Assembly: GCA_947425205.1 (NCBI GenBank)
Contig: CANDZL010000008.1
Location: forward strand, 8,899-72,898
Direction of reading: 5' to 3'
From: an uncultured Hungatella sp.
GTDB lineage: Bacteria > Bacillota > Clostridia > Lachnospirales > Lachnospiraceae
DNA: 64,000 nucleotides
This document shows positions 1-64,000 of the stretch, piece by piece. The position numbers and the translations under genes are program-made. The notes beneath the pieces were generated by a model, which made no database searches, was not told where the DNA came from, and saw only the letters and a list, made by a program, of their open reading frames with translations. Within the stretch, counting starts at the first letter, position 1, and each line of letters starts with the position of its first letter.

Positions 1-921
1 GGCGGATTTGCAGAACCAGATGTGGATCCTTATTTTGGGACAGGCCTTGTCAGCAAGGTTCTTGAAGAATCCGGAAGGAAGCAGATTCCTCTTGTCGCGG
101 TACAGACCTCTGCCTCCAGCGGCGCCCATCTGACCAAATATTCCAATATTACCGACCCCATAGCAGGGCAGAAGAAGCTGATTGTCGATATGGCTATTGT
201 TCCGGCCGGCGCGCTCTTTGACTATGAGACCACCTTGACCATGCCGGTCAGTGTGTCCATTGACGGTGCTCTGGATGCAATCGCTCATACATTTGAAGTA
301 TTTTGCGGGGCAAATTCCCAGAACTATGAACTGGCAAAATCCCTTGCCCAGACGGCCATTGAACTGACTATTTCCTATGCGGGGAAAGTGATTGAGGATC
401 CAGGTGACAGAAAAGCCAGAGAGGCCCTGGGGCTGGCCACGGATCTTGGCGGCTATGCCATTATGATCGGGGGGACAAGCGGCGCCCACTTAACCAGTTT
501 TTCCCTGGTGGATCTGGTGGCCCATGGAACAGCATGTGGCATTATGAATCCTTACTATGCTGTATTTTATTCTCCTGCTATTCAGGATCAGCTGAAGGCA
601 GTGGGTGAGATTCTTGCAAAACATGGGTTTATCCAGAAGGATGTTGCTGCTCTTGAGGGCAGAGAACGGGCAATTGCCGTCTCAGAAGGGCTGATCGCCT
701 TCGGCAAATCCATCGGAGCGCCTACCAAATTATCGGATCTTAAGGGATTTACAGAGGAGCATGTGGAGAAGATTCTTTCCGCGGCGAAAGATCCTCAATT
801 GTCCATGAAGCTTCAGAATATGCCTATCCCTATGACTACAGAAGATGTGGATATCTACATGAAGCCCATCATCTGTGGGGCAGTGACCGGTGACTTAAGC
901 GGGATTGTAAATAAGGAATAA
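1..921 (+). CDS. Iron-containing alcohol dehydrogenase family protein (5' partial)
   Basis: Frame is open from base 1 (GGFAEPDVDPYFG). Metal-binding motifs DAIAHTFE, GAHLTS and HGTAC are typical of Fe-ADH. Confidence 0.85.
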   Translation, partial: GGFAEPDVDPYFGTGLVSKVLEESGRKQIPLVAVQTSASSGAHLTKYSNITDPIAGQKKLIVDMAIVPAGALFDYETTLTMPVSVSIDGALDAIAHTFEVFCGANSQNYELAKSLAQTAIELTISYAGKVIEDPGDRKAREALGLATDLGGYAIMIGGTSGAHLTSFSLVDLVAHGTACGIMNPYYAVFYSPAIQDQLKAVGEILAKHGFIQKDVAALEGRERAIAVSEGLIAFGKSIGAPTKLSDLKGFTEEHVEKILSAAKDPQLSMKLQNMPIPMTTEDVDIYMKPIICGAVTGDLSGIVNKE

Positions 922-1038
922 TTCTGTAAGGTGGTTAGGAGACTCTTTCTGGCTGTGATAGAAGGGTCTCCTGTTGCGTGAAAAAAGTACTCCCGGTATT
1001 TTTGCGGGAGTGGGGAAGAAGACAGGAGGAAGAAAGCA

Positions 1039-2325
1039 TTGCCAAAGGTAGCATTTCCTTATGGAAGAGAGGAATTGGTCTATGAGATACCAGAAAGCCG
1101 TTACGGGGGAACGCTGGTATCGGATCTGAATCAATATAAACCTGGAAAATCACAAGAAGAACTGGTAAAAGAAGCCCTTGAGAATCCAGTTGGAAGCCCC
1201 AGGCTCTGTGAACTTGCAAAAGGGAAGAAAAAGATTGTATTGATTGCATCGGATCATACCAGGCCGGTGCCTTCAAAGGTGATCGTTCCGCAGATGCTTC
1301 AGGAGATCCGGAGAGGAAATCCGGATGGGGACATCACCTTTCTCATTGCAACCGGTTGTCACCGGGAGACAAAGATGGAAGAATTGGTGGAGAAATTTGG
1401 CGAAGAGATCGTACGCAGCGAGAAGATCGTGATTCATGACTGTGACGATACAGCCAACATGGTGCGTGTGGGAACCCTTCCTTCCGGCGGAGATTTGATC
1501 CTGAACCGGCTGGCTGTGGAGGCAGATCTTCTGGTAGCGGAAGGATTCATAGAGCCCCACTTTTTTGCAGGATTTTCAGGAGGAAGAAAAAGCGTGCTGC
1601 CTGGGATCGCTTCCAGGCAGACGGTTCTTTATAATCACAATGGGGCGTTTATCCATCATCCAAAGGCAAGAACCGGTATAATTGAAGAAAATCCTATCCA
1701 TGAAGATATGATCGCCGCCGCCAGGATGGCAAATCTGAAGTTCATCTGCAATGTGGTGATCAACTCAGAGAAACAGGTGGTGTATGGGGTTTCTGGGGAT
1801 GTGGAGGAGGCCCACAAAAAAGGAAGGGAATTTCTGAAAGGCCTGTGCGGTGTCAGATCCAATCCGTCTGATATTGTGATAACCACCAATGGGGGATATC
1901 CGCTGGATCAGAATATCTATCAGGCAGTGAAGGGCATGACAGCAGCTGAGGCGACGGTAAAGAAAGACGGCGTGATCGTCATGGTCGCCAGGTCAGATGA
2001 CGGACATGGAGGAAAGGTATTTCACCAGACTTTCCGGGATCAGAAGAACCTTCAGAAGATGGTGGAAGGCTTTGTGGCGACTGCGCCGGAACAGACGATT
2101 GTGGATCAATGGCAGTCCCAGATCTTCGCCCGTGTTCTGATGCATGCCCACGTGATCTATGTATCAGAGGCCGACGACCAGCTGGTGAGAGACCTTCACA
2201 TGACTCCAGCCCATTCCATTGAGGAGGCCGTGGCAATGGCGGATCGGATACTGGAAGAGCAGGGGATCCGGGAAGGGAAAATTCTTGGCATTCCGGACGG
2301 GGTGTCTGTGATTGTAAATCCATAG
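1039..2325 (+). CDS. larA: Nickel-pincer-dependent lactate racemase (LarA) family protein
   Basis: Motifs SDHTRP, ATGCHR, EPHFFAGFSGGRKS and NIYQAVKG. TTG start after AGGAGG. Confidence 0.88.
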   Translation: MPKVAFPYGREELVYEIPESRYGGTLVSDLNQYKPGKSQEELVKEALENPVGSPRLCELAKGKKKIVLIASDHTRPVPSKVIVPQMLQEIRRGNPDGDITFLIATGCHRETKMEELVEKFGEEIVRSEKIVIHDCDDTANMVRVGTLPSGGDLILNRLAVEADLLVAEGFIEPHFFAGFSGGRKSVLPGIASRQTVLYNHNGAFIHHPKARTGIIEENPIHEDMIAAARMANLKFICNVVINSEKQVVYGVSGDVEEAHKKGREFLKGLCGVRSNPSDIVITTNGGYPLDQNIYQAVKGMTAAEATVKKDGVIVMVARSDDGHGGKVFHQTFRDQKNLQKMVEGFVATAPEQTIVDQWQSQIFARVLMHAHVIYVSEADDQLVRDLHMTPAHSIEEAVAMADRILEEQGIREGKILGIPDGVSVIVNP

Positions 2326-2331
2326 TACAAT

Positions 2332-2448
2332 GTAGCCTGGAAAGACTGTGGCATGATGCAACTTATATACAATATACAGGCGAGGTTGGTGTGATTTCGC
2401 CACTGTAATTTGTATATAGCAACTGTTTTGCCACAGCTCCCAGGCTAC
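2332..2448. repeat. Long imperfect inverted repeat between convergent genes (bidirectional terminator or fold-back element)
   Basis: Nested arms GTAGCCTGG/CCAGGCTAC, CTGTGGCA/TGCCACAG, TATATACAA/TTGTATATA and GGCGA/TCGCC. Confidence 0.7.
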
Positions 2449-2500
2449 GAACATTATACAATAAAAATTTCCTAACCAATGACGCGCGATCCAAACGTAT

Positions 2501-3775
2501 CTACTTCTTACCTGTCCCCTTACCTGCGCGACACTTCAACACATTCTTATAAAAACGATCCAGTTCTTTCTTCGTATCAAAGGTGGCCACATACATCTGA
2601 TTCCCCATGGCATCGGACAGCACATCCGGAATCCGATCCACCATCTTCATATTGGCCCCATACTTCTCCAGGATATCTTCATGGCTCATGACAAAGTTCT
2701 TGCCGTCCCGCAATCCTGCAAATGCACAGAAGGCATGCTTGCCCACCGGCATGGTGGAATGATCAAAAGCAACCATATCAGCCCAGATCTTATACACATT
2801 GGTGCTGTGGGCAAAGTTGATCATATCAGGAGTAAATCCGCCGCAGGGACGCATGTTAACCTCCAGGGCAATCACATCCCCTTTCTTTCCCAATCCCTCA
2901 TGGTCGCTTAAAAGACGGAAGAATTCAAAATGAATGAAGCGGCTCTTCACGCCGAAGCTTTTCACGGCGGCACGTCCGGCAGCCTTGGTATCCTCCGGCA
3001 GCTCCTTCACGATGTAGTAGATGGAGTTATCTGAATTGTTGACAATATCCATGATGGAGTTGGGGGTCACATTGCCGGTCTCGAACATGGGATCGCCTTT
3101 GGAGTCAATGATTGCATCGTAGGAATTGACCTCTGCATCAATAAACTCTTCCATAATATAGGGAATATATTCCAGCTTTTCCTCAAAAAACTGATTAAGT
3201 TCTGAATCGGTGGAAAGCTTGTAGGTGTGGGAAGCGCCTACGCCGTTGTCCGGCTTGGCAACCACTGGATAGCCAACCTCCTTTACGAATTCCCGGCAGC
3301 CTTCCAGGGTATCCACCAGATGGTAACGCGCCACAGGAATGCCTGCCTTTATGTAGTATTCCTTCATCTTGGATTTGTATTTGGCTCTGGGAATGTCCTC
3401 TGTGTGGAAGCCAGTAGAGATGTTAAAATCCGTCCGCAACCTGGCATCCCGCTCCAGCCAGTATTCGTTGTTGGATTCCAGCCAGTCGATGCGGCCGTGC
3501 TTGAAGATAAAAAAGGCGACAGCGCGGTACACCTGATCTTCATTTTCCAGGCTGTCTACCTTGTAGTATTCATGCAGGCTGTCCTTTAAATCCTGAGTCA
3601 ATTCATCATAAGGCTGGTCGCCGATTCCCAGGACATTCATTCCGTTATTTTTCAGCTCCCGGCAGAACTGCCAGTAGTTGGTAGGGAAATTTGGGGAAAT
3701 AAAAACTACATTTTTCATACTCAGCTCCTCCTCAATGGTTCTTTTGCATAATTTGTTATTGGTACTTACATACAC
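2501..3775 (-). CDS. ATP-grasp domain protein of unknown substrate (start may be the MKNVVF Met)
   Basis: Motifs PVVAKPDNGVGA, MEEFI, HFEFF and LEVNMRPCGG. Confidence 0.85.
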   Translation of the reverse strand: MYVSTNNKLCKRTIEEELSMKNVVFISPNFPTNYWQFCRELKNNGMNVLGIGDQPYDELTQDLKDSLHEYYKVDSLENEDQVYRAVAFFIFKHGRIDWLESNNEYWLERDARLRTDFNISTGFHTEDIPRAKYKSKMKEYYIKAGIPVARYHLVDTLEGCREFVKEVGYPVVAKPDNGVGASHTYKLSTDSELNQFFEEKLEYIPYIMEEFIDAEVNSYDAIIDSKGDPMFETGNVTPNSIMDIVNNSDNSIYYIVKELPEDTKAAGRAAVKSFGVKSRFIHFEFFRLLSDHEGLGKKGDVIALEVNMRPCGGFTPDMINFAHSTNVYKIWADMVAFDHSTMPVGKHAFCAFAGLRDGKNFVMSHEDILEKYGANMKMVDRIPDVLSDAMGNQMYVATFDTKKELDRFYKNVLKCRAGKGTGKK

Positions 3776-3779
3776 TACA

Positions 3780-4535
3780 CTAACGGTTCAGCAGATATGG
3801 CACGAAATACGTAACTTGCTTATACCACCAATCCCAGTCATGGGCACAGTCATATCCCCAGAAATCCACCCATACCGGAAGGCCCTTGCTCTCAAGGATT
3901 CCGTGTAGCTGTCTGGTGGAATCCGGCATCTCCCATGGGCCTTGCCCCACACAGATAACCCCTTTGTTGTGGCGGTACATTTCCATATATGGATGATCCT
4001 GTGGCATGTTGGCCATATAATGAACCGGAGAATTTAAGTAGACCAGCTCATCCATATATCCGTCAAATCCATAGTCGGCAGTGTAGATGCCGCTGAGAGC
4101 CAGAAGCCCGTCGAAGATATCCGGGTGTTGAAAATACAGATTGGCGGCGTGGGTGGCTCCCAGGCTGCAGCCGAAAGCAAGGATGCCTGGATTGCCCTCC
4201 CAGCCGTTGCGTTCCTTCGCCATCTGACGGATAAAAGGCGCTATCTCATCAACGATAAAATGGTTCCACTGCTCATGGCGGCGGATTCTCCAATAAGGAT
4301 CCCCGGACTTGTTGGACCAGGTTTCCCCATCCATGGTGTCAATGGAACATACCATAACCTGGCCGGAATCAATCCATGGGGCCCACACATCGGTCATGCG
4401 GAAGTTTTCAAAATCGAAAAAGCGCCCATTCTGGCAGGGAATATACAGGACTGGCCTTCCTGCATGTCCATAGACCTTACATTCCATATCCCGGTCCAGC
4501 GCAGGGCTGTACTGCTTAAAATATTGTGTCTCCAT
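3780..4535 (-). CDS. Putative esterase, alpha/beta hydrolase
   Basis: Nucleophile elbow GCSLGA and C-terminal HDWDWW. Confidence 0.85.
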   Translation of the reverse strand: METQYFKQYSPALDRDMECKVYGHAGRPVLYIPCQNGRFFDFENFRMTDVWAPWIDSGQVMVCSIDTMDGETWSNKSGDPYWRIRRHEQWNHFIVDEIAPFIRQMAKERNGWEGNPGILAFGCSLGATHAANLYFQHPDIFDGLLALSGIYTADYGFDGYMDELVYLNSPVHYMANMPQDHPYMEMYRHNKGVICVGQGPWEMPDSTRQLHGILESKGLPVWVDFWGYDCAHDWDWWYKQVTYFVPYLLNR

Positions 4536-4587
4536 AAAACGTCTCTCCTTTTTTCATAAAGTTTATCACAATTGAGGCTTTGGACGG

Positions 4588-5352
4588 TCAGGATTCGTAC
4601 AACAAGGTATTGATGAAGAAGGGAACCTGTCTCTCCCAACTGGCCTCACAGTGGGTTCCTCCTGGAACCACTCTCAAATCCAAAAGCACATGCCGTTTTA
4701 AAAGTGCCCCGGCGATCCGGGAAAACTGCCGCTCCATCTTCAGATGGTTGGAAAATTCCAGTGCGCCGTAATCCATATAGAGAACTGTGCCAGGGCCTAA
4801 ACGGGCCTGGGAAATCAGATGCTCCAGCTTATCAGGGGCCACCCACAGGGACGGAGAGAGCGCGGCAGCCCGGGAAAAATACCGGTTATACTGGATCAGG
4901 GCAAACAGGCTCATGAGGCCGCCCATGGAACTGCCGGCAATGAAGGTATGTTCTCTGTCTGGGATGGTGCGGTAGCGGCGGTCAACCTGCCGCTTAAAGG
5001 TGCGGATCATCCATTTCATGGTGATTCTTCCCCGGCCTGTGACAGCGCCAAAGTGCTGGTCTTTGAACGAATAGGGAGAATACTCACTGAGGCGGCCGTT
5101 GTCCGGGCTGTGGTTGCACTCTACAGCGGCGACGATGAGGGGAGTATCGGTAAAGTCCAGATACTCTTCCATACCCCAGCTTTTTCCATATGTGGCATGG
5201 TCATCAAAAAATACATTGTGTCCGTCAAACATGTATAAAACAGGATAGCGCCTGTCAGGCTCCTCCCCGTAGGATTTTGGAAGGTAAATGTAGGCGCGAC
5301 GTGTTTCCTCCCCTGTAAGTTCAGGGATGGTGATATTCCAAACTTCTACCAT
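4588..5352 (-). CDS. Putative esterase, alpha/beta hydrolase (IroE/Fes-like)
   Basis: Motifs YPVLYMFDG, GSSMGG and HCEASW. Confidence 0.85.
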   Translation of the reverse strand: MVEVWNITIPELTGEETRRAYIYLPKSYGEEPDRRYPVLYMFDGHNVFFDDHATYGKSWGMEEYLDFTDTPLIVAAVECNHSPDNGRLSEYSPYSFKDQHFGAVTGRGRITMKWMIRTFKRQVDRRYRTIPDREHTFIAGSSMGGLMSLFALIQYNRYFSRAAALSPSLWVAPDKLEHLISQARLGPGTVLYMDYGALEFSNHLKMERQFSRIAGALLKRHVLLDLRVVPGGTHCEASWERQVPFFINTLLYES

Positions 5353-5490
5353 AATACATCCTCCAGATCATCAAACCAGTGGTTCATTCGTCATAATAAT
5401 GATTTAATATACCACAATCATGCATAAATATCAAGAATGCGTTAAAGATTTAATGAATTAAATTGCTGTAGTGTAAAATTTAAAAAATCC

Positions 5491-5574
5491 GGCAGGGATC
5501 GCCTGAGCATGTTTGAAAATTCATTTCTGCCAGAAAGCAATTTTCAAATACGCTCAAGGCAAAGGGCTCCTGCC
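5491..5574 (-). terminator. Extended hairpin, probable terminator of the hemerythrin gene
   Basis: Arms GGCAGG/CCTGCC, GAGC/GCTC and TTTGAAAATT/AATTTTCAAA, followed by a T-run on the minus strand. Confidence 0.55.
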
Positions 5575-5646
5575 AAATCGGTGTCAGTATATATGAGACG
5601 CTCCCGCCTCTGCTTTTAAGGCGGATCTGTAGGCAGCTACAAGACA

Positions 5647-6615
5647 CTAGTGCACAATATGCCTTCTTCGCTTTGGCTTCCATTTGCGGGCACAGAATAC
5701 AAAATGTCCCAGACGAGTCTCAAACAACATGCTGTAGGGATAGCTTGTGGCGAAATCCGAACGGAATTCATCACTGGTTAAAAGTTCTCTTCTGTGACAT
5801 GTATATATGGTCTCAGAGTTAAACAGGCTGCCCATGTGGTGGAGGAACTGCTCAAAGATTTGCAGGGCGACTTCATGAACCATATCTGTGTCCTGCATGG
5901 TATGAAGGCCATAGATCAGGCCTACTCCTCGGCGGATCAGCCGATCCTCCGCCCCTAAGAGAAGCAGAACCTTTCCGCCGTCGTCAAGGTCAAAGCCCAG
6001 ACGGCAGAAAAACCCCATCCCCATATTGGAGCCATGATAATGATCATCCACAAGAACCGTGTCTAAATGAAACATGTCCTCCATGGCACGGCTGACAGCC
6101 TGGGCGGCAACCGATATCCGGGTTGAATTATCGTACAGATACGTCTTGAATCCTTCCCCTGCGATCTCCTGATCCTCTGTCATGATGTGGCCGGTGAGCC
6201 AGCCAAGCATGGTATTCAAGAAACGTTGTACTGCCGCCGAAGAATAATCAGACAACTCCAGTGATTTTTTTAAGGAAACAAGGGTCTGATCCCTGAAGGT
6301 ATCGTGGATTTCCTTGTGGCTTGCATATCCACGATATCGGATGGAGCGCATGTAGGCTTCCTCTTCTGCAAAGTGCTTTATGGAATAGTCTTCCAGATAT
6401 TTTATACCCTCCCTGCAGGCATTCTGATAATTGGAATCTTTTTGTACAAGCTCGATCAGCCTACCCACAATCCGGAAAAGATTGGCGTGAGCATCGTCTA
6501 TCAGCTTAACTCCAATGTTTAGCTGTTCATTCCACAATAGCTTTTCCACAACAGATCTTCCTCCCCCTAACTTTATAATATGCCGTATTTTTTCGCTCTT
6601 TATTATAGCAGCCAT
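5647..6615 (-). CDS. Bacteriohemerythrin domain protein with extra C-terminal domain
   Basis: Motifs LWNEQLNIGVKLIDDAH, HFAEEEAYM, HKEIH and WLTGHIMTED. Confidence 0.85.
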   Translation of the reverse strand: MAAIIKSEKIRHIIKLGGGRSVVEKLLWNEQLNIGVKLIDDAHANLFRIVGRLIELVQKDSNYQNACREGIKYLEDYSIKHFAEEEAYMRSIRYRGYASHKEIHDTFRDQTLVSLKKSLELSDYSSAAVQRFLNTMLGWLTGHIMTEDQEIAGEGFKTYLYDNSTRISVAAQAVSRAMEDMFHLDTVLVDDHYHGSNMGMGFFCRLGFDLDDGGKVLLLLGAEDRLIRRGVGLIYGLHTMQDTDMVHEVALQIFEQFLHHMGSLFNSETIYTCHRRELLTSDEFRSDFATSYPYSMLFETRLGHFVFCARKWKPKRRRHIVH

Positions 6616-6792
6616 ATGTCTATTTGTCTATTTGCGAAAGTCCCACATTATGTCAGAAAAAATTCCGAAAAATGGAAGAAATTCGTTACGAAACATGAAG
6701 AGAAATGATAAGGCAAACTAAGAGTTCTCTGGTAGACTTGCTCTATCAGAGAACTCCCAATGGATATCAGGGAGAAAGAGAGGAGCGTAATT

Positions 6793-7575
6793 ATGAAAAA
6801 AATGTATGGCTTGGTTATGGGATGTGTGGGAGTGGCAGCGATTCTTTCGGCCTGTACTCCTCAGATGACAACGAATGTACCCAATGTGCTCCGGGTTGAG
6901 AATGTGGATGTGGGAGACGAGGGCAAGGTCACTGTCAACAGCAGTGAGAGTGTAGAGATAACGCCGGATATGGCGGAGATTGTCTATGGAATCACCAGTG
7001 AGGATGAAGATGCGTCTGCGTGCCAGCAGAAAAATACGGAAACCCTGAATCAGGTTCTGGCATTTTTAAAGGAACAGGGATATGAGGATGAATCCATAAA
7101 AACCACAGGATTTTCTTTGGAGCCAAGGTATGACTGGAGCGGCAATACCCAGAAACTTGTGGGTTATTCCATGTATACCCAGGTGACAGTTACAGACGTG
7201 CCTATGGAAGCGGTAGGCGGCCTGCTGTCCAAGACTGTGGAAAGTGGAGCCAACGAGATTCAGAATGTCACATATTTTTCCAGCACCTATGACCAGGCTT
7301 ACAAGGAGGCGCTGGAAAAGGCGGTGGAGTTGGCAAGAGGAAAGGCACAGGCCATTGCAGAGGCCGATGGAAGGCAGTTGGGAAAAGTGCTTCGTGTGGA
7401 AGAGTACAATGACGCACAGTACGGGAGATACGTCTCATCCGGGATCAGCGGGCAGTCCAACAAGATGATGGAAATGGCAGTAGCGGAAGCAGGAGGAGCG
7501 GCCGATATGGGCGTAATGCCAGGGCAGATGAAGGTGACAGCCAATATCTGTGTGGACTTTGAGTTGCTGCCGTAA
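6793..7575 (+). CDS. SIMPL (DUF541) domain lipoprotein
   Basis: Lipobox LSAC. Motifs VEITPDMA and AYKEALEKAVELARGKAQAIA. RBS AGGAG precedes ATG 6793. Confidence 0.85.
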   Translation: MKKMYGLVMGCVGVAAILSACTPQMTTNVPNVLRVENVDVGDEGKVTVNSSESVEITPDMAEIVYGITSEDEDASACQQKNTETLNQVLAFLKEQGYEDESIKTTGFSLEPRYDWSGNTQKLVGYSMYTQVTVTDVPMEAVGGLLSKTVESGANEIQNVTYFSSTYDQAYKEALEKAVELARGKAQAIAEADGRQLGKVLRVEEYNDAQYGRYVSSGISGQSNKMMEMAVAEAGGAADMGVMPGQMKVTANICVDFELLP

Positions 7576-7732
7576 ATGATTTAAGTTAGAGGCAGGGCTT
7601 TTCCGGCTATTCCAAAACGGTTACTGGCCCTGCTCCTCAGTATCTTTAGGATACAGAAAACAGTAGACAACCTCCCAACCTTTTGATAGAATACGTTTGA
7701 AAGAATATGAAAAAGTAAAGGAGATTTTCGAA

Positions 7733-8251
7733 ATGAAAAATCCAGTGGTTACCATCGAAATGATGAATGGAGATAAGATCCTGGTGGAGTTGTATCCTGA
7801 GACGGCGCCCAATACAGTAAATAACTTTTTAAGCCTGGTAAAGGACGGCTTCTATGATGGCCTTATTTTCCACCGTGTGATCAACGGCTTCATGATACAG
7901 GGCGGATGTCCGGACGGAACCGGCATGGGAGGTCCTGGATATTCCATCAAAGGGGAGTTTTCTCAGAATGGTTTTGCCAACGACTTGAAGCATACGGAAG
8001 GTGTGCTTTCCATGGCGAGAGCTATGGATCCGGATTCTGCTGGTTCCCAGTTTTTTATTATGCACAAGGATGCACCTCATTTAGATGGCGCCTACGCGGC
8101 ATTCGGAAAGGTTATAGAGGGCATGGAAATTGTGAATAAAATTGCCGATGTAAGGACAGATTACAGCGACCGTCCGATGAAGGAACAGAAGATTAAGGCT
8201 GTGACCGCAGAGACCTTTGACCAGGAATACCCGGAGCCAGAGAAGTGCTAA
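7733..8251 (+). CDS. Cyclophilin-type peptidyl-prolyl cis-trans isomerase
   Basis: Motifs FHRVINGFMIQGG, LSMARAMDPDSAGSQFFI and HLDGAYAAFG. Confidence 0.95.
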   Translation: MKNPVVTIEMMNGDKILVELYPETAPNTVNNFLSLVKDGFYDGLIFHRVINGFMIQGGCPDGTGMGGPGYSIKGEFSQNGFANDLKHTEGVLSMARAMDPDSAGSQFFIMHKDAPHLDGAYAAFGKVIEGMEIVNKIADVRTDYSDRPMKEQKIKAVTAETFDQEYPEPEKC

Positions 8252-8385
8252 AGGGGGATTGGCAGAATGGCGAATCTGGAGACAGGATATCATGTTTGGA
8301 AGAATGGCAGATTGACAGAATGCAGGCGGAAAGGGATCCGGAGGGAACATAAAAGGGACATGAACATAAAGGCGGGATTTTGTCT

Positions 8386-9219
8386 ATGACGGAAGAACGA
8401 GAGATTGTGATAGAAGGAACCGTCTACAAGATTGTGATATCAGATGAGAAGGAGGCTCTTCTGGCTGCGAAAGCAGCCGGGAGGGCCTTGATTGGGTTAT
8501 GGAACGGGGGAAGTGGAGATCTGTGGCCTGCCTCCTATGTGGTGGAGCACAAGGAGGATTTGGATTCCCGGTATCTGGAACAGGTGGTGCGAAGAACCTA
8601 CGGCATGCCGTGGAAGATCGGAGAGACAGAGCGGCTGTTGATTCGTGAGTTCCAGGAAGTGGACGCAAGGAAGGTCCCCAGAGAAGAGACTGATACGGAG
8701 GAAGACCGTATATTTTATACGCCAGAGCAGCTTTCCCAGTATATCCGTTGTCAATATGGATTCTATGAATACGGCCTTTGGGCCTTAGAGGACAAAAAAA
8801 CCGGGGAACTTGTGGGCAAAGCAGGCATCACATATGGAAGTTATGGGGAAAGGCCCTGGAAAAGCCAAAGGAAGAGATCCTGGGAAAGCCAATGGGAGAG
8901 GCCCAGAGAAAGCCAAGGAGAGAAATCCTGTGGAAATTGGAGGGAAACATTCTTGGAAAATGAGGCCATGCTGTATCTGGAAATGGGATATCACGTGTTT
9001 TCACCCTACCGCCACAGGGGGTACGCCAGGGAGGCATGCCGGAAAATCGTGGAGCTGGTGACCCGGGCGGCACAGAGCCCATGCTGCATATATGCAAAAA
9101 TCGATGCCTCCAACAAGGCATCGATCCGTGTAGCTGAGTCCTGCGGCCTGTCCCTCAGGGCTCAAAAATATACCGAAGAAGGGCGATGGCTGTGTCTCTA
9201 TTCTGGCTGTTGGAGATAA
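8386..9219 (+). CDS. GNAT (RimJ/RimL-like) acetyltransferase with internal repeat insert
   Basis: Motifs TERLLIREF, LEMGYHV, YRHRGYAREA and NKASIRVAE. Confidence 0.8.
   Translation: MTEEREIVIEGTVYKIVISDEKEALLAAKAAGRALIGLWNGGSGDLWPASYVVEHKEDLDSRYLEQVVRRTYGMPWKIGETERLLIREFQEVDARKVPREETDTEEDRIFYTPEQLSQYIRCQYGFYEYGLWALEDKKTGELVGKAGITYGSYGERPWKSQRKRSWESQWERPRESQGEKSCGNWRETFLENEAMLYLEMGYHVFSPYRHRGYAREACRKIVELVTRAAQSPCCIYAKIDASNKASIRVAESCGLSLRAQKYTEEGRWLCLYSGCWR
8845..8940 (+). repeat. Four degenerate 24-bp tandem repeats, in frame within the GNAT gene
   Basis: Units ggggaaaggccctggaaaagccaa, aggaagagatcctgggaaagccaa, tgggagaggcccagagaaagccaa and ggagagaaatcctgtggaaattgg. Confidence 0.85.
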
Positions 9220-9835
9220 ATCCACAGTACGCCGGCTGTAAGGAGATTCCCATTCTGGAAGTAAATTCTGTCCCGCTGATATCAACAGCAAAGGCGGCGG
9301 TTCGTCCGTCGTCCGTAGTACCGTAGCAGAGGCGGTCTTCTAGCAAGCTGTATAAGTCTTCCGGAAGGGCCTGCTCCAAATCCGCCAGGCCTTCCATGGA
9401 GGAATATCGCTCAAAGTTTTCCTCATCCGTGATCAGAATATCCAGTTCCTTGCTGGCAATCATAGCGGAGATCTTGGCCATAGAGGCGTAGCTGAACTCT
9501 GATACCACATCGCTGTAGGTGATGTATATGGATTCAGCGTGAACCTCCTGCTTCTTCCCGAATCCCATATGGTCATGGAATTCCTGGGTAAGAACATCGT
9601 AATTGAGTTCCCCGTTGGACTGGTTGTTGATGATGATGCAATAGAGGGAATTTTCAATGGTACTGTTGTAAATAGAGGTTCCAATGATGCAGAGGACAAA
9701 GACTATGCCGACCACAACTGCAATATGAAACTTGTAATATTCCCCGATATACCAGATTTTGTCCTGCAGGGACATAGCTTTCAATTTTTGCCTCTCCGTG
9801 GCAGCTTCTTTTCTGATTTCTTCTTTTAGCGACAT
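9155..9835 (-). CDS. Membrane-anchored hypothetical protein, possibly solute-binding-like
   Basis: 226-aa ORF with an N-terminal KIWYIGEYYK followed by one TM helix, then a polar domain. Confidence 0.7.
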   Translation of the reverse strand: MSLKEEIRKEAATERQKLKAMSLQDKIWYIGEYYKFHIAVVVGIVFVLCIIGTSIYNSTIENSLYCIIINNQSNGELNYDVLTQEFHDHMGFGKKQEVHAESIYITYSDVVSEFSYASMAKISAMIASKELDILITDEENFERYSSMEGLADLEQALPEDLYSLLEDRLCYGTTDDGRTAAFAVDISGTEFTSRMGISLQPAYCGFISNSQNRDTAIALLRYIFEP

Positions 9836-10146
9836 GTAAATTCTCCATTCTTATATTTGTACTCTGTATGCATCCGTCGCTGAGGAGGATGCCTGGATAA
9901 GGAACGGTGTCTGAACCAAACTTGAGCCAGTTGAGCCGCCTGCATACGGTATGCCAGAGGTGGCTGGGAGGCATATAAGCGCATTCTATCACATTCAGAG
10001 GCAGTTTTCAATTTTTTATATTATTAATTTTCTATGAAATCCACAGGATAAATTGATTTTTTACGTTACTTTCGATATAATAAGTAACAATACCAAAAGG
10101 CATGAAAGTTTCAGGCATGCTTAAACTTAAGAAAAGAGGTTTTTCT

Positions 10147-10950
10147 ATGCTTTCAGGCTTATTTAACTATGACAATCCGATATGGCGGTTCATCGGCAAG
10201 TTCTGGGATCTGTTAATCGTACATATCCTGTGGTTTGTATGCTGCATTCCCATTGTGACAGCGGGAGCGTCCACTACAGCGTTGTACTATGTGACATTGA
10301 GGCTTGTCCGGGATGATGATGGGTACACCATCCGGTCTTTCTTCAAGTCGTTTAAGGAGAACTTCAAGCAGGCGACGGCGATCTGGATGATTTTCCTGGT
10401 CATCGGCTTGATTCTGGGATTTGACCTGTATTTTATGGCGACGGTCTTTACGACTCCGTCCATGTGGCGGACAGCCCTGGTCACTATTTTCTTAGCCATG
10501 CTGGTTATCTGGACGGCTATGATCACCTATGTGTTTCCACTGCAGAGCCGGTTCTATAACACGGTGAAGAAAACCATCTTTAATGCGTTTTTTATGTCCA
10601 TCCGTCATATTTTTCATACGATCGGCATGGTGGTCATCGATGCAGCTCTGGTTTTTATTACCCTGACCTTGGTTCCCCAGCTGCTGCTGTTCGGATATTC
10701 CTTGATTGCGTTTATCAATTCCTATTTTCTGGAGGCGGTGTTCAAGAAATATATCCCCAAGGACGACCGCGAAGATGACGGCGAACTGAGGCCCCTGTTT
10801 GAAGACGATGATGCAGGAAGTTTCGGACAGATCGGAACGGAAAATTCTGTGTGGAGTACCAGCAGATCTGCGGGGAAAGCAGAGAAGGAAGAGGCTGCCA
10901 ACACCTCCGGGGAGGAGAACAAGCTGGAGAGCCAGCCTCCGGTGTCTTAA
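10147..10950 (+). CDS. YesL/DUF624 family membrane protein
   Basis: Motifs PIVTAGASTTALYY and FFKSFKENFKQAT, with four TM segments. Confidence 0.88.
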   Translation: MLSGLFNYDNPIWRFIGKFWDLLIVHILWFVCCIPIVTAGASTTALYYVTLRLVRDDDGYTIRSFFKSFKENFKQATAIWMIFLVIGLILGFDLYFMATVFTTPSMWRTALVTIFLAMLVIWTAMITYVFPLQSRFYNTVKKTIFNAFFMSIRHIFHTIGMVVIDAALVFITLTLVPQLLLFGYSLIAFINSYFLEAVFKKYIPKDDREDDGELRPLFEDDDAGSFGQIGTENSVWSTSRSAGKAEKEEAANTSGEENKLESQPPVS

Positions 10951-10964
10951 GGTTCAATAACATG

Positions 10965-11002
10965 CAACGGCCTTGAAACCGTGTCCGGTTTTAAGGCCGT
11001 TG
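10965..11002. terminator. Bidirectional intrinsic terminator
   Basis: CAACGGCCTTGAAACC-6nt-GGTTTTAAGGCCGTTG between convergent genes. Confidence 0.75.
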
Positions 11003-11019
11003 TCTGTTGTACCTGATTT

Positions 11020-11679
11020 TTACGCAACAAACTGATACATCATGATATAGTGGCATAAGCTTCCGCCCATGACAAACAGATGGAAAATCTCGTGAGAACC
11101 GAAATTCTGGTGCCTGGAATTGAAAATCGGAAGTTTAAGTGCATAGATAATACCTCCAACCGTATAGATGATGCCTCCTGCCAGAAGCCACCCGAATGCA
11201 GTGGGCGGAAGGGCTTTCACAATCTTGGTAAATGCCAGGACACATACCCATCCCATGGCAATATAGAGAACAGAGGAAAACCATTTGGGGCATGTGATCC
11301 AGCAGATTTTGATGGCAATTCCCACTACGGCGATGGACCATACCAGCGCCAGCAGCATCCATCCAGTCCGGTCTCCCAGAACCACCATGCAGACGGGTGT
11401 ATAGGTTCCGGCAATCAGGATAAAGATCATCATATGGTCGATTTTGCGGAGAATCTTATTGACCTTTGGCGAGATATCCAGGGTGTGGTAGGTGGTGCTG
11501 GCCGCATACAATAAGATCATGCTGGCAATGAAGATCCCTAAGGACAGGGAGGTAAGCGAAAAATCTCCGGTGTCCCGGTAGGACTTAAACAGCAGCGGAG
11601 TAGCCGCCAGAGCAGATAGAACCATGCCGATAAAGTGGGTAATGGCACTGCCAGGATCTTTAATATGAAGTTTTGTCAT
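11020..11679 (-). CDS. Hemolysin III / PAQR family membrane protein
   Basis: Motifs ASTTYH, DHMMIFILIAGTYTP and HEIFHLFV. AGGAGG precedes ATG 11679. Confidence 0.9.
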   Translation of the reverse strand: MTKLHIKDPGSAITHFIGMVLSALAATPLLFKSYRDTGDFSLTSLSLGIFIASMILLYAASTTYHTLDISPKVNKILRKIDHMMIFILIAGTYTPVCMVVLGDRTGWMLLALVWSIAVVGIAIKICWITCPKWFSSVLYIAMGWVCVLAFTKIVKALPPTAFGWLLAGGIIYTVGGIIYALKLPIFNSRHQNFGSHEIFHLFVMGGSLCHYIMMYQFVA

Positions 11680-11814
11680 AGAATCATCCTCCTTTATATA
11701 GATATCAATAATTTGATATGTAGTTTTAAAAACTATATGCAATCTTTATGTATACTATACACCAGCAACGAAAAAAATGCAAGTAAATTAAAAAAATAAA
11801 TGCAGGAGAGCCAT

Positions 11815-12531
11815 ATGCTTGAAATTTTTTATGAAGACAGGGAGATCATCATTGTGAAAAAACCGGTGGGCATGGAGTCTCAGGCGGTTCGTTCTTTTGC
11901 CCCGGATCTGGTCAGCGAGATACAAAACCATATAAACAGGTTATCAACAGAAAGAAAGGAGCCTTATGTGGGAGTTATCCACAGGCTGGACAAGCCGGTA
12001 GGCGGGATCATGGTTTTTGCAAAGACGAAACAGGCGGCAGCGGCTCTCAGCGCCCAGGTTCAGAGCCATGAGATGCAGAAAATGTATATGGCCGTCGTAT
12101 GCGGAAGACCTGTGGATAATGTGGATAACTTTGTGGATTATTTGTTGAAAGACCGTGGAGAAAATGTGTCGAGAATTGTGGATAAGGGGATAAAAGGGGC
12201 GAAACGGGCCGAATTATGCTATGAGGTGATAAAGACCCTGGAGAAACCAGGGGAGGAGGTGCTTACGTTGGTGAAGATCCATCTCTTAACCGGACGGCAC
12301 CACCAGATCCGTGTTCAGTTTGCAGGCCACGGCCTTCCCCTGTGGGGAGACAACCGGTATCATCCTGGGTTTGCAGCCAGAAGCGCTGGGAGGCCGGCCA
12401 TGCCCGGGCATCCGCGTCCTTCCATCGCGCTGTCAGCCTGTGAGCTTACCCTGACCCATCCGTCTACGAAAAAGCAGATCCATGTCCAGATGGAGCCAGA
12501 GGGGGAGATCTTCCGGCGGTTTACTGATTAG
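11815..12531 (+). CDS. RluA family pseudouridine synthase
   Basis: Motifs HRLDKPVGG and TGRHHQIRVQ. Confidence 0.93.
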   Translation: MLEIFYEDREIIIVKKPVGMESQAVRSFAPDLVSEIQNHINRLSTERKEPYVGVIHRLDKPVGGIMVFAKTKQAAAALSAQVQSHEMQKMYMAVVCGRPVDNVDNFVDYLLKDRGENVSRIVDKGIKGAKRAELCYEVIKTLEKPGEEVLTLVKIHLLTGRHHQIRVQFAGHGLPLWGDNRYHPGFAARSAGRPAMPGHPRPSIALSACELTLTHPSTKKQIHVQMEPEGEIFRRFTD

Positions 12532-12773
12532 CGCGGTGCCGTGGAACGCTTTGGGAACCCACATCAAAAGGTGCTTTGCCGTGGAAAGCAGCGCCTGCAG
12601 CTGCCAGATGAATTTTTTGCAGATAGTGATTAAAGCGTTTTGATTCTGGGAATAGTTAAGAATAAGAGAAATGCATGCGCAGGAAGCGGCAAAACAGGCA
12701 AAACGGCCAGTAAATGAAGAACAGCAAAAAGATGGGCAGCAGGCACGCTGGCAGCCGGAAAGGAGGCAAGAAT

Positions 12774-13028
12774 ATGGACAACATGAAAAACTCTGCAAAC
12801 AGACAGGATATTTTGCTAAAGAATCAGCATGATATTGTGAATTTTGTAAATAAAATGGAAAAATACCCATTCCATGCAGATCTATACTGTGGAAGCTGTG
12901 TGGTAGATGCCAAGTCCCTTCTTGGCGTAATGGGATTCGGCATGGGAAAGGTGATGACCCTTCAAATATATGGAGAGGAAGACATCCGCACCCTTCCGGG
13001 AATCTCGGAGTATGTGATTACACGATAA
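12774..13028 (+). CDS. HPr-like protein lacking the His15 motif
   Basis: VDAKSLLGVM (Ser46 region) is present; HARP is absent. AGGAGG RBS. Confidence 0.75.
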   Translation: MDNMKNSANRQDILLKNQHDIVNFVNKMEKYPFHADLYCGSCVVDAKSLLGVMGFGMGKVMTLQIYGEEDIRTLPGISEYVITR

Positions 13029-13163
13029 AACGTAAGGGATTTCAGAGAAGAATAAAATCTAAAAAACCGCACATACTGTTTACTGTACAAAGGAAGTACG
13101 AAGCAGGAAACAGGTAAGTCCTAGGTTTGGCTGTGTAAGGAACTGAAGATAGAATCAAATGTC

Positions 13164-13181
13164 GGGGGCCTTTCGGCCCCC
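13164..13181. terminator. Intrinsic terminator between convergent genes
   Basis: GGGGGCC-TTTC-GGCCCCC followed by TTCTT. Confidence 0.75.
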
Positions 13182-13200
13182 TTCTTAAATTTAGAACGAT

Positions 13201-14052
13201 TTAAGATAGAATCTTATTTTCCGTCCGCCAGAGTCTTGGCGGGATCCCGTAGACATTCTTAAAAGCTCTGGAGAAATGAAGCTGGCTGGGATATCCCACT
13301 GCATTGCTTATATCTCCCACCGACAGCTCCGTAAGCTTTAAAAGCTCTGCGGCTTTTGTCATGCGATAATGAATGAGAAATTCCTGAGGATTCTTTCCCA
13401 CAGAATCCTTGAAAATCTTGCCAAAATAGCTGCGGTTTAAATTGCAGAAGGCAGCGATATCTTCCACGGAGATATCGTTCTGGAAGTTTTGCTCAATGAA
13501 GGATAAGGCTTCCCTCACATAGAAATCCTGAAGTTTCCCTGTCTGCATTCGCTTCTGGCAGGAGGAAGAACGGGTCAGATAGTCTAAAAACAGATACAGA
13601 TGGCCGATGAGGTGCAGGGGGGGAAGATCCGAATGATTGGTGATATAAAGCATCTCATTCTTCAACTCCTGGCTTAAATCCCTGGAATTGGTATGGTAGA
13701 CAGGTGAAGAGGTTGTAAGCCCGGCCAGCTCCAGAGCCTCCTTTACCCTGAGACCGTCAAATTCCACCCAGGTATATTCCCATGGGTGCTTCTCATCAGC
13801 AGCATATGTGGCTACCTGCTTGGGAAAGATCATAAAGCCTTCACCGCTTTTTAAGCGGTATGTGTGGTTCTGTCCGCTTGAATCCATGGAAACCAGGGTT
13901 CCCGTTCCTGAAATGATGTAGTGAAACAGATAATGATTCCTGACATATGGTCCGTAGGAATGGAGAGGTGCACATTGCTCCCACCCATATTGATATAATC
14001 CTAGGTCAACGAACCGTTCGTTAGGAAAGACTGAAAACAGCACATTGCTCAT
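13201..14052 (-). CDS. AraC family regulator (MsmR-like), divergent from the sugar ABC operon
   Basis: N-terminal cupin (RNHYLFHYI) and a double HTH (LNRSYFGKIFK; VGYPSQLHFSRAFK). AAGGAG precedes ATG 14052. Confidence 0.9.
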   Translation of the reverse strand: MSNVLFSVFPNERFVDLGLYQYGWEQCAPLHSYGPYVRNHYLFHYIISGTGTLVSMDSSGQNHTYRLKSGEGFMIFPKQVATYAADEKHPWEYTWVEFDGLRVKEALELAGLTTSSPVYHTNSRDLSQELKNEMLYITNHSDLPPLHLIGHLYLFLDYLTRSSSCQKRMQTGKLQDFYVREALSFIEQNFQNDISVEDIAAFCNLNRSYFGKIFKDSVGKNPQEFLIHYRMTKAAELLKLTELSVGDISNAVGYPSQLHFSRAFKNVYGIPPRLWRTENKILS

Positions 14053-14229
14053 AAAATACAAGCTCCTTCCGTAAGTTTGTTGAAAAATCTGGGGCATATC
14101 AAATTAATTTCCGTTAAATTCCACATGTAGCAAGAGTATCTGCTGTCTATTATATACCAAAATGGGACTCGATTTCAAGATAAGATTAAAAATCTAGCAT
14201 ATTGGTATATGATTCCTAAAATCGTTGTA

Positions 14230-14258
14230 TTTACGACGCCGTTTCCAGGTGTTATCAT
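14230..14258 (+). promoter_or_regulatory. Candidate sigma-A promoter of the sugar ABC operon
   Basis: TTTACG-17bp-TATCAT with an extended TG. Confidence 0.5.
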
Positions 14259-14280
14259 TTAGTGCGAAAGGAAAGTAAAC

Positions 14281-14540
14281 CTGCATGCTAAACCCCCATG
14301 CCGCTTTCCCGGCACCACCATGAATGAAAGGGGGTTTACTATGAACCCTCCGGGGGATGCACACAAAATGCCAAAAGCGGGCATTTTGGCGCTGTACGGT
14401 CAGCGCAGCAGGTGCGCAGACCTACCATGAGGGTTCGAGACTTTCATAGTAATATAAGCCGCGGCGATTGTAACATGCAGTAACAGGGAGTACATAGGAA
14501 CTGTTACAACAGGCAGGATCAGCCGGCCGCTGATTCTGTA
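14281..14540 (+). other. Highly structured leader or inserted fold-back element
   Basis: At least six stems, e.g. TTACTATGAA/TTCATAGTAA, GAACCCTC/GAGGGTTC, CAAAATGCC/GGCATTTTG and CTGCATG/CATGCAG. Confidence 0.6.
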
Positions 14541-14559
14541 AAAAAACAGGAGGTAAATT

Positions 14560-15861
14560 ATGCGAAAAACAATGAAAAAGGGAATTGCCTTAGGGTTATC
14601 CCTGGGATTGGCAGTTGCTTCCTTAAGCGGATGCCAGGGATCCGGCAGGACGGCAGACGGAAAGGTAAAACTGTCATTCCAGATTTGGGATAACGCACAG
14701 AGGGCAGGTATGCAGTCTATCGTTGATGCCTACATGGCCCAGAATCCAAATGTATCAATCGAAGTGCAGGTAACTAGCTGGGATGAGTACTGGACCAAGC
14801 TGGATGCGGCAGCGGAGTCCAATCAGCTTCCGGATATTTTCTGGATGCACACCAACCAGATCTTAAAGTATGCGGATTATGGTATGCTGGCGGATGTAAC
14901 CAACCTTTACGATGACGTGGACCCTAATTTCTACACGGAGCACTTTTCTGAGGTTTCCTTAGACAACGCAAAGGGAAGCAACGGAAAGATGTATGGAGTA
15001 CCAAAGGATAAGGATACGGTCTGTCTGGTATATAATAAAGAAATGTTTGACGCAGCAGGCGTGGCTTATCCGGACGAAACTTGGACCTGGGATACCTTAT
15101 GCGACGCTTCCGCTCAGATTTATGAGAAAACCGGAAAATATGGATATATGGCCTATGGTGATGACCAGCTTGGCTACTGGAACTTTGTATACCAGGCAGG
15201 GGGGCACATTTTAAACGAGGATAAAACAAAAGCAGGCTTTTTGGATCCGGCGACCAAAAAAGGAATGGAGTTTTATATCAATCTGCAGAAGGAAGCCTGG
15301 TGTCCGGATCAGAATTACTTTGCAGAGACCAACCCAGGAACTGCTTTTATTTCCGAACAGGGAGCGATGTACCTGGAAGGTAACTGGAACCTGATGTCCA
15401 TGAGAGAGAACAATCAGGAGTTGGAAGGAAAATGGGATGTTGCGGTTCTGCCTATGTGCCCGGATCCGGTAAATGGTGACGGAAGAGCCACCATATCCAA
15501 CGGCCTCTGCTATTCTACAGGAGCCAGGGGAAAGAATTTAGAGTATGCTCTTGATTTCCTGAAATTTGCAGGTTCTGAGGAGGGACAGCGGATTCAGGGA
15601 CAGTCAGGTGCGGCAATTCCGGCGTACAATGGTTTGGAGGATACCTGGATCGGCGCATTTGATAAGTTCGATTATGATATGAACATTGAAAAATGTGTGG
15701 AAATGTTCCCATATGGCGTGCAGAGTGTCAACAATGCAAGCAGGCCTAACTGGAAGACTCAGGTCAATGATCTCTTGTTAAAGATTTATAGCGGAGAACT
15801 GACCCTGGATCAGGGCCTGGAAGCAATGCAGAAGCAGGTTGACGAAGCGAAAGCACCGTAA
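14560..15861 (+). CDS. Sugar ABC transporter substrate-binding lipoprotein
   Basis: Lipobox LSGC, motif LPDIFWM, CUT1-type architecture. Confidence 0.92.
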   Translation: MRKTMKKGIALGLSLGLAVASLSGCQGSGRTADGKVKLSFQIWDNAQRAGMQSIVDAYMAQNPNVSIEVQVTSWDEYWTKLDAAAESNQLPDIFWMHTNQILKYADYGMLADVTNLYDDVDPNFYTEHFSEVSLDNAKGSNGKMYGVPKDKDTVCLVYNKEMFDAAGVAYPDETWTWDTLCDASAQIYEKTGKYGYMAYGDDQLGYWNFVYQAGGHILNEDKTKAGFLDPATKKGMEFYINLQKEAWCPDQNYFAETNPGTAFISEQGAMYLEGNWNLMSMRENNQELEGKWDVAVLPMCPDPVNGDGRATISNGLCYSTGARGKNLEYALDFLKFAGSEEGQRIQGQSGAAIPAYNGLEDTWIGAFDKFDYDMNIEKCVEMFPYGVQSVNNASRPNWKTQVNDLLLKIYSGELTLDQGLEAMQKQVDEAKAP

Positions 15862-16760
15862 TGGAGAAGGAGGGCAAAATGGGAAAGAAAAATTGGTTAA
15901 CAGAAGATGCCAAGTGGGGCTATTTAATGGTAGCGCCTACGATCATCGGACTTATTGTATTGAATGTGTGGCCCTTTATTCAAACAGTAATTCTAAGTTT
16001 TTCCACCACACATCCATTTGGATACTTTGAACTTTCAGGAATCGGTAACTACACCCAGATGTTTGGCAACAAAGAATTCTGGAAAGCAACCTGGAACTCC
16101 ATCTATTTCTGTATTCTGACGGTACCGCTGGGAATCTTTCTATCCCTTCTTACGGCAGTGCTTTTAAATGCTAAGATTACAGGAAAGACCGCATACCGTG
16201 CCATCTACTTCCTGCCAATGGTTGTGGCTCCGGCAGCAATCGCAATGGTTTGGAAGTGGATCTTCAATGCAGAGTATGGTATCATCAACCAGATCATCGG
16301 TTCCAAGGTAAACTGGCTGACTAACACAGCGTTGGTGCTTCCGGCATGTGCAGTTGTGGCTATCTGGAGTGCGGTTGGTTACGATGCAGTGCTTTTGTTA
16401 TCCGGAATCCAGAATATTTCCAAGAGTTACTATGAGGCTGCCAGCTTAGACGGCGCTACCAAGATCCAGCAGTTTTTCCACATCACGCTGCCTATGGTGT
16501 CTCCTACCTTGTTTGTAGTTATGATTATGCGTCTCATGGCTTCTCTCAAAGTGTATGACTTAATCTACATGATGATCGATACTGCCAACCCGGCCATCAC
16601 CAGCGCCCAGTCCCTTATGTATCTGTACTACCGCGAGGCGTTTGTGGCAGGCAACAGAGGATATGCATCTGCTATCGTTGTATGGACCGTGCTCCTCATC
16701 GGTATCGTAACTGCCTTCCAGTTCTGGGGACAGAAGAAGTGGGTTAACTACGAAGTATAA
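15861..16760 (+). CDS. Sugar ABC transporter permease
   Basis: EAA loop YYEAASLDGATKIQQFFHITLP. Confidence 0.93.
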   Translation: MEKEGKMGKKNWLTEDAKWGYLMVAPTIIGLIVLNVWPFIQTVILSFSTTHPFGYFELSGIGNYTQMFGNKEFWKATWNSIYFCILTVPLGIFLSLLTAVLLNAKITGKTAYRAIYFLPMVVAPAAIAMVWKWIFNAEYGIINQIIGSKVNWLTNTALVLPACAVVAIWSAVGYDAVLLLSGIQNISKSYYEAASLDGATKIQQFFHITLPMVSPTLFVVMIMRLMASLKVYDLIYMMIDTANPAITSAQSLMYLYYREAFVAGNRGYASAIVVWTVLLIGIVTAFQFWGQKKWVNYEV

Positions 16761-16780
16761 GGGAAAAGGAGGTAAATTCT

Positions 16781-17605
16781 TTAGAGAAGAACTATAGAAG
16801 AAATAAGATATTAGTTTATGTGTTTCTTACCGCCGGTGCAGTGCTGATGATTTTCCCGTTTTTGTGGATGGTGCTGACCAGTTTCAAGTCTGCTGGTGAG
16901 AGTGTTCAGATCCCGCCGACGATTCTGCCGAAGAACTGGCTGGTTGATAACTACAAGAATGCCCTTACAAGCCTTCCGTTTATCAATCTGTATGTCAACA
17001 CTACGCTGCTTATCATCTTCCGTGTGTTGTGTGCAGTGGCATTCTCTTCCGCAGCCGGATTTGCATTCTCCAAGCTGGAGTTCAAGGGCAAGAACGCATT
17101 GTTTACCATCGTTCTGGTACAGATGATGCTGCCGTCCCAGATTTTCGTCATTCCCCAGTATCAGATGTTAGCAAAGGTTGGTTTGACCAACACCATGTTT
17201 GCTCTGGTATTTCCTGGTGTGGTAAGCGCTTTCGGAACCTTCTTCCTGCGCCAGTCCTACATGGGAATTCCAGATGAGGTAGGGGAGGCCGCTTACCTGG
17301 ATGGGTGTAACAAGTGGCAGACCTTTACCAAGGTTATGATGCCTCTTACCAAGTCTTCTATGGCTGCCCTTACCATCTTTACGGCGGTGTTCGCATACGC
17401 AGACCTGATGTGGCCGTTGATTGCCAATACGGATCTGAAGAAAATGACGTTATCTGCAGGGCTTTCTACTTTGAGAGGTCAGTTTACTACCAATTATCCG
17501 GTGTTGATGGCTGGTTCTGTGCTGGCTATGGTGCCTATGGTGATTCTGTATCTGGTGTTCCAGAAGCAGTTTATTGAAGGAATTGCTATGACAGGTGGTA
17601 AATAA
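16781..17605 (+). CDS. Sugar ABC transporter permease (start uncertain: TTA 16781 or GTG 16820)
   Basis: EAA loop EAAYLDGCNKWQTF. A strong SD lies 7 nt before the in-frame TTA. Confidence 0.88.
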   Translation, partial: LEKNYRRNKILVYVFLTAGAVLMIFPFLWMVLTSFKSAGESVQIPPTILPKNWLVDNYKNALTSLPFINLYVNTTLLIIFRVLCAVAFSSAAGFAFSKLEFKGKNALFTIVLVQMMLPSQIFVIPQYQMLAKVGLTNTMFALVFPGVVSAFGTFFLRQSYMGIPDEVGEAAYLDGCNKWQTFTKVMMPLTKSSMAALTIFTAVFAYADLMWPLIANTDLKKMTLSAGLSTLRGQFTTNYPVLMAGSVLAMVPMVILYLVFQKQFIEGIAMTGGK

Positions 17606-17772
17606 GATTTGCAAAGAGATGTACTATAATGACTCCAAAGCTACGTTGATGGCATGGTTATAGTTATATAGTATATAGTTATGCATTAGGTAAAAATAAC
17701 GAAAATGAAAAGAAATGAAATAAAGGATTGAAGTGTGGGGAAAAGTGTGCTATTAAATTAAGATAGTTTTGG

Positions 17773-19980
17773 TTGGAGGAAATGGTTATGGCAGTACAAT
17801 TTGAAAAACTATCCCGAATGTTTACGTTGGAAACGGAAAATAGCATGTATCAGATGAAAGTGGATCCGTATGGTTTTCTTCTCCATTTGTATTATGGAAG
17901 GAAGACAGCAGGGAGTATGGAGTATCTTTTGACTTACTATGACAGGGGATTTTCAGGAAATCCTTATGATGTGGACAGAGATAGGACATATTCGATGGAT
18001 GCACTGCCGCAGGAATATCCAATATGGGGGAACGGTGATTATCGTTCCCCTTGTTTGGAAGTAAGGATGGCGGATGGTAGTTTTGGCAGTGACTTAAGAT
18101 ATCAGGGATATGAGATTGAGGACGGGAAATACGGTATTCCCGGCCTGCCGGCGGTATATGAGGATGCAAGTCAGGCACAGACGCTGAAAGTCTATATGGC
18201 TGACGAGAAAAGCGGCCTTCAGGTAGTACTGTATTACGGCGTTATGCCGGAGCATGATGTGATCACCCGCACGGTAAAGATAGAAAACAGAGGGCAGGAG
18301 ACCGTTAGACTGGAGAAAGTGTACAGCGCGTGTCTGGATTTTCTGTCAGGAGAGTATGATTGGATTTCATTTTATGGGCGCCATGCCATGGAACGGACGG
18401 TTCAGAGAACCCCGGTAGTTCATGGCTCCCAGGTGGTGGGAAGCCGCAGAGGGACTTCCAGCCATCAGTATAACCCGTTTTTGATTCTGGCGGCTCAGGA
18501 AGCCACAGAGAATTATGGAGACTGTTACGGTCTTTCTCTGGTTTACAGCGGAAGCTTCAAGGGGGAAGTGGAGAAGGACCAGTATAATCAGACACGGATC
18601 TCCATGGGAATTCAGAATGAGCAGTTTTGCTATGAGTTAAAGCCAGGACAAGCATTTTATGCACCGGAGGCCGTGATAGCTTTCAGCGGCCAGGGGCTTG
18701 GAGCCTTGTCCCGCCGTTATCATAAATTGTACCGGTATCATCTGTGCCGGGGGAAATATCGGGATATTCCAAGACCGGTGCTGATCAATAACTGGGAAGC
18801 AACCTATTTTGACTTTACCGGAGACAAGATCTATGAGATTGCCAGACAGGCAAAGGAACTGGGCGTGGAAATGTTGGTTCTGGATGACGGCTGGTTTGGC
18901 AAGCGTGATACCGATTATTCGGGGCTTGGCGACTGGGAGACCAACGAGAAGAAGCTGGGAGGAACCTTAAAGTCCCTGGTGGATCGGATCAATGGCCTGG
19001 GTATGAAGTTTGGAATCTGGGTGGAGCCAGAGATGGTCTCTGAGGACAGTGAACTGTACAGAACCCATCCGGACTGGGCATTTGCCATACCAGGGAGAAA
19101 GCCAGTGAGAGGACGTTCCCAGCTGGTTTTGGATTTTTCCAGGCCAGAGGTGGTGGATTTTATCTACAACCAGATATCAGCCGTTTTGGATAGTGCCAAT
19201 ATTGAGTACATGAAGTGGGATATGAACCGGAGCATCTCAGACGTTTATTCTGCGATGACCACATCGGACAGACAGGGGGAGGTTCTGTACCGGTACGTGC
19301 TGGGGCTGTATGATTTTTTGGAGCGGCTCCATATAAATTATCCCGATCTTTTAGTGGAGGGTTGCAGCGGCGGCGGCGGACGCTTCGACGCAGGCATGCT
19401 GTATTATTGCCCCCAGATCTGGTGCAGCGACAATACCGATGCCATTGACCGGATCTCCATTCAGTATGGGACTTCCTTTGGATATCCCATCTCAACAGTA
19501 GGATCCCACGTGTCCACCGCGCCTAACCATCAGAACGGCCGGATGACACCGCTTAAGACCAGAGGCGCAGTAGCCATGGCCGGAAGCTTTGGGTATGAAC
19601 TAGACCTGTGTAAACTGACTCAGGAAGAGAAGCAGTGTATAAAGGCGCAGATTGAGCAGTATCATAAATACTGGAATGTGATTCACAATGGAGCCTATTA
19701 TCGTCTGACAAACCCAATGGAACAGGAAGTGGCTGCCTGGCAGTTTGTCAGCGAAGATAAGAGGGAAAGCCTGATTCAGGCGGTGATGCTGAATACTCAT
19801 GGGAATCCCATTGTGCCTTATGTGAAGGCAGCCGGGTTGGATCCGGAAAAACAGTATCAAGAGGAAGCTACCGGGAGGATCTATACGGGGGCAGCTTTGA
19901 TGTATGGAGGGATTCCGATTCCCCAGAGGCCGGAGGAGTATTTGGCTTATGAGATTTATTTGGTAGAGGTTGATGGATAG
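17773..19980 (+). CDS. Alpha-galactosidase, GH36
   Basis: Motifs INNWEATYFDF, VLDDGWFG, YMKWDMNR, EGCSGGGGRFD and WCSDNTDA. Confidence 0.95.
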   Translation: MEEMVMAVQFEKLSRMFTLETENSMYQMKVDPYGFLLHLYYGRKTAGSMEYLLTYYDRGFSGNPYDVDRDRTYSMDALPQEYPIWGNGDYRSPCLEVRMADGSFGSDLRYQGYEIEDGKYGIPGLPAVYEDASQAQTLKVYMADEKSGLQVVLYYGVMPEHDVITRTVKIENRGQETVRLEKVYSACLDFLSGEYDWISFYGRHAMERTVQRTPVVHGSQVVGSRRGTSSHQYNPFLILAAQEATENYGDCYGLSLVYSGSFKGEVEKDQYNQTRISMGIQNEQFCYELKPGQAFYAPEAVIAFSGQGLGALSRRYHKLYRYHLCRGKYRDIPRPVLINNWEATYFDFTGDKIYEIARQAKELGVEMLVLDDGWFGKRDTDYSGLGDWETNEKKLGGTLKSLVDRINGLGMKFGIWVEPEMVSEDSELYRTHPDWAFAIPGRKPVRGRSQLVLDFSRPEVVDFIYNQISAVLDSANIEYMKWDMNRSISDVYSAMTTSDRQGEVLYRYVLGLYDFLERLHINYPDLLVEGCSGGGGRFDAGMLYYCPQIWCSDNTDAIDRISIQYGTSFGYPISTVGSHVSTAPNHQNGRMTPLKTRGAVAMAGSFGYELDLCKLTQEEKQCIKAQIEQYHKYWNVIHNGAYYRLTNPMEQEVAAWQFVSEDKRESLIQAVMLNTHGNPIVPYVKAAGLDPEKQYQEEATGRIYTGAALMYGGIPIPQRPEEYLAYEIYLVEVDG

Positions 19981-20055
19981 GGCCCTAGGAGGAAGCCTGC
20001 TGCTTCTTTAAAGGCTGGGGTATATTCGTGTTAAGAATATCATATAACCCCCTCT

Positions 20056-20283
20056 CCGGGCTACGCTATCTCTGGCTGAAGTAAACCTTGCAGATTCAAG
20101 CCATTGTTTTTGATGCATATCCATACTTTTGCCAGCCAACAACGTAGCTCCGGAGTAACGATAAAACATCTGTAGACCATTTTTCACGTCGGTACTTAGC
20201 GCACGTCCTTTGGGCGCTTAGTACCGCTACGTGGAAACTTGAGCGAGAGCGTGTCGGAAGATGTTTTATCGTTACTTCGGAGC
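20056..20283. other. Intergenic double fold-back element (candidate MITE/REP-like repeat or ncRNA)
   Basis: 24-bp arms at 20147-20170 and 20260-20283 with one G-U pair, nested inner stems, and a competing upstream stem. Confidence 0.65.
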
Positions 20284-20372
20284 GGCCCTTTGGATCATCC
20301 CTTTGGATCCCCCCACAAAGCGTAATCTTATATAAATAGTTCTAAAATGAAATCAAAGAAAGGAAGCATCCC

Positions 20373-22211
20373 ATGACTAAAAATGAACAAGTCTTTGAAA
20401 ACCGGTTTGAACGGCACCTGGATGAGTTAAAATGGCTTTACATGGAACTATACGATTCACAAGAGCATTTTGAGGAACTGTGCAGCATGATGAAAGACAT
20501 GTACAGCCAGAGAAAAGCCGCCCTTAAGAAACTGGATCTGGAGCGGGAGGAGAATCCGGAATGGTTTAAGGGCAATGACATGCTGGGTATGATGATGTAC
20601 ACAGGACAGTTTGCAGGGAACCTGAAAGGAGTGAAGAAGCACCTGGATTATGTGAAATCCTGCGGGGTGAATTACCTTCATCTGATGCCTCTTATGGAGT
20701 CCCCCAAAGGACGTTCCGACGGTGGCTATGCGGTAGCTGATTTCAGAAAGGTACAGGAGGAACTGGGTACAGTAAATGATCTGGAAGATCTTGCAACTCA
20801 GTGTCACAAGCAGGGGATCAGCCTTTGCCTGGACTTTGTCATGAACCATACATCCGAAGATCATGAGTGGGCAAAGCGGGCCAGGGCAGGTGAGAAGATG
20901 TATCAGGATCGGTATTTCTTTTTCGACAACTGGGATATTCCGGGAGAATACGAGAAGACCGTGCCTCAGGTATTTCCCACCACAGCTCCCGGGAACTTTA
21001 CCTGGCTCCCAGATCTGGGGAAATGGGTGATGACTACCTTTTATCCCTATCAGTGGGATCTGAATTACAAAAACCCTGTGGTTTTCCATGAGATGGTTTA
21101 CAATTTTCTGTTTATGACCAATCTGGGGATTGATGTGATCCGGATTGACGCGGTGCCTTATATATGGAAGGAACTGGGAACCAGCTGCAGGAATCTTCAG
21201 AAGGTACATACCATTGTCCGTATGATGAGGATGATCGGGGAGATCGTGTGTCCGGGAATCCTTCTGCTGGGTGAGGTGGTGATGGAGCCGGAGAAGGTGG
21301 CACCGTATTTTGGAACGGTGGAGAAACCGGAGTGCCATATGCTTTACAATGTGACCACCATGGCTACCATCTGGCATACGGTGGCGGTTCAGGATACCAG
21401 GCTATTGAAAAAACAGATGGATATTGTCTATGGGCTGCCTAAGACCTACACATTCCTAAATTACCTGCGGTGCCATGACGATATCGGCTGGGGGCTTGAC
21501 TATGATACCCTGGAGACCTGGGGCATGATGCAGGTTCCTCATAAGAAGTATCTGAATGACTTCTTTACCGGTGCCATAGAAGAAAGCTTCAGCAGGGGAG
21601 AACTATACAACAACGATCCTGTGACCAAGGATGCCCGTTTCTGTGGAACAGCGGCCTCCATGTGTGGTGTGGAAAAGGCAGGGTTCTGTAAGGATGAGAG
21701 AGGGATGGAGCAGGCCCTTCGCCTGGATCAGATGCTTCACGCCTACATGCTGTTCCAGTCCGGGATTCCTGTGATCTACAGCGGGGATGAGATCGGGCAG
21801 GTCAATGATTACACCTACAAAGAGGATCCGGATAAGGCAGAGGATTCCCGCTATATCCATCGGGGAGCATTTCAGTGGGATCTGGTGGAGAATATTAAGA
21901 AAGAAGGAACAGTGCAGCAGCAGATGTTTGACGGGCTCCGGACATTGGAGAAGCTGCGCAGCGAGCACGAGGCCTTCACAGGCGAAGCCCAGGCAGAAAC
22001 CAGGGATTATGGAGATTATGGCCTTCTTGGCATTGTCCGTACGGGAATGACAGAGAGAATTTTAGGAATCTACAATTTCAACTGGCAGGAGAAAGAAGTG
22101 GCGTGTGAAATGGACGGAGAAAACTTGCTTACAGGTGAGAAGGTAGGAAAAGGAGAGACGATTTCCATTCCAGCGTATGGGTTTGTGTGGTTGAAAGAGA
22201 AGACGGCTTAA
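20373..22211 (+). CDS. GH13 amylosucrase / sucrose hydrolase-like protein
   Basis: Motifs DGGYAV, DFVMNHTS, RIDAVPYIWK, LLGEVV and CHDDIGW. Confidence 0.88.
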   Translation: MTKNEQVFENRFERHLDELKWLYMELYDSQEHFEELCSMMKDMYSQRKAALKKLDLEREENPEWFKGNDMLGMMMYTGQFAGNLKGVKKHLDYVKSCGVNYLHLMPLMESPKGRSDGGYAVADFRKVQEELGTVNDLEDLATQCHKQGISLCLDFVMNHTSEDHEWAKRARAGEKMYQDRYFFFDNWDIPGEYEKTVPQVFPTTAPGNFTWLPDLGKWVMTTFYPYQWDLNYKNPVVFHEMVYNFLFMTNLGIDVIRIDAVPYIWKELGTSCRNLQKVHTIVRMMRMIGEIVCPGILLLGEVVMEPEKVAPYFGTVEKPECHMLYNVTTMATIWHTVAVQDTRLLKKQMDIVYGLPKTYTFLNYLRCHDDIGWGLDYDTLETWGMMQVPHKKYLNDFFTGAIEESFSRGELYNNDPVTKDARFCGTAASMCGVEKAGFCKDERGMEQALRLDQMLHAYMLFQSGIPVIYSGDEIGQVNDYTYKEDPDKAEDSRYIHRGAFQWDLVENIKKEGTVQQQMFDGLRTLEKLRSEHEAFTGEAQAETRDYGDYGLLGIVRTGMTERILGIYNFNWQEKEVACEMDGENLLTGEKVGKGETISIPAYGFVWLKEKTA

Positions 22212-22225
22212 GATACAGCCGTCTT
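22200..22225. terminator. Probable bidirectional terminator
   Basis: AAGACGGCT-8nt-AGCCGTCTT at the stop codon, between convergent genes. Confidence 0.6.
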
Positions 22226-22281
22226 CTAAACATTGGGCCAATGGCTAGGCCAGGCAAAGCCTTTTTGGAGCCGTCCCATAC

Positions 22282-23427
22282 TTAAGCAGGGAAGGGAGCC
22301 ATCCACAGCCAGGGAATTCTCACGGCGATATTGCGCCTTGCCTCTTCATCGGCAGTTTCCCAGGGCAGCGACTCATACAAACGGATAAGCGGGCTCCGGC
22401 CCAGGGTATAGCCGGCCAGTACCATGAAGGATGTACGTGCAGGAAATGCGTCAAAATGCATGACATCTTTTCGGTAAGGCCAGGATGATTTGTCCTCCAG
22501 AAAGGGAGTTAAAAAGTCCAGGCCAGCCTGGATGCCTGCGCCGTTGGGAAGGGTGTATTCCCATAAGTTATCCTCCGGCTTGGACAGAAGGTAGCAGAGG
22601 GAAACCATATTGTCCAGCACAAAGATGGAGTAATTGTACGGCTTGGTGCGGGCCAGTTCCAGCGGAAAGGAACCGTCTGCTGCCATCTGGGGAAGCAGAA
22701 ACTGTTTATACTGATGGCGGCAGAAGTCCGCGATTTTTTCATTGTCTGTAAATAAAGCGAAGACCGCAGCCTGCAGAAAGAAGCAGACGCTGTGGTTATT
22801 TTTTTCGTTCATCTCAGCTATGCCGTTGGGAGATGTTAACATCCATCCAAGATAACGGCGAAACCAGTTTTTCAACCCTTCGTATATGGATTCTGTCATG
22901 TGTCCGGAGCGGTGGAGGATTTCGATGGCAAAGGGAACGTCAATAAGGTGAAGGGTATCGATGATACCGATGCCCCGGCCCTCACAGATACCAGGAATTG
23001 CCTGGGCGTAGGACAGATGGGGATTCATAGAAGTCTCCTGGTCCAGAAAAAATTCTTTTACAGTGCGAACTCCCTGAAGGGCAAAACATTCTTCACCGGT
23101 AAGCCAGAAGGCGGCGGCCAGGTATACCAGGTTGGTGCGCATACGGCGAAGCAGGAACCGGTGGTCATTGAAATTGCCTGGATTGGTTTCCCCGTCACGG
23201 CGGATGTAGGGAAGTCCGTCCCGGGTATCCGGGTTGGGCCACCAGTAGTCGCCATTGGAGTAGTAGTCATGGATGCTGCCGCAGCTGCTTGGAGGCGGGG
23301 CGGCATCGGTGATATGGGGAACCGGCGATGACAGCGCCTCCTGGGCTTTCTTTTGAATCAAATCTTTTTGATGGAGTTTTGGCTGTATCGCGTAATTCTT
23401 CTTATAATAAATCATAATACACCTCAT
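22282..23427 (-). CDS. Alginate lyase family protein, no signal peptide
   Basis: Motifs DYWWPNP..GLPYIRRDGETNP, GIGIIDT, NNHS and FPLELARTKPYNYS. Confidence 0.82.
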   Translation of the reverse strand: MRCIMIYYKKNYAIQPKLHQKDLIQKKAQEALSSPVPHITDAAPPPSSCGSIHDYYSNGDYWWPNPDTRDGLPYIRRDGETNPGNFNDHRFLLRRMRTNLVYLAAAFWLTGEECFALQGVRTVKEFFLDQETSMNPHLSYAQAIPGICEGRGIGIIDTLHLIDVPFAIEILHRSGHMTESIYEGLKNWFRRYLGWMLTSPNGIAEMNEKNNHSVCFFLQAAVFALFTDNEKIADFCRHQYKQFLLPQMAADGSFPLELARTKPYNYSIFVLDNMVSLCYLLSKPEDNLWEYTLPNGAGIQAGLDFLTPFLEDKSSWPYRKDVMHFDAFPARTSFMVLAGYTLGRSPLIRLYESLPWETADEEARRNIAVRIPWLWMAPFPA

Positions 23428-23569
23428 TTTTTATTTATAATCAATTCAATTCTATTAAAATTTCTCATTTGAATCAATTGTAAAAACTTAAGATTCATAG
23501 GAAAAAATGTGAATGCAAATTTACAGAACCCAGAATTTTATGTACAATATAGAGACGGGGGTGTAAATA

Positions 23570-25852
23570 ATGAAGAAAATAAAGAAAAAGTCCAAGGTTT
23601 ATTTTCAAATGTTCTTGTCCTATCTGGTGATTCTGGTGATTCCAATGATGCTGGCCATGGCCCTCTATGTGTATACCTTTCACATTATCCGAAGCCAGGC
23701 AGAAGAAATGAATAAAAATCTTCTGGTTATGGTGAAGGATGAACTGGACTATGAAGTAGAGAATATGCGCAAGATTGCCAGCCGCCTGGCTCTTGATGAC
23801 AGGATTCAGCTTGCATCCAATGTAAAAGGCGGATTTACATCCCAGGATCAGATGAATCTCTACTATATCTATACAGAATGCCTGGCCATCAATATGTCGG
23901 AAGATTTTATCGAAGACATCTTCATTGTATTCAACAATACGGGAAAAGTGGTAAGCATAAATGGCAATATGTCGGATCAGCTGTTTTATGATATCTATTA
24001 TAGGAGCAGTGAGATGGATTTCCAGCAGTTTCGGGAATATATGAACCAGTTCCATTACGGCGATATGCTGCCTATACGGCTGGAAAACGGAAAAGACGTT
24101 TTTCTGTTTACCATGACTACGCTGAAGGCGGATTTTAAGGATTCTTCAGCCACTGTCTGTATTGCCATAGATGCAGAGACCATCCGGCAGCGGCTTCAGA
24201 GTATGAAATGGTCCGACCCTATGGATGTGATGGTGATTACGGATTCGGATTTTCGGGTATGTGCAGACCAGCAGATATCGGATCGGTTTGAATGGAGGTA
24301 TGATCTGTGGGAACGGGGCAATCACCAGCTGGTCAATGATCTGGGAGAGCAGCACATCATTTCCATATTGCCGTCGGATGAGGTGAAATGGAAATACGTA
24401 AGCGTTATGCCGTTAAAACAGATGGCTCAGGAAGCGGGGAAGGTACGGGCCTTGGCTATGGCCGGAGTGTTTTTGTGTACCACAGTGGGAATTTTAGTTT
24501 CTTATTTTATAACGAAGCGCAATTACAATCCCATCAAAATGCTTATGGACAATTTCAGGCAGCATGGGAAGGTGGAGATGGAGGAAGGGGTCAATGAGTA
24601 TCAATGGCTCAACCATCAGATGGATCAGTTTTTTAAGCAGCATGTGGACGCAGAACAGTTGTTGAAAAAGAACCGGAGGAGCCTGAAGAACTATTATCTG
24701 TACCAGCTTCTCCAGGATTATGGGGACGGGAGCTTAAGGGATCAGTACGGCCTGCGGATCAACGGGGATTATAATGTGGTTTTGCTTCTTGTTCCTGTGG
24801 TTACGCAAGAGACGGACAGGAAACAGGAGGGCTATATGGAAGAAAATGCCCTGCAGAAATTTGCTATGATCAATATATTTGAGGAAATGTGCCTGAATTA
24901 CTTTAATATTGATATGGTAGAGCTGGGAGAGCGGGTAGCTGCCATCGTGAGCCTGCCGGATGAGGGGAGAGAGCATCTGGATGTGCTGAAGAACCAGGCG
25001 GAAAGTTTCCAGCAGATGATGGAGGAGTCCTTTGGATTTTCGGTTGAGATTCTGATGGGGTCCATCTGTACCAGATGGGAGGGGATCCATGATTCCTATC
25101 TCCAGGCCCTGGAACTGGAACAGTATGTCCATCTTCTGGATGCCGGCCTGCTGCTCTACGATGAGGTGAAGAACATCCAGCCTCACTACCAGTATCCTCT
25201 CGACCTGGAACAGAAGCTGATCAATGCCATAAAGGTGGGGGACAGCAGCCTGGCGTGGGATACGATGGAACAGGTTTTTGACTTGAATCTCAGCGGAAGG
25301 GTGACTGCCAATGTGTACCGGTGTTTGGTATATGGAATGATGGGGACGCTTCTGGAGGGAGCAAGCCAGGGAGAATATAAGGATGCAGCCAGAGAGCTGA
25401 CGTTTCCGGACGGGGAGATAATGCCGGCGGGAAAGATGAAGCAGCGTTTCCGGGAACTGACGGAGGAGATCTGCAAGAAAATTGTGGAGCGGCAGAAGGA
25501 GACTTCTCAGGATCAGACCCTGAGCAAAAAAGTTCAGGAGTATATCATGGAGAATTACCAGGATCCGGATCTGAATATCTCCATAACCAGCCAGCATTTT
25601 GACCTGACTCCGGCTTACCTGTCGTCTGTTTACAAAAAACAGACGGGAAAAAGCCTTCTGGAGTACATCAACATGGTTCGCCTGGCCAGTGCGGAGAAGC
25701 TTCTGGAGCAGGGATACAGCGTGGTGGAGGTGGCGGCTATGGCCGGGTTCCGTGACAGCAGCACATTTATCCGGGTTTTTAAGAAGAAAAAGGGCATGAC
25801 TCCGGGACAGGTGAAGAAAAAGAATCAGGAAAGTGAAAGAATATCCGATTGA
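23570..25852 (+). CDS. Membrane-spanning sensor fused to an AraC HTH (one-component regulator)
   Basis: Two TM helices flank an extracellular domain. C-terminal LTPAYLSSVYKK and AGFRDSSTFIRVFKK. Confidence 0.88.
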   Translation: MKKIKKKSKVYFQMFLSYLVILVIPMMLAMALYVYTFHIIRSQAEEMNKNLLVMVKDELDYEVENMRKIASRLALDDRIQLASNVKGGFTSQDQMNLYYIYTECLAINMSEDFIEDIFIVFNNTGKVVSINGNMSDQLFYDIYYRSSEMDFQQFREYMNQFHYGDMLPIRLENGKDVFLFTMTTLKADFKDSSATVCIAIDAETIRQRLQSMKWSDPMDVMVITDSDFRVCADQQISDRFEWRYDLWERGNHQLVNDLGEQHIISILPSDEVKWKYVSVMPLKQMAQEAGKVRALAMAGVFLCTTVGILVSYFITKRNYNPIKMLMDNFRQHGKVEMEEGVNEYQWLNHQMDQFFKQHVDAEQLLKKNRRSLKNYYLYQLLQDYGDGSLRDQYGLRINGDYNVVLLLVPVVTQETDRKQEGYMEENALQKFAMINIFEEMCLNYFNIDMVELGERVAAIVSLPDEGREHLDVLKNQAESFQQMMEESFGFSVEILMGSICTRWEGIHDSYLQALELEQYVHLLDAGLLLYDEVKNIQPHYQYPLDLEQKLINAIKVGDSSLAWDTMEQVFDLNLSGRVTANVYRCLVYGMMGTLLEGASQGEYKDAARELTFPDGEIMPAGKMKQRFRELTEEICKKIVERQKETSQDQTLSKKVQEYIMENYQDPDLNISITSQHFDLTPAYLSSVYKKQTGKSLLEYINMVRLASAEKLLEQGYSVVEVAAMAGFRDSSTFIRVFKKKKGMTPGQVKKKNQESERISD

Positions 25853-26037
25853 CTTATGAAAATGCAAACTTTTTTAGGGATTTTTGCCTATGAAGTTTGC
25901 TTTTTTTCTATATCTTTTGGGCTGATGGGGTGCTAAGATGGGGGCACAGCAAACGAAGCCGGGAACCACAGCCCGGAAAAAGGAAGGAAACGAAAAAGAA
26001 AAAAGAAGTAAAACGAAAATGGGAAGGGAGAAGCAAT

Positions 26038-27705
26038 ATGAGAAACAAAAAAAGAAATGCAGCATTGCTGATGGCAGCAACCATGACGGCAGCCACAATT
26101 GCAGGATGCAGCGGATCAGGAAGCAGCACCACAAAGGAGACGACTGCAGCGCCGGCATCGTCGGCGGCAGCAGAGACAACGGCAGCCGGGGGGGCAGAGG
26201 CACCAGAAGCCTTTTCCTATCCTATGGCGGCAGGAGACAAGCTGCAGTACTGGTGTGACCTTACAACCACAGTATCTGCAAACTATTCCAATCTAGGTGA
26301 CACGCCTTTCGGCCAGGGCTGGCAGGAGAATACCGGCGTGGAGATTGAATTCTTACATCCGCCTACAGGACAGATGAAGGAACAGTTCAGCCTGATTCTG
26401 GCAGACGGAAGCCTTCCGGACTTAATGGAATACAACTGGACCGTGGATTATCCTGGCGGGCCGGAGAAGGCCATCAAGGACGGTGTGATCACGCCGTTAA
26501 ATGATATCTTTGCACAGTACTGTCCCAATATTACCAAGTATTTGGCGGAGAATCCGGATATCGACCGTATGATCAAGACGGATGAGGGACATTATTATGT
26601 ATTTCCGTTTATCCGGGGCGACGAGAATCTGATGAATACCATCGGGCTGATGGTTCGCCAGGACTGGCTTACGGAGTTGGGGATGGAGGTTCCCACTACC
26701 ATAGATGAATGGCACGATGTGCTGACTGCATTTAAGAATGAGAAAGGGTGCATTGCCCCTTACTGCTTCGAGTATACCAATGGCCAGTACTTAGGTGCGG
26801 ATCCGTTTGTTGCGGCGTACGGTGTGAACCGGTCCTTCTATTTAGGAAGCGACGGCACAGTGCATTTTGGCGCGACGGAGCCGGGATTTAAAGATTATCT
26901 GGCTACCATGAACCAGTGGTACCAGGAAGGGCTGATCGATCCGGATCTGGCTACCCTGAAAAATGACCAGGTAAGCGCCAAGATCACCAACGGCCAGGCT
27001 GGAGCTTCCATGGGCCAGGCAGGAAGCCGTATGGGTACCTGGACCACTGCAGCGCGGGCAACCACGCCGGAGTTTACTCTGGTTCCGGCTCCGGTTCCTA
27101 CTCTGGAGAAGGGCGGCCAGGCGGAGATGGGGTACATAGAGAATCCATTCTCTGGAAGGGCCAGCGTGGCAATCACCACGTCCTGTAAGGATGTGGAGCG
27201 TGCAGCCAGGCTGATGGACTGGGCTTACGGTGAAGAGGGACATATGTTCTTTAACTTTGGTGTGGAAGGGGAATCCTACACTATGGTTGACGGTTATCCT
27301 ACTTACACGGAGCAGATCTTAAACAATCCTGACGGACTTCCGGTGTCTCAGGCTATGTCCGCATACATCCGCGGCAATTACAACGGCCCGTTTGTCCAGG
27401 ACATTCGTTATCTGGAGCAGTACTATACCATGGAAGAGCAGAAACAGACTCCCATTGTCTGGGGACAGTGCAATGGCGCAGCCCACACCATGCCGCCCAT
27501 CACACCGACCTCTGACGAGAGCAAGGAGTTCTCTACCATCATGAATGAGATCAATACCTACCGGGATGAGATGATTCTTAAGTTTATCTTCGGAACGGAG
27601 AGCGTTGACAATTTTGACACCTATGTAAAGAATATTGACAATATGGGCCTGGCAAGGGCGCTGGAGATTCAGAATGATGCCTTAAGCCGGTATAACGCCA
27701 GATAA
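26038..27705 (+). CDS. ABC substrate-binding lipoprotein (LplA-like)
   Basis: Lipobox IAGC, Thr/Ala-rich linker, motifs VRQDWLTELG and PTTIDEW. Confidence 0.9.
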   Translation: MRNKKRNAALLMAATMTAATIAGCSGSGSSTTKETTAAPASSAAAETTAAGGAEAPEAFSYPMAAGDKLQYWCDLTTTVSANYSNLGDTPFGQGWQENTGVEIEFLHPPTGQMKEQFSLILADGSLPDLMEYNWTVDYPGGPEKAIKDGVITPLNDIFAQYCPNITKYLAENPDIDRMIKTDEGHYYVFPFIRGDENLMNTIGLMVRQDWLTELGMEVPTTIDEWHDVLTAFKNEKGCIAPYCFEYTNGQYLGADPFVAAYGVNRSFYLGSDGTVHFGATEPGFKDYLATMNQWYQEGLIDPDLATLKNDQVSAKITNGQAGASMGQAGSRMGTWTTAARATTPEFTLVPAPVPTLEKGGQAEMGYIENPFSGRASVAITTSCKDVERAARLMDWAYGEEGHMFFNFGVEGESYTMVDGYPTYTEQILNNPDGLPVSQAMSAYIRGNYNGPFVQDIRYLEQYYTMEEQKQTPIVWGQCNGAAHTMPPITPTSDESKEFSTIMNEINTYRDEMILKFIFGTESVDNFDTYVKNIDNMGLARALEIQNDALSRYNAR

Positions 27706-27719
27706 TCTTGGCATGACAA

Positions 27720-27763
27720 ACGATCCGCTGCAGTATGGCTGCGTTAAGCCGCAGCGGGTCGTT
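27720..27763 (+). terminator. Hairpin after the binding-protein gene (mRNA stabiliser or partial terminator)
   Basis: ACGATCCGCTGC...GCAGCGGGTCGT followed by TTC. Confidence 0.6.
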
Positions 27764-27790
27764 TCAAATCTATTGAGAAGGAGTAATTGT

Positions 27791-28723
27791 ATGAAAGAGA
27801 AAAATGTCCGGAATACGTTAGGCTACCGGATGAAAAGAGACTGGATCCGAAACCGCTCTCTGTACATTCTGGTGCTGCCGGTTCTGATTTTTTATATTTT
27901 GTTCCACTATAAGCCAATGTATGGCGCTATTATTGCGTTTAAGGACTATACGCCTACTTTGGGGGTAAGCGGAAGCCCGTGGGTCGGAGTGGCGAATTTT
28001 ACCCGTTTCTTTAAAAGTGTTTACTTCGGAAGGCTGATCAAAAATACGGTTCTTTTGAGTGTGTACAGCTTGATCTTCGGCTTTCCGGCGCCGATTATTT
28101 TGGCTCTCTTGCTGAATGAGGTACGCAGCAAGCATTTCAAGAACGTGACGCAGACCATTACATACCTGCCTCATTTCATCTCTCTGATCGTTGTGACCGG
28201 TATGCTGACAGACTTCAGCATGACGGCAGGGCTTTTTAATGATATCATTGCATTTTTCGGCGGGGAGCGTTCTCCCCTTTTACAGAATCCGGATCTGTAC
28301 CGTACCATGTATGTTGCCTCCGGCATCTGGCAGCAGGTAGGGTGGGGCTCCATTATCTATCTGTCCGCCCTGGCAGGGGTTGACCAGCAGCTTTATGAGG
28401 CGGCCTCCATCGACGGAGCCGGTAAATGGAAACAGCTGATTCATGTGACTCTTCCAGGCATTGCACCTACGATCATTATCATGCTGATCATGAGGGTCGG
28501 GCAGCTGATGAGTATGGGATATGAGAAGACCATTCTGTTATATAACCCTTCCACCTATGACACGGCGGATATCATCTCATCCTATATATACCGTGTAGGC
28601 CTTATGGAACAGGATTGGAGCTACTCGACGGCAGTGGGATTGTTTAACTCTGTGATCAATTTCTGCCTTTTGATTTTGACCAACAAGATATCCAGGAAAT
28701 TCAGTGAGACCAGCCTGTGGTAA
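27791..28723 (+). CDS. ABC permease (LplB-like)
   Basis: EAA loop LYEAASIDGAGKWKQLIHVTLP. Confidence 0.92.
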   Translation: MKEKNVRNTLGYRMKRDWIRNRSLYILVLPVLIFYILFHYKPMYGAIIAFKDYTPTLGVSGSPWVGVANFTRFFKSVYFGRLIKNTVLLSVYSLIFGFPAPIILALLLNEVRSKHFKNVTQTITYLPHFISLIVVTGMLTDFSMTAGLFNDIIAFFGGERSPLLQNPDLYRTMYVASGIWQQVGWGSIIYLSALAGVDQQLYEAASIDGAGKWKQLIHVTLPGIAPTIIIMLIMRVGQLMSMGYEKTILLYNPSTYDTADIISSYIYRVGLMEQDWSYSTAVGLFNSVINFCLLILTNKISRKFSETSLW

Positions 28724-28738
28724 AGGAGGGATAAGATT

Positions 28739-29620
28739 ATGAAGATTAAGAGATCAAAAGGAGAGAAAACATTTCAGGTTTTCAATTATGCATTTTTGTC
28801 GCTGATTATTGTCGTCTGCTTTTATCCGGTGTGGTACGTAGCCATGGCATCCTTCAGCAACAGCAACCTGTTAACCCAGCACAGCGGCCTGTTGTTTGCA
28901 CCGACAGGGTTCAGCACGGATGCGTACAAAAAAGTATTTCAGAATCCCATGATCACCAAGGGGTATATGAATACGCTGTTTATTCTGATTGTGGGAGTTA
29001 TCTTTGACCTGTTTATGACATCGCTTGGGGCTTATTTCCTGTCCAGGAAACGGGTGATGTTCAAGAAGCCTATCATGATGTTCATTGTGTTCACCATGTT
29101 CTTCTCAGGGGGAATGATTCCGTTTTACATCAACTTAAAGGATCTTCATTTAACCAACACCTTGTGGGGGCTGATTATTCCGTTTATGATTAATACCTCC
29201 AATCTGATCATTCTGAGAACTGCCTTTGAGAGCATTCCGGAGAGCCTGATCGAGGCGGCCCAGATCGACGGAGCCGGTCATTTCCGGATTTTGTCCACCA
29301 TTGTGCTTCCGCTGTCCAAGGCCATGCTGGCGGTTATGGTCCTGTACTATGGCGTAAGCATCTGGAACTCCTGGTTCTGGGCTTCGGCGATTTTGAGAAA
29401 CAGGGAAATGTATCCGCTGCAGATTATTTTGAGGGAGATCTTGTTGTCCAATGATACCAGTTCCATGACAGCAGGTTCCAGCGCTATGGATACGGAGGCC
29501 ATCGGGATGACCATCAAGTATGCGACCATCATGGTGGCAACGATTCCGATTCTGTGTGTCTATCCGTTTTTGCAGAAGTATTTTACGAAGGGAACTATGG
29601 TTGGGGCGGTAAAAGAATAG
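28739..29620 (+). CDS. ABC permease (LplC-like)
   Basis: EAA loop LIEAAQIDGAGHF and C-terminal KGTMVGAVKE. Confidence 0.92.
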   Translation: MKIKRSKGEKTFQVFNYAFLSLIIVVCFYPVWYVAMASFSNSNLLTQHSGLLFAPTGFSTDAYKKVFQNPMITKGYMNTLFILIVGVIFDLFMTSLGAYFLSRKRVMFKKPIMMFIVFTMFFSGGMIPFYINLKDLHLTNTLWGLIIPFMINTSNLIILRTAFESIPESLIEAAQIDGAGHFRILSTIVLPLSKAMLAVMVLYYGVSIWNSWFWASAILRNREMYPLQIILREILLSNDTSSMTAGSSAMDTEAIGMTIKYATIMVATIPILCVYPFLQKYFTKGTMVGAVKE

Positions 29621-29644
29621 GTACAGGAGAAAAGGAGAGAGTCA

Positions 29645-31504
29645 ATGCATCATTTTACAGAGACAACCATGAGGCAGATCATGGAACAGGATTTGTGCCC
29701 GGTTATGGCCAGCCTGTTTAAGCGCGTGGCAGAGGAAGGCCCCGGGCTGGTTATGGATCAAATTCCTGTGTACAATGAGAGGGCGCAGTTCGTCGGCGGA
29801 AAGGTGATCAACCAGACGTGTTACACGGCCCTGGAGATTATCCGGACAGAGGAAAGCTTAAGGAAGCTGACACAGATCATCCGTATGGTTTCGGATATGC
29901 CTATGGAGACCTGGGGAATTTTAAATGGCATCACAGGCCTTTACCGATTACAAAAGGCAGGGATTTTTGACCGTGTGGTAGATCAAGAGACCCTTGCCAA
30001 GCTGAAGGAAACCATGGACTGGAGGACATTTGTGGATGTTGACAGCCACTATGCCCTGATTCGCAAGCCTACCAATTACTATGGTGTGGCATTCGGAATT
30101 GCAAGATACCGGGAACTGATGGGATGGGAGCCGGAGGGCCACAGCCGCCTTCTTCTGGAGCACCTTCTGGAGCATATTGACATGTATTCTGGTGATCTCT
30201 GCTTTATGGACGAAACGCCGGGGGAGGGGAGGTTTGACCGCTACAGCATCTTGGTCCCCAGTGAATTGGCCTCTTTGCTGTTGGCCACAGGATGGGAGGT
30301 GCCAGAAAAGATCCGCAGGATGCTTGGAAAATCGGCCCGTATTTTCCTGCAGATGGCAGATGAAGAGGGCCAGGGGTTTGCCTATGGGCGAAGCATCGGG
30401 GCATACGGTGACACGGCGGCGCTGGAGGTTCTGTCTGCGGCGGCTGAGCTTGACGGCATCCTGACAGAGGATGAGAAGGAGATTGCCTATGGGTACAGCA
30501 TGAGGCTGATGAAGCATATGTTGGATTTCTGGTATGACGAGGACATGGAATCCATCAATATGTGGGAGAAAGGCCGCAGGACGGACAATTATCGGAACAA
30601 GAACCGGATTCTGGGGGAAAATTTAAGCCTGTGCATGCAGATGGTCAGCAGTTTTGAACACTGGGTGAAGGCAGGATACGGAGAACATGAGATCTGCAGC
30701 GACTATGGGGAGAGAATTGCAGGTCTTGGCAGGTTTACCTATGTGCCATTTGCAGAAGGGGAATTCCACAGAGGGCTGGCAATCGTCCGGGATGGCCGTA
30801 ATATATGGTCCCTGCCGCTGATAAGTGGGGGGCAGAAATATTATGACAAGGATCCTTACATGCCGGTGCCCTTTCAGAATCAGGTGCTTCAGGGGGTCCC
30901 AGAGTGTAATCACGGCCAACTGGTGCCCCAGCTGTTGATGGAAAACGGCGATGTGTGGATGCCGGTTGCCTATATCGGAAGGATTGTACCTGTTATGGAG
31001 AAAGAGCGGATGGAAATCACCTGTCATATGGATTCCATGTGCCTTATGGGGGAGGGGGTTTTCATAAGCGGAGATACCAGGATGGAGCCATCTTTTGTAG
31101 ACCATTCCATTGCAGGAGACAGTAGGAAGGCGCAAAAGCCTCAACGGATGGAGGGAATCTCGGATGCGTTTGCCTATGAATTTACTAAGGGGCAGATTAC
31201 CCGGGAGGATACATTTTCAATCACCAGGGGGCATAGGGTGAAACAAATACGCCTTGTACTTTTGACTTACTCCCAGGAGCCAGGGATAGAGGGGACTTCT
31301 GTCACATTCGGACAAGGGGCGATTGCCAGTATGGATGCACAGGGATACGACAGCTGTTCTGTGAGGCAGGCGACAGATGACGGAAGTTATGATACACCTC
31401 ATGGCAGGCTGAATGGGGAAGTTGTCTGGGTGAGGGATACGGTGCCGGAGGAAGGCGTGCTTCATGTTAAGTGGGTGATCCGGTATGGCTCTCTCTGTCA
31501 GTGA
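29645..31504 (+). CDS. Hypothetical cytoplasmic protein, 619 aa
   Basis: Long ORF with an AGGAG RBS, last gene of the ABC operon. No family recognised. Confidence 0.8.
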   Translation: MHHFTETTMRQIMEQDLCPVMASLFKRVAEEGPGLVMDQIPVYNERAQFVGGKVINQTCYTALEIIRTEESLRKLTQIIRMVSDMPMETWGILNGITGLYRLQKAGIFDRVVDQETLAKLKETMDWRTFVDVDSHYALIRKPTNYYGVAFGIARYRELMGWEPEGHSRLLLEHLLEHIDMYSGDLCFMDETPGEGRFDRYSILVPSELASLLLATGWEVPEKIRRMLGKSARIFLQMADEEGQGFAYGRSIGAYGDTAALEVLSAAAELDGILTEDEKEIAYGYSMRLMKHMLDFWYDEDMESINMWEKGRRTDNYRNKNRILGENLSLCMQMVSSFEHWVKAGYGEHEICSDYGERIAGLGRFTYVPFAEGEFHRGLAIVRDGRNIWSLPLISGGQKYYDKDPYMPVPFQNQVLQGVPECNHGQLVPQLLMENGDVWMPVAYIGRIVPVMEKERMEITCHMDSMCLMGEGVFISGDTRMEPSFVDHSIAGDSRKAQKPQRMEGISDAFAYEFTKGQITREDTFSITRGHRVKQIRLVLLTYSQEPGIEGTSVTFGQGAIASMDAQGYDSCSVRQATDDGSYDTPHGRLNGEVVWVRDTVPEEGVLHVKWVIRYGSLCQ

Positions 31505-31588
31505 CGAAATATGTTAAGCCTGGCCTGCATAGTTTCACCAGGATATGAGAATACTGGTGAGAGAAAACCATAAGCAGAGGGTGAGACG

Positions 31589-32665
31589 GTGCAGGATAAG
31601 GAAAAGGTTAAGAGAATCGTGAGGATTACAGGTGTGACATTGGCAGTATACGGTATCTTTCGGTATCTGCTGCCTCTTGTCATGCCTTTTTTATTTGCCT
31701 GTGTTGCGGCTGTCTTGCTGAAACCGTCTGCGTGCTGGATCTCGGATAAGCTGCAGGTAAGATGGAGAGGAAAACAGGTTGGCATCGGTGCAGGGGCTGT
31801 GGGAATCGTGGAGCTGGGGATTGTGTTTTTGGTTCTGGGATTGGGAGTCTATATGGGAAGCCGGAAACTGTACCGGGAGATGAGCCTGTTGTCAGAGCGG
31901 TTCCCTTATTGGGTCGAAAAACTGGATGTATGCCTGACAGGAGTTTGCCATAAGGTAGAACAGTCGTTTGGGTTTAAGGAACAGTCTATGGTTCGTCTGA
32001 TGCAGGATATGATACTTCATTTTGTGGAGACCATGAAGCAGGGGGTCATGCCTTATCTGATGGGAAATTCCCTGTTGATGGCAAAATACTTGATCGGATG
32101 CTGCATTATGGCGGTTCTGTTTGCCATTGGGGTTATGCTGTTTATACAGGAATTGGATGAGTGGAAGGAGCGGATCAAGAAATCGACGTTTCAACAGGAA
32201 TTTATTCGGGCAGGAAGACTTCTTCGCACAGTTGCCAATGCGTATGTGCGGACCCAGGGACTGATTATGATTCTGACCATGGAGATCTGCACCATAGGGT
32301 TTTCCCTTCTGGGGAATCCTTACAGCATTCTGGCCGGGATTGGTATTGGCCTGTTGGATGCCCTTCCCATATTTGGTACAGGAACCGTGCTGATTCCATG
32401 GGCCGTGGTTGTGTGTGTAAAAGGAAAATGGATGAAGGGATTGGCTATCTTCGGATTGTATGTGATCTGCTACTTTGTGAGGCAGATTCTGGAGGCGAAG
32501 CTGATGGGGGACAAGGTAGGGTTGTCGCCCCTTGAGACACTGATTTTTATGTATGTAGGGCTAAAGTTGTTTGGCGTACTGGGGGTTTTTCTGGGGCCGG
32601 TGGGGGTTTTGGTGGTGAAAGAATTTGCTGTGGGGCAACGCCCTCCGGCCCGGACTGATGATTAG
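31589..32665 (+). CDS. AI-2E / YtvI family membrane transporter
   Basis: Motifs LDALPIFGTGTVLIPW, RQILEAKLMG and GPVGVL. Confidence 0.85.
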   Translation: MQDKEKVKRIVRITGVTLAVYGIFRYLLPLVMPFLFACVAAVLLKPSACWISDKLQVRWRGKQVGIGAGAVGIVELGIVFLVLGLGVYMGSRKLYREMSLLSERFPYWVEKLDVCLTGVCHKVEQSFGFKEQSMVRLMQDMILHFVETMKQGVMPYLMGNSLLMAKYLIGCCIMAVLFAIGVMLFIQELDEWKERIKKSTFQQEFIRAGRLLRTVANAYVRTQGLIMILTMEICTIGFSLLGNPYSILAGIGIGLLDALPIFGTGTVLIPWAVVVCVKGKWMKGLAIFGLYVICYFVRQILEAKLMGDKVGLSPLETLIFMYVGLKLFGVLGVFLGPVGVLVVKEFAVGQRPPARTDD

Positions 32666-33792
32666 CTTAGTTTGGAACTAAAATCCGTCATCGCTTCGGA
32701 AATCTTGATCTGCTGCGGGCAGACGGCTTCACAGCTGCGGCAGCCGATACATGCAGATGGCTTTTTGTCATCTGGTAAGGCAGCCAAAGCCATGGGAGCG
32801 ATGAACCCGCCTTCCGTGAAACAATGCTCATTGTACAGGGACAGTAAGGACGGAATATCCAGCTGTTGCGGACAATGGCTGGTACAGTAACGGCAGGCTG
32901 TGCAGGGCAGCGTTTTTTTCTTCAGCATAGCGTCTGCGATCCCAAGAAGCGCTTCCATCTCCGTCTCGTTTAGTGGCTTGAATGTCTCAAAGGTATGAAT
33001 GTTATCTTTTAACTGATCTAAGTTAGACATACCAGAAAGGATCAATCTGACACAGTCAAAGGATTGAAGGAAGCGGAAAGCCCACGCAGGAATCTCTTCG
33101 TCCGGACGCAATCCTTTTAAGATGCTGCTGTGCTCTTCGGAAAGGGAAGCCAGGCGACCTCCACGAAGGGGCTCCATGACCCACACAGGGATATGATAGC
33201 TGTCCAAAAGATCCATTTTTGCCTTGGCATCCTGGAAGGACCAGTCAAGGTAGTTAAGCTGAATCTGGCAGAATTCCATCTTCCCGCCGTAGGCATCCAG
33301 AAAACGCTTCATGACCTGGCAACTGCCGTGGGCGGAGAAGCCCAGATGGCGGATCCGGCCATTTTCTTTCTGCCGGATCAGATAGTCGTAGATCCCGTGG
33401 GATGGATCTAAGTACGCGTCGATATTCATCTCGCAGACATTGTGAAACAGGTAAAAATCAAAAAAATCTACCTGGCATTTTTTTAGTTGCTCTTCAAAAA
33501 TCTCTTCAACTTTATCCATATTGGATAAGTCGTAGCCGGGAAACTTAGTGGCAAGGTAGAAGCTGTCACGAGGGTATCGGCTTAAAAGCTTCCCCATAAC
33601 CAGTTCCGATTGGCCGCTGTGGTAACCCCATGCGGTATCATAGTAGTTGATTCCATGTTCCATCCCATAGGCTACCATTTTTTCAGCTGCTTGTTCATCG
33701 ATGCGGTTGTCATCGCCGTCAATGACAGGCAGACGCATGGCACCCATTCCAAGGGCGGATAATTGTTTGTCCTGAAACGGTCTGTATACCAT
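32662..33792 (-). CDS. Aldo/keto reductase with C-terminal 4Fe-4S dicluster
   Basis: Motifs LGMGAMRLP, YYDTAWGY, CTACRYC and CIGCRSCEAVCPQ. Confidence 0.92.
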   Translation of the reverse strand: MVYRPFQDKQLSALGMGAMRLPVIDGDDNRIDEQAAEKMVAYGMEHGINYYDTAWGYHSGQSELVMGKLLSRYPRDSFYLATKFPGYDLSNMDKVEEIFEEQLKKCQVDFFDFYLFHNVCEMNIDAYLDPSHGIYDYLIRQKENGRIRHLGFSAHGSCQVMKRFLDAYGGKMEFCQIQLNYLDWSFQDAKAKMDLLDSYHIPVWVMEPLRGGRLASLSEEHSSILKGLRPDEEIPAWAFRFLQSFDCVRLILSGMSNLDQLKDNIHTFETFKPLNETEMEALLGIADAMLKKKTLPCTACRYCTSHCPQQLDIPSLLSLYNEHCFTEGGFIAPMALAALPDDKKPSACIGCRSCEAVCPQQIKISEAMTDFSSKLS

Positions 33793-33826
33793 AAGGAAAG
33801 TACCTCCTGTTGAATTGTTCAAAAAG

Positions 33827-33857
33827 ATTATAGCATCTGGAGTGAACTATAAGTCAA
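33827..33857 (-). promoter_or_regulatory. MerR-type promoter with 19-bp spacer and NmlR/AdhR-like dyad
   Basis: Minus strand reads TTGACT-TATAGTTCACTCCAGATGC-TATAAT. Confidence 0.75.
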
Positions 33858-33887
33858 TAGGTCTTTTGGAGGGCTTTTGTGGGAACT

Positions 33888-35573
33888 TTAGGGGAACAAA
33901 CTCTTCGCCTTAGCCAAAGCGAAGTTGTAGTTACGGATTCCAAGTTCCAGGTAAGGCTTTTTGGAGTGGACGAAATAGTAGTTTTGAAGCAGTGTCTCCC
34001 AGTCAAAGCTTTGGCTCCAGGGGGAAGCGCTTTTGTCAAAATCCACGGTAGCGATCGCCGGAGCGGCATCGGCGCTGAGACCATAGTACAGAAAACAGAA
34101 ATCATCCTCCGTGATATATGTGGGATCCATGTGATTGACATAATCCCATGCGATGATGGAACCTGGCTTTGCCCATACCAGGGCAATGTAACAGAGGGAG
34201 ACCACAGCCAGGCTGTAGGGAAACAGTGGGAATCTGGTCTTCCATATGATAAGGGTCACGCCGATCATCAGGACAGACAGCATAGCTAAGAACCACAGCA
34301 CAATGAACCGCAAGTACGTTAATCGGTACTCTTTTACATAGAGCATCATCCGGTAGCAGGCAGAGGCGATCATCACATACGTACAGATGCAGATGATTGT
34401 CAGGATCACATTTAGGGATCTGCTGGGACGGATATATTTGAGGCAGCACAGCACCATAATCAGGTTCAAAAAAGCAACGAAAAGAAGCTGGAAGAAGCCT
34501 TGTCTGGCATAGGAGGAAAACGTGTATCCTTCCGGAAGGTTTCCTTTTCCCATAAAGAGATAGACGACCTGGATGCCACTAAACAGCAGATAGACAATGC
34601 AGATGCTGCTCATACATGTCAGGGCGATCATAGGCTCTCCTTTCCTGCGGCTTACTCCATCCGGCTTCAGGCCGTGGAGACAGCAACAGCAGATCACGCA
34701 GTACAAGGCCAAGGCTCCGAAGGAGAAGCGAAACAGGACGGAGCATATGGTGGCCGGCTTTAACAAGGTTCCTAAAAGCTTATGAATTACACTGGAAAAT
34801 ACCGCATCTGCCGCGCCCAGAAGCGTGATCAAAAGAATCAACATGGGAATCGCCGCCAGAAGCCCTATAATGACATAGGAAACTTTTTTCATAGTATTAT
34901 TTTCCTGTTTTTTCAGGTAGGACCAGGTATGGCGAAACGGCAGGGGGATGGACTCAAGCGTCTGGAACAGGAATACAGTGATGGAGCACAGGTATTTTCC
35001 AATATTCCAGGTCTTGTCGTCATAAAATTGGTGGATTCCGAACACAATGCCCAGAAGAAGAAGCGCGATGCCGTTAAGCCGTATCAAGAACCATTCCGAT
35101 GTTCGGCAGGTTCCAATGCCGATCATCAGGGCAGCTGCCATCAGAAAATAGCTTCCCCTCTTTATAGGAACCCTCAGCTTTTTGCAGGACAAATATCCCC
35201 ACAGACAGGCAAAGGCAGCAAAGAGAGGATAGGTGATTCCGGCTGGGTTTTTATAGAGGCAAAAGGTGTAAAATGCGCCGAAAGCCAGGCATAATCCCAT
35301 AAAGAAAGGAAAGCTTTCGGTGACAGGGGAGAGAAGGGCTTCCTGTTGGATGGCTGTCCCGGAAGAGGTTATTTCCGGATTGTTGCTCATCACAGAATTA
35401 TTGTTGTTTGCTATAGGACTATTATTATTTGTTATAAGGATATTGTTGTTCATTACAGGGCTATTGTTAGTTATCCTTGTGTTATGGTCTTCCATCATAA
35501 ACTCCATTCCGCTGTCGGGGCAGACAGCATATATTGTGGCAATTGTTTTCACATCGTAAATAGTTCGTGGCAT
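33888..35573 (-). CDS. DUF4153/DUF4173-like multi-pass membrane protein
   Basis: Motifs YARQGFFQLLFV and YRLTYLR, with an Asn-rich N-terminal extension. Confidence 0.8.
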   Translation of the reverse strand: MPRTIYDVKTIATIYAVCPDSGMEFMMEDHNTRITNNSPVMNNNILITNNNSPIANNNNSVMSNNPEITSSGTAIQQEALLSPVTESFPFFMGLCLAFGAFYTFCLYKNPAGITYPLFAAFACLWGYLSCKKLRVPIKRGSYFLMAAALMIGIGTCRTSEWFLIRLNGIALLLLGIVFGIHQFYDDKTWNIGKYLCSITVFLFQTLESIPLPFRHTWSYLKKQENNTMKKVSYVIIGLLAAIPMLILLITLLGAADAVFSSVIHKLLGTLLKPATICSVLFRFSFGALALYCVICCCCLHGLKPDGVSRRKGEPMIALTCMSSICIVYLLFSGIQVVYLFMGKGNLPEGYTFSSYARQGFFQLLFVAFLNLIMVLCCLKYIRPSRSLNVILTIICICTYVMIASACYRMMLYVKEYRLTYLRFIVLWFLAMLSVLMIGVTLIIWKTRFPLFPYSLAVVSLCYIALVWAKPGSIIAWDYVNHMDPTYITEDDFCFLYYGLSADAAPAIATVDFDKSASPWSQSFDWETLLQNYYFVHSKKPYLELGIRNYNFALAKAKSLFP

Positions 35574-35588
35574 CTGCTGTTGGCAGGC

Positions 35589-35801
35589 TTACGTTTTTTC
35601 TTCCACAAATTCAATCAGATCTCCTGGCTGGCATTCCAGGGTACGGCACAGGGCCTCCAGAGTGGAAAAACGGATGGCCTTGGCTTTGTTATTTTTTAAA
35701 ATGGATAAATTGGCCATAGTGATATCGACTTCTTTGGAAAGCTCTGTGAGCCCCATTTTTCTTTTTGCCATGACCACATCCAGGTTGATTACAATTCCCA
35801 T
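35589..35801 (-). CDS. Cro/C1-type HTH regulator (YozG-like)
   Basis: Motifs NLSILKNNKAKAIRFSTL and CQPGDL. Confidence 0.9.
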   Translation of the reverse strand: MGIVINLDVVMAKRKMGLTELSKEVDITMANLSILKNNKAKAIRFSTLEALCRTLECQPGDLIEFVEEKT

Positions 35802-35818
35802 GTTTTTAAAGCCTCCTT

Positions 35819-36265
35819 TTATATGGTTAGGTCATTTTCCTCTTTATACCGGACGGCCTTCTCAAATACCTGGCACAGCACGATGCTGAACAAACCGGCG
35901 ATAGCGAATACGATTACAACGACAACTGTAGCCGGAGTAGGAGAGAAGAAAATACGGGCAATGGACAAAATGGAGATCAGAAAGCTGTATTTGCCCATGG
36001 ATTTAAGAGAGGTTACGTTGGCGTATACAAAAGCATTGTCCTCCAGGACAGTATCGAACATGTTCCGCAGCTGTGCCACGATCATCAGGCAGAGCACGCC
36101 AGACAGTACATACAGTATAGTCAGGGGAAGATAATACGTACGGAAGGACTTCAGATAAGCTCCCGCCCATCGAAAAAGGAAGGGGAGGGAGATTGTCAAG
36201 ACAATCCCTAAGTAAAACATGGCATCCAGAAGCCGCTTTGTAAAAAGAACTAACCGTTGATTCAT
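35819..36265 (-). CDS. DUF2975-like membrane protein
   Basis: Four TM helices and the C-terminal VFEKAVRYKEENDLTI signature. Confidence 0.85.
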   Translation of the reverse strand: MNQRLVLFTKRLLDAMFYLGIVLTISLPFLFRWAGAYLKSFRTYYLPLTILYVLSGVLCLMIVAQLRNMFDTVLEDNAFVYANVTSLKSMGKYSFLISILSIARIFFSPTPATVVVVIVFAIAGLFSIVLCQVFEKAVRYKEENDLTI

Positions 36266-36538
36266 AGAAACAGATTCCTCCTTTTGCGTGGTTATGTGCT
36301 CCCCGCAATCTCTCCTTAACCTGCCTTTGCAGTTGCAAGAGAAGTTTCGGGAAGTACAGTGGTGGTTTCCCGCTTTTTATGGTATGGGATGTTTGGAAAA
36401 TAGGCTGTTAATTATCCTTGTATGGGAACTATAGCATAGAGTATATTAAATATCAATATAATTTTATTGATAAACGATAAATTAAGAAAATCAAAAGAAA
36501 GAGGAAAGAAAATTAAATATTTTTTGTATACAAAGTAG

Positions 36539-36567
36539 TTGCATTTTACACCATATTGTATTATAAT
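36539..36567 (+). promoter_or_regulatory. Sigma-A promoter of the marR-ABC operon
   Basis: TTGCAT-17bp-TATAAT. Confidence 0.7.
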
Positions 36568-36585
36568 ACTATTTATCGATTAACT

Positions 36586-36660
36586 AGCTAACTATAAGCC
36601 ATCTAATTATAAACTATCTAATTGTAAACTATGTAATGATAAATTGACTAATAATTAGCT
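36586..36660 (+). repeat. Five degenerate 15-bp tandem repeats (candidate MarR operator array)
   Basis: Units agctaactataagcc, atctaattataaact, atctaattgtaaact, atgtaatgataaatt and gactaataattagct. Confidence 0.7.
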
Positions 36661-36692
36661 AACAAACAAATTGGTGAAGGAGGTAAACGCAT

Positions 36693-37202
36693 GTGAATAA
36701 CGGGAATCACAGAAACGAAATGACGTTGGAGATGAGGCTGCTTGACAAATATATGCGGATCTCGAGACATCATAGGGCAGTTATGGAGAGAATGCTAAGC
36801 ACTACTGGTGTGTACCGAAGCCAGCACAAAATCCTGATGACGATTTCTCACAACCCCAATATTTCCCAGAAGGAGTTGGCAGATAGGAACGAGGTTTCTA
36901 CGGCAACCATTGCGGTATCCTTAAAAAAGTTGGAGAAAGGCGGCTATATCAAGCGTCTGGTGGACGAGAAAGATAACCGGTATAACCAGATCTGCATCAC
37001 ACAGAAAGGCCAGGAGATCGTGGAAAAGAGCCATCAGATTTTTACAGAGGTTGATGAGGCGATGTTTGCCGGGCTTTCGGAAGAGGAATATCAGATTTTG
37101 GAGGCGATTCTGGACAAAATCTATAGTAACCTGGAGGAGTACGGACAGAGAAAAGAGAAAGAGCGGGAAGAATCCCGCGGGGAAGGGAGGAGTTGCAATT
37201 GA
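36693..37202 (+). CDS. MarR family regulator
   Basis: Motifs ISQKELAD, LKKLEKGGYIKR and DNRYNQICITQKG. Confidence 0.92.
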   Translation: MNNGNHRNEMTLEMRLLDKYMRISRHHRAVMERMLSTTGVYRSQHKILMTISHNPNISQKELADRNEVSTATIAVSLKKLEKGGYIKRLVDEKDNRYNQICITQKGQEIVEKSHQIFTEVDEAMFAGLSEEEYQILEAILDKIYSNLEEYGQRKEKEREESRGEGRSCN

Positions 37203-38938
37203 GACGTTATGGAGCATATATAAAACCATATTTGACAGCTTTTATCCTTGGGCCGCTGCTGATGCTGACGGAAGTGTTTGGAGAGATCATGCTGCCGAAG
37301 CTGATGTCCCTGATCATCAACAACGGCGTGGCAAGCCGTGATACAGGCTACATTATCCGTGTAGGGCTTGTTATGGTACTGACAGCAGCTATTATGGCCA
37401 TTGGAGGAGTTGGAGGGGCTTATTTTTCTTCCAAGGCATCTATCTGCTTTACCAGCGACCTGCGAGGAGATCTGTTCGCCAAGGTTCAGGAATTTTCGTT
37501 TAAAAATATTGACCAGTACAGCACCGGTTCCCTGGTAACCCGTTTAACCAATGATATCCAACAGGTACAGAATGTGACCATGATGGGGCTTCGGATGATG
37601 TTTCGGGCACCGGGAATGTTAATCGGGGCACTGATTATGGCGTTTCTCATGAATGCCAGGCTGGCGCTTGTGATCCTGGTGGTGATTCCATTTCTGGCGG
37701 TGTCCATCGGCATCATTTTAAGGATCGCATTTCCCAGGTTTACGGTGATGCAAAAGACGATTGACCGGTTAAACTCAGGCATTCAGGAGAATTTAACCAA
37801 TGTCCGGGTTATTAAGTCTTTTGTGAGGGAGGATTTTGAGAAGAAGAAGTTTACAGATATGAATCAGGATTTGAAAGACAAAAGCCTCCAGGCGATGAAG
37901 GTGGTGATCACAACGATGCCTGTGATGACGCTGGCCATGAACATCACCACGCTGGCAGTCGTGTGGTATGGAGGAAATATCATTATTGCAGGAAATATGC
38001 AGGTGGGAGACTTAACGGCATTTACCACATATATCGTGCAGATCCTGATGTCTCTGATGATGCTTTCCATGGTACTTTTACAGAGTTCCAGGGCTATGGC
38101 TTCTATCAAGCGTATCAACGAGGTGATGGATACGGAGATTGACTTGTCTGATGAGAAAGCAAACCGGAAGGATCTTCTGGTGAAGCATGGGAAGGTGGAG
38201 TTTCGGGATGTTGGTTTCAGCTACTCAAAGGGCGCCGGAGAGAAAGTTCTGGAGCATGTAAACTTTACGGCGGAGCCAGGCCAGGTGTTGGGAATCATCG
38301 GCGCTACAGGAAGTGGCAAGACGACGCTGGTGCAGATGATTCCCCGGTTGTATGATGCCCTGGAGGGGCAGGTGCTGGTGGATGATGTGGACGTGAGGGA
38401 GTATTCCCTGAAGAATCTGAGAAATGGCGTAGGCATGGTTCTTCAGAAGAATGAACTGTTTTCGGGTACGATTGAGGAGAATCTGCGCTGGGGAGACGAA
38501 GGGGCTTCGATGGAGGAGATTCGGGCAGCGGCAGGAAGCGCCCAGGCAGATGGATTCGTCACATCCTTTACCAACGGGTATGATACGGATTTGGGACAGG
38601 GAGGTGTCAATGTGTCTGGAGGGCAGAAGCAGAGGCTGTGTATTGCCAGGGCTCTTTTGAAAAAGCCGAAGATCCTGATTCTGGATGACAGTACCAGTGC
38701 AGTAGATACAGCTACGGAAGCCAAGATACGGGAATGCTTCCGGACTACCTTGAAAGATACGACGAAGATCATTATCGCCCAGCGAATCGGTTCTGTGGAG
38801 GAAGCTGACAAGATTTTGGTTCTTGATGAAGGAAGGGTGATTGGCATAGGGAACCATGAGGAACTGCTAAAGGATTGTGAGGCTTACCAGGAAATCTACT
38901 ATTCGCAGCGGGATCGTGAGAAGGAGGCAGGTGCATGA
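37193..38938 (+). CDS. Heterodimeric ABC exporter, subunit A
   Basis: TMD plus Walker A GATGSGKT, signature VSGGQKQR and Walker B LILDD. Confidence 0.93.
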   Translation: MQLRRYGAYIKPYLTAFILGPLLMLTEVFGEIMLPKLMSLIINNGVASRDTGYIIRVGLVMVLTAAIMAIGGVGGAYFSSKASICFTSDLRGDLFAKVQEFSFKNIDQYSTGSLVTRLTNDIQQVQNVTMMGLRMMFRAPGMLIGALIMAFLMNARLALVILVVIPFLAVSIGIILRIAFPRFTVMQKTIDRLNSGIQENLTNVRVIKSFVREDFEKKKFTDMNQDLKDKSLQAMKVVITTMPVMTLAMNITTLAVVWYGGNIIIAGNMQVGDLTAFTTYIVQILMSLMMLSMVLLQSSRAMASIKRINEVMDTEIDLSDEKANRKDLLVKHGKVEFRDVGFSYSKGAGEKVLEHVNFTAEPGQVLGIIGATGSGKTTLVQMIPRLYDALEGQVLVDDVDVREYSLKNLRNGVGMVLQKNELFSGTIEENLRWGDEGASMEEIRAAAGSAQADGFVTSFTNGYDTDLGQGGVNVSGGQKQRLCIARALLKKPKILILDDSTSAVDTATEAKIRECFRTTLKDTTKIIIAQRIGSVEEADKILVLDEGRVIGIGNHEELLKDCEAYQEIYYSQRDREKEAGA

Positions 38939-40977
38939 GCGACAAAAAACGGATAGAGAACTTGAAAGGCCCGGAAGGGTGGAAGGAGACGGAAAGCCAG
39001 AAGGCAATGGGAGGCCGGAAGGAGGCGGAAAGCCAGAAAGAATTGGAAGGCCGGAAGGAGGCGGAAAGCCAGAAAGGATTGGAAGGCCAGAAAATAGCGG
39101 GAAATCAGAAACGGGTGGAAAGCCTGAAGCGAAGATATGCAAGAGCAGTGGCAGCGCCAAAGAGGGGGCCTATGGGAGGTCCAGGAGGCCCAGGCAGAAG
39201 GGCGGCTTCCATGGGCAAGGGAAGTCCGAAAAACAGCAAGGCAACAGTAAAAAGGCTGCTGTCGTACCTGAATGAAGATAAGCCTAAGATGGCGCTGGCA
39301 TTTTTCTGTGTGATCGTCAATACGCTGGCTTCCCTGGCTGGTTCTTATATGTTGCGGCCGATCATCAACACCTATATTGCACCCGTAGACGGAAGCAGAG
39401 GGGATATAGCAGGGCTGGCAAAAGCGCTGATGGTTCTGGCGGCGGTCTATGGAGCCGGTGTAGTGGCCAATTATGCCCAGGCAAAGGTGATGTTAACCGT
39501 GGCCCAGAACGCATTGTTTAAGATCCGGATTGATCTGTTTAACAAGATGCAGGAACTTCCAGTACGGTTTTACGACACCACCAACAACGGCGACCTGATG
39601 AGCCGGTATACCAATGACGTAGATACAGTGGGGCAGATGCTTTCCAATACCCTGGTGCAGCTGTTTTCCGGAGCATTAAGCATCATTGGAACCTTACTTT
39701 TGATGATCTATACCAACATTTACCTAACCCTTGTGACGGTTCTCATGATTCCTCTTATGATGAAGGCCGGAGGTGCCGTAGCAAGGAGAAGCCAGAAATA
39801 TTTCTCTGCCCAGCAGACTTCCCTTGGAGCGGTCAACGGCTATGTGGAGGAGACCATCACAGGGCAGAAGGTGGTGAAGGTATTCTGCCATGAGGACATA
39901 GCCAAGGAAGAGTTTGATATCTTAAATAAGGATTTAAGGGACAATCAGATCAGGGCGCAGTTTTTTGGTGGAATCATGGGGCCGGTGATGGGAAATTTAA
40001 GTCAGGTGAATTACTCTTTGACGGCATGTATCGGAGGCCTGCTTTGCATTTTTAAGAATTTTGACGTAGGCGGGCTTACCGTGTTCTTGAATTTTTCCCG
40101 TCAATTTTCTCGCCCTATCAATGAGATTTACATGCAGATCAGCACTGTATTCTAGGCGTTAGCGGGAGCGGAGCGGGTGTTTGCAGTGATGGATGAGAAG
40201 CCGGAGCCAGAGGATGATTGGGATGGGGTGGAGTTAAGTCCTATGGAGGGGCATGTGGTGTTGGATCATGTGACCTTCGGGTACAATCCGGATAAGACGA
40301 TCCTCAGTGACATCAGCCTTTATGCTAAACCGGGACAGAAGATTGCATTTGTAGGCTCTACCGGTGCCGGCAAGACGACGATCACCAACCTGTTAAACCG
40401 GTTTTACGATATTGACTCTGGTTCTATCACCATAGACGGGGTGGATATCCGGCACATGAAGCGGAATAACTTAAGACAGAATATTGCCATGGTACTTCAG
40501 GATACCCATCTGTTTACGGGAACCGTAAGGGAGAATATTCGGTACGGAAGGCTGGATGCCACAGATGAAGAGGTAGTTCAGGCGGCGAAGACGGCTTCTG
40601 CCCATTCGTTTATCATGCGTCTGCCTAAGGGGTATGATACCATGCTGGAGGGCGACGGCGCTAATTTGAGCCAGGGTCAGAGGCAGCTTCTGAATATTGC
40701 CAGGGCAGCTGTTTCAAAGGCACCGATCCTGATTCTGGATGAGGCCACCAGTTCAGTGGATACCAGAACGGAGAAGCATATTGAGCATGGTATGGACCGT
40801 CTGATGGCCAACCGGACCACGTTTGTCATCGCCCACCGGCTGTCCACTGTGCGCAATGCCAATGCCATTATGGTGCTGGAGAACGGGCGGATCATGGAGC
40901 GGGGAGACCATGAGGAATTGCTTGCTATGAAGGGGCGGTATTATGAGCTCTATACAGGGCTTAAGGAACTGGACTAA
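38935..40977 (+). pseudogene. Heterodimeric ABC exporter, subunit B, interrupted by one in-frame TAG at 40153-40155
   Basis: The two ORF halves are in the same frame (STVF*ALAGAERVF). NBD has GSTGAGKT and LSQGQRQ. Confidence 0.8.
38965..39108 (+). repeat. Four 36-bp tandem repeats encoding a 12-aa N-terminal repeat
   Basis: Consensus close to aaagaattggaaggccggaaggaggcggaaagccag. Confidence 0.88.
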
Positions 40978-41084
40978 TTGGGAAGTTTCTGGTATAGTTA
41001 TGGTAGATGAATACCTGCTCTTCGGTGAATAGCGGGAGAGGTTTTTGGGAACATGATACCATAGAAGAGGGAGATGGCTGTGTG

Positions 41085-42437
41085 ATGGAAGGGGTTCATA
41101 AAGGGGAACAGGACCAGTATGAGAAGATGACGACTGCGCCGGTGGCAGGGCTTATCCTGTCCCTGGCGCTGCCCAGTATTGTGACGATGCTGATTACCAG
41201 CGTGTATAATCTGGCGGATACATTTTTTGTTGGCAGGCTTGGCACCAGCGCTACGGGAGCAGTAGGGGTGGTGTTTTCCATTCCTATGATCCTCAATGCC
41301 CTTGGGTTTTTAGTGGGAACAGGGGCATCCAGCCTGATGTCCAGGTTTCTGGGGGCCAAGCAGCAGAAGGAGGCGGAGCGGGTCACCAGCACCGGGTTTT
41401 TCTTAAGCTTTTTCTTTGGGCTTTTGGTGGCTTTCATCGGTTTTGCAGCAGGGGAAGGGTTGATGACTTTGCTGGGCGCTACGGATACCATTCTTCCGTA
41501 TGCTATGGCTTATGGGCGGTATATCTTTTTTGGAGCGCCCTTTGCTGCCAGCAGCCTGGCTTTGAGCCAGTGCTTAAGGGGAGAGGGAAAGAGCAAGGAA
41601 AGCATGAAAGGGCAGGTGTTTGGCGGTGTGTTGAACATGGTGCTGGATCCGCTGTTTATCTTTGTGTTTCACTTGGGGATCGCCGGGGCGGCTATGGCTA
41701 CGGCTATGAGCCAGGTTATCTCCTGGGGGATTCTGATCAGTTATTATCTGAGAGGGAAGACCCAGGTACATATCTCCATTGGCTTTATGTCCCGGACGTG
41801 GGAGCAGTATGTTCAGCTTTTTTCCAATGGATTTCCCAGCCTTAGCCGCCATGGGTGCAATATGATCGCCAATGTGGTGCTTAACTGGGTGGCTGGAGGC
41901 TGGGGGGATGCGGCTATCGCGGCTATGAGTGTGTGCAGCCGCCTTCTGTATCTGTCCAATGCGGTTTCCCTGGGCCTGGGACAGGGAGCGCAGCCAGTGT
42001 TTGGGTATTCCCACGGAGCCGGGAATCACAAGCGGGTGAAGGAGGCGTTCTGGTTTACGGCGAAGGCCGGGATCATAAGTATGTGCTTTTTCAGCGTCAT
42101 AGGGCTTCTGTTTGCACCGCAGCTGATCGGAGCATTCCGGGACGATCCGGAGGTGATTCAGGTGGGAAGCACGGCCTTTCGCCTGGTGTGCGTGGTGATG
42201 CCCTTTGCCAGCTTTGTGTCCAATGTGGGCACCATGTTCCAGATGATCGGACGGCCCTTGCCCAGCACCATGCTGATCTTAAGCCGGCAGCTGTTTTTCT
42301 ATATTCCTGCCCTGGTGGTGCTGCCAAGGATTTTGGGGCTTTTTGGGCTGCAGCTTTCCGGACCTTTGGCGGATATTCTGTCGGCCTGTATGGCGCTTCC
42401 CATGGTGAATCAGTATTTCCGTTCCAAGGGGCAGTGA
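41085..42437 (+). CDS. MATE family efflux transporter
   Basis: Motifs YNLADTFFVG, LNMVLDPLF and GIAGAAMAT, with about 12 TM segments. Confidence 0.92.
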   Translation: MEGVHKGEQDQYEKMTTAPVAGLILSLALPSIVTMLITSVYNLADTFFVGRLGTSATGAVGVVFSIPMILNALGFLVGTGASSLMSRFLGAKQQKEAERVTSTGFFLSFFFGLLVAFIGFAAGEGLMTLLGATDTILPYAMAYGRYIFFGAPFAASSLALSQCLRGEGKSKESMKGQVFGGVLNMVLDPLFIFVFHLGIAGAAMATAMSQVISWGILISYYLRGKTQVHISIGFMSRTWEQYVQLFSNGFPSLSRHGCNMIANVVLNWVAGGWGDAAIAAMSVCSRLLYLSNAVSLGLGQGAQPVFGYSHGAGNHKRVKEAFWFTAKAGIISMCFFSVIGLLFAPQLIGAFRDDPEVIQVGSTAFRLVCVVMPFASFVSNVGTMFQMIGRPLPSTMLILSRQLFFYIPALVVLPRILGLFGLQLSGPLADILSACMALPMVNQYFRSKGQ

Positions 42438-42544
42438 GAATCGTCTCATAGGATCCGCCTGGGGGAAGGCTGTATTCTCCTGGGCGCTTAAAAACGGGCA
42501 CAGGGTGACTTTGGGCGTACATAGGAAGAATATGGGAGGAACAG

Positions 42545-43150
42545 ATGCTGTACGACAGGGATATTCGGGAGCCGTTGTTTGAATTTTTGGAGGAACAATA
42601 CGGGAAGGTGCGAATTCTGGAGGAGAAGCAGATGGGTCGCTCCCGGGCGGATGTTGTGATGGTTCTTCCGGAGGCAGTGGTTGGAATTGAGATTAAAAGC
42701 GATGCGGATACTTATGCCAGGCTGAACCGGCAGGTAAAGGATTATAATCAGTTTTTTGACTATAATTATGTGGTTGCAGGCTCCAGCCATGGAGGACATA
42801 TTGAGGAGCACGTGCCTTTGTGGTGGGGGATTATCACCGTGGAGATTGTGAGGGAGCCGGACGGGGACAAGATTGATTTTTATATGCTTAAGAAAGCCGA
42901 AAGAAATCCTGTAAAGAACCGAAAGAAAACCTTAGGGCTTCTGTGGAGGCCTGAACTGGCTCATATTCAGGAGTTGAACGGTATGGCCAGGTATAAGGAG
43001 AAAAGCAAGGCATTTGTGATTGACAAGATATTGGAGAAGGTTCCGGAGGAGGTGCTGACAAGGCAGATCAGCGAGGAGTTGTTTCAGCGGGATTACACGC
43101 AGATCAGCCAGATCATAGAGGCCTATGGAAGGCAGAGGAGACGCTTTTAA
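42545..43150 (+). CDS. sce7726-like PD-(D/E)XK-fold protein
   Basis: Motifs RADVV, GIEIKSDAD and RLNRQVKDY. Confidence 0.75.
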   Translation: MLYDRDIREPLFEFLEEQYGKVRILEEKQMGRSRADVVMVLPEAVVGIEIKSDADTYARLNRQVKDYNQFFDYNYVVAGSSHGGHIEEHVPLWWGIITVEIVREPDGDKIDFYMLKKAERNPVKNRKKTLGLLWRPELAHIQELNGMARYKEKSKAFVIDKILEKVPEEVLTRQISEELFQRDYTQISQIIEAYGRQRRRF

Positions 43151-43740
43151 TCTACGTCCTCTGCCAGATTTCTTAAAATCTGTTTTAAAGTAAAAGATTC
43201 TGTCTCATCGCTGTATTCATAGATATAGACAATACTGCTCTCGAATCCTTTTTCCCATTCTTCGGTAGGATCGTCAACAACCGCCCGGAGAAAGTTGAAG
43301 CATGCGCTGCTGTGGCTGACTGCCAGAATGGAACGGTGGGTGCTTCCATGCATGATACCGGTTAGGGTCTTTACCATCCGGTCTCTCACTGTGTCACTGG
43401 ATTCACCGCCGTAGGGCAGGTAATAGGTGGTGCATTCCTGCCAGGTCTTGCATTTTTTCTCAATGCTCTCGCCTTCTAAATCTCCGTAGAACATTTCTTT
43501 TAATCCCTTTAATCTGGAATAGGGCATGTCTGTCACGATCTCTAAAGTGTCGCAGCACCGCTCGGCTGTGGAAGTGTAGGCGTGGTCAAAGGTGATGCCG
43601 TTTTCTTTGAAATATCTGGCTACGGCACGGGCCTGTCCTCGTCCACGCTCCGTAAGAGGGGAGTCACACCAGCCTTGTATTTTTTTTCGTACATTGAACA
43701 TGGTTTCGGCGTGGCACAGCAAATATAGGGTCTTTTTCAT
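43147..43740 (-). CDS. Histidine phosphatase (phosphoglycerate mutase-like) family protein
   Basis: Motifs LLCHAET (Arg of RHG replaced by Cys), QGWCDSPLT, LKEMFYG and VSH. Confidence 0.85.
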   Translation of the reverse strand: MKKTLYLLCHAETMFNVRKKIQGWCDSPLTERGRGQARAVARYFKENGITFDHAYTSTAERCCDTLEIVTDMPYSRLKGLKEMFYGDLEGESIEKKCKTWQECTTYYLPYGGESSDTVRDRMVKTLTGIMHGSTHRSILAVSHSSACFNFLRAVVDDPTEEWEKGFESSIVYIYEYSDETESFTLKQILRNLAEDVD

Positions 43741-43815
43741 GGTTTTGCTCCTTTTTTAAGGCTGTGAACAGTGTCATAACGGTTACAGATTGCCATAGAA
43801 AGCGGAATTTGTCAA

Positions 43816-43880
43816 GTGGCATGTTGCGTGGGCCAGGGCATTGTTGCGTGGGCCAAGATATTGTTGTGTGAGCCAAGGCA
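43816..43880. repeat. Three 20-bp tandem repeats next to a minus-strand TTGACA
   Basis: Core TGTTGCGTGGGCCA at 43822 and 43842; TGTTGTGTGAGCCA at 43862. Confidence 0.8.
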
Positions 43881-44158
43881 TTTCCAATGGTCAACGTTAT
43901 TTAATGACATGGATGGTTGAATAGCTGCAAAAACAGGAAAGAGGCAATCAGGGAAGAGATGTGGTTATAGGGAAAAGGCAGGGAAGAAGGATTATAATAA
44001 AATATGCAGGAAGAAGGAGTGTAATAGTGTAATAAAAATAGAAATGGACAGACAGGGGATTTTGATTTAAAATAGAGGGCGGTCAGTGTGTTTGTGGAAT
44101 GGAAAAAGGAAGAAAGGCACTTAAGTTTTGGAAGGGTATGTCTGATAGGGGGAGCGGG

Positions 44159-45079
44159 ATGGAGACAAAAGGGCTTTTGGATTTGCAGGTAATGATGTTT
44201 TTGCTTATGGGGCTGGGGGCATTTCTGCGAAAAAGGGAGATTATCACCAGACAAGGCCGGGAATGTTTGACAGATCTGATCATGGATGTAATTCTTCCCT
44301 GCAATATTGTATCGGCGTTTTGTATCTCTCTGGATGGGGAGATTTTAAAGGCTGGTTTTCAAGTGCTGGTGATTTCTGTAATTTTGCAGATATCCTGCCT
44401 GGTGATCAGCAGTTTTTGCTATAAATGGGTTCCCAAAAGGCAGAGGATGATCATGCAGTATGCCACTCTCTGCGCCAACTCTGGGTTTTTGGGGAATCCG
44501 GTGGCAGAAGGGCTGTTTGGGTCTCTGGGGCTTTTGTTTGCTTCCATTCATCTGATCCCTCAACGGATTGTGACGTGGTCTGCCGGAATTTCTTATTTCA
44601 CGGAAAGCCCTACCAAGAAAGAACTGGTGAAGAAGATTCTCACTCATCCCTGTATCATTGCTACGGAGATTGGCATGGTGATCATGGTAAGCCAGTTTCA
44701 GATGCCGGCTTTTTTAAGCAAGACCATTGGCTCTCTTGGGCAGTGTACCACAGCAGTTACCATGCTGTTTATTGGGACGATTCTGGCGGAGAACGGGGTG
44801 GAGAATCTGGTGTCTAAGCTTACAGTTATATTTTCTGTCATTCGGTTGGTGGTGATTCCAGTGGGAGTCCTGCTGGGATGTATGCTGTTCCAGGTGGATG
44901 AGGTGGCCGCAGGCGTGTCTGTGGTTTTGGCAGCTATGCCGGCAGGAGGAACTACGGCGATTCTGGCAGCCAAGTATCATGGAGACCAGGATTTTGCGGC
45001 CAAGTGTATTGTACTGACCACGGTTTTGTCCATCGGGGCGCTGCCGGTGTGGTGCCTAGCTTTGAATTGGTTCTTTTAG
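44159..45079 (+). CDS. AEC (auxin efflux carrier-like) family transporter
   Basis: Motifs NSGFLGNPV and AMPAGGTTAILA, with about 10 TM segments. Confidence 0.9.
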   Translation: METKGLLDLQVMMFLLMGLGAFLRKREIITRQGRECLTDLIMDVILPCNIVSAFCISLDGEILKAGFQVLVISVILQISCLVISSFCYKWVPKRQRMIMQYATLCANSGFLGNPVAEGLFGSLGLLFASIHLIPQRIVTWSAGISYFTESPTKKELVKKILTHPCIIATEIGMVIMVSQFQMPAFLSKTIGSLGQCTTAVTMLFIGTILAENGVENLVSKLTVIFSVIRLVVIPVGVLLGCMLFQVDEVAAGVSVVLAAMPAGGTTAILAAKYHGDQDFAAKCIVLTTVLSIGALPVWCLALNWFF

Positions 45080-45118
45080 GATCGCACTGCGGCGGAAAGG
45101 AATCATGTCGTTTAAGCA

Positions 45119-45156
45119 ACCTGCCGCAGGTGGAGAATCCTGTGAGGCAGGATTCC
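45119..45156 (+). terminator. Twin hairpins after the AEC gene, probable terminator
   Basis: ACCTGC-C-GCAGGT and GAATCCTG-5nt-CAGGATTC, followed by a T-rich run. Confidence 0.5.
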
Positions 45157-45245
45157 ATTTTAATTTTTTGTCAACAATGTATACCCCCATACGTGGAAAA
45201 TTCAAAGATTCATGGAGAGATAGGTATTATTTAAGGAAAAAACAC

Positions 45246-45274
45246 TTGCACGCTAATACTTTGCGTGCTATTAT
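45246..45274 (+). promoter_or_regulatory. iol promoter with a dyad filling the spacer
   Basis: TTGCAC-17bp-TATTAT with GCACGC-N9-GCGTGC. Confidence 0.65.
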
Positions 45275-45436
45275 AGGATTATACAAAAAAAATTGCACGA
45301 ATGCACGCATTAATCACAAAAAGCACGCAAAAATGGAGCCATAAAAAAGGCTGCCGTGTTGATTTATGAGGGGATGTGGCAGAGGGAAAGTATGGGACTG
45401 CCACAAGTGTGAGATGTGCAAGATGGAGGGAAAGCG

Positions 45437-46471
45437 ATGAAGTATATTGAGTTTGATCAGTCCAGGCCTATGGATCTGGTGCTGCTGGGACGGGTGGCCA
45501 TTGACTTTAATCCTGCGTACAACGATCAGGTGAAGGAGGAGTTTAAGCCTCTTAAGAAGGTACATACATTTGAGAAGTTTGTAGGTGGATCCCCGGCCAA
45601 TATTGCGGTGGGAGTTACCAGGCATGGCTTGAAGGCCGGGTTTATCGGCAAGGTGTCGGATGACCAGTTTGGCGAGTATGTGGTGGATTACTTTAATGAG
45701 CAGGGAATCGACACATCCAATATCACCAAGTGTACAGGAGGGGAGAAGCTGGGGCTGACCTTTACCGAGATGCTCTCTTCTAAGGAAAGCCATATTCTGA
45801 TGTACAGGAACTGCATTGCGGATCTGCAGCTTCATGTGGATGATATTCATGAGGAGTTTATAAAGAATGCCAAGGCGATCCTGATCTCCGGTACAGCTCT
45901 GGCGGAAAGTCCTTCCAGGGAAGCGGCTATCAAGGCAGTGATGCTGGCCAAGAGAAATGGGACGAAAGTGATTTTTGATATTGACTACAGGGAGTACAAC
46001 TGGAAGAACAGCGATGAGATTTCCATCTACTATTCTATGGTGGCTAAGGAAGCAGATATCATCATGGGTTCCCGAGAGGAGTTTGACTTGACAGAGAAGC
46101 TGATCCGGCCGGGGATGACAGATGAGGAAAGCGCGGCTCTGTGGCAGGGCTATAATGCGAAGATCGTGGTGATCAAGCATGGTATGAAGGGATCTACGGC
46201 GTACACTTGTGACGGGCAGAAGTTTAGCATCAAGCCGTTCCCAGTGGATGCAAGGAAAGGCTTCGGCGGCGGTGATGGATATGGTTCCGGGTTCCTGTAT
46301 GGACTATATCAGGGATGGGAGATCATTGACTGCCTGGAGTTTGGGTCTGCGGAAGCATCTATGATGGTGAGAAGTAACAACTGTTCTGACGACCTTCCGG
46401 GGCCGGAGGCTGTGAAGGCATTTATTAAGGAAGAGAAAGAAGCATTCGGCGAGATGATCGCCAGGGTGTGA
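45437..46471 (+). CDS. iolC: 5-dehydro-2-deoxygluconokinase
   Basis: PfkB motifs GGSPANIAVG, FDIDYR and GGGDGY, directly upstream of iolD. Confidence 0.92.
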   Translation: MKYIEFDQSRPMDLVLLGRVAIDFNPAYNDQVKEEFKPLKKVHTFEKFVGGSPANIAVGVTRHGLKAGFIGKVSDDQFGEYVVDYFNEQGIDTSNITKCTGGEKLGLTFTEMLSSKESHILMYRNCIADLQLHVDDIHEEFIKNAKAILISGTALAESPSREAAIKAVMLAKRNGTKVIFDIDYREYNWKNSDEISIYYSMVAKEADIIMGSREEFDLTEKLIRPGMTDEESAALWQGYNAKIVVIKHGMKGSTAYTCDGQKFSIKPFPVDARKGFGGGDGYGSGFLYGLYQGWEIIDCLEFGSAEASMMVRSNNCSDDLPGPEAVKAFIKEEKEAFGEMIARV

Positions 46472-46524
46472 TGCAAGGCAAGGTTCATGAAGGTGAAGTT
46501 CATAATAGGAAAGGAAAGAAAGTC

Positions 46525-48456
46525 ATGACAAAAACGACAAGAATGACGACGGCTCAGGCTATTGTTAAATTTCTGGATAACCAGTATGTCTCTATGGATG
46601 GAGTGGAGACCAAGTTTGTGGAAGGATTTTTTACGATTTTTGGACACGGGATCGCAGTGGGATTGGGTGAGGCTTTGGATTCGAATCCAGGCGGACTGAA
46701 GGTGATGCAGGGCAGGAATGAACAGGGCATGTGCCATACAGCCATTGCATTTGCAAAACAGAGCAACCGGAAGAGGATCATTGCCTGTGCGTCTTCTGTG
46801 GGACCAGGCGCTGCCAACATGGTGACTGCCTGTGCCACAGCTACGGTCAACAACATTCCCCTTCTGGTGTTCCCGGCTGATACATTTGCATCCCGACAGC
46901 CGGATCCAGTACTTCAGCAGCTGGAGCAGAGCAGCAGCCTTGCAGTGACTACCAACGATGCCTTTAAGCCGGTGTGCAAGTACTGGGATCGGATCACCAG
47001 GCCGGAGATGGTGATGACGGCTTTGATCAATGCCATGCGTGTCTTAACAGACCCGGCGGAGACTGGTGCCTGCTGTATCGGGCTGTGCCAGGATGTAGAG
47101 GGCGAATCCTTTGATTTCCCAGATTATTTCTTTAAGAAAAGGGTTCACCGGATCACCAGGCCAGTGGCGGTGGAAGAAGAACTGGAGGATATCGCGGAAG
47201 TGATCGGACAGGCGAAGAGACCGCTGATCATTGTAGGCGGCGGTGTGAAATATTCTGAGGCCGGGGAGACTGTGGAGAAGTTCTGCCAGGAGTTTAAAAT
47301 TCCATTCGGGGAGACCCAGGCAGGAAAGAGCGCATGTATGTCCAGCCATCCGTACTGTTTAGGCGGCATCGGTGTCACAGGAACGTATGCCTCCAATATT
47401 ATTGGAAAGGATGCGGATGTGGTGATTGCCATCGGATCCAGGATGTCTGATTTTACCACCAGTTCCAAGCATCTGTTCCAGAATGAGGATGTGAAGTTTG
47501 TGTCCATCAATAATTGCCGGTTCCATGCCTACAAGATGGATGCAGTGAAGGCTGTGGGGGATGCCAAGGTGACGCTTGAGGCTCTGGCTGAGAAATTGAG
47601 AGGGAAGGGATACGTTTCTTCCTACACGGACGAGATTGAGAAGGCCAAGGCAGCTTGGGATAAGGAGATGGATCATCTGGGAGGTATTGAATATACAGGG
47701 GATGAGTTTGAGCCTCTGATCAAGGCCAGGGATCCACGGACGATTCCGGAGTTTGTGAAGCTGACTGGCGGAAAGATTACCCAGACCGGGGCATTGGCTG
47801 CGATCCGAAGGGTGATTGATAAGGATGCTACCATTATCACGGCAGGCGGGTCTCTTCCAAGCTGTATGCAGAGAATGTGGACCACAGACAAGAGAGGCGG
47901 ATATCATGCGGAGTATGGATACTCCTGTATGGGATATGAGGTTGCTGCCACATTGGGTGTGAAGTTTGCAGAGCCGGAGAATGAGGTTTACTGCGTGGTA
48001 GGGGATTCCAGTTTTCTGATGCTGAACAGCGAGATCATGACCATTATGCAGGAGAGACAGAAGGTTAATATTCTGGTGTTTGATAACTGTGGGTTTGGGT
48101 GCATCAACAACCTGGAGATGAATCATGGTATTGGAAGTCTGGCTACGGAATTTCGGTATACCAACGGGAAGAAGCCTTGTGAGGATCTGATTCCTGTGGA
48201 TTATGCTAAGGTGGCGGAAGGGTATGGGTTAAAGGCTTATACCTGCCGTACCATTGCTGAGTTGGAGGCTGCTTTGGAGGACGCTAAGAAGCAGGAGATT
48301 GCGTGCTTGTTTGACCTAAAGGTAATTCCTAAGACCATGACAGACGGGTATGAGTCCTGGTGGAATGTGGGAATTGCCACTACTTCTGAGAAGGCGTCTG
48401 TGAGAGAGGCTTGTGAGGGAGTGTTGAAGGGGAGAAGTGAGTCAAGGGCTTATTAG
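46525..48456 (+). CDS. iolD: 3D-(3,5/4)-trihydroxycyclohexane-1,2-dione acylhydrolase
   Basis: Motifs MTTAQAIVKFL, QGRNEQGM, EYGYSCMGYE and ThDP motif GDSSFLM. Confidence 0.95.
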   Translation: MTKTTRMTTAQAIVKFLDNQYVSMDGVETKFVEGFFTIFGHGIAVGLGEALDSNPGGLKVMQGRNEQGMCHTAIAFAKQSNRKRIIACASSVGPGAANMVTACATATVNNIPLLVFPADTFASRQPDPVLQQLEQSSSLAVTTNDAFKPVCKYWDRITRPEMVMTALINAMRVLTDPAETGACCIGLCQDVEGESFDFPDYFFKKRVHRITRPVAVEEELEDIAEVIGQAKRPLIIVGGGVKYSEAGETVEKFCQEFKIPFGETQAGKSACMSSHPYCLGGIGVTGTYASNIIGKDADVVIAIGSRMSDFTTSSKHLFQNEDVKFVSINNCRFHAYKMDAVKAVGDAKVTLEALAEKLRGKGYVSSYTDEIEKAKAAWDKEMDHLGGIEYTGDEFEPLIKARDPRTIPEFVKLTGGKITQTGALAAIRRVIDKDATIITAGGSLPSCMQRMWTTDKRGGYHAEYGYSCMGYEVAATLGVKFAEPENEVYCVVGDSSFLMLNSEIMTIMQERQKVNILVFDNCGFGCINNLEMNHGIGSLATEFRYTNGKKPCEDLIPVDYAKVAEGYGLKAYTCRTIAELEAALEDAKKQEIACLFDLKVIPKTMTDGYESWWNVGIATTSEKASVREACEGVLKGRSESRAY

Positions 48457-48470
48457 TAGGAGTCGCCAGG

Positions 48471-48582
48471 GTGCCGCCTCCCTTCTCCGTCTTGCCAATG
48501 AAATTATGCCCGATAAAGCGGGGCATACTGCTCGACGGAGTTTTGCCAGATATAATGTGGCCAAAACATTAGGGGGCGGTGC
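48471..48582 (+). ncRNA. Candidate multi-stem junction RNA or repeat element between iolD and iolB
   Basis: Closing stem GTGCCGCCTCC/GGGGGCGGTGC (all WC or GU pairs) encloses CTCCGTC/GACGGAG, ATGCCC/GGGCAT and TTTTGCCA/TGGCCAAAA. Confidence 0.55.
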
Positions 48583-48628
48583 GATATAGAGAGATGGTTG
48601 GATTGTCAGATAGGAAAAGGAGAATTCT

Positions 48629-49414
48629 ATGGGAAAAGTGTTTGGTTATCCGAAGTTTGATGAGAAGGGTGAGATGATACTTACCACGTATGATAATGAG
48701 TATAAGGCCATGATGATGGATATCCGGGTGTTCCGGATGAGTCAGGGGGAGACGAGAAGCTTTTACCGGGAAGGGGAGGAGACAGCGGTTCTTCTTCTGT
48801 CTGGAAAGGTTACCTACAGCTGGGATGGAAAGACGGAGACCGTAAGCAGGAAGGATGTGTTTACGGAAGGGCCTTGGTGCGTTCACGTGTGTACAGGACA
48901 TAAGGTGGATGTGACGGCAGAGGCGGACACGGAGATTCTGGTGCAGTGTACCAAGAATGAGAAAACATTTGAAAGCTGTCTGTATGCCCCGGAGGATGCT
49001 CCGTGGGGATACTCCAGCGTAGGGAAGTTTGGCAATGTGGCCAAGAGACGGGTGAATACTATTTTTGACCACGACATTTCGCCAAATTCCAATATGGTGC
49101 TGGGGGAAGTGCTGAATGACAGGGGGAACTGGTCCGGCTATCTGCCTCACAGGCATCCCCAGCCGGAGACGTATCTCTTTAAGTTTGACCGGCCGGAAGG
49201 GTTTGGTGCCAGTTTTGTGGGAGACCAGGTGTTTAAAAGCGTGGACAACAGCTTTTCCGCCATTCCGGGAGGGGAGCTGCATCCCCAGGCTGTGGCTCCG
49301 GGATTCCAGATGTATACCTGTTGGATGATCCGTCATCTGGACGGGAATCCATGGCTGCAGACAGACCGGTGTGAGGACGAGCGGTATGTGTGGATGCATG
49401 ATGCGCAGTTTTAA
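48629..49414 (+). CDS. iolB: 5-deoxy-glucuronate isomerase
   Basis: Motifs GNWSGYLPHRH, ETYLFKF and LHPQAVAPG. Confidence 0.88.
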   Translation: MGKVFGYPKFDEKGEMILTTYDNEYKAMMMDIRVFRMSQGETRSFYREGEETAVLLLSGKVTYSWDGKTETVSRKDVFTEGPWCVHVCTGHKVDVTAEADTEILVQCTKNEKTFESCLYAPEDAPWGYSSVGKFGNVAKRRVNTIFDHDISPNSNMVLGEVLNDRGNWSGYLPHRHPQPETYLFKFDRPEGFGASFVGDQVFKSVDNSFSAIPGGELHPQAVAPGFQMYTCWMIRHLDGNPWLQTDRCEDERYVWMHDAQF

Positions 49415-49422
49415 GTAAAATG

Positions 49423-49467
49423 AAAGGGCAGAGGTGGAGGAGAAATCCTCTGGATTCTCTGCCTTTT
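49423..49467 (+). terminator. Intrinsic terminator of the iol operon
   Basis: AAAGGGCAGAG...CTCTGCCTTTT. Confidence 0.7.
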
Positions 49468-49658
49468 ACTTTTGCAGGAAGTGAAGCATCGTCGCGTTTT
49501 GGTGCGCAAGTCCGGTGAATTGGACGTTTGGTTGCCATCTGTGGAAGATTCTGATTATAAGGTTTCTTTTTTTCTAAGTGCCATACATTCCAGGCAATAT
49601 TTTAAACCGCATTTATTCAATCCAAAATTCGCAGAATCCAAAATTCGAACATCAGTAC

Positions 49659-49687
49659 TTGCCAAAGTTTCAAATTTATGTGATAAT
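49659..49687 (+). promoter_or_regulatory. Candidate promoter of the topoisomerase operon
   Basis: TTGCCA-17bp-GATAAT with an extended TG. Confidence 0.55.
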
Positions 49688-49780
49688 ATAGGTTGCAGTT
49701 TTAAAAGCCGGTTATTTCAGGGAATTGCGGCCCTGATGTGTTGGCTTTAGCGGATAAGAACCAGATATGGAGGAGTATTC

Positions 49781-51700
49781 ATGGCGAAGGCACAGTATAA
49801 TGCGGACAGTATCACGGTCCTGGAGGGCCTAGAGGCTGTCAGGAAAAGGCCGGGCATGTACATAGGAGGAGTCGGAACCAAAGGGCTTAACCACCTTATT
49901 TATGAAATACTTGACAATGCGGTGGATGAGCATCTGGCAGGATTCTGCAGTCAGGTGTGGGTGACGCTGGAGGCGGATGGCTCCTGCACAGTCAGGGACA
50001 GCGGCCGGGGAATTCCGGTGGGCATGCATAAGAAGGGAGTGTCGGCAGAGCGGGTGGTATTATCGACCCTTCACGCCGGAGGCAAATTCGACAACCAGGC
50101 CTATAAGACCAGCGGAGGCCTTCACGGAGTAGGTTCCTCGGTGGTAAATGCACTTTCCGCCCGTCTGGATATTAAAGTCTATCAGAACGGGTGCATCTAT
50201 CATGATGCCTATGAGAAGGGAATTCCTGTGGTGGAACTGGAGAACGGCCTCCTTCCGGTGCTGGGTAAAACCAAGGTGACAGGGACGGAGATTAATTTTC
50301 TGCCGGACGGAACCATTTTTGAGAAGACGCGGTTCAAGGCGGAGTGGCTGAAGAGCAGAATACATGAGACGGCTTACCTAAATCCCGGCCTTACCATCAC
50401 TTATGCCAACAAGCGGCCAGGGGAGGAAGAAGAGATTGTCTACTGTGAGCCGGAAGGGATTGTGGCCTACGTAAAGGAACTGAACACCAATAAGACACCA
50501 GTCCACGACCCCATCTATTTTAAGGGCAAGGTGGAGCAGATTGAGGTGGAGGCGGCTTTTCAATTTGTGGATACCTTTGAGGAGAATATACTGGGGTTCT
50601 GCAACAATATCTTTACTCAGGAAGGGGGAACCCACCTGGCAGGCTTTAAGACCAAGTTTACCATGATGATCAACAGCTATGCCAAGGAACTGGGGATTTT
50701 AAAGGAGAAGGATGCCAATTTCACAGGGGCTGATACCCGGAACGGCATGACGGCCATCGTGGCGGTGAAGCATCCGGATCCCATCTTTGAGGGGCAGACC
50801 AAGACCAAACTGGCCAGCGCCGATGCCACCAAGGCGGTATTTTCCATTACGGGAGATGAGTTGGAACTGTACTTTGACCGGAATCTGGAAGTGCTAAAGG
50901 GGATCATCGGCTGTGCGGAGAAATCGGCCAAGATCCGGAAGGCGGAGGAGAAGGCCAAGACCAATATGTTGAGCAAGTCCAAGTTTTCCTTTGACAGCAA
51001 CGGGAAGCTGGCCAACTGCGAGAGCAGGGATGCCCAGAAGTGCGAGATCTTTATCGTGGAGGGAGATTCTGCCGGCGGTTCGGCCAAGACAGCCAGGAAC
51101 CGGATGTACCAGGCTATTCTGCCTATTCGAGGAAAGATACTCAATGTGGAGAAGGCATCTATGGACAAGGTACTGGCCAATGCGGAGATCAAGACCATGA
51201 TCAATGCCTTCGGCTGTGGATTTTCCGAGGGGTATGGCAATGATTTCGACATCAGCAAGTTGCGTTATCACAAGATCATTCTGATGACCGATGCGGATGT
51301 GGACGGAAGCCATATTGATACCCTTTTATTGACATTTTTGTACCGGTTTATGCCGGAACTGATCTATAATGGGCACGTGTATATCGCGATGCCGCCGCTT
51401 TTCAAGGTGATACCCAAAAAGGGACAGGAGCAGTATCTGTATGATGAGAAGGATCTGGAGCGGTATCGGAAGACCCATACAGGGGATTTTATCCTGCAGA
51501 GATACAAAGGCCTGGGGGAAATGGATGCGGGACAGTTGTGGGAGACCACACTGGATCCGGAGAACCGGGTGTTAAAGCGGGTGGAGATCGAGGATGCCAG
51601 GCTGGCATCGGAGGTTACGGAACTTTTGATGGGAAGCGATGTGCCGCCTAGACGGCAGTTTATCTATGACCATGCGGAAGAGGCGGAGGTTGACGCGTAA
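49781..51700 (+). CDS. parE: Type IIA topoisomerase B subunit (topo IV ParE-like)
   Basis: Motifs LEAVRKRPGMYIG, SGGLHGVG, EGDSAGGS, MTDADVDG and RYKGLGEM. Confidence 0.88.
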   Translation: MAKAQYNADSITVLEGLEAVRKRPGMYIGGVGTKGLNHLIYEILDNAVDEHLAGFCSQVWVTLEADGSCTVRDSGRGIPVGMHKKGVSAERVVLSTLHAGGKFDNQAYKTSGGLHGVGSSVVNALSARLDIKVYQNGCIYHDAYEKGIPVVELENGLLPVLGKTKVTGTEINFLPDGTIFEKTRFKAEWLKSRIHETAYLNPGLTITYANKRPGEEEEIVYCEPEGIVAYVKELNTNKTPVHDPIYFKGKVEQIEVEAAFQFVDTFEENILGFCNNIFTQEGGTHLAGFKTKFTMMINSYAKELGILKEKDANFTGADTRNGMTAIVAVKHPDPIFEGQTKTKLASADATKAVFSITGDELELYFDRNLEVLKGIIGCAEKSAKIRKAEEKAKTNMLSKSKFSFDSNGKLANCESRDAQKCEIFIVEGDSAGGSAKTARNRMYQAILPIRGKILNVEKASMDKVLANAEIKTMINAFGCGFSEGYGNDFDISKLRYHKIILMTDADVDGSHIDTLLLTFLYRFMPELIYNGHVYIAMPPLFKVIPKKGQEQYLYDEKDLERYRKTHTGDFILQRYKGLGEMDAGQLWETTLDPENRVLKRVEIEDARLASEVTELLMGSDVPPRRQFIYDHAEEAEVDA

Positions 51701-51773
51701 AGAGATCGTAGAGAGATCCGGGGCCAGGCGGTATGCCTGGTTCAGTCAGTTCCCCAACAGGTGCCGCTGGTGC

Positions 51774-51798
51774 TGGGAATCGCCTGAGGCGATTCCCA
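51774..51798. repeat. Perfect palindrome within a hairpin-rich parE-parC spacer
   Basis: TGGGAATCGCC-TGA-GGCGATTCCCA. Confidence 0.8.
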
Positions 51799-51866
51799 AT
51801 GGCCGGTTGGCGTAACCTGGCAAAGAGTATGGGAACAGTTAGGGGAATACAGATTGAGGAGGAGAC

Positions 51867-54101
51867 ATGGCAGAAAAGATATTGACCACGGAATATTCGG
51901 AGGAGATGCAGCGCAGCTTCATGAACTACTCCATGAGCGTCATCACGGCCAGGGCCATTCCAGATGCAAGAGACGGATTGAAGCCGGTGCAGCGGCGGGT
52001 GCTTTATGACATGAGCGAGCTGAAGCTGGGGCACGACAAACCTCATCGGAAATCGGCCCGTATTGTGGGCGATACCATGGGTAAGTATCATCCCCACGGG
52101 GACAGCTCCATCTATGAGACTCTGGTGGTGATGTCCCAGGATTTTAAGAAAGGCATGGCGTTGGTGGACGGCCACGGCAATTTTGGTTCCATCGAGGGGG
52201 ATGGGGCTGCGGCCATGCGTTATACGGAGGCCAGGCTGGAGAAGTTTGCAGAGGAAGTGTATCTGAAGGACTTGGATAAAACCGTGGAGTTTGTGCCCAA
52301 CTATGACGAGACAGAGAAGGAGCCGGAGGTGCTTCCGGTGCGGGTTCCCAATCTGCTGATCAATGGAGCGGAGGGGATTGCAGTAGGCATGAGTACTAGT
52401 ATTCCGCCTCACAATCTGGGGGAAGTGATCGACGCGGTGAAAGCGTATATCGCCAACCGGGACATTTCCACGGAGGAGCTTCTGAAACTTATGCCGGGAC
52501 CGGATTTCCCTACAGGAGGTATCATTGCCAACAAGAAGGATCTGTTGGAGATCTATGAGACGGGAACGGGAAAGATCAAGCTGCGGGGAAGAATGGAGGT
52601 GGAACTTGGCAAGCGGAAGGCGGATAAGGATAAACTGGTGATCACCCAGATTCCCTACACCATGATCGGAACCGGAATCAACAAGTTTCTGATGGACGTG
52701 GCAGAACTGGTGGAGTCCAAGAAGCTGACAGATGTGACAGACATTTCCAACCAGTCCAACAAAGAGGGAATCCGCATTGTGCTGGAACTGAAAAAAGATG
52801 CGGATGTGGAGCGGATCAAAAACATATTATATAAGAAGACAAAGCTGGAGGATACCTTTGGGGTCAACATGCTGGCTATTGCGGACGGCAGGCCGGAAAC
52901 CTTGAACCTTCGGGGGATTTTAAGAAATTATCTGGATTTCCAGTATCAAAACAGCAGGAAGAAGTATCAGATCCTGCTGGATAAGGAAATGGAGAAGAAG
53001 GAGATTAAGGAAGGGTTAATCAAGGCCTGTGATGTGATTGACCTGATCATCGCCGTGCTGCGAGGGTCTAAGAATCTAAAGGATGCAAAATTGTGCTTAA
53101 CCACAGGGGATACCAGCAAGATCAAGTTCCGGGCAGCCGGGTTTGAGGAGGATGCGAAGAAACTTCGTTTTACGGACAAGCAGGCAACGGCTATCCTGGA
53201 AATGCGGCTGTATAAGCTGATCGGGCTTGAGATCCTGGCTCTTGAGAAGGAATACAAGGAGACGTTGCGAAAGATCAAGGAATACAGCCGGATCTTGAAG
53301 AGCAAGGAGGCCATGGACCAGGTGATCGTGGAGGATCTGGATGCCATCAAGGAGGAGTTTGCCCTTCTTCGTATGACAGACATCGAGGATGGGAAGGAAG
53401 CTGTGTACCAGGAGACTCCCATGGAAGTGCAGGAGGTTGCATTTATCATGGATCGGTTCGGTTACTGTAAACTTCTGGACAAGACCACCTACGAGAGGAA
53501 TCAGGAGACTGTGGAGGGGGAGCATCCCTTTGTAGTGCGGTGCATGAATACGGACAAGATCTGCCTGTTTACAGATGTGGGAAGCATGCATCAGGTGAAG
53601 GTGACGGATATTCCCTTTGGCAAGTTGCGGGAGAAAGGGACTCCCCTTGAGAATATCAGCAAGTACGACGGCACGAAAGAGAAGATCTTATTTCTGACCA
53701 GCCTTGACCAGATGATGGGGAAACAATTGATCTTTGCCACAAAGATGGCTTTGGTAAAATTGGTTCCGGCGGAGGAATTCATCACCAATAACCGGATGGT
53801 GGCCTCTACCAAGTTCCAGGATGACGACAAGCTGGTGACTGTCCGGCTGGCGGCGGCAGGCGACGTGGTGCTCCAGACGGTGAACGGGTATTTCCTGCGG
53901 TTTGACGGGGCAGAGATTTCGGAGATGAAGAAGAATTCCAAAGGTGTCCGGGGAATGAAACTGGAGCGTGAGGATGAACTGGAACATCTGTACCTGGTGA
54001 ATGAGGATCCGGTGGTGGTCTATAAGAAGAAGGAGATTCAGCTAAGCCGCCTGAAGGCGGCCAAGAGAGATGGGAAGGGAACGAAGGTAAGGCTGTCCTA
54101 A
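51867..54101 (+). CDS. parC: Type IIA topoisomerase A subunit (topo IV ParC-like)
   Basis: Motifs [20 protein letters not shown] and AAMRYTE. Short CTD with no GyrA-box. Confidence 0.88.
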
Positions 54102-54233
54102 TGAAAAGGTATTGGACTTAGGGCGCGATGCCCTGGCATGATCACCAGGTTGAAGGGGCGGCAGCGTAAAGCATGCATCCTTTCAAAATAAAAGAAGCAT
54201 GCAGATAAAAAAATTTATGTAGAGGAGAAGAGA

Positions 54234-54959
54234 ATGATGGCAGAGTTAAAAGTACCAACCCCTCATATTCAGGCACTTGATGGGGAGATTGCAGAGACAG
54301 TTTTGCTTCCCGGGGATCCGCTGAGGGCAAAGTTTATTGCGGATACGTTTTTGACGGATGTAAGGCAGTTTAATGGGACAAGGAATATGCTGGGATATAC
54401 AGGGAAATATGAGGGCAAGCCGGTATCGGTTATGGGAACCGGTATGGGATGTCCGTCCATCGGGATTTATTCCCATGAACTGATTCATTTTTATGGATGT
54501 AAGAACCTGATTCGTGTGGGTACGGCTGGGGCGTTGAATCCAAAGTGCAAGGTGCGGGACATGGTGTTCGGCATGGGAGCGTGTACCACTTCCAATTATG
54601 TCCGGCTGTTTGGGCTTCCAGGGGATTATTCTTGTATTGCAAGTTTTGAACTGCTGTCCAAGGCGGTGGAAAGCGCCAAGGCTCTGGGGCTTTCCTATCA
54701 TGTGGGGAATGTCTTAAGCTCGGATATGTTCTATGGGCCCCAAAAGCAAGCAAGCGGCGGTATGACCTGGGCGGATATGGGGGTTCTGGCAGTGGAGATG
54801 GAGGCAGCGGCGCTTTATAGCAATGCGGCGGCAGCAGGGGTTCATGCGCTGTGCATTGTCACGATCTCTGACTCGGTGGTAACCGGTGAGGCGACCACAG
54901 CCCAGGAGAGACAGACTGCGTTTACCAATATGATGAAGGTGGCTTTGTCATTGGCGTAG
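54234..54959 (+). CDS. deoD: Purine nucleoside phosphorylase DeoD-type
   Basis: Motifs PGDPLRAKFIA, GMGCPSIGIY, LIRVGTAG and VEMEAAALY. Confidence 0.95.
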   Translation: MMAELKVPTPHIQALDGEIAETVLLPGDPLRAKFIADTFLTDVRQFNGTRNMLGYTGKYEGKPVSVMGTGMGCPSIGIYSHELIHFYGCKNLIRVGTAGALNPKCKVRDMVFGMGACTTSNYVRLFGLPGDYSCIASFELLSKAVESAKALGLSYHVGNVLSSDMFYGPQKQASGGMTWADMGVLAVEMEAAALYSNAAAAGVHALCIVTISDSVVTGEATTAQERQTAFTNMMKVALSLA

Positions 54960-54985
54960 GATAGGGTTGTTGTTATGATAAAGAA

Positions 54986-55034
54986 AGACTGATAGATAGT
55001 GGTTTCTATGATTTAACCACTGTTTATCAGTCTG
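54986..55034 (+). terminator. Probable deoD terminator
   Basis: Arms AGACTGATA/TATCAGTCT with inner AGTGGTT/AACCACT. Confidence 0.6.
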
Positions 55035-55166
55035 TGTCTGCCACGTAAGCTTTTTCCTTTATTGGATATGGCATTTTTTGGTTATTCTCAATCCCTGTTT
55101 TTATATGGCCTTCCATGGTTTATGTAAGATTGGAGTTCTGTTCGTTGAGGCTGTTATGACCTGTAC

Positions 55167-55401
55167 TTAGACAGCTATCCTGTTGTTCGATAAATTCTTA
55201 TAATAGTCAAAAGCTTTCATAGTATGTTTTTCATATGTTTTTTTCGTTATCTGTTCTCCGGTGTATGGATTTAGGAATTGTGTATGTGAATCTTTTTACC
55301 GAACACGCTGGAATCCATAGTACTCTAACACATTCTTTGCTTCCATAGGTTAAATCTTGTTAGGTTGTCCTTCCATTTTTTGTGTTTTTTCTATTTATCA
55401 A
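55167..55401 (-). pseudogene. hicA: Decayed HicA-family toxin gene
   Basis: Manual translation IEKTQKMEGQPNKI*PMEAKNVLEYYGFQRVR*KDSHTQFLNPYTGEQIT, with in-frame stops at 55350-52 and 55296-98. AGGAG RBS and a frameshifted TTG start. Confidence 0.65.
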
Positions 55402-55457
55402 TGGCTTACTCCTATTATTAGAGTTGATATTTATATAGTGCTATACATAGAACGAAG

Positions 55458-55488
55458 TTGCTAAGTGCCAGTGGCACTTGTTTAGCAA
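55458..55488. repeat. REP-like palindrome
   Basis: AAGTGCCA-G-TGGCACTT nested in TTGCTAA/TTAGCAA. Confidence 0.65.
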
Positions 55489-55643
55489 TGACCGGAGCGG
55501 AGATGTTCACGTAGTGGGAGCGTGCCAAAGAGAATACAGCAGGATTCCTTCATCAGGTGGCCTTTTCGCGATTTCTCAAACAGGTCAAAAGACCTTTTGA
55601 CCCCAACATCATGATATTGTTTCAGATGGCATAAAATTTAAGG

Positions 55644-55672
55644 TTGACAGACAATAGAAGTTTTTTTATAAT
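55644..55672 (+). promoter_or_regulatory. Perfect-consensus sigma-A promoter of the NADAR-NrtR-PARG operon
   Basis: TTGACA (55644-49), 17 bp, TATAAT (55667-72). Confidence 0.88.
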
Positions 55673-55683
55673 AAGTATGAATT

Positions 55684-55752
55684 GATAATATCAAAATAAT
55701 AATATCAAAATGATAATATTAAAAGAGAATATCATAAGGGTAATATCAAATA
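55684..55752 (+). repeat. Five ~14-bp tandem repeats (candidate NrtR operator array)
   Basis: Units GATAATATCAAAAT, AATAATATCAAAAT, GATAATATTAAAA, GAGAATATCATAAG and GGTAATATCAAATA. Confidence 0.75.
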
Positions 55753-55804
55753 AGAATAATTGATGGCAGATAAAAACACAGAAAAGACAAGGAGGTAAGG
55801 CAGG

Positions 55805-56365
55805 ATGGTTTACAATCTGAAGGAATTAAGGGATGCCTATAATGGTGGTGAAAGGTATAAATTTTTATTTTTCTGGGGGCATACCCCGGCTGCAGACGGG
55901 TCTATCAGCCAGGCTTGCCTCAGCCAGTGGTGGCAATGCCATTTTCAGATTGAAGGTGTAGAGTATAGCTGTGCAGAACAGTTTATGATGGCAGAGAAAG
56001 CCAGAATGTTTGGTGATGAGGAGATGCTTCTTAAGATTATGGAGGCGGTGTATCCTAAGGAAATGAAAGCCTATGGGCGTGCGGTTCAAGGATTTGATAA
56101 GGACGCTTGGGAGAAAGCCTGCTATGATATTGTGAAGAGGGGAAATCTTGCAAAATTTTCCCAAAACCAGGAACTTCTGGACTTTCTCCTGGGAACCGGA
56201 AAAAGGATTCTGGTGGAGGCCAGTCCAAGAGACCGGATATGGGGGATTGGGATGGGCAGATCCAATCCGGATGTAGAGAATCCTCTGAAGTGGAGGGGCA
56301 CAAACCTGCTGGGATTTGCTCTGACTGAGGTGAGGGACCGATTGTTGGGAGAGATAGGTGCTTGA
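55805..56365 (+). CDS. NADAR (YbiA/DUF1768) family protein
   Basis: Motifs FLFFWGH, CLSQWW, AEQFMMAEKA, VEASPRDRIWGIG and GTNLLGFAL. Confidence 0.92.
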   Translation: MVYNLKELRDAYNGGERYKFLFFWGHTPAADGSISQACLSQWWQCHFQIEGVEYSCAEQFMMAEKARMFGDEEMLLKIMEAVYPKEMKAYGRAVQGFDKDAWEKACYDIVKRGNLAKFSQNQELLDFLLGTGKRILVEASPRDRIWGIGMGRSNPDVENPLKWRGTNLLGFALTEVRDRLLGEIGA

Positions 56366-57441
56366 ATGCTGCATTTTCAGAGAGCATGAGAAGGGAGAAT
56401 AGGGTTCACATGGGGAACACAGGAATGGAGAATGGTATACGGGATAGAGAGGGCTTGACGGAAGAGGAGTTTTTAGCAGCTTACCAGCCAGGGGATTATC
56501 CCAGGCCTTCCGTGGCAACTGACATGGTGATTTTTACAGTGATGGATCGGGAGGAGGAGAATTATCGAAAGCTGCCGGAAAAGGAATTGCGGCTGCTTCT
56601 GATAAAGAGGGGCGGACATCCATTTTTGGGGTGCTGGGCATTGCCAGGAGGTTTTGTTCGGCCGACGGAGACCACGGAGCAGGCGGCGGAACGGGAACTG
56701 AGGGAAGAAACCGGTGTGAAAGATGTGTATCTGGAGCAACTCTATACTTTCAGCCAACCGGGAAGAGATCCGAGAATGTGGGTGATGAGCTGTTCGTATA
56801 TGGCGTTGGTTGACAGCAGCCAGGTGGTGGTTCAGGCAGGAGACGATGCGGATCAGGCGGCTTGGTTTAAGGTTCAGTGCCAGATGACAGGAAAGGAGAA
56901 AGGGCGGGAGACGTGGGAATTGCTTCTTTTCCATGAAGGGATCCGGCTTAAGACCGTTTTGGAAAAAAAGACCGGGGAGTCTTTTGCGGGCAGCAGGATT
57001 GTAAGATGTGAAGAAGAGAAATGTGAGGAGACTGGCGAAAAGGAAGATAAGCAAGAAGCGAGGGATCATGGAAAGGAAGGTAAGCAAGAAATGAGGGATC
57101 ATGAAAAGGAAGGTAGCAGGGGGCATGTTGATGCGATGGAAGGCGGCAAAAGGACTGGCAGCTGGGGAGGTGTTGCGTTTGATCATGGGAGAATCATTGC
57201 ATATGGGCTGGAGCGGCTGCGGGGGAAGCTGCAGTATACGGATTTGGCTCTGCATCTCATGCCGGAACATTTTACGCTGACACAGCTGCAACAAGTGTAT
57301 GAAGTAATTCTGGACAGAGAGATGCCTGCGGCGGCATTTCGCAGGAAGGCGGTGCCACTGGTGGAGGAGACTCCCAATTATACAGAAAATAAGGGGCACC
57401 GGCCATCCAGGCTGTACCGAAAAAAGAATGAAAGGGGATGA
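56362..57441 (+). CDS. nrtR: NrtR-type Nudix-wHTH regulator with a charged insert (start uncertain)
   Basis: Intact Nudix box GGFVRPTETTEQAAERELREETGV, motif GRDPR, and C-terminal wHTH FTLTQLQQVYE...GHRPSRLY. Confidence 0.85.
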   Translation: MNAAFSESMRRENRVHMGNTGMENGIRDREGLTEEEFLAAYQPGDYPRPSVATDMVIFTVMDREEENYRKLPEKELRLLLIKRGGHPFLGCWALPGGFVRPTETTEQAAERELREETGVKDVYLEQLYTFSQPGRDPRMWVMSCSYMALVDSSQVVVQAGDDADQAAWFKVQCQMTGKEKGRETWELLLFHEGIRLKTVLEKKTGESFAGSRIVRCEEEKCEETGEKEDKQEARDHGKEGKQEMRDHEKEGSRGHVDAMEGGKRTGSWGGVAFDHGRIIAYGLERLRGKLQYTDLALHLMPEHFTLTQLQQVYEVILDREMPAAAFRRKAVPLVEETPNYTENKGHRPSRLYRKKNERG

Positions 57442-58399
57442 CGGAAAAATGGACAGAAAAGCAGTTGCAAGGGAAACTTTGAATATTATGAGGCAGGGAT
57501 ATTATGAGATAGAAGACGGGAGCAGGACAAAAAGAATTGAGATAGCAGAGGATATGAAACGGTCCGTCAGACAAAGTGTTCTCATCACACCAGCTCAGGG
57601 AGAGGAGATTCTGAGAAAATATGAGGCGGAAGATTTATACAGATCTAATGGTAAGGGGCAAGTGAATCAGGAGGAATTCCTAGGCAGGAGTAAGGCAAAA
57701 GAGGAGTTCAACCAGGAAGGGGGAGATTCAGATAGCCGCCATGCAAAAGAACGGATAAGAATCGAGATTTATAATATTTCTACGGTAGATGCCATCAGAA
57801 AATTGTCTCAGGAAGGGAGAAAAAGGATAGGGGTTCTCAACTTTGCCAGTGCTAAGAATCCGGGAGGAGGATTTATAAATGGAGCTATGGCGCAGGAAGA
57901 AAGTTTGGCTGCATCCAGTACTCTCTACCGGACATTGACTGCCCATGAAGAATACTACAGGGAGAACAGGGCCAGGAGTTCGATGATGTATACGGATTAT
58001 GGGATTTATTCTCCTGATGTGGCATTTTTTAGAGACGGGAAGTTTAAGTTGGTGGAAAAGCCAGTATATGCCTCTGTTCTGACACTTCCAGCAGTGAATA
58101 TGGGGCAGGTTTTGCTTAAAGGGGAAGATGCAGAGGAAGCCAGAAGGGTGATGAGACGGAGAATGAAGCTGGCCCTGGCGATTTTTGCGGATCAGGGAGC
58201 CAAGAACCTGGTGTTGGGAGCCTATGGGTGCGGTGTGTTCCGAAACGATCCCGTTCAGGTGGCTATCTGGTGGAAGGAGATAATGGAAGAAGGGTTTGAG
58301 CAGTATTTCGAAAGTGTGGTTTATGCGGTTCTGGATACATCGCGAGGAGGAGCATGCATCAGGGCTTTTCAGGAGGTGATGAAGGAACAGGTAGGATGA
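57428..58399 (+). CDS. TIGR02452 family microbial poly(ADP-ribose) glycohydrolase-like protein
   Basis: PARG loop LNFASAKNPGGGFINGAMAQEESL and LVLGAYGCGVFRNDP. Confidence 0.9.
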   Translation: MKGDDGKMDRKAVARETLNIMRQGYYEIEDGSRTKRIEIAEDMKRSVRQSVLITPAQGEEILRKYEAEDLYRSNGKGQVNQEEFLGRSKAKEEFNQEGGDSDSRHAKERIRIEIYNISTVDAIRKLSQEGRKRIGVLNFASAKNPGGGFINGAMAQEESLAASSTLYRTLTAHEEYYRENRARSSMMYTDYGIYSPDVAFFRDGKFKLVEKPVYASVLTLPAVNMGQVLLKGEDAEEARRVMRRRMKLALAIFADQGAKNLVLGAYGCGVFRNDPVQVAIWWKEIMEEGFEQYFESVVYAVLDTSRGGACIRAFQEVMKEQVG

Positions 58400-58444
58400 A
58401 GGAATGTAGCGAAAGGGAAAAGTCTGTTCGTTGAAAGATTGGCG

Positions 58445-58473
58445 TAGACTTTCGGCTATCTGCGTGGTATAAT
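58445..58473 (+). promoter_or_regulatory. Candidate promoter embedded in an inverted repeat
   Basis: TAGACT-17bp-TATAAT with an extended TG. It overlaps the left arm of TCTGCGTGGTAT/ATACCACGCAGA. Confidence 0.55.
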
Positions 58474-58738
58474 CTCGAAAGAGAGTGATACCACGCAGAC
58501 AGTATACGTATGTGGTTCTGGTTGGGAGAATGGCCTGAGGGATATGGTGCAGCCTTAACAGAGGGCATATCAAGCTGGGAAAAGGGAATGTGGAAAACTA
58601 AAGTTTTTTGATTTTACGGCGATATATATTAACAATAGATATTTTTTAAAATATAAAGGTATATATATCTTATTATATAAAGCGAAAATAAAAGTAGCAA
58701 AAAATTTCCCATCATACAGGAAACATGAAAGGAATGTT

Positions 58739-61396
58739 ATGAGGAAAGCACAGAAAAGGCAGATTGAAGACTTTATAAAACTGCTAGACCAGGCGCACGC
58801 CGAGATAAAAAAGAATATAGAGGCCAGAGATTATCCCTCTGCATTAAGTCTTCTAGGACAGTGCCAGGAAGGAGCAGTGGGAGTAGGCAATCTGATTGAG
58901 AAAGTGGAGGGAGAAGGATTTGTCACCATTCCTTTTATAGAGTCATACTGTGAGACGGTTTACCAGATATATGAACATCTGGAGCAGAATCAGGGCTGGC
59001 AAGAAAACCAGGAATTACAGTCAGATCAAAATGAGAGGCATACTCAGCAATCGTGTTGGGACAGAACTAGGCGTTCAAGCAGGGAACTGCAACAGAGGCA
59101 AGGATTAAGCGGCAACCGGGTATATAAGAATCTGAGAAAATCCCTGATACAAGTTGAGAACAGTGTAAGACATGACATTCATGTGTGCATGGAGGTGGTA
59201 TTCCTTCCCTATAAAGCATCCATGTGGGACTCGCTGGAAAGTGTCTGGCAGGCGGCAGATGCAGATCCGGAGTGTGAAGCCTATGTGGTTCCCATTCCAT
59301 ATTATGATAGAAATCCAGACGGATCTTTAGGAACCTGTCATTATGAGGGGGATCAGCTGCCGGATTACGTGCCGGTAACCCATTATGAGACGTATCGGAT
59401 TGAAGAGAGAAATCCTGATGTCATATATATACACAATCCATATGATTATGCCAATTATGTGACAACCATAGATCCAAGATTTTATTCTGATAAATTGAAA
59501 CAACATACCGATTGTTTGGTATATATACCTTATTATTCTACATCCGGAGGTATGAGTGAGGGACAGGCATCTTGTCTAGCTTATTATAATGTGGATTATA
59601 TTGTGGTGCAATCAAAAAAATTTATGGATTTTTTTGATCCCTCTGTACCGGAGGAAAAATTCTTGTATTTCGGTTCTCCTAAATTTGACAGGGTGATCCG
59701 GATGTGCCAGAATCCGCCAGAATTGCCGGAAGAATGGAAACAAAAGATAAATGGAAGAAAAGTGTATTTCTATAATACAAGTATTGGCGGGATGCTGGGA
59801 GATACGGAAAGTTTCTTAAAAAAGATGGAATATGTGTTTGACTGTTTTGAAGGCAGGGAAGATGCATGTCTTTTGTGGAGGCCCCATCCGCTTTTGGAGT
59901 CTACCTTTGATTCTATGAGGAAGGAATATGCCCCCTGGTTTGAAAAGGTGAAAACCAGGTTTTTTGAGAAAAACATCGGAATTTATGATGATACTGCAGA
60001 CATGACGAAAACCATCGCTTTGTCAGATGTTTACATAGGTGATTCAGGGACAAGTGTCACATCCCTGTTTGGGGTTGTGGGAAAGCCCCTTTTTATATTG
60101 AATAATCAAGTACACACGCTACCGAAGGAAGATGACTGGCGTGGGGAGGCCATCAATCCGTTTTTTGATATGTGGGGTGATGATCGATATCAGATTACTA
60201 AGAACAATCAGCTATGGTTTTCTGAACATAATGATTACCGTTATAAATTCTATATGGATCTGGGAACTGGTTATTCTGGAGGACGGTATTATCTTGGAGC
60301 AGCAGAGATCAAAGGTAAACTTTATGTCTTTCCTGGCAATGCCCAGAATCTTCTGGTGATAAAGAATAAGCAGGTAAAGAAAATTGAATTTAAAACACGG
60401 ATTGTGAAGGCAGGAGCATTTTTCAACTACTGGTACAATGACAAATATATCTTCCTCTTCCCCAATCAGTATCCGTTGATGCTCCGATTCAATATTGAGA
60501 CAGAAGAACTTCAGGGAATCGATGGGATTCAGCCATTTTTAGTAAGAAACGTAGAGGGAGAATGGCGAATAGGCGGGATTGGATTATATGGGAATGAACT
60601 GGTATTTGCTTCTCCTGTGGACAATGAATTTATTTTCATGGATATCGATACGTTAAAGGCCAGAGGGCTGTGCAGCAATTCGAAATGTAATCTGGGAACC
60701 CAGACGGTCACAGTGAACGGAGAAGAACTGTGGCTGTTGCCTCTGGACGGAATGACGATCACATGTTGGAATCCCAGAACAGGGGAGACGAAGGAATATG
60801 ACGACCTGCCGAAGAATTTTAAATCCATAAGATGGCCATATGAGACAGAGTGCTGTGAGAGGCCGTTTGGAGCTATAGCATTTTCAAAAGAATGCGGAAA
60901 AGAACAGATTGTCCTTTCGCCAACCTGGGGGAATATGTACCTGACTCTTGACAGAGAGACAGGGAAGATGGAAGAGTGGAAGCCGCCAATACCATTTAAA
61001 AGCCGAGGAAAGAACGGGTATTTTGTAGCGTCGGGAATGGGAGGTTTTCGAATCACCCTGTCCCAGATAGGAAAAGCGGACTGCCAGATATGGTATACCC
61101 CGGAAAGGCGGCTTTACGATATCAATATTGATACAAAAGAATACAAGGAAATTGAGATAGACTTTGATTACGAAGAGTTAAAGGCCCATGAGCCAGGATT
61201 TATGGAGGAATCGGAATGGCTGCAGTACTGCCTGTGGGAAGATGTCTTTAATTCCCTGGAAAACTTGTTGGATGGCAAGATCACAGGAAAGCAATTTGAC
61301 AGGGAACGGCAGATCAAGGCGTTTTCCAAGATTAATGCAAGTACAGACGGCAGATGCGGAGAGAAGATACATCAGTTTGTGCGAGAGAGGGTCTAA
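58739..61396 (+). CDS. Large surface-glycan-locus protein with a CDP-glycerol phosphotransferase / GT-B-like region
   Basis: Motifs FLPYKASMWDSLESVW, PDVIYIHNPYD, GSPKFD, WRPHPL and YIGDSGTSV. The C-terminal half is beta-rich and unassigned. Confidence 0.65.
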   Translation: MRKAQKRQIEDFIKLLDQAHAEIKKNIEARDYPSALSLLGQCQEGAVGVGNLIEKVEGEGFVTIPFIESYCETVYQIYEHLEQNQGWQENQELQSDQNERHTQQSCWDRTRRSSRELQQRQGLSGNRVYKNLRKSLIQVENSVRHDIHVCMEVVFLPYKASMWDSLESVWQAADADPECEAYVVPIPYYDRNPDGSLGTCHYEGDQLPDYVPVTHYETYRIEERNPDVIYIHNPYDYANYVTTIDPRFYSDKLKQHTDCLVYIPYYSTSGGMSEGQASCLAYYNVDYIVVQSKKFMDFFDPSVPEEKFLYFGSPKFDRVIRMCQNPPELPEEWKQKINGRKVYFYNTSIGGMLGDTESFLKKMEYVFDCFEGREDACLLWRPHPLLESTFDSMRKEYAPWFEKVKTRFFEKNIGIYDDTADMTKTIALSDVYIGDSGTSVTSLFGVVGKPLFILNNQVHTLPKEDDWRGEAINPFFDMWGDDRYQITKNNQLWFSEHNDYRYKFYMDLGTGYSGGRYYLGAAEIKGKLYVFPGNAQNLLVIKNKQVKKIEFKTRIVKAGAFFNYWYNDKYIFLFPNQYPLMLRFNIETEELQGIDGIQPFLVRNVEGEWRIGGIGLYGNELVFASPVDNEFIFMDIDTLKARGLCSNSKCNLGTQTVTVNGEELWLLPLDGMTITCWNPRTGETKEYDDLPKNFKSIRWPYETECCERPFGAIAFSKECGKEQIVLSPTWGNMYLTLDRETGKMEEWKPPIPFKSRGKNGYFVASGMGGFRITLSQIGKADCQIWYTPERRLYDINIDTKEYKEIEIDFDYEELKAHEPGFMEESEWLQYCLWEDVFNSLENLLDGKITGKQFDRERQIKAFSKINASTDGRCGEKIHQFVRERV

Positions 61397-61516
61397 GGTC
61401 TCATAACTATTAGGTGGTTTATAAACCAAAGAGGATGAGACCGCTACAACGGATGGATAACAAGACAGGTGAGGGCAGGAAGGAAAATAAAGGGAGAGGA
61501 GAACAGTGGAAGCGTT

Positions 61517-62857
61517 ATGGTAAAAGTGATTACATATGGAACTTTTGACCTCTTCCATGAAGGACATTACCGGCTTTTAAAAAGAGCTAAGGATTTGGGG
61601 GATTATCTGATTGTAGGCGTGACTACAGAAGCTTATGACAAGACCAGAGGGAAACTGAATGTGGTGGATTCCCTGGTAACCCGCATTGAAAATGTAAAGA
61701 AGACCGGATTTGCAGATGAGATCGTTATTGAGGAGAGCCAGGGACAGAAGGTAACGGACATCCGAAAGTTTAATGTTGATATCTTTGCCATTGGTTCTGA
61801 CTGGATCGGAGCGTTTGATTATCTGAAAGATTACTGCAAAGTTGTATATCTGGAGCGGACAAAAAATATTTCCAGTACAATGCTGCGGGAGAAAAACAGG
61901 CCGATTCAGAGGATTGGGATCATCGGAACCGGAAGGATTGCAGAACGGTTTATTCCTGAGGCAAAACTGGTCAGCGGGGTCAGCACCCAGGGTGTTTATA
62001 ATCCCCATACGGAAAGCGCAGCCAGATTTGCCAATCAGTGGGAGATCAGCGCTTATGAGAATATAGAGGATTTTTATGGCGCGGTGGATGTTGTATATAT
62101 CGCCTCTCCTCATGAGACTCACTATGGATATATTAAAGATGCACTGGAGCATGGGAAACATGTGCTATGCGAAAAGCCTATGGTGCTTGAAAAGGCGCAG
62201 GCAGAAGAACTGTTTGGATATGCGAGAGAACGGAAATTGGTTTTGTTTGAAGGAATTAAGACTGCCTATTGCCCAGGCTTTCATAAATTGCTAGGGTTTG
62301 CCAGCAGTGGAACGGTGGGGACGATACGAAATGTGGAGGCCTGTTTCACAAAGCTGGAGAGGCCGGATACCAGGGAGATGACAAATCTGGTTTACGGGGG
62401 CAGCTTTATTGAGTTGGGAAGTTATGTGATGTTGCCAATCTTGAAGCTTTTTGGGAAAGAATTTGAAGAGGTCCGATTCGATACGATTAAGGGAGACAAT
62501 GGATTGGATATTTTTACCAAGGCTTCCTTCCGCTTTCCAACAGGAATTGCCACGGCTACCTGCGGGCTTGGGGTGAAGTCAGAAGGGAGGCTTTTGATTT
62601 CTGGTACAAAGGGCTATATTGTTGCGGAAGCACCCTGGTGGAAGACTACATACTTTGAGGCCCATTATGAGAATCCGGGAGAAGTGGAGAAATATTCGGA
62701 GCGGTTTTTGGGGGATGGGCTGAGGTATGAGATCAGCGATTTCCTTTCAGTGATAAACGGATACAGCAACAGCGAGTTTAAGCTAACCCGTGGGGAGTCG
62801 GTGGCCCTGGCGGGGGTGATGGAAGAATTTATGAAACGGGAGTCGAGAGGTGGGTAA
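61517..62857 (+). CDS. TagD-like cytidylyltransferase fused to a Gfo/Idh/MocA oxidoreductase
   Basis: TYGTFDLFHEGH and RTKNISST in the N-terminal domain; GIIGTGRIA and HVLCEKP in the C-terminal domain. Confidence 0.88.
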   Translation: MVKVITYGTFDLFHEGHYRLLKRAKDLGDYLIVGVTTEAYDKTRGKLNVVDSLVTRIENVKKTGFADEIVIEESQGQKVTDIRKFNVDIFAIGSDWIGAFDYLKDYCKVVYLERTKNISSTMLREKNRPIQRIGIIGTGRIAERFIPEAKLVSGVSTQGVYNPHTESAARFANQWEISAYENIEDFYGAVDVVYIASPHETHYGYIKDALEHGKHVLCEKPMVLEKAQAEELFGYARERKLVLFEGIKTAYCPGFHKLLGFASSGTVGTIRNVEACFTKLERPDTREMTNLVYGGSFIELGSYVMLPILKLFGKEFEEVRFDTIKGDNGLDIFTKASFRFPTGIATATCGLGVKSEGRLLISGTKGYIVAEAPWWKTTYFEAHYENPGEVEKYSERFLGDGLRYEISDFLSVINGYSNSEFKLTRGESVALAGVMEEFMKRESRGG

Positions 62858-62972
62858 TCATTCGCACCGAATAAGTGATACGTGCACCTTGACAATTTCA
62901 TACTTTACATTAGATGGACTGACTATCCATTTTTAAATGATAGATCTGCGAGGTCTTCGAAAATGTTATATA

Positions 62973-63001
62973 TTGATGAGAAAATGGAATGGGCATATAA
63001 T
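62973..63001 (+). promoter_or_regulatory. Candidate promoter of the decayed TA pair
   Basis: TTGATG-17bp-TATAAT. Confidence 0.55.
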
Positions 63002-63047
63002 AAGACCATAACTTTGAAGAAACTAAAAAGGATGGGTAGTGGTTTGT

Positions 63048-63323
63048 ATGTCAGTACTTCAGGAACAGGCAATTCAGATGGTACGTGGCCTCTCAGATGA
63101 TAATGTGAGTTTTTTGATTGAAATAATACAAAGACTTATGCCATAAAGGATATATACGCAAGCTGTCTCACTTCCAGAAAAAGAGGAGGCAATCAAGGCA
63201 TTCCAAAGATTAGATTCTGCACGGACAGAAATTAAACAATATTTGCCAAGGGACTTTGACCCTGATAAAGAATTGGAGGAGGCACGGGCAGAACGATATG
63301 GTAGAAGACTATTTGTAAGATAA
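63048..63323 (+). pseudogene. Small antitoxin-like gene with an in-frame TAA at 63144-63146
   Basis: MSVLQEQAIQMVRGLSDDNVSFLIEIIQRLMP*...DFDPDKELEEARAERYG, lying directly before a PIN fragment. Confidence 0.55.
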
Positions 63324-63447
63324 ACGTGCTGAAAGTGTGGGTGCAGGATATATTATAACCAGAAATATCGCTGATTTTGTTAATTCAAAAATTCCAGCTA
63401 TTTCTCCAGAGGAATTTTTGCAGGGCTTAGAGGCAAAAGATAAATAA
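63298..63447 (+). pseudogene. C-terminal remnant of a PIN-domain toxin
   Basis: AESVGAGYIITRNIADFVNSKIPAISPEEFL matches the PIN C-terminal pattern (xIITRNxxDF...IPxxxPxEF). The N-terminal catalytic part is absent. Confidence 0.65.
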
Positions 63448-63541
63448 AATTAGAATATAAGGCGAGATTTATAGATAATCTGATGTAAAGTATGGAATTG
63501 TCATACGATTGCATCAGATTTTTTATTGGGAGAGAGGGGTT

Positions 63542-64000
63542 ATGATACAGCTTAACGATAAAATGCTGCGCCAGTTGCAAATGATCCAGCTGGAAATGCT
63601 AGTGGAAGTGGATCGCATCTGTAAAAAACGAGGCATCAAATACAACATTATCGCCGGAACTCTTCTTGGTGCGATTCGTCACGGTGGCTACATCCCATGG
63701 GATGATGATGCAGATGTAGCTTTTTTGCGCCCGGAATATGAACGGTTTCGGGATGCTTGCAAAACAGAGCTTGACAAGACCAGATTTATTTTCCAGGACC
63801 ATAGGAATACCAAGGGATATCGGTGGGGATATGGGAAGCTGAGAAGAAAGAACACGCTTTTTTTGAGAGAGTTTCAGGAGCATATGCCCTATATGCAAGG
63901 AGTCTTTATTGATATCTTTCCGTTGGATGGAGTGCCGGATAACTATATTCTGCGGAGCATGAAAAATTTTGAATGCTTTTGTGTGCGAAAGATTTTGTGG
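63542..64000 (+). CDS. licD: LicD family phosphotransferase (3' partial)
   Basis: Motifs GTLLGAIRHGGYIPWDDDADV and IDIFPLD. The frame runs off the end of the window. Confidence 0.92.
   Translation, partial: MIQLNDKMLRQLQMIQLEMLVEVDRICKKRGIKYNIIAGTLLGAIRHGGYIPWDDDADVAFLRPEYERFRDACKTELDKTRFIFQDHRNTKGYRWGYGKLRRKNTLFLREFQEHMPYMQGVFIDIFPLDGVPDNYILRSMKNFECFCVRKILW

Follow-up and report, generated by a model that had tools for sequence, protein, structure and literature searches.

The operon NADAR–NrtR–PARG, located in a 64,000-nt stretch of DNA from an uncultured Hungatella sp., a gut bacterium of the Lachnospiraceae (hereafter the window), probably represents an autoregulated, ADP-ribose-inducible unit for the removal of ADP-ribose (ADPr) adducts; we infer ADP-ribose as its effector, as well as its substrates and physiological trigger. 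The features of the locus are as follows:

55644..55672, + strand: consensus sigma-70 promoter TTGACA-17-TATAAT (12/12 matches), with the start of transcription expected near 55680
55682..55765, no strand: candidate NrtR operator array of tandem 14-bp units (TRF, score 87)
55805-58399, + strand: three-gene operon NADAR / NrtR / PARG
55805..56365, + strand: NADAR-family hydrolase, 186 aa (PF08719 E=7.7e-54, TIGR02464 E=6.3e-47)
56362..57441, + strand: NrtR-family regulator, 359 aa from an uncertain TTG start (PF00293 E=2.3e-17, PF21906 E=3.3e-17)
57449..58399 (57428-58399 as the longer ORF), + strand: bacterial-type PARG, macrodomain fold (PF10021 E=1.1e-42, TIGR02452 E=6.6e-73)

The three ORFs lie tightly packed on the same strand; the original prediction described them as overlapping, which holds only in part. 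The stop codon of NADAR and the uncertain TTG start of NrtR overlap by 4 nt, and ATG 57449 of PARG follows the NrtR stop by 7 nt. This start (316 aa) is more likely than ATG 57428 (323 aa), because it is preceded by a ribosome-binding site (AGGGGA) that ATG 57428 lacks; the alignment to the sister genome likewise begins at 57449. NADAR has its own ribosome-binding site (AAGGAGG) 9 nt upstream. According to profile matches and alignments the catalytic motifs are complete in all three proteins, with the NADAR, Nudix and PARG motif residues present as had been claimed. The neighbors are iol genes, parE/parC-like genes, deoD, an 885-aa unknown, a TagD-Gfo fusion and LicD, and neither an ADP-ribosyltransferase (ART) nor a NAD-synthesis gene was found within ~15 kb around the operon.

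The first protein scores 182.8 bits with the NADAR superfamily model PF08719 (cut-off 35.1). The best match among solved structures (E=1.2e-17) is 8BAU, a Phytophthora nicotianae enzyme whose activity as a guanine-ADPr hydrolase has been proven biochemically (PMC11543638), with YbiA farther away (E=8.8e-6). The alignment superimposes E58, K65, E138, D143 and W146 on E43, K50, E125, D130 and W133 of 8BAU, all five being invariant across 32 cassette NADARs, and the active site belongs to the E-type class (YbiA/Phytophthora-like, residue E138). NADARs have been found to reverse G- and C-ADPr on both DNA and RNA (PMC11543638, PMC12945103).

The third protein is closest to the solved structures of the D. 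radiodurans PARG (5ZDA-G, 3e-43) and the T. curvata PARG (3SIG, 1.9e-42). It exceeds the cut-offs of both family models (PF10021: 146.3 bits vs 23.5, TIGR02452: 245.5 vs 50), a family formerly named DUF2263. Its catalytic motif NPGGGFINGAMAQEE (GGG-X7-QEE) and diphosphate-binding loop GAYGCGVFRND both align to 5ZDA and 3SIG. The 28 cassette PARGs share GGG and QEE without exception; their GAYGCGVF loop varies only at the Y/F/W position and in one paralogue (L012). On its N-terminal side the catalytic core is preceded by a low-complexity insert. A bacterial PARG reverses the 2'-OH ADP-ribosylation of RNA by RhsP2 and protects E. coli (PMC11833690). That NADAR and PARG carry the residues needed for de-ADP-ribosylation supports the predicted activity of both.

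The regulator combines an N-terminal Nudix domain (PF00293, residues 77–172) with a C-terminal NrtR winged-helix DNA-binding domain (PF21906, residues 297–353), and both domains align to its best solved structures, E. faecalis EF2700 (2FML, 1.7e-33) and Shewanella NrtR (3GZ5). Judged by this architecture it is a member of the NrtR family and not an equivalog of the curated NF050029 set, with which it scores 153.1 bits against an NCBIfam cut-off of 400. A low-complexity charged insert of ~55–70 aa (roughly residues 213–268) is shared only with the closest homologue (alignment A1). The Nudix box GX5EX7REUXEEXGU is complete (G97, E103, R111, E112, E115, E116, G118) and unchanged in 14 homologues of the same alignment, which predicts both binding and hydrolysis of ADPr. 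ADPr is known to release NrtR from DNA (PMC2330246).

The candidate operator occupies the 5' leader, between the -10 element and the ribosome-binding site. TRF identified 4.9 tandem 14-bp units (consensus TGATAATATCAAAA, 55683–55750), with weaker units continuing to ~55765; the unit is a 13-bp palindrome TTGWTAWTAWCAA in about five tandem copies after the promoter, the first of which is the perfect palindrome TTGATAATATCAA. The pattern matches 15 times in the window (5.8 ± 2.3 expected), three times within the array in the 14-bp register, and in the 4.03-Mb genome these three sites form the sole tandem array of that register. Since no second tandem array of the operator was found in the genome, the operon is likely to be self-regulated, as originally predicted; a wider regulon in this genome was rejected, the remaining exact matches being single and intragenic. 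Across related loci the palindrome is repeated 2–7 times at 14-bp spacing. In 47 of 58 loci the best tandem TTGWTAWTAWCAA pair per ~13-kb locus precedes the first operon gene by 14–135 bp; the operator is also located ahead of the first gene in 35/38 cassette loci, and where pnuC is present the tandem pair sits upstream of pnuC. Promoters equivalent to this one are found immediately 5' of the operator both at related loci and in G024, the syntenic sister genome. The operator is palindromic, as is typical of the NrtR family, though it differs from the canonical 21-bp GT-N7-AC site (PMC2330246), for which reason we infer binding of NrtR to the 13-bp tandem palindrome from conservation only. An Rfam scan of 54800–58900 (E<=1) matched no RNA family, and a known riboswitch was rejected as an explanation of the leader repeats.

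These features suggest the following mechanism. In the resting state NrtR dimers would occupy the ~five tandem 13-bp palindromes downstream of the -10 element, leaving a low basal transcription. Free ADP-ribose would arise once NAD+ is consumed, whether by NADases or by an ART (from a competitor or phage, or else endogenous and unlinked) that modifies nucleic acids or proteins; part of it would come from basal NADAR and PARG cutting the adducts. ADP-ribose would then bind the Nudix domain, NrtR would leave the operator and the operon would be induced. NADAR would cut N-glycosidic ADPr-base adducts (guanine, cytosine) in DNA and RNA, and PARG O-glycosidic and phosphate-linked ADPr (2'-OH of RNA, 5'/3'-phosphate ends, PAR chains), while the Nudix site of the regulator might convert ADP-ribose to AMP and ribose-5-phosphate, both detoxifying it and resetting the switch. 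Many Bacilli would use this regulator and operator to drive pnuC-nadR as well, coupling adduct removal to NAD+ replenishment. Against this reading, the intact Nudix domain could destroy ADP-ribose too fast for it to be a stable inducer. Or perhaps the true effector of NrtR could be another nucleotide? In its most far-reaching form, which we offer tentatively, the proposal depicts the cassette as a complete sense-respond-reset circuit that would give gut and soil Firmicutes a broad, inducible immunity to foreign nucleic-acid ARTs (interbacterial toxins, phages): basal NADAR (which many species have as a fusion with the repressor) and PARG would release the sensed ADPr, base-linked as well as ribose/phosphate-linked adducts would be covered, Nudix would stop the signal, and in Bacilli NAD+ would be restored.

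Co-conservation, whose absence was the first of the conditions set to refute the original prediction, is evident at two levels, so that this test does not refute it. Within the genus 9 of the 37 genomes carry the trio with its gene order unchanged, a further instance lies on a cut contig (9–10/37), and every NrtR_WHD match falls inside a cassette. Among the 49 closest NrtR loci of species-representative genomes 22 have the trio, 11 NrtR+NADAR and 2 NrtR+PARG, and neither hydrolase is found at any of the 31 distant loci. Clostridia arrange the genes as NADAR-NrtR-PARG, Paenibacillaceae as NrtR-NADAR-PARG. NADAR-Nudix-wHTH fusions make up 15 of the best 120 homologue clusters and occur also in the genus genomes G005 and G035. 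The NrtR tree contains a clade of 33 rows with good support (bootstrap 97/82), each row having NADAR, PARG or pnuC-nadR, and a second clade, from Paenibacillus, which carries NADAR+PARG independently. Because the same three families adjoin in dozens of unrelated genomic contexts, their arrangement is far beyond chance. Could they nevertheless be three independently useful NAD-related genes that travel together without a joint function? The partial cassettes speak for this, as do NADAR+PARG without NrtR in G033 and PARG alone in several genomes of the genus, but it is hardly credible in view of the permuted-order association in two phyla-level lineages and two separate NrtR clades, the recurrent fusion proteins, the one shared operator before the first gene and the intergenic gaps of at most ~100 nt.

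The partners of NrtR outside the trio bear on another alternative, namely that the operon serves housekeeping, as a regulon that recycles NAD+ and ADP-ribose and is controlled by a classical NrtR NAD-homeostasis switch. Nudix would then funnel the products back to metabolism, and NADAR and the PARG-like macrodomain would act mainly on soluble NAD-derived molecules (O-acetyl-ADPr, ADPr-1''-phosphate, ADP-ribosylated nucleotides, damaged pyridine nucleotides). In 13 Bacilli loci of the same NrtR clade nrtR follows pnuC-nadR (NAD salvage) behind the same operator; 11 of these also have NADAR and/or PARG, and two lack both hydrolases. The claim that no NAD-synthesis gene lies nearby is therefore true of the window and fails for these relatives. 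Nearby NrtR branches are associated with pncB, with pncA and a prs-like gene, or with Band_7 (nrtX-like). In the SEED naming nrtX and nrtY denote Band 7 and PpnK-like proteins, respectively. Identity of the nrtX/nrtY of Rodionov et al. 2008 with NADAR/PARG was rejected; in locus L060 a Band_7 protein is encoded next to nrtR. Plain NAD housekeeping fits equally well with the Bacilli linkage to pnuC-nadR and with the pncA/pncB partners, and because the Bacilli NrtR clade and operator drive pnuC-nadR, a NAD-recovery reading is as well grounded as a purely defensive one. Further in favor of recycling, NADAR matches TIGR02464, a model named for N-glycosidase activity on riboflavin intermediates, and soluble ADPr derivatives have been argued to be preferred by many NADAR/Macro proteins (PMC9503650).

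The distribution of the cassette points the other way and makes recycling rather unlikely as the main function. The trio is patchy in the genus, PARG was not found in 24 other families of the order, and the own genome lacks pnuC and nadR and has the tandem operator only at the cassette, which does not amount to a regulon of NAD-metabolism genes. The flanks are heterogeneous, with no gene family accounting for more than 3 of the 148 neighbors, and the cassettes of the genus occupy several different contexts, only that of G024 being syntenic; in comparison with G024 the flanking proteins are 89–95% identical, whereas the cassette proteins are 63–80% identical. Four of 33 loci have a disrupted or truncated NADAR. 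Moreover, the closest characterized relatives of both hydrolases act on macromolecular adducts (PMC11543638, PMC11833690). Patchiness, varied context, divergence and NADAR disruption fit an accessory, conflict-type module. Carriage on mobile elements was rejected: tblastn of NrtR yielded 6 weak matches (<=45% identity) in plasmids, two of which were inspected and have no annotated NADAR/PARG, and no full-length match in phages, hence the cassette is essentially chromosomal.

A third alternative sees in the cassette the eraser half of an endogenous reversible ADP-ribosylation signaling, with the writer encoded elsewhere (an ART-like domain on contig C52, a sirtuin, or Tpt1/KptA in relatives). 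The prediction that no ART lies nearby was upheld here and in relatives, where none was found among the best 25 of 181 families formed by 148 neighbor genes of 26/37 cassette loci. The genome-wide search for a cognate ART gave a more qualified answer: profile searches of the own genome revealed no DarT (PF14487, which occurs in 1/37 relatives, unlinked there), no C2/C3-type ART, and one sub-threshold ART-like protein elsewhere. The latter is a 946-aa protein (G000:C52:22952-25789), whose C-terminal domain shows a marginal match to PF01129 (22.5 bits) and an R...STS...ExE-like motif; because of this weak candidate an endogenous writer is possible. Scanned directly, however, it scores 19.7 bits, below the Pfam cut-off, and proteins of this type occur in only 2/9 trio genomes. 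Tpt1/KptA is present in 5/9 trio-bearing genomes and absent from the own genome; in two Cohnella loci it lies directly after PARG. PARP searches were negative in all 9 trio-bearing genomes, with control genomes equally silent, so that this absence is weakly supported. The Streptomyces nrtR-draG pair has been tied to endogenous protein ADP-ribosylation (PMC2330246), and even with this precedent an endogenous signaling system seems improbable to us.

What orphan bacterial PARGs and stand-alone NADARs do physiologically is openly called unexplored (PMC11833690). The cassette places one PARG and one NADAR under a sensor whose predicted ligand is their common product, and its three genes form a compact unit whose promoter and candidate operator are defined. 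The proposal predicts that ADP-ribose induces the operon, that the cassette protects against ARTs directed at guanine, cytosine or 2'-OH, and that the Nudix site resets the signal. The NADAR-NrtR fusions and the Paenibacillus pnuC-nadR-nrtR-NADAR-PARG operons tie adduct removal to NAD+ recovery, and Paenibacillus is genetically more tractable than a gut anaerobe. If the defensive reading is true, many commensal Firmicutes would possess a generic inducible antidote to ADP-ribosylating toxins.

The original prediction of an undescribed system was overstated as far as the logic is concerned. Searches of the literature for NrtR+NADAR+PARG, nrtX/DUF2263/TIGR02452 and NADAR+Nudix neighborhoods found no paper on the trio, although an earlier mention is possible; the feed-forward logic, however, had been put forward in 2022, and nrtR-draG had been listed as early as 2008. 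Iyer, Burroughs, Anantharaman & Aravind 2022 (PMC9503650, section 3.8) predicted ARG-centered, Nudix-HTH- or WYL-regulated anti-ADP-ribosylation systems, i.e. ART-less ADPr-hydrolase operons induced in a feed-forward manner by released ADPr, with NADAR and Macro as occasional accessories. The cassette shares with them a one-component NrtR-type Nudix-HTH repressor, ADPr-deconjugating hydrolases without a coupled ART or sirtuin, the proposed induction and the hallmarks of conflict (patchiness, variable add-ons, fast evolution). In contrast to them, its core is NADAR plus a PARG-type macrodomain, without an ARG (DraG-type) core, rhodanese, HD/calcineurin phosphatase, chaperone or REase effector (no ARG or phosphatase domain was found in the three proteins or enriched among cassette neighbors); it recurs as NADAR-NrtR fusions, is often joined to a pnuC-nadR salvage operon, and inhabits Clostridia and Bacilli, whereas the predicted systems belong to actinobacteria, planctomycetes and proteobacteria.

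The NrtR regulons of Rodionov et al. 2008 (PMC2330246), among them Streptomyces nrtR1-draG-SCO1765 and Streptococcus nadR-pnuC-nrtR, have in common with the cassette the Nudix + wHTH regulator and autoregulation from a palindromic operator at the promoter, and they provide precedents for NrtR control of an ADPr-removing hydrolase and for the pnuC-nadR-nrtR order of the Bacilli relatives. They differ in their targets, which in that paper do not include NADAR or PARG, in the operator (a single site, as against 13-bp palindromes in tandem at 14-bp spacing) and in the Nudix box, which is lost in most NrtRs and fully intact here. The DarTG1 toxin-antitoxin system consists of DarT1 and a NADAR antitoxin (Schuller et al. 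2023, PMC11543638); the cassette NADAR has a similar conserved E/K catalytic core, predicted to be able to reverse guanine ADP-ribosylation, but E138 takes the place of the aspartate of DarG1, a transcriptional sensor replaces toxin-antitoxin stoichiometry, and membership in DarTG1 was rejected, with no DarT adjacent or elsewhere in the genome. Likewise, the trio was rejected as the catalogued PADLOC defense candidate PDC-M42, not all components being present: NADAR matches PDC-M42C (7.2e-43), NrtR and PARG no M42 component. The PARGs of T. curvata (3SIG) and D. radiodurans (5ZDA) share with ours the family and the catalytic loops (E ~1e-43), and like known bacterial PARGs it is an orphan hydrolase without a cognate PARP, for which protection against foreign RNA-targeting ARTs has been proposed (Lu et al. 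2025, PMC11833690). However, D. radiodurans DRB0099 resides in a ligase-PARG-PNKP repair operon controlled by DNA damage, whereas here the partners are NADAR and NrtR and control would be by an ADPr-type sensor. The system is real, and it is a previously predicted kind of inducible ADP-ribosylation clean-up in a new, NADAR + PARG form.

The ORF listing and the profile searches identified three same-strand genes at 55805–58399 of the window, preceded by a promoter and a tandem array.

Promoter, cassette genes and low-complexity inserts (window positions)
55644–55672: perfect TTGACA-17-TATAAT promoter
55683–55750: tandem array, period 14, 4.9 copies, consensus TGATAATATCAAAA, beginning ten bases after the -10 element
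within 55805–58399: NADAR protein (PF08719, E=7.7e-54)
within 55805–58399: regulator with Nudix and NrtR winged-helix domains (PF00293, E=2.3e-17; PF21906, E=3.3e-17)
within 55805–58399: microbial PARG (PF10021, E=1.1e-42; TIGR02452, E=6.6e-73)
56998–57165: insert in NrtR (residues ~213–268, Nudix-wHTH linker), common only to the closest homologue
57620–57740: insert in PARG (residues ~65–105)

The original prediction described these genes as overlapping, which is possible for the first pair: the NADAR stop overlaps a possible TTG start of the regulator (TTGA), and a GGAGAG ribosome-binding site precedes this TTG by 8 nt, although in-frame ATGs 24–63 nt downstream may be used instead. It does not hold for the PARG gene, whose formerly assumed start (ATG 57428) is without a ribosome-binding site, while ATG 57449, 7 nt past the regulator stop, has a good AGGGGA site and marks the point where similarity to the sister genome G024 begins. 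The start at 57449 is therefore favored, and the genes are tightly packed, not all overlapping. The inserts in NrtR and PARG are of low complexity, rich in Glu, Lys and Gly, and missing from most homologues.

The first unit of the array is a perfect palindrome, TTGATAATATCAA; the Rfam search of the leader matched no family. Every position in each related locus (about 13 kb) was scored for two TTGWTAWTAWCAA sites spaced by 13–15 bp, and in 47 of 58 loci the single best pair fell 14–135 bp upstream of the operon's first gene. It is similarly placed in 35 of the 38 loci with NADAR or PARG; the remaining three involve the end of a contig, a degenerate nadR and the insertion of a repeat. Within the source assembly (4.03 Mb) the window array is the only tandem array of the motif in the 14-bp register, and the three other exact matches are single and lie inside coding regions; the regulon in this organism is thus most probably confined to the operon of the regulator itself, in line with the predicted self-regulation.

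The spacer between deoD and the cassette (845 bp, 54960–55804) is AT-rich (about 35% GC) and ORF-poor. Its syntenic counterpart in G024 has only about 210 bp, which indicates that roughly 640 bp, including a dispersed repeat, were inserted in the lineage studied here. Pieces of this short repeat (~190 bp, 55450–55640, just upstream of the promoter), 30–130 bp long and of 78–98% identity, are scattered over more than 30 further contigs of the genome; the repeat includes a hairpin, TCAAAAGACCTTTTGA, and could represent a MITE- or REP-like element.

All three proteins exhibit the catalytic motifs that had been called intact. The Nudix box of the regulator (GX5EX7REUXEEXGU) is complete and invariant in an alignment of 14 homologues down to 65% identity; an intact signature, lost in most NrtRs, correlates with ADP-ribose (ADPr) pyrophosphatase activity (Rodionov et al., PMC2330246). 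In the alignment of PARG to the D. radiodurans and T. curvata structures (E about 1e-43), the GGG-X7-QEE loop and the diphosphate loop GAYGCGVFRND are both present, and they are conserved in 28 PARGs from cassette loci. NADAR is nearer to the NADAR:ADPr structure from P. nicotianae (8BAU, E=1.2e-17), a proven guanine-ADPr hydrolase (PMC11543638), than to E. coli YbiA (E=8.8e-6). Its residues E58, K65, E138, D143 and W146, invariant in 32 NADARs from cassette loci, correspond to E43, K50, E125, D130 and W133 of 8BAU, which are catalytic or contact ADPr (PMC11543638).

The survey of 36 genomes of the GTDB genus together with the source genome identified PARG in 18, NADAR in 15 and NrtR_WHD in 11 of the 37. 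Every NrtR_WHD match sits between NADAR and PARG, and the order NADAR-NrtR-PARG was seen in nine genomes (G000, the source genome, and its relatives G005, G008, G010, G012, G019, G020, G024 and G035); in G006 the cassette is interrupted by a contig end. A single frame of 495–508 aa holds NADAR and NrtR in G005 and G035. PARG was found in none of the 24 other families of the order. In a database of 5.8 billion proteins, NADAR-Nudix-wHTH fusions make up 15 of the best 120 homologue clusters, and the nearest regulator homologues come from Hungatella and other Lachnospiraceae MAGs, followed by Paenibacillus, Cohnella and their relatives (53–60% identity); the called genes of Paenibacillus apiarius follow the order NrtR-NADAR-PARG. 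Scanning of species-representative genomes with the regulator alignment yielded 80 loci, which were then searched by jackhmmer.

Partners of NrtR in species-representative loci
49 closest loci (at least 38% identity): trio 22, NrtR with NADAR 11, NrtR with PARG 2, neither 14
31 distant loci (Myxococcota, DPANN archaea, Bacteroidota, others): trio 0, NrtR with NADAR 0, NrtR with PARG 0, neither 31

The trio is thus co-conserved, in nine genus genomes and 22 of the 49 closest loci. The maximum-likelihood tree of the regulator groups 33 rows, all with NADAR, PARG or pnuC-nadR, in one well-supported clade (bootstrap 97/82), and a separate second Paenibacillus clade (L046, L048–L053) likewise has NADAR and PARG.

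Called genes in Hungatella show NADAR-NrtR-PARG accompanied by a second, convergent PARG. This divergent paralogue (~30% identical, GGG-X7-QEE intact; L012:7693–8577, minus strand, and G020:C22:29528–29998) suggests, from sequence, that Hungatella-like genomes could possess two PARGs of differing specificity. In two further genomes of the genus (G030:C147 and G004:C25) the PARG catalytic domain is N-terminal in multidomain open frames of 916–926 aa.

The linkage of the regulator to pnuC (NMN_transporter) and nadR (cytidylyltransferase-like plus AAA_28), downstream of which it lies in 13 Bacilli loci with a candidate operator upstream of pnuC, places the cassette within a Firmicutes lineage of NrtRs that control NAD salvage as well. 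In full these operons read pnuC-nadR-nrtR-NADAR-PARG; in others one hydrolase is missing, or both are. Branches farther off in the same regulator group adjoin pncB, pncA with a prs-like gene, a Band_7 gene of the nrtX type or Zn-dependent dehydrogenases. The cassette lineage is entwined with NAD salvage, and the main alternative reading is accordingly a housekeeping role in NAD/ADPr recycling, which we consider improbable, though worth keeping in mind. The source genome has neither pnuC nor nadR, and the neighbors within ~15 kb (iol genes, parE/parC-like topoisomerase genes, deoD, an 885-aa protein of no family, a TagD-Gfo fusion and LicD) include no ADP-ribosyltransferase (ART) or NAD-synthesis gene, as had been noted. 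Our moderately favored model is removal of ADPr adducts by an ADPr-induced cassette, for which we infer the ligand, the substrates and the trigger.

Among 148 neighboring genes, from 26 of 37 cassette loci, no family recurs more than three times, and the families listed include no ART. Only G024 carries the cassette at the same site (the parE-parC-deoD side); the other eight fetched genus loci have it in different contexts. Flanking proteins of the source genome and G024 are 89–95% identical, compared with 80% for NADAR, 63% for NrtR (partly due to the insert) and 68% for PARG; the DNA identities are 81–85% for the flanks and 75–80% for the cassette. Four of 33 loci (L022, L027, L048, L059) have a split or truncated NADAR, and plasmid and phage searches revealed no notable carriage of the cassette. 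The 885-aa ORF directly downstream of PARG (58739–61396), with no significant Pfam or PADLOC match, is missing from the syntenic G024 locus and hence lies outside the cassette. Between the two genes a perfect 11-bp inverted repeat (CTGCGTGGTAT ... ATACCACGCAG, 58458–58500) overlaps a promoter-like site; as it has no T-run, it is not a clear terminator.

The genome search for a cognate ART identified no clear writer. DarT is absent from the source genome, with one unlinked match among 37 relatives; the search for PARP gave no match in the nine trio-bearing genomes, but neither did it in its control genomes. C2/C3-type ARTs, absent from the source genome, occur in four relatives without the full trio, including G011, in which PARG and NADAR are convergent and NrtR is missing. 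A PF01129 match at the cut-off (22.5 bits; 19.7 bits, below cut-off, in the direct Pfam scan) points to a 946-aa protein (G000:C52:22952–25789) with an R...STS...ExE-like ADP-ribosyltransferase pattern at its C-terminus and an orthologue only in G024. It is preceded by ORFs of 797, 935 and 300 aa and could be a polyvalent protein or belong to a conjugative element. The source genome shows no evident cognate writer, though it may encode one of its own. The RNA 2'-phosphotransferase Tpt1/KptA, absent from the source genome, is present in five of the nine trio genomes. In two Cohnella loci its gene directly follows PARG (L020:8592–9143, L033:8303–8854), and these nrtR-NADAR-PARG-tpt1 operons place a phosphate-end ADPr writer next to its likely eraser.

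NrtR was defined by Rodionov et al. 2008, who showed its release from DNA by ADPr and whose list includes nrtR-draG of Streptomyces and nadR-pnuC-nrtR of Streptococcus (PMC2330246). NADARs reverse guanosine ADPr on RNA, and a bacterial PARG reverses the 2'-OH RNA ADPr made by RhsP2 and protects cells (Lu et al. 2025, PMC11833690, who called bacterial PARG physiology unexplored); a 2026 paper added cytidine ADPr as a NADAR substrate (PMC12945103). The literature searched, de Souza and Aravind 2012 excepted, mentions neither the cassette of NADAR, NrtR and PARG nor the associated fusions and operator. The outline of the original prediction (a co-conserved operon that regulates itself, pairs two ADPr erasers with a Nudix sensor of active appearance and lacks a linked writer) stands, while its label of candidate for an undescribed system is too strong, as the cassette is not categorically new: Iyer et al. 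2022 predicted ART-less systems centered on ADP-ribosylglycohydrolases under Nudix-HTH or WYL repressors and described feed-forward induction in the same sense, NADAR and Macro joining such systems occasionally (PMC9503650).
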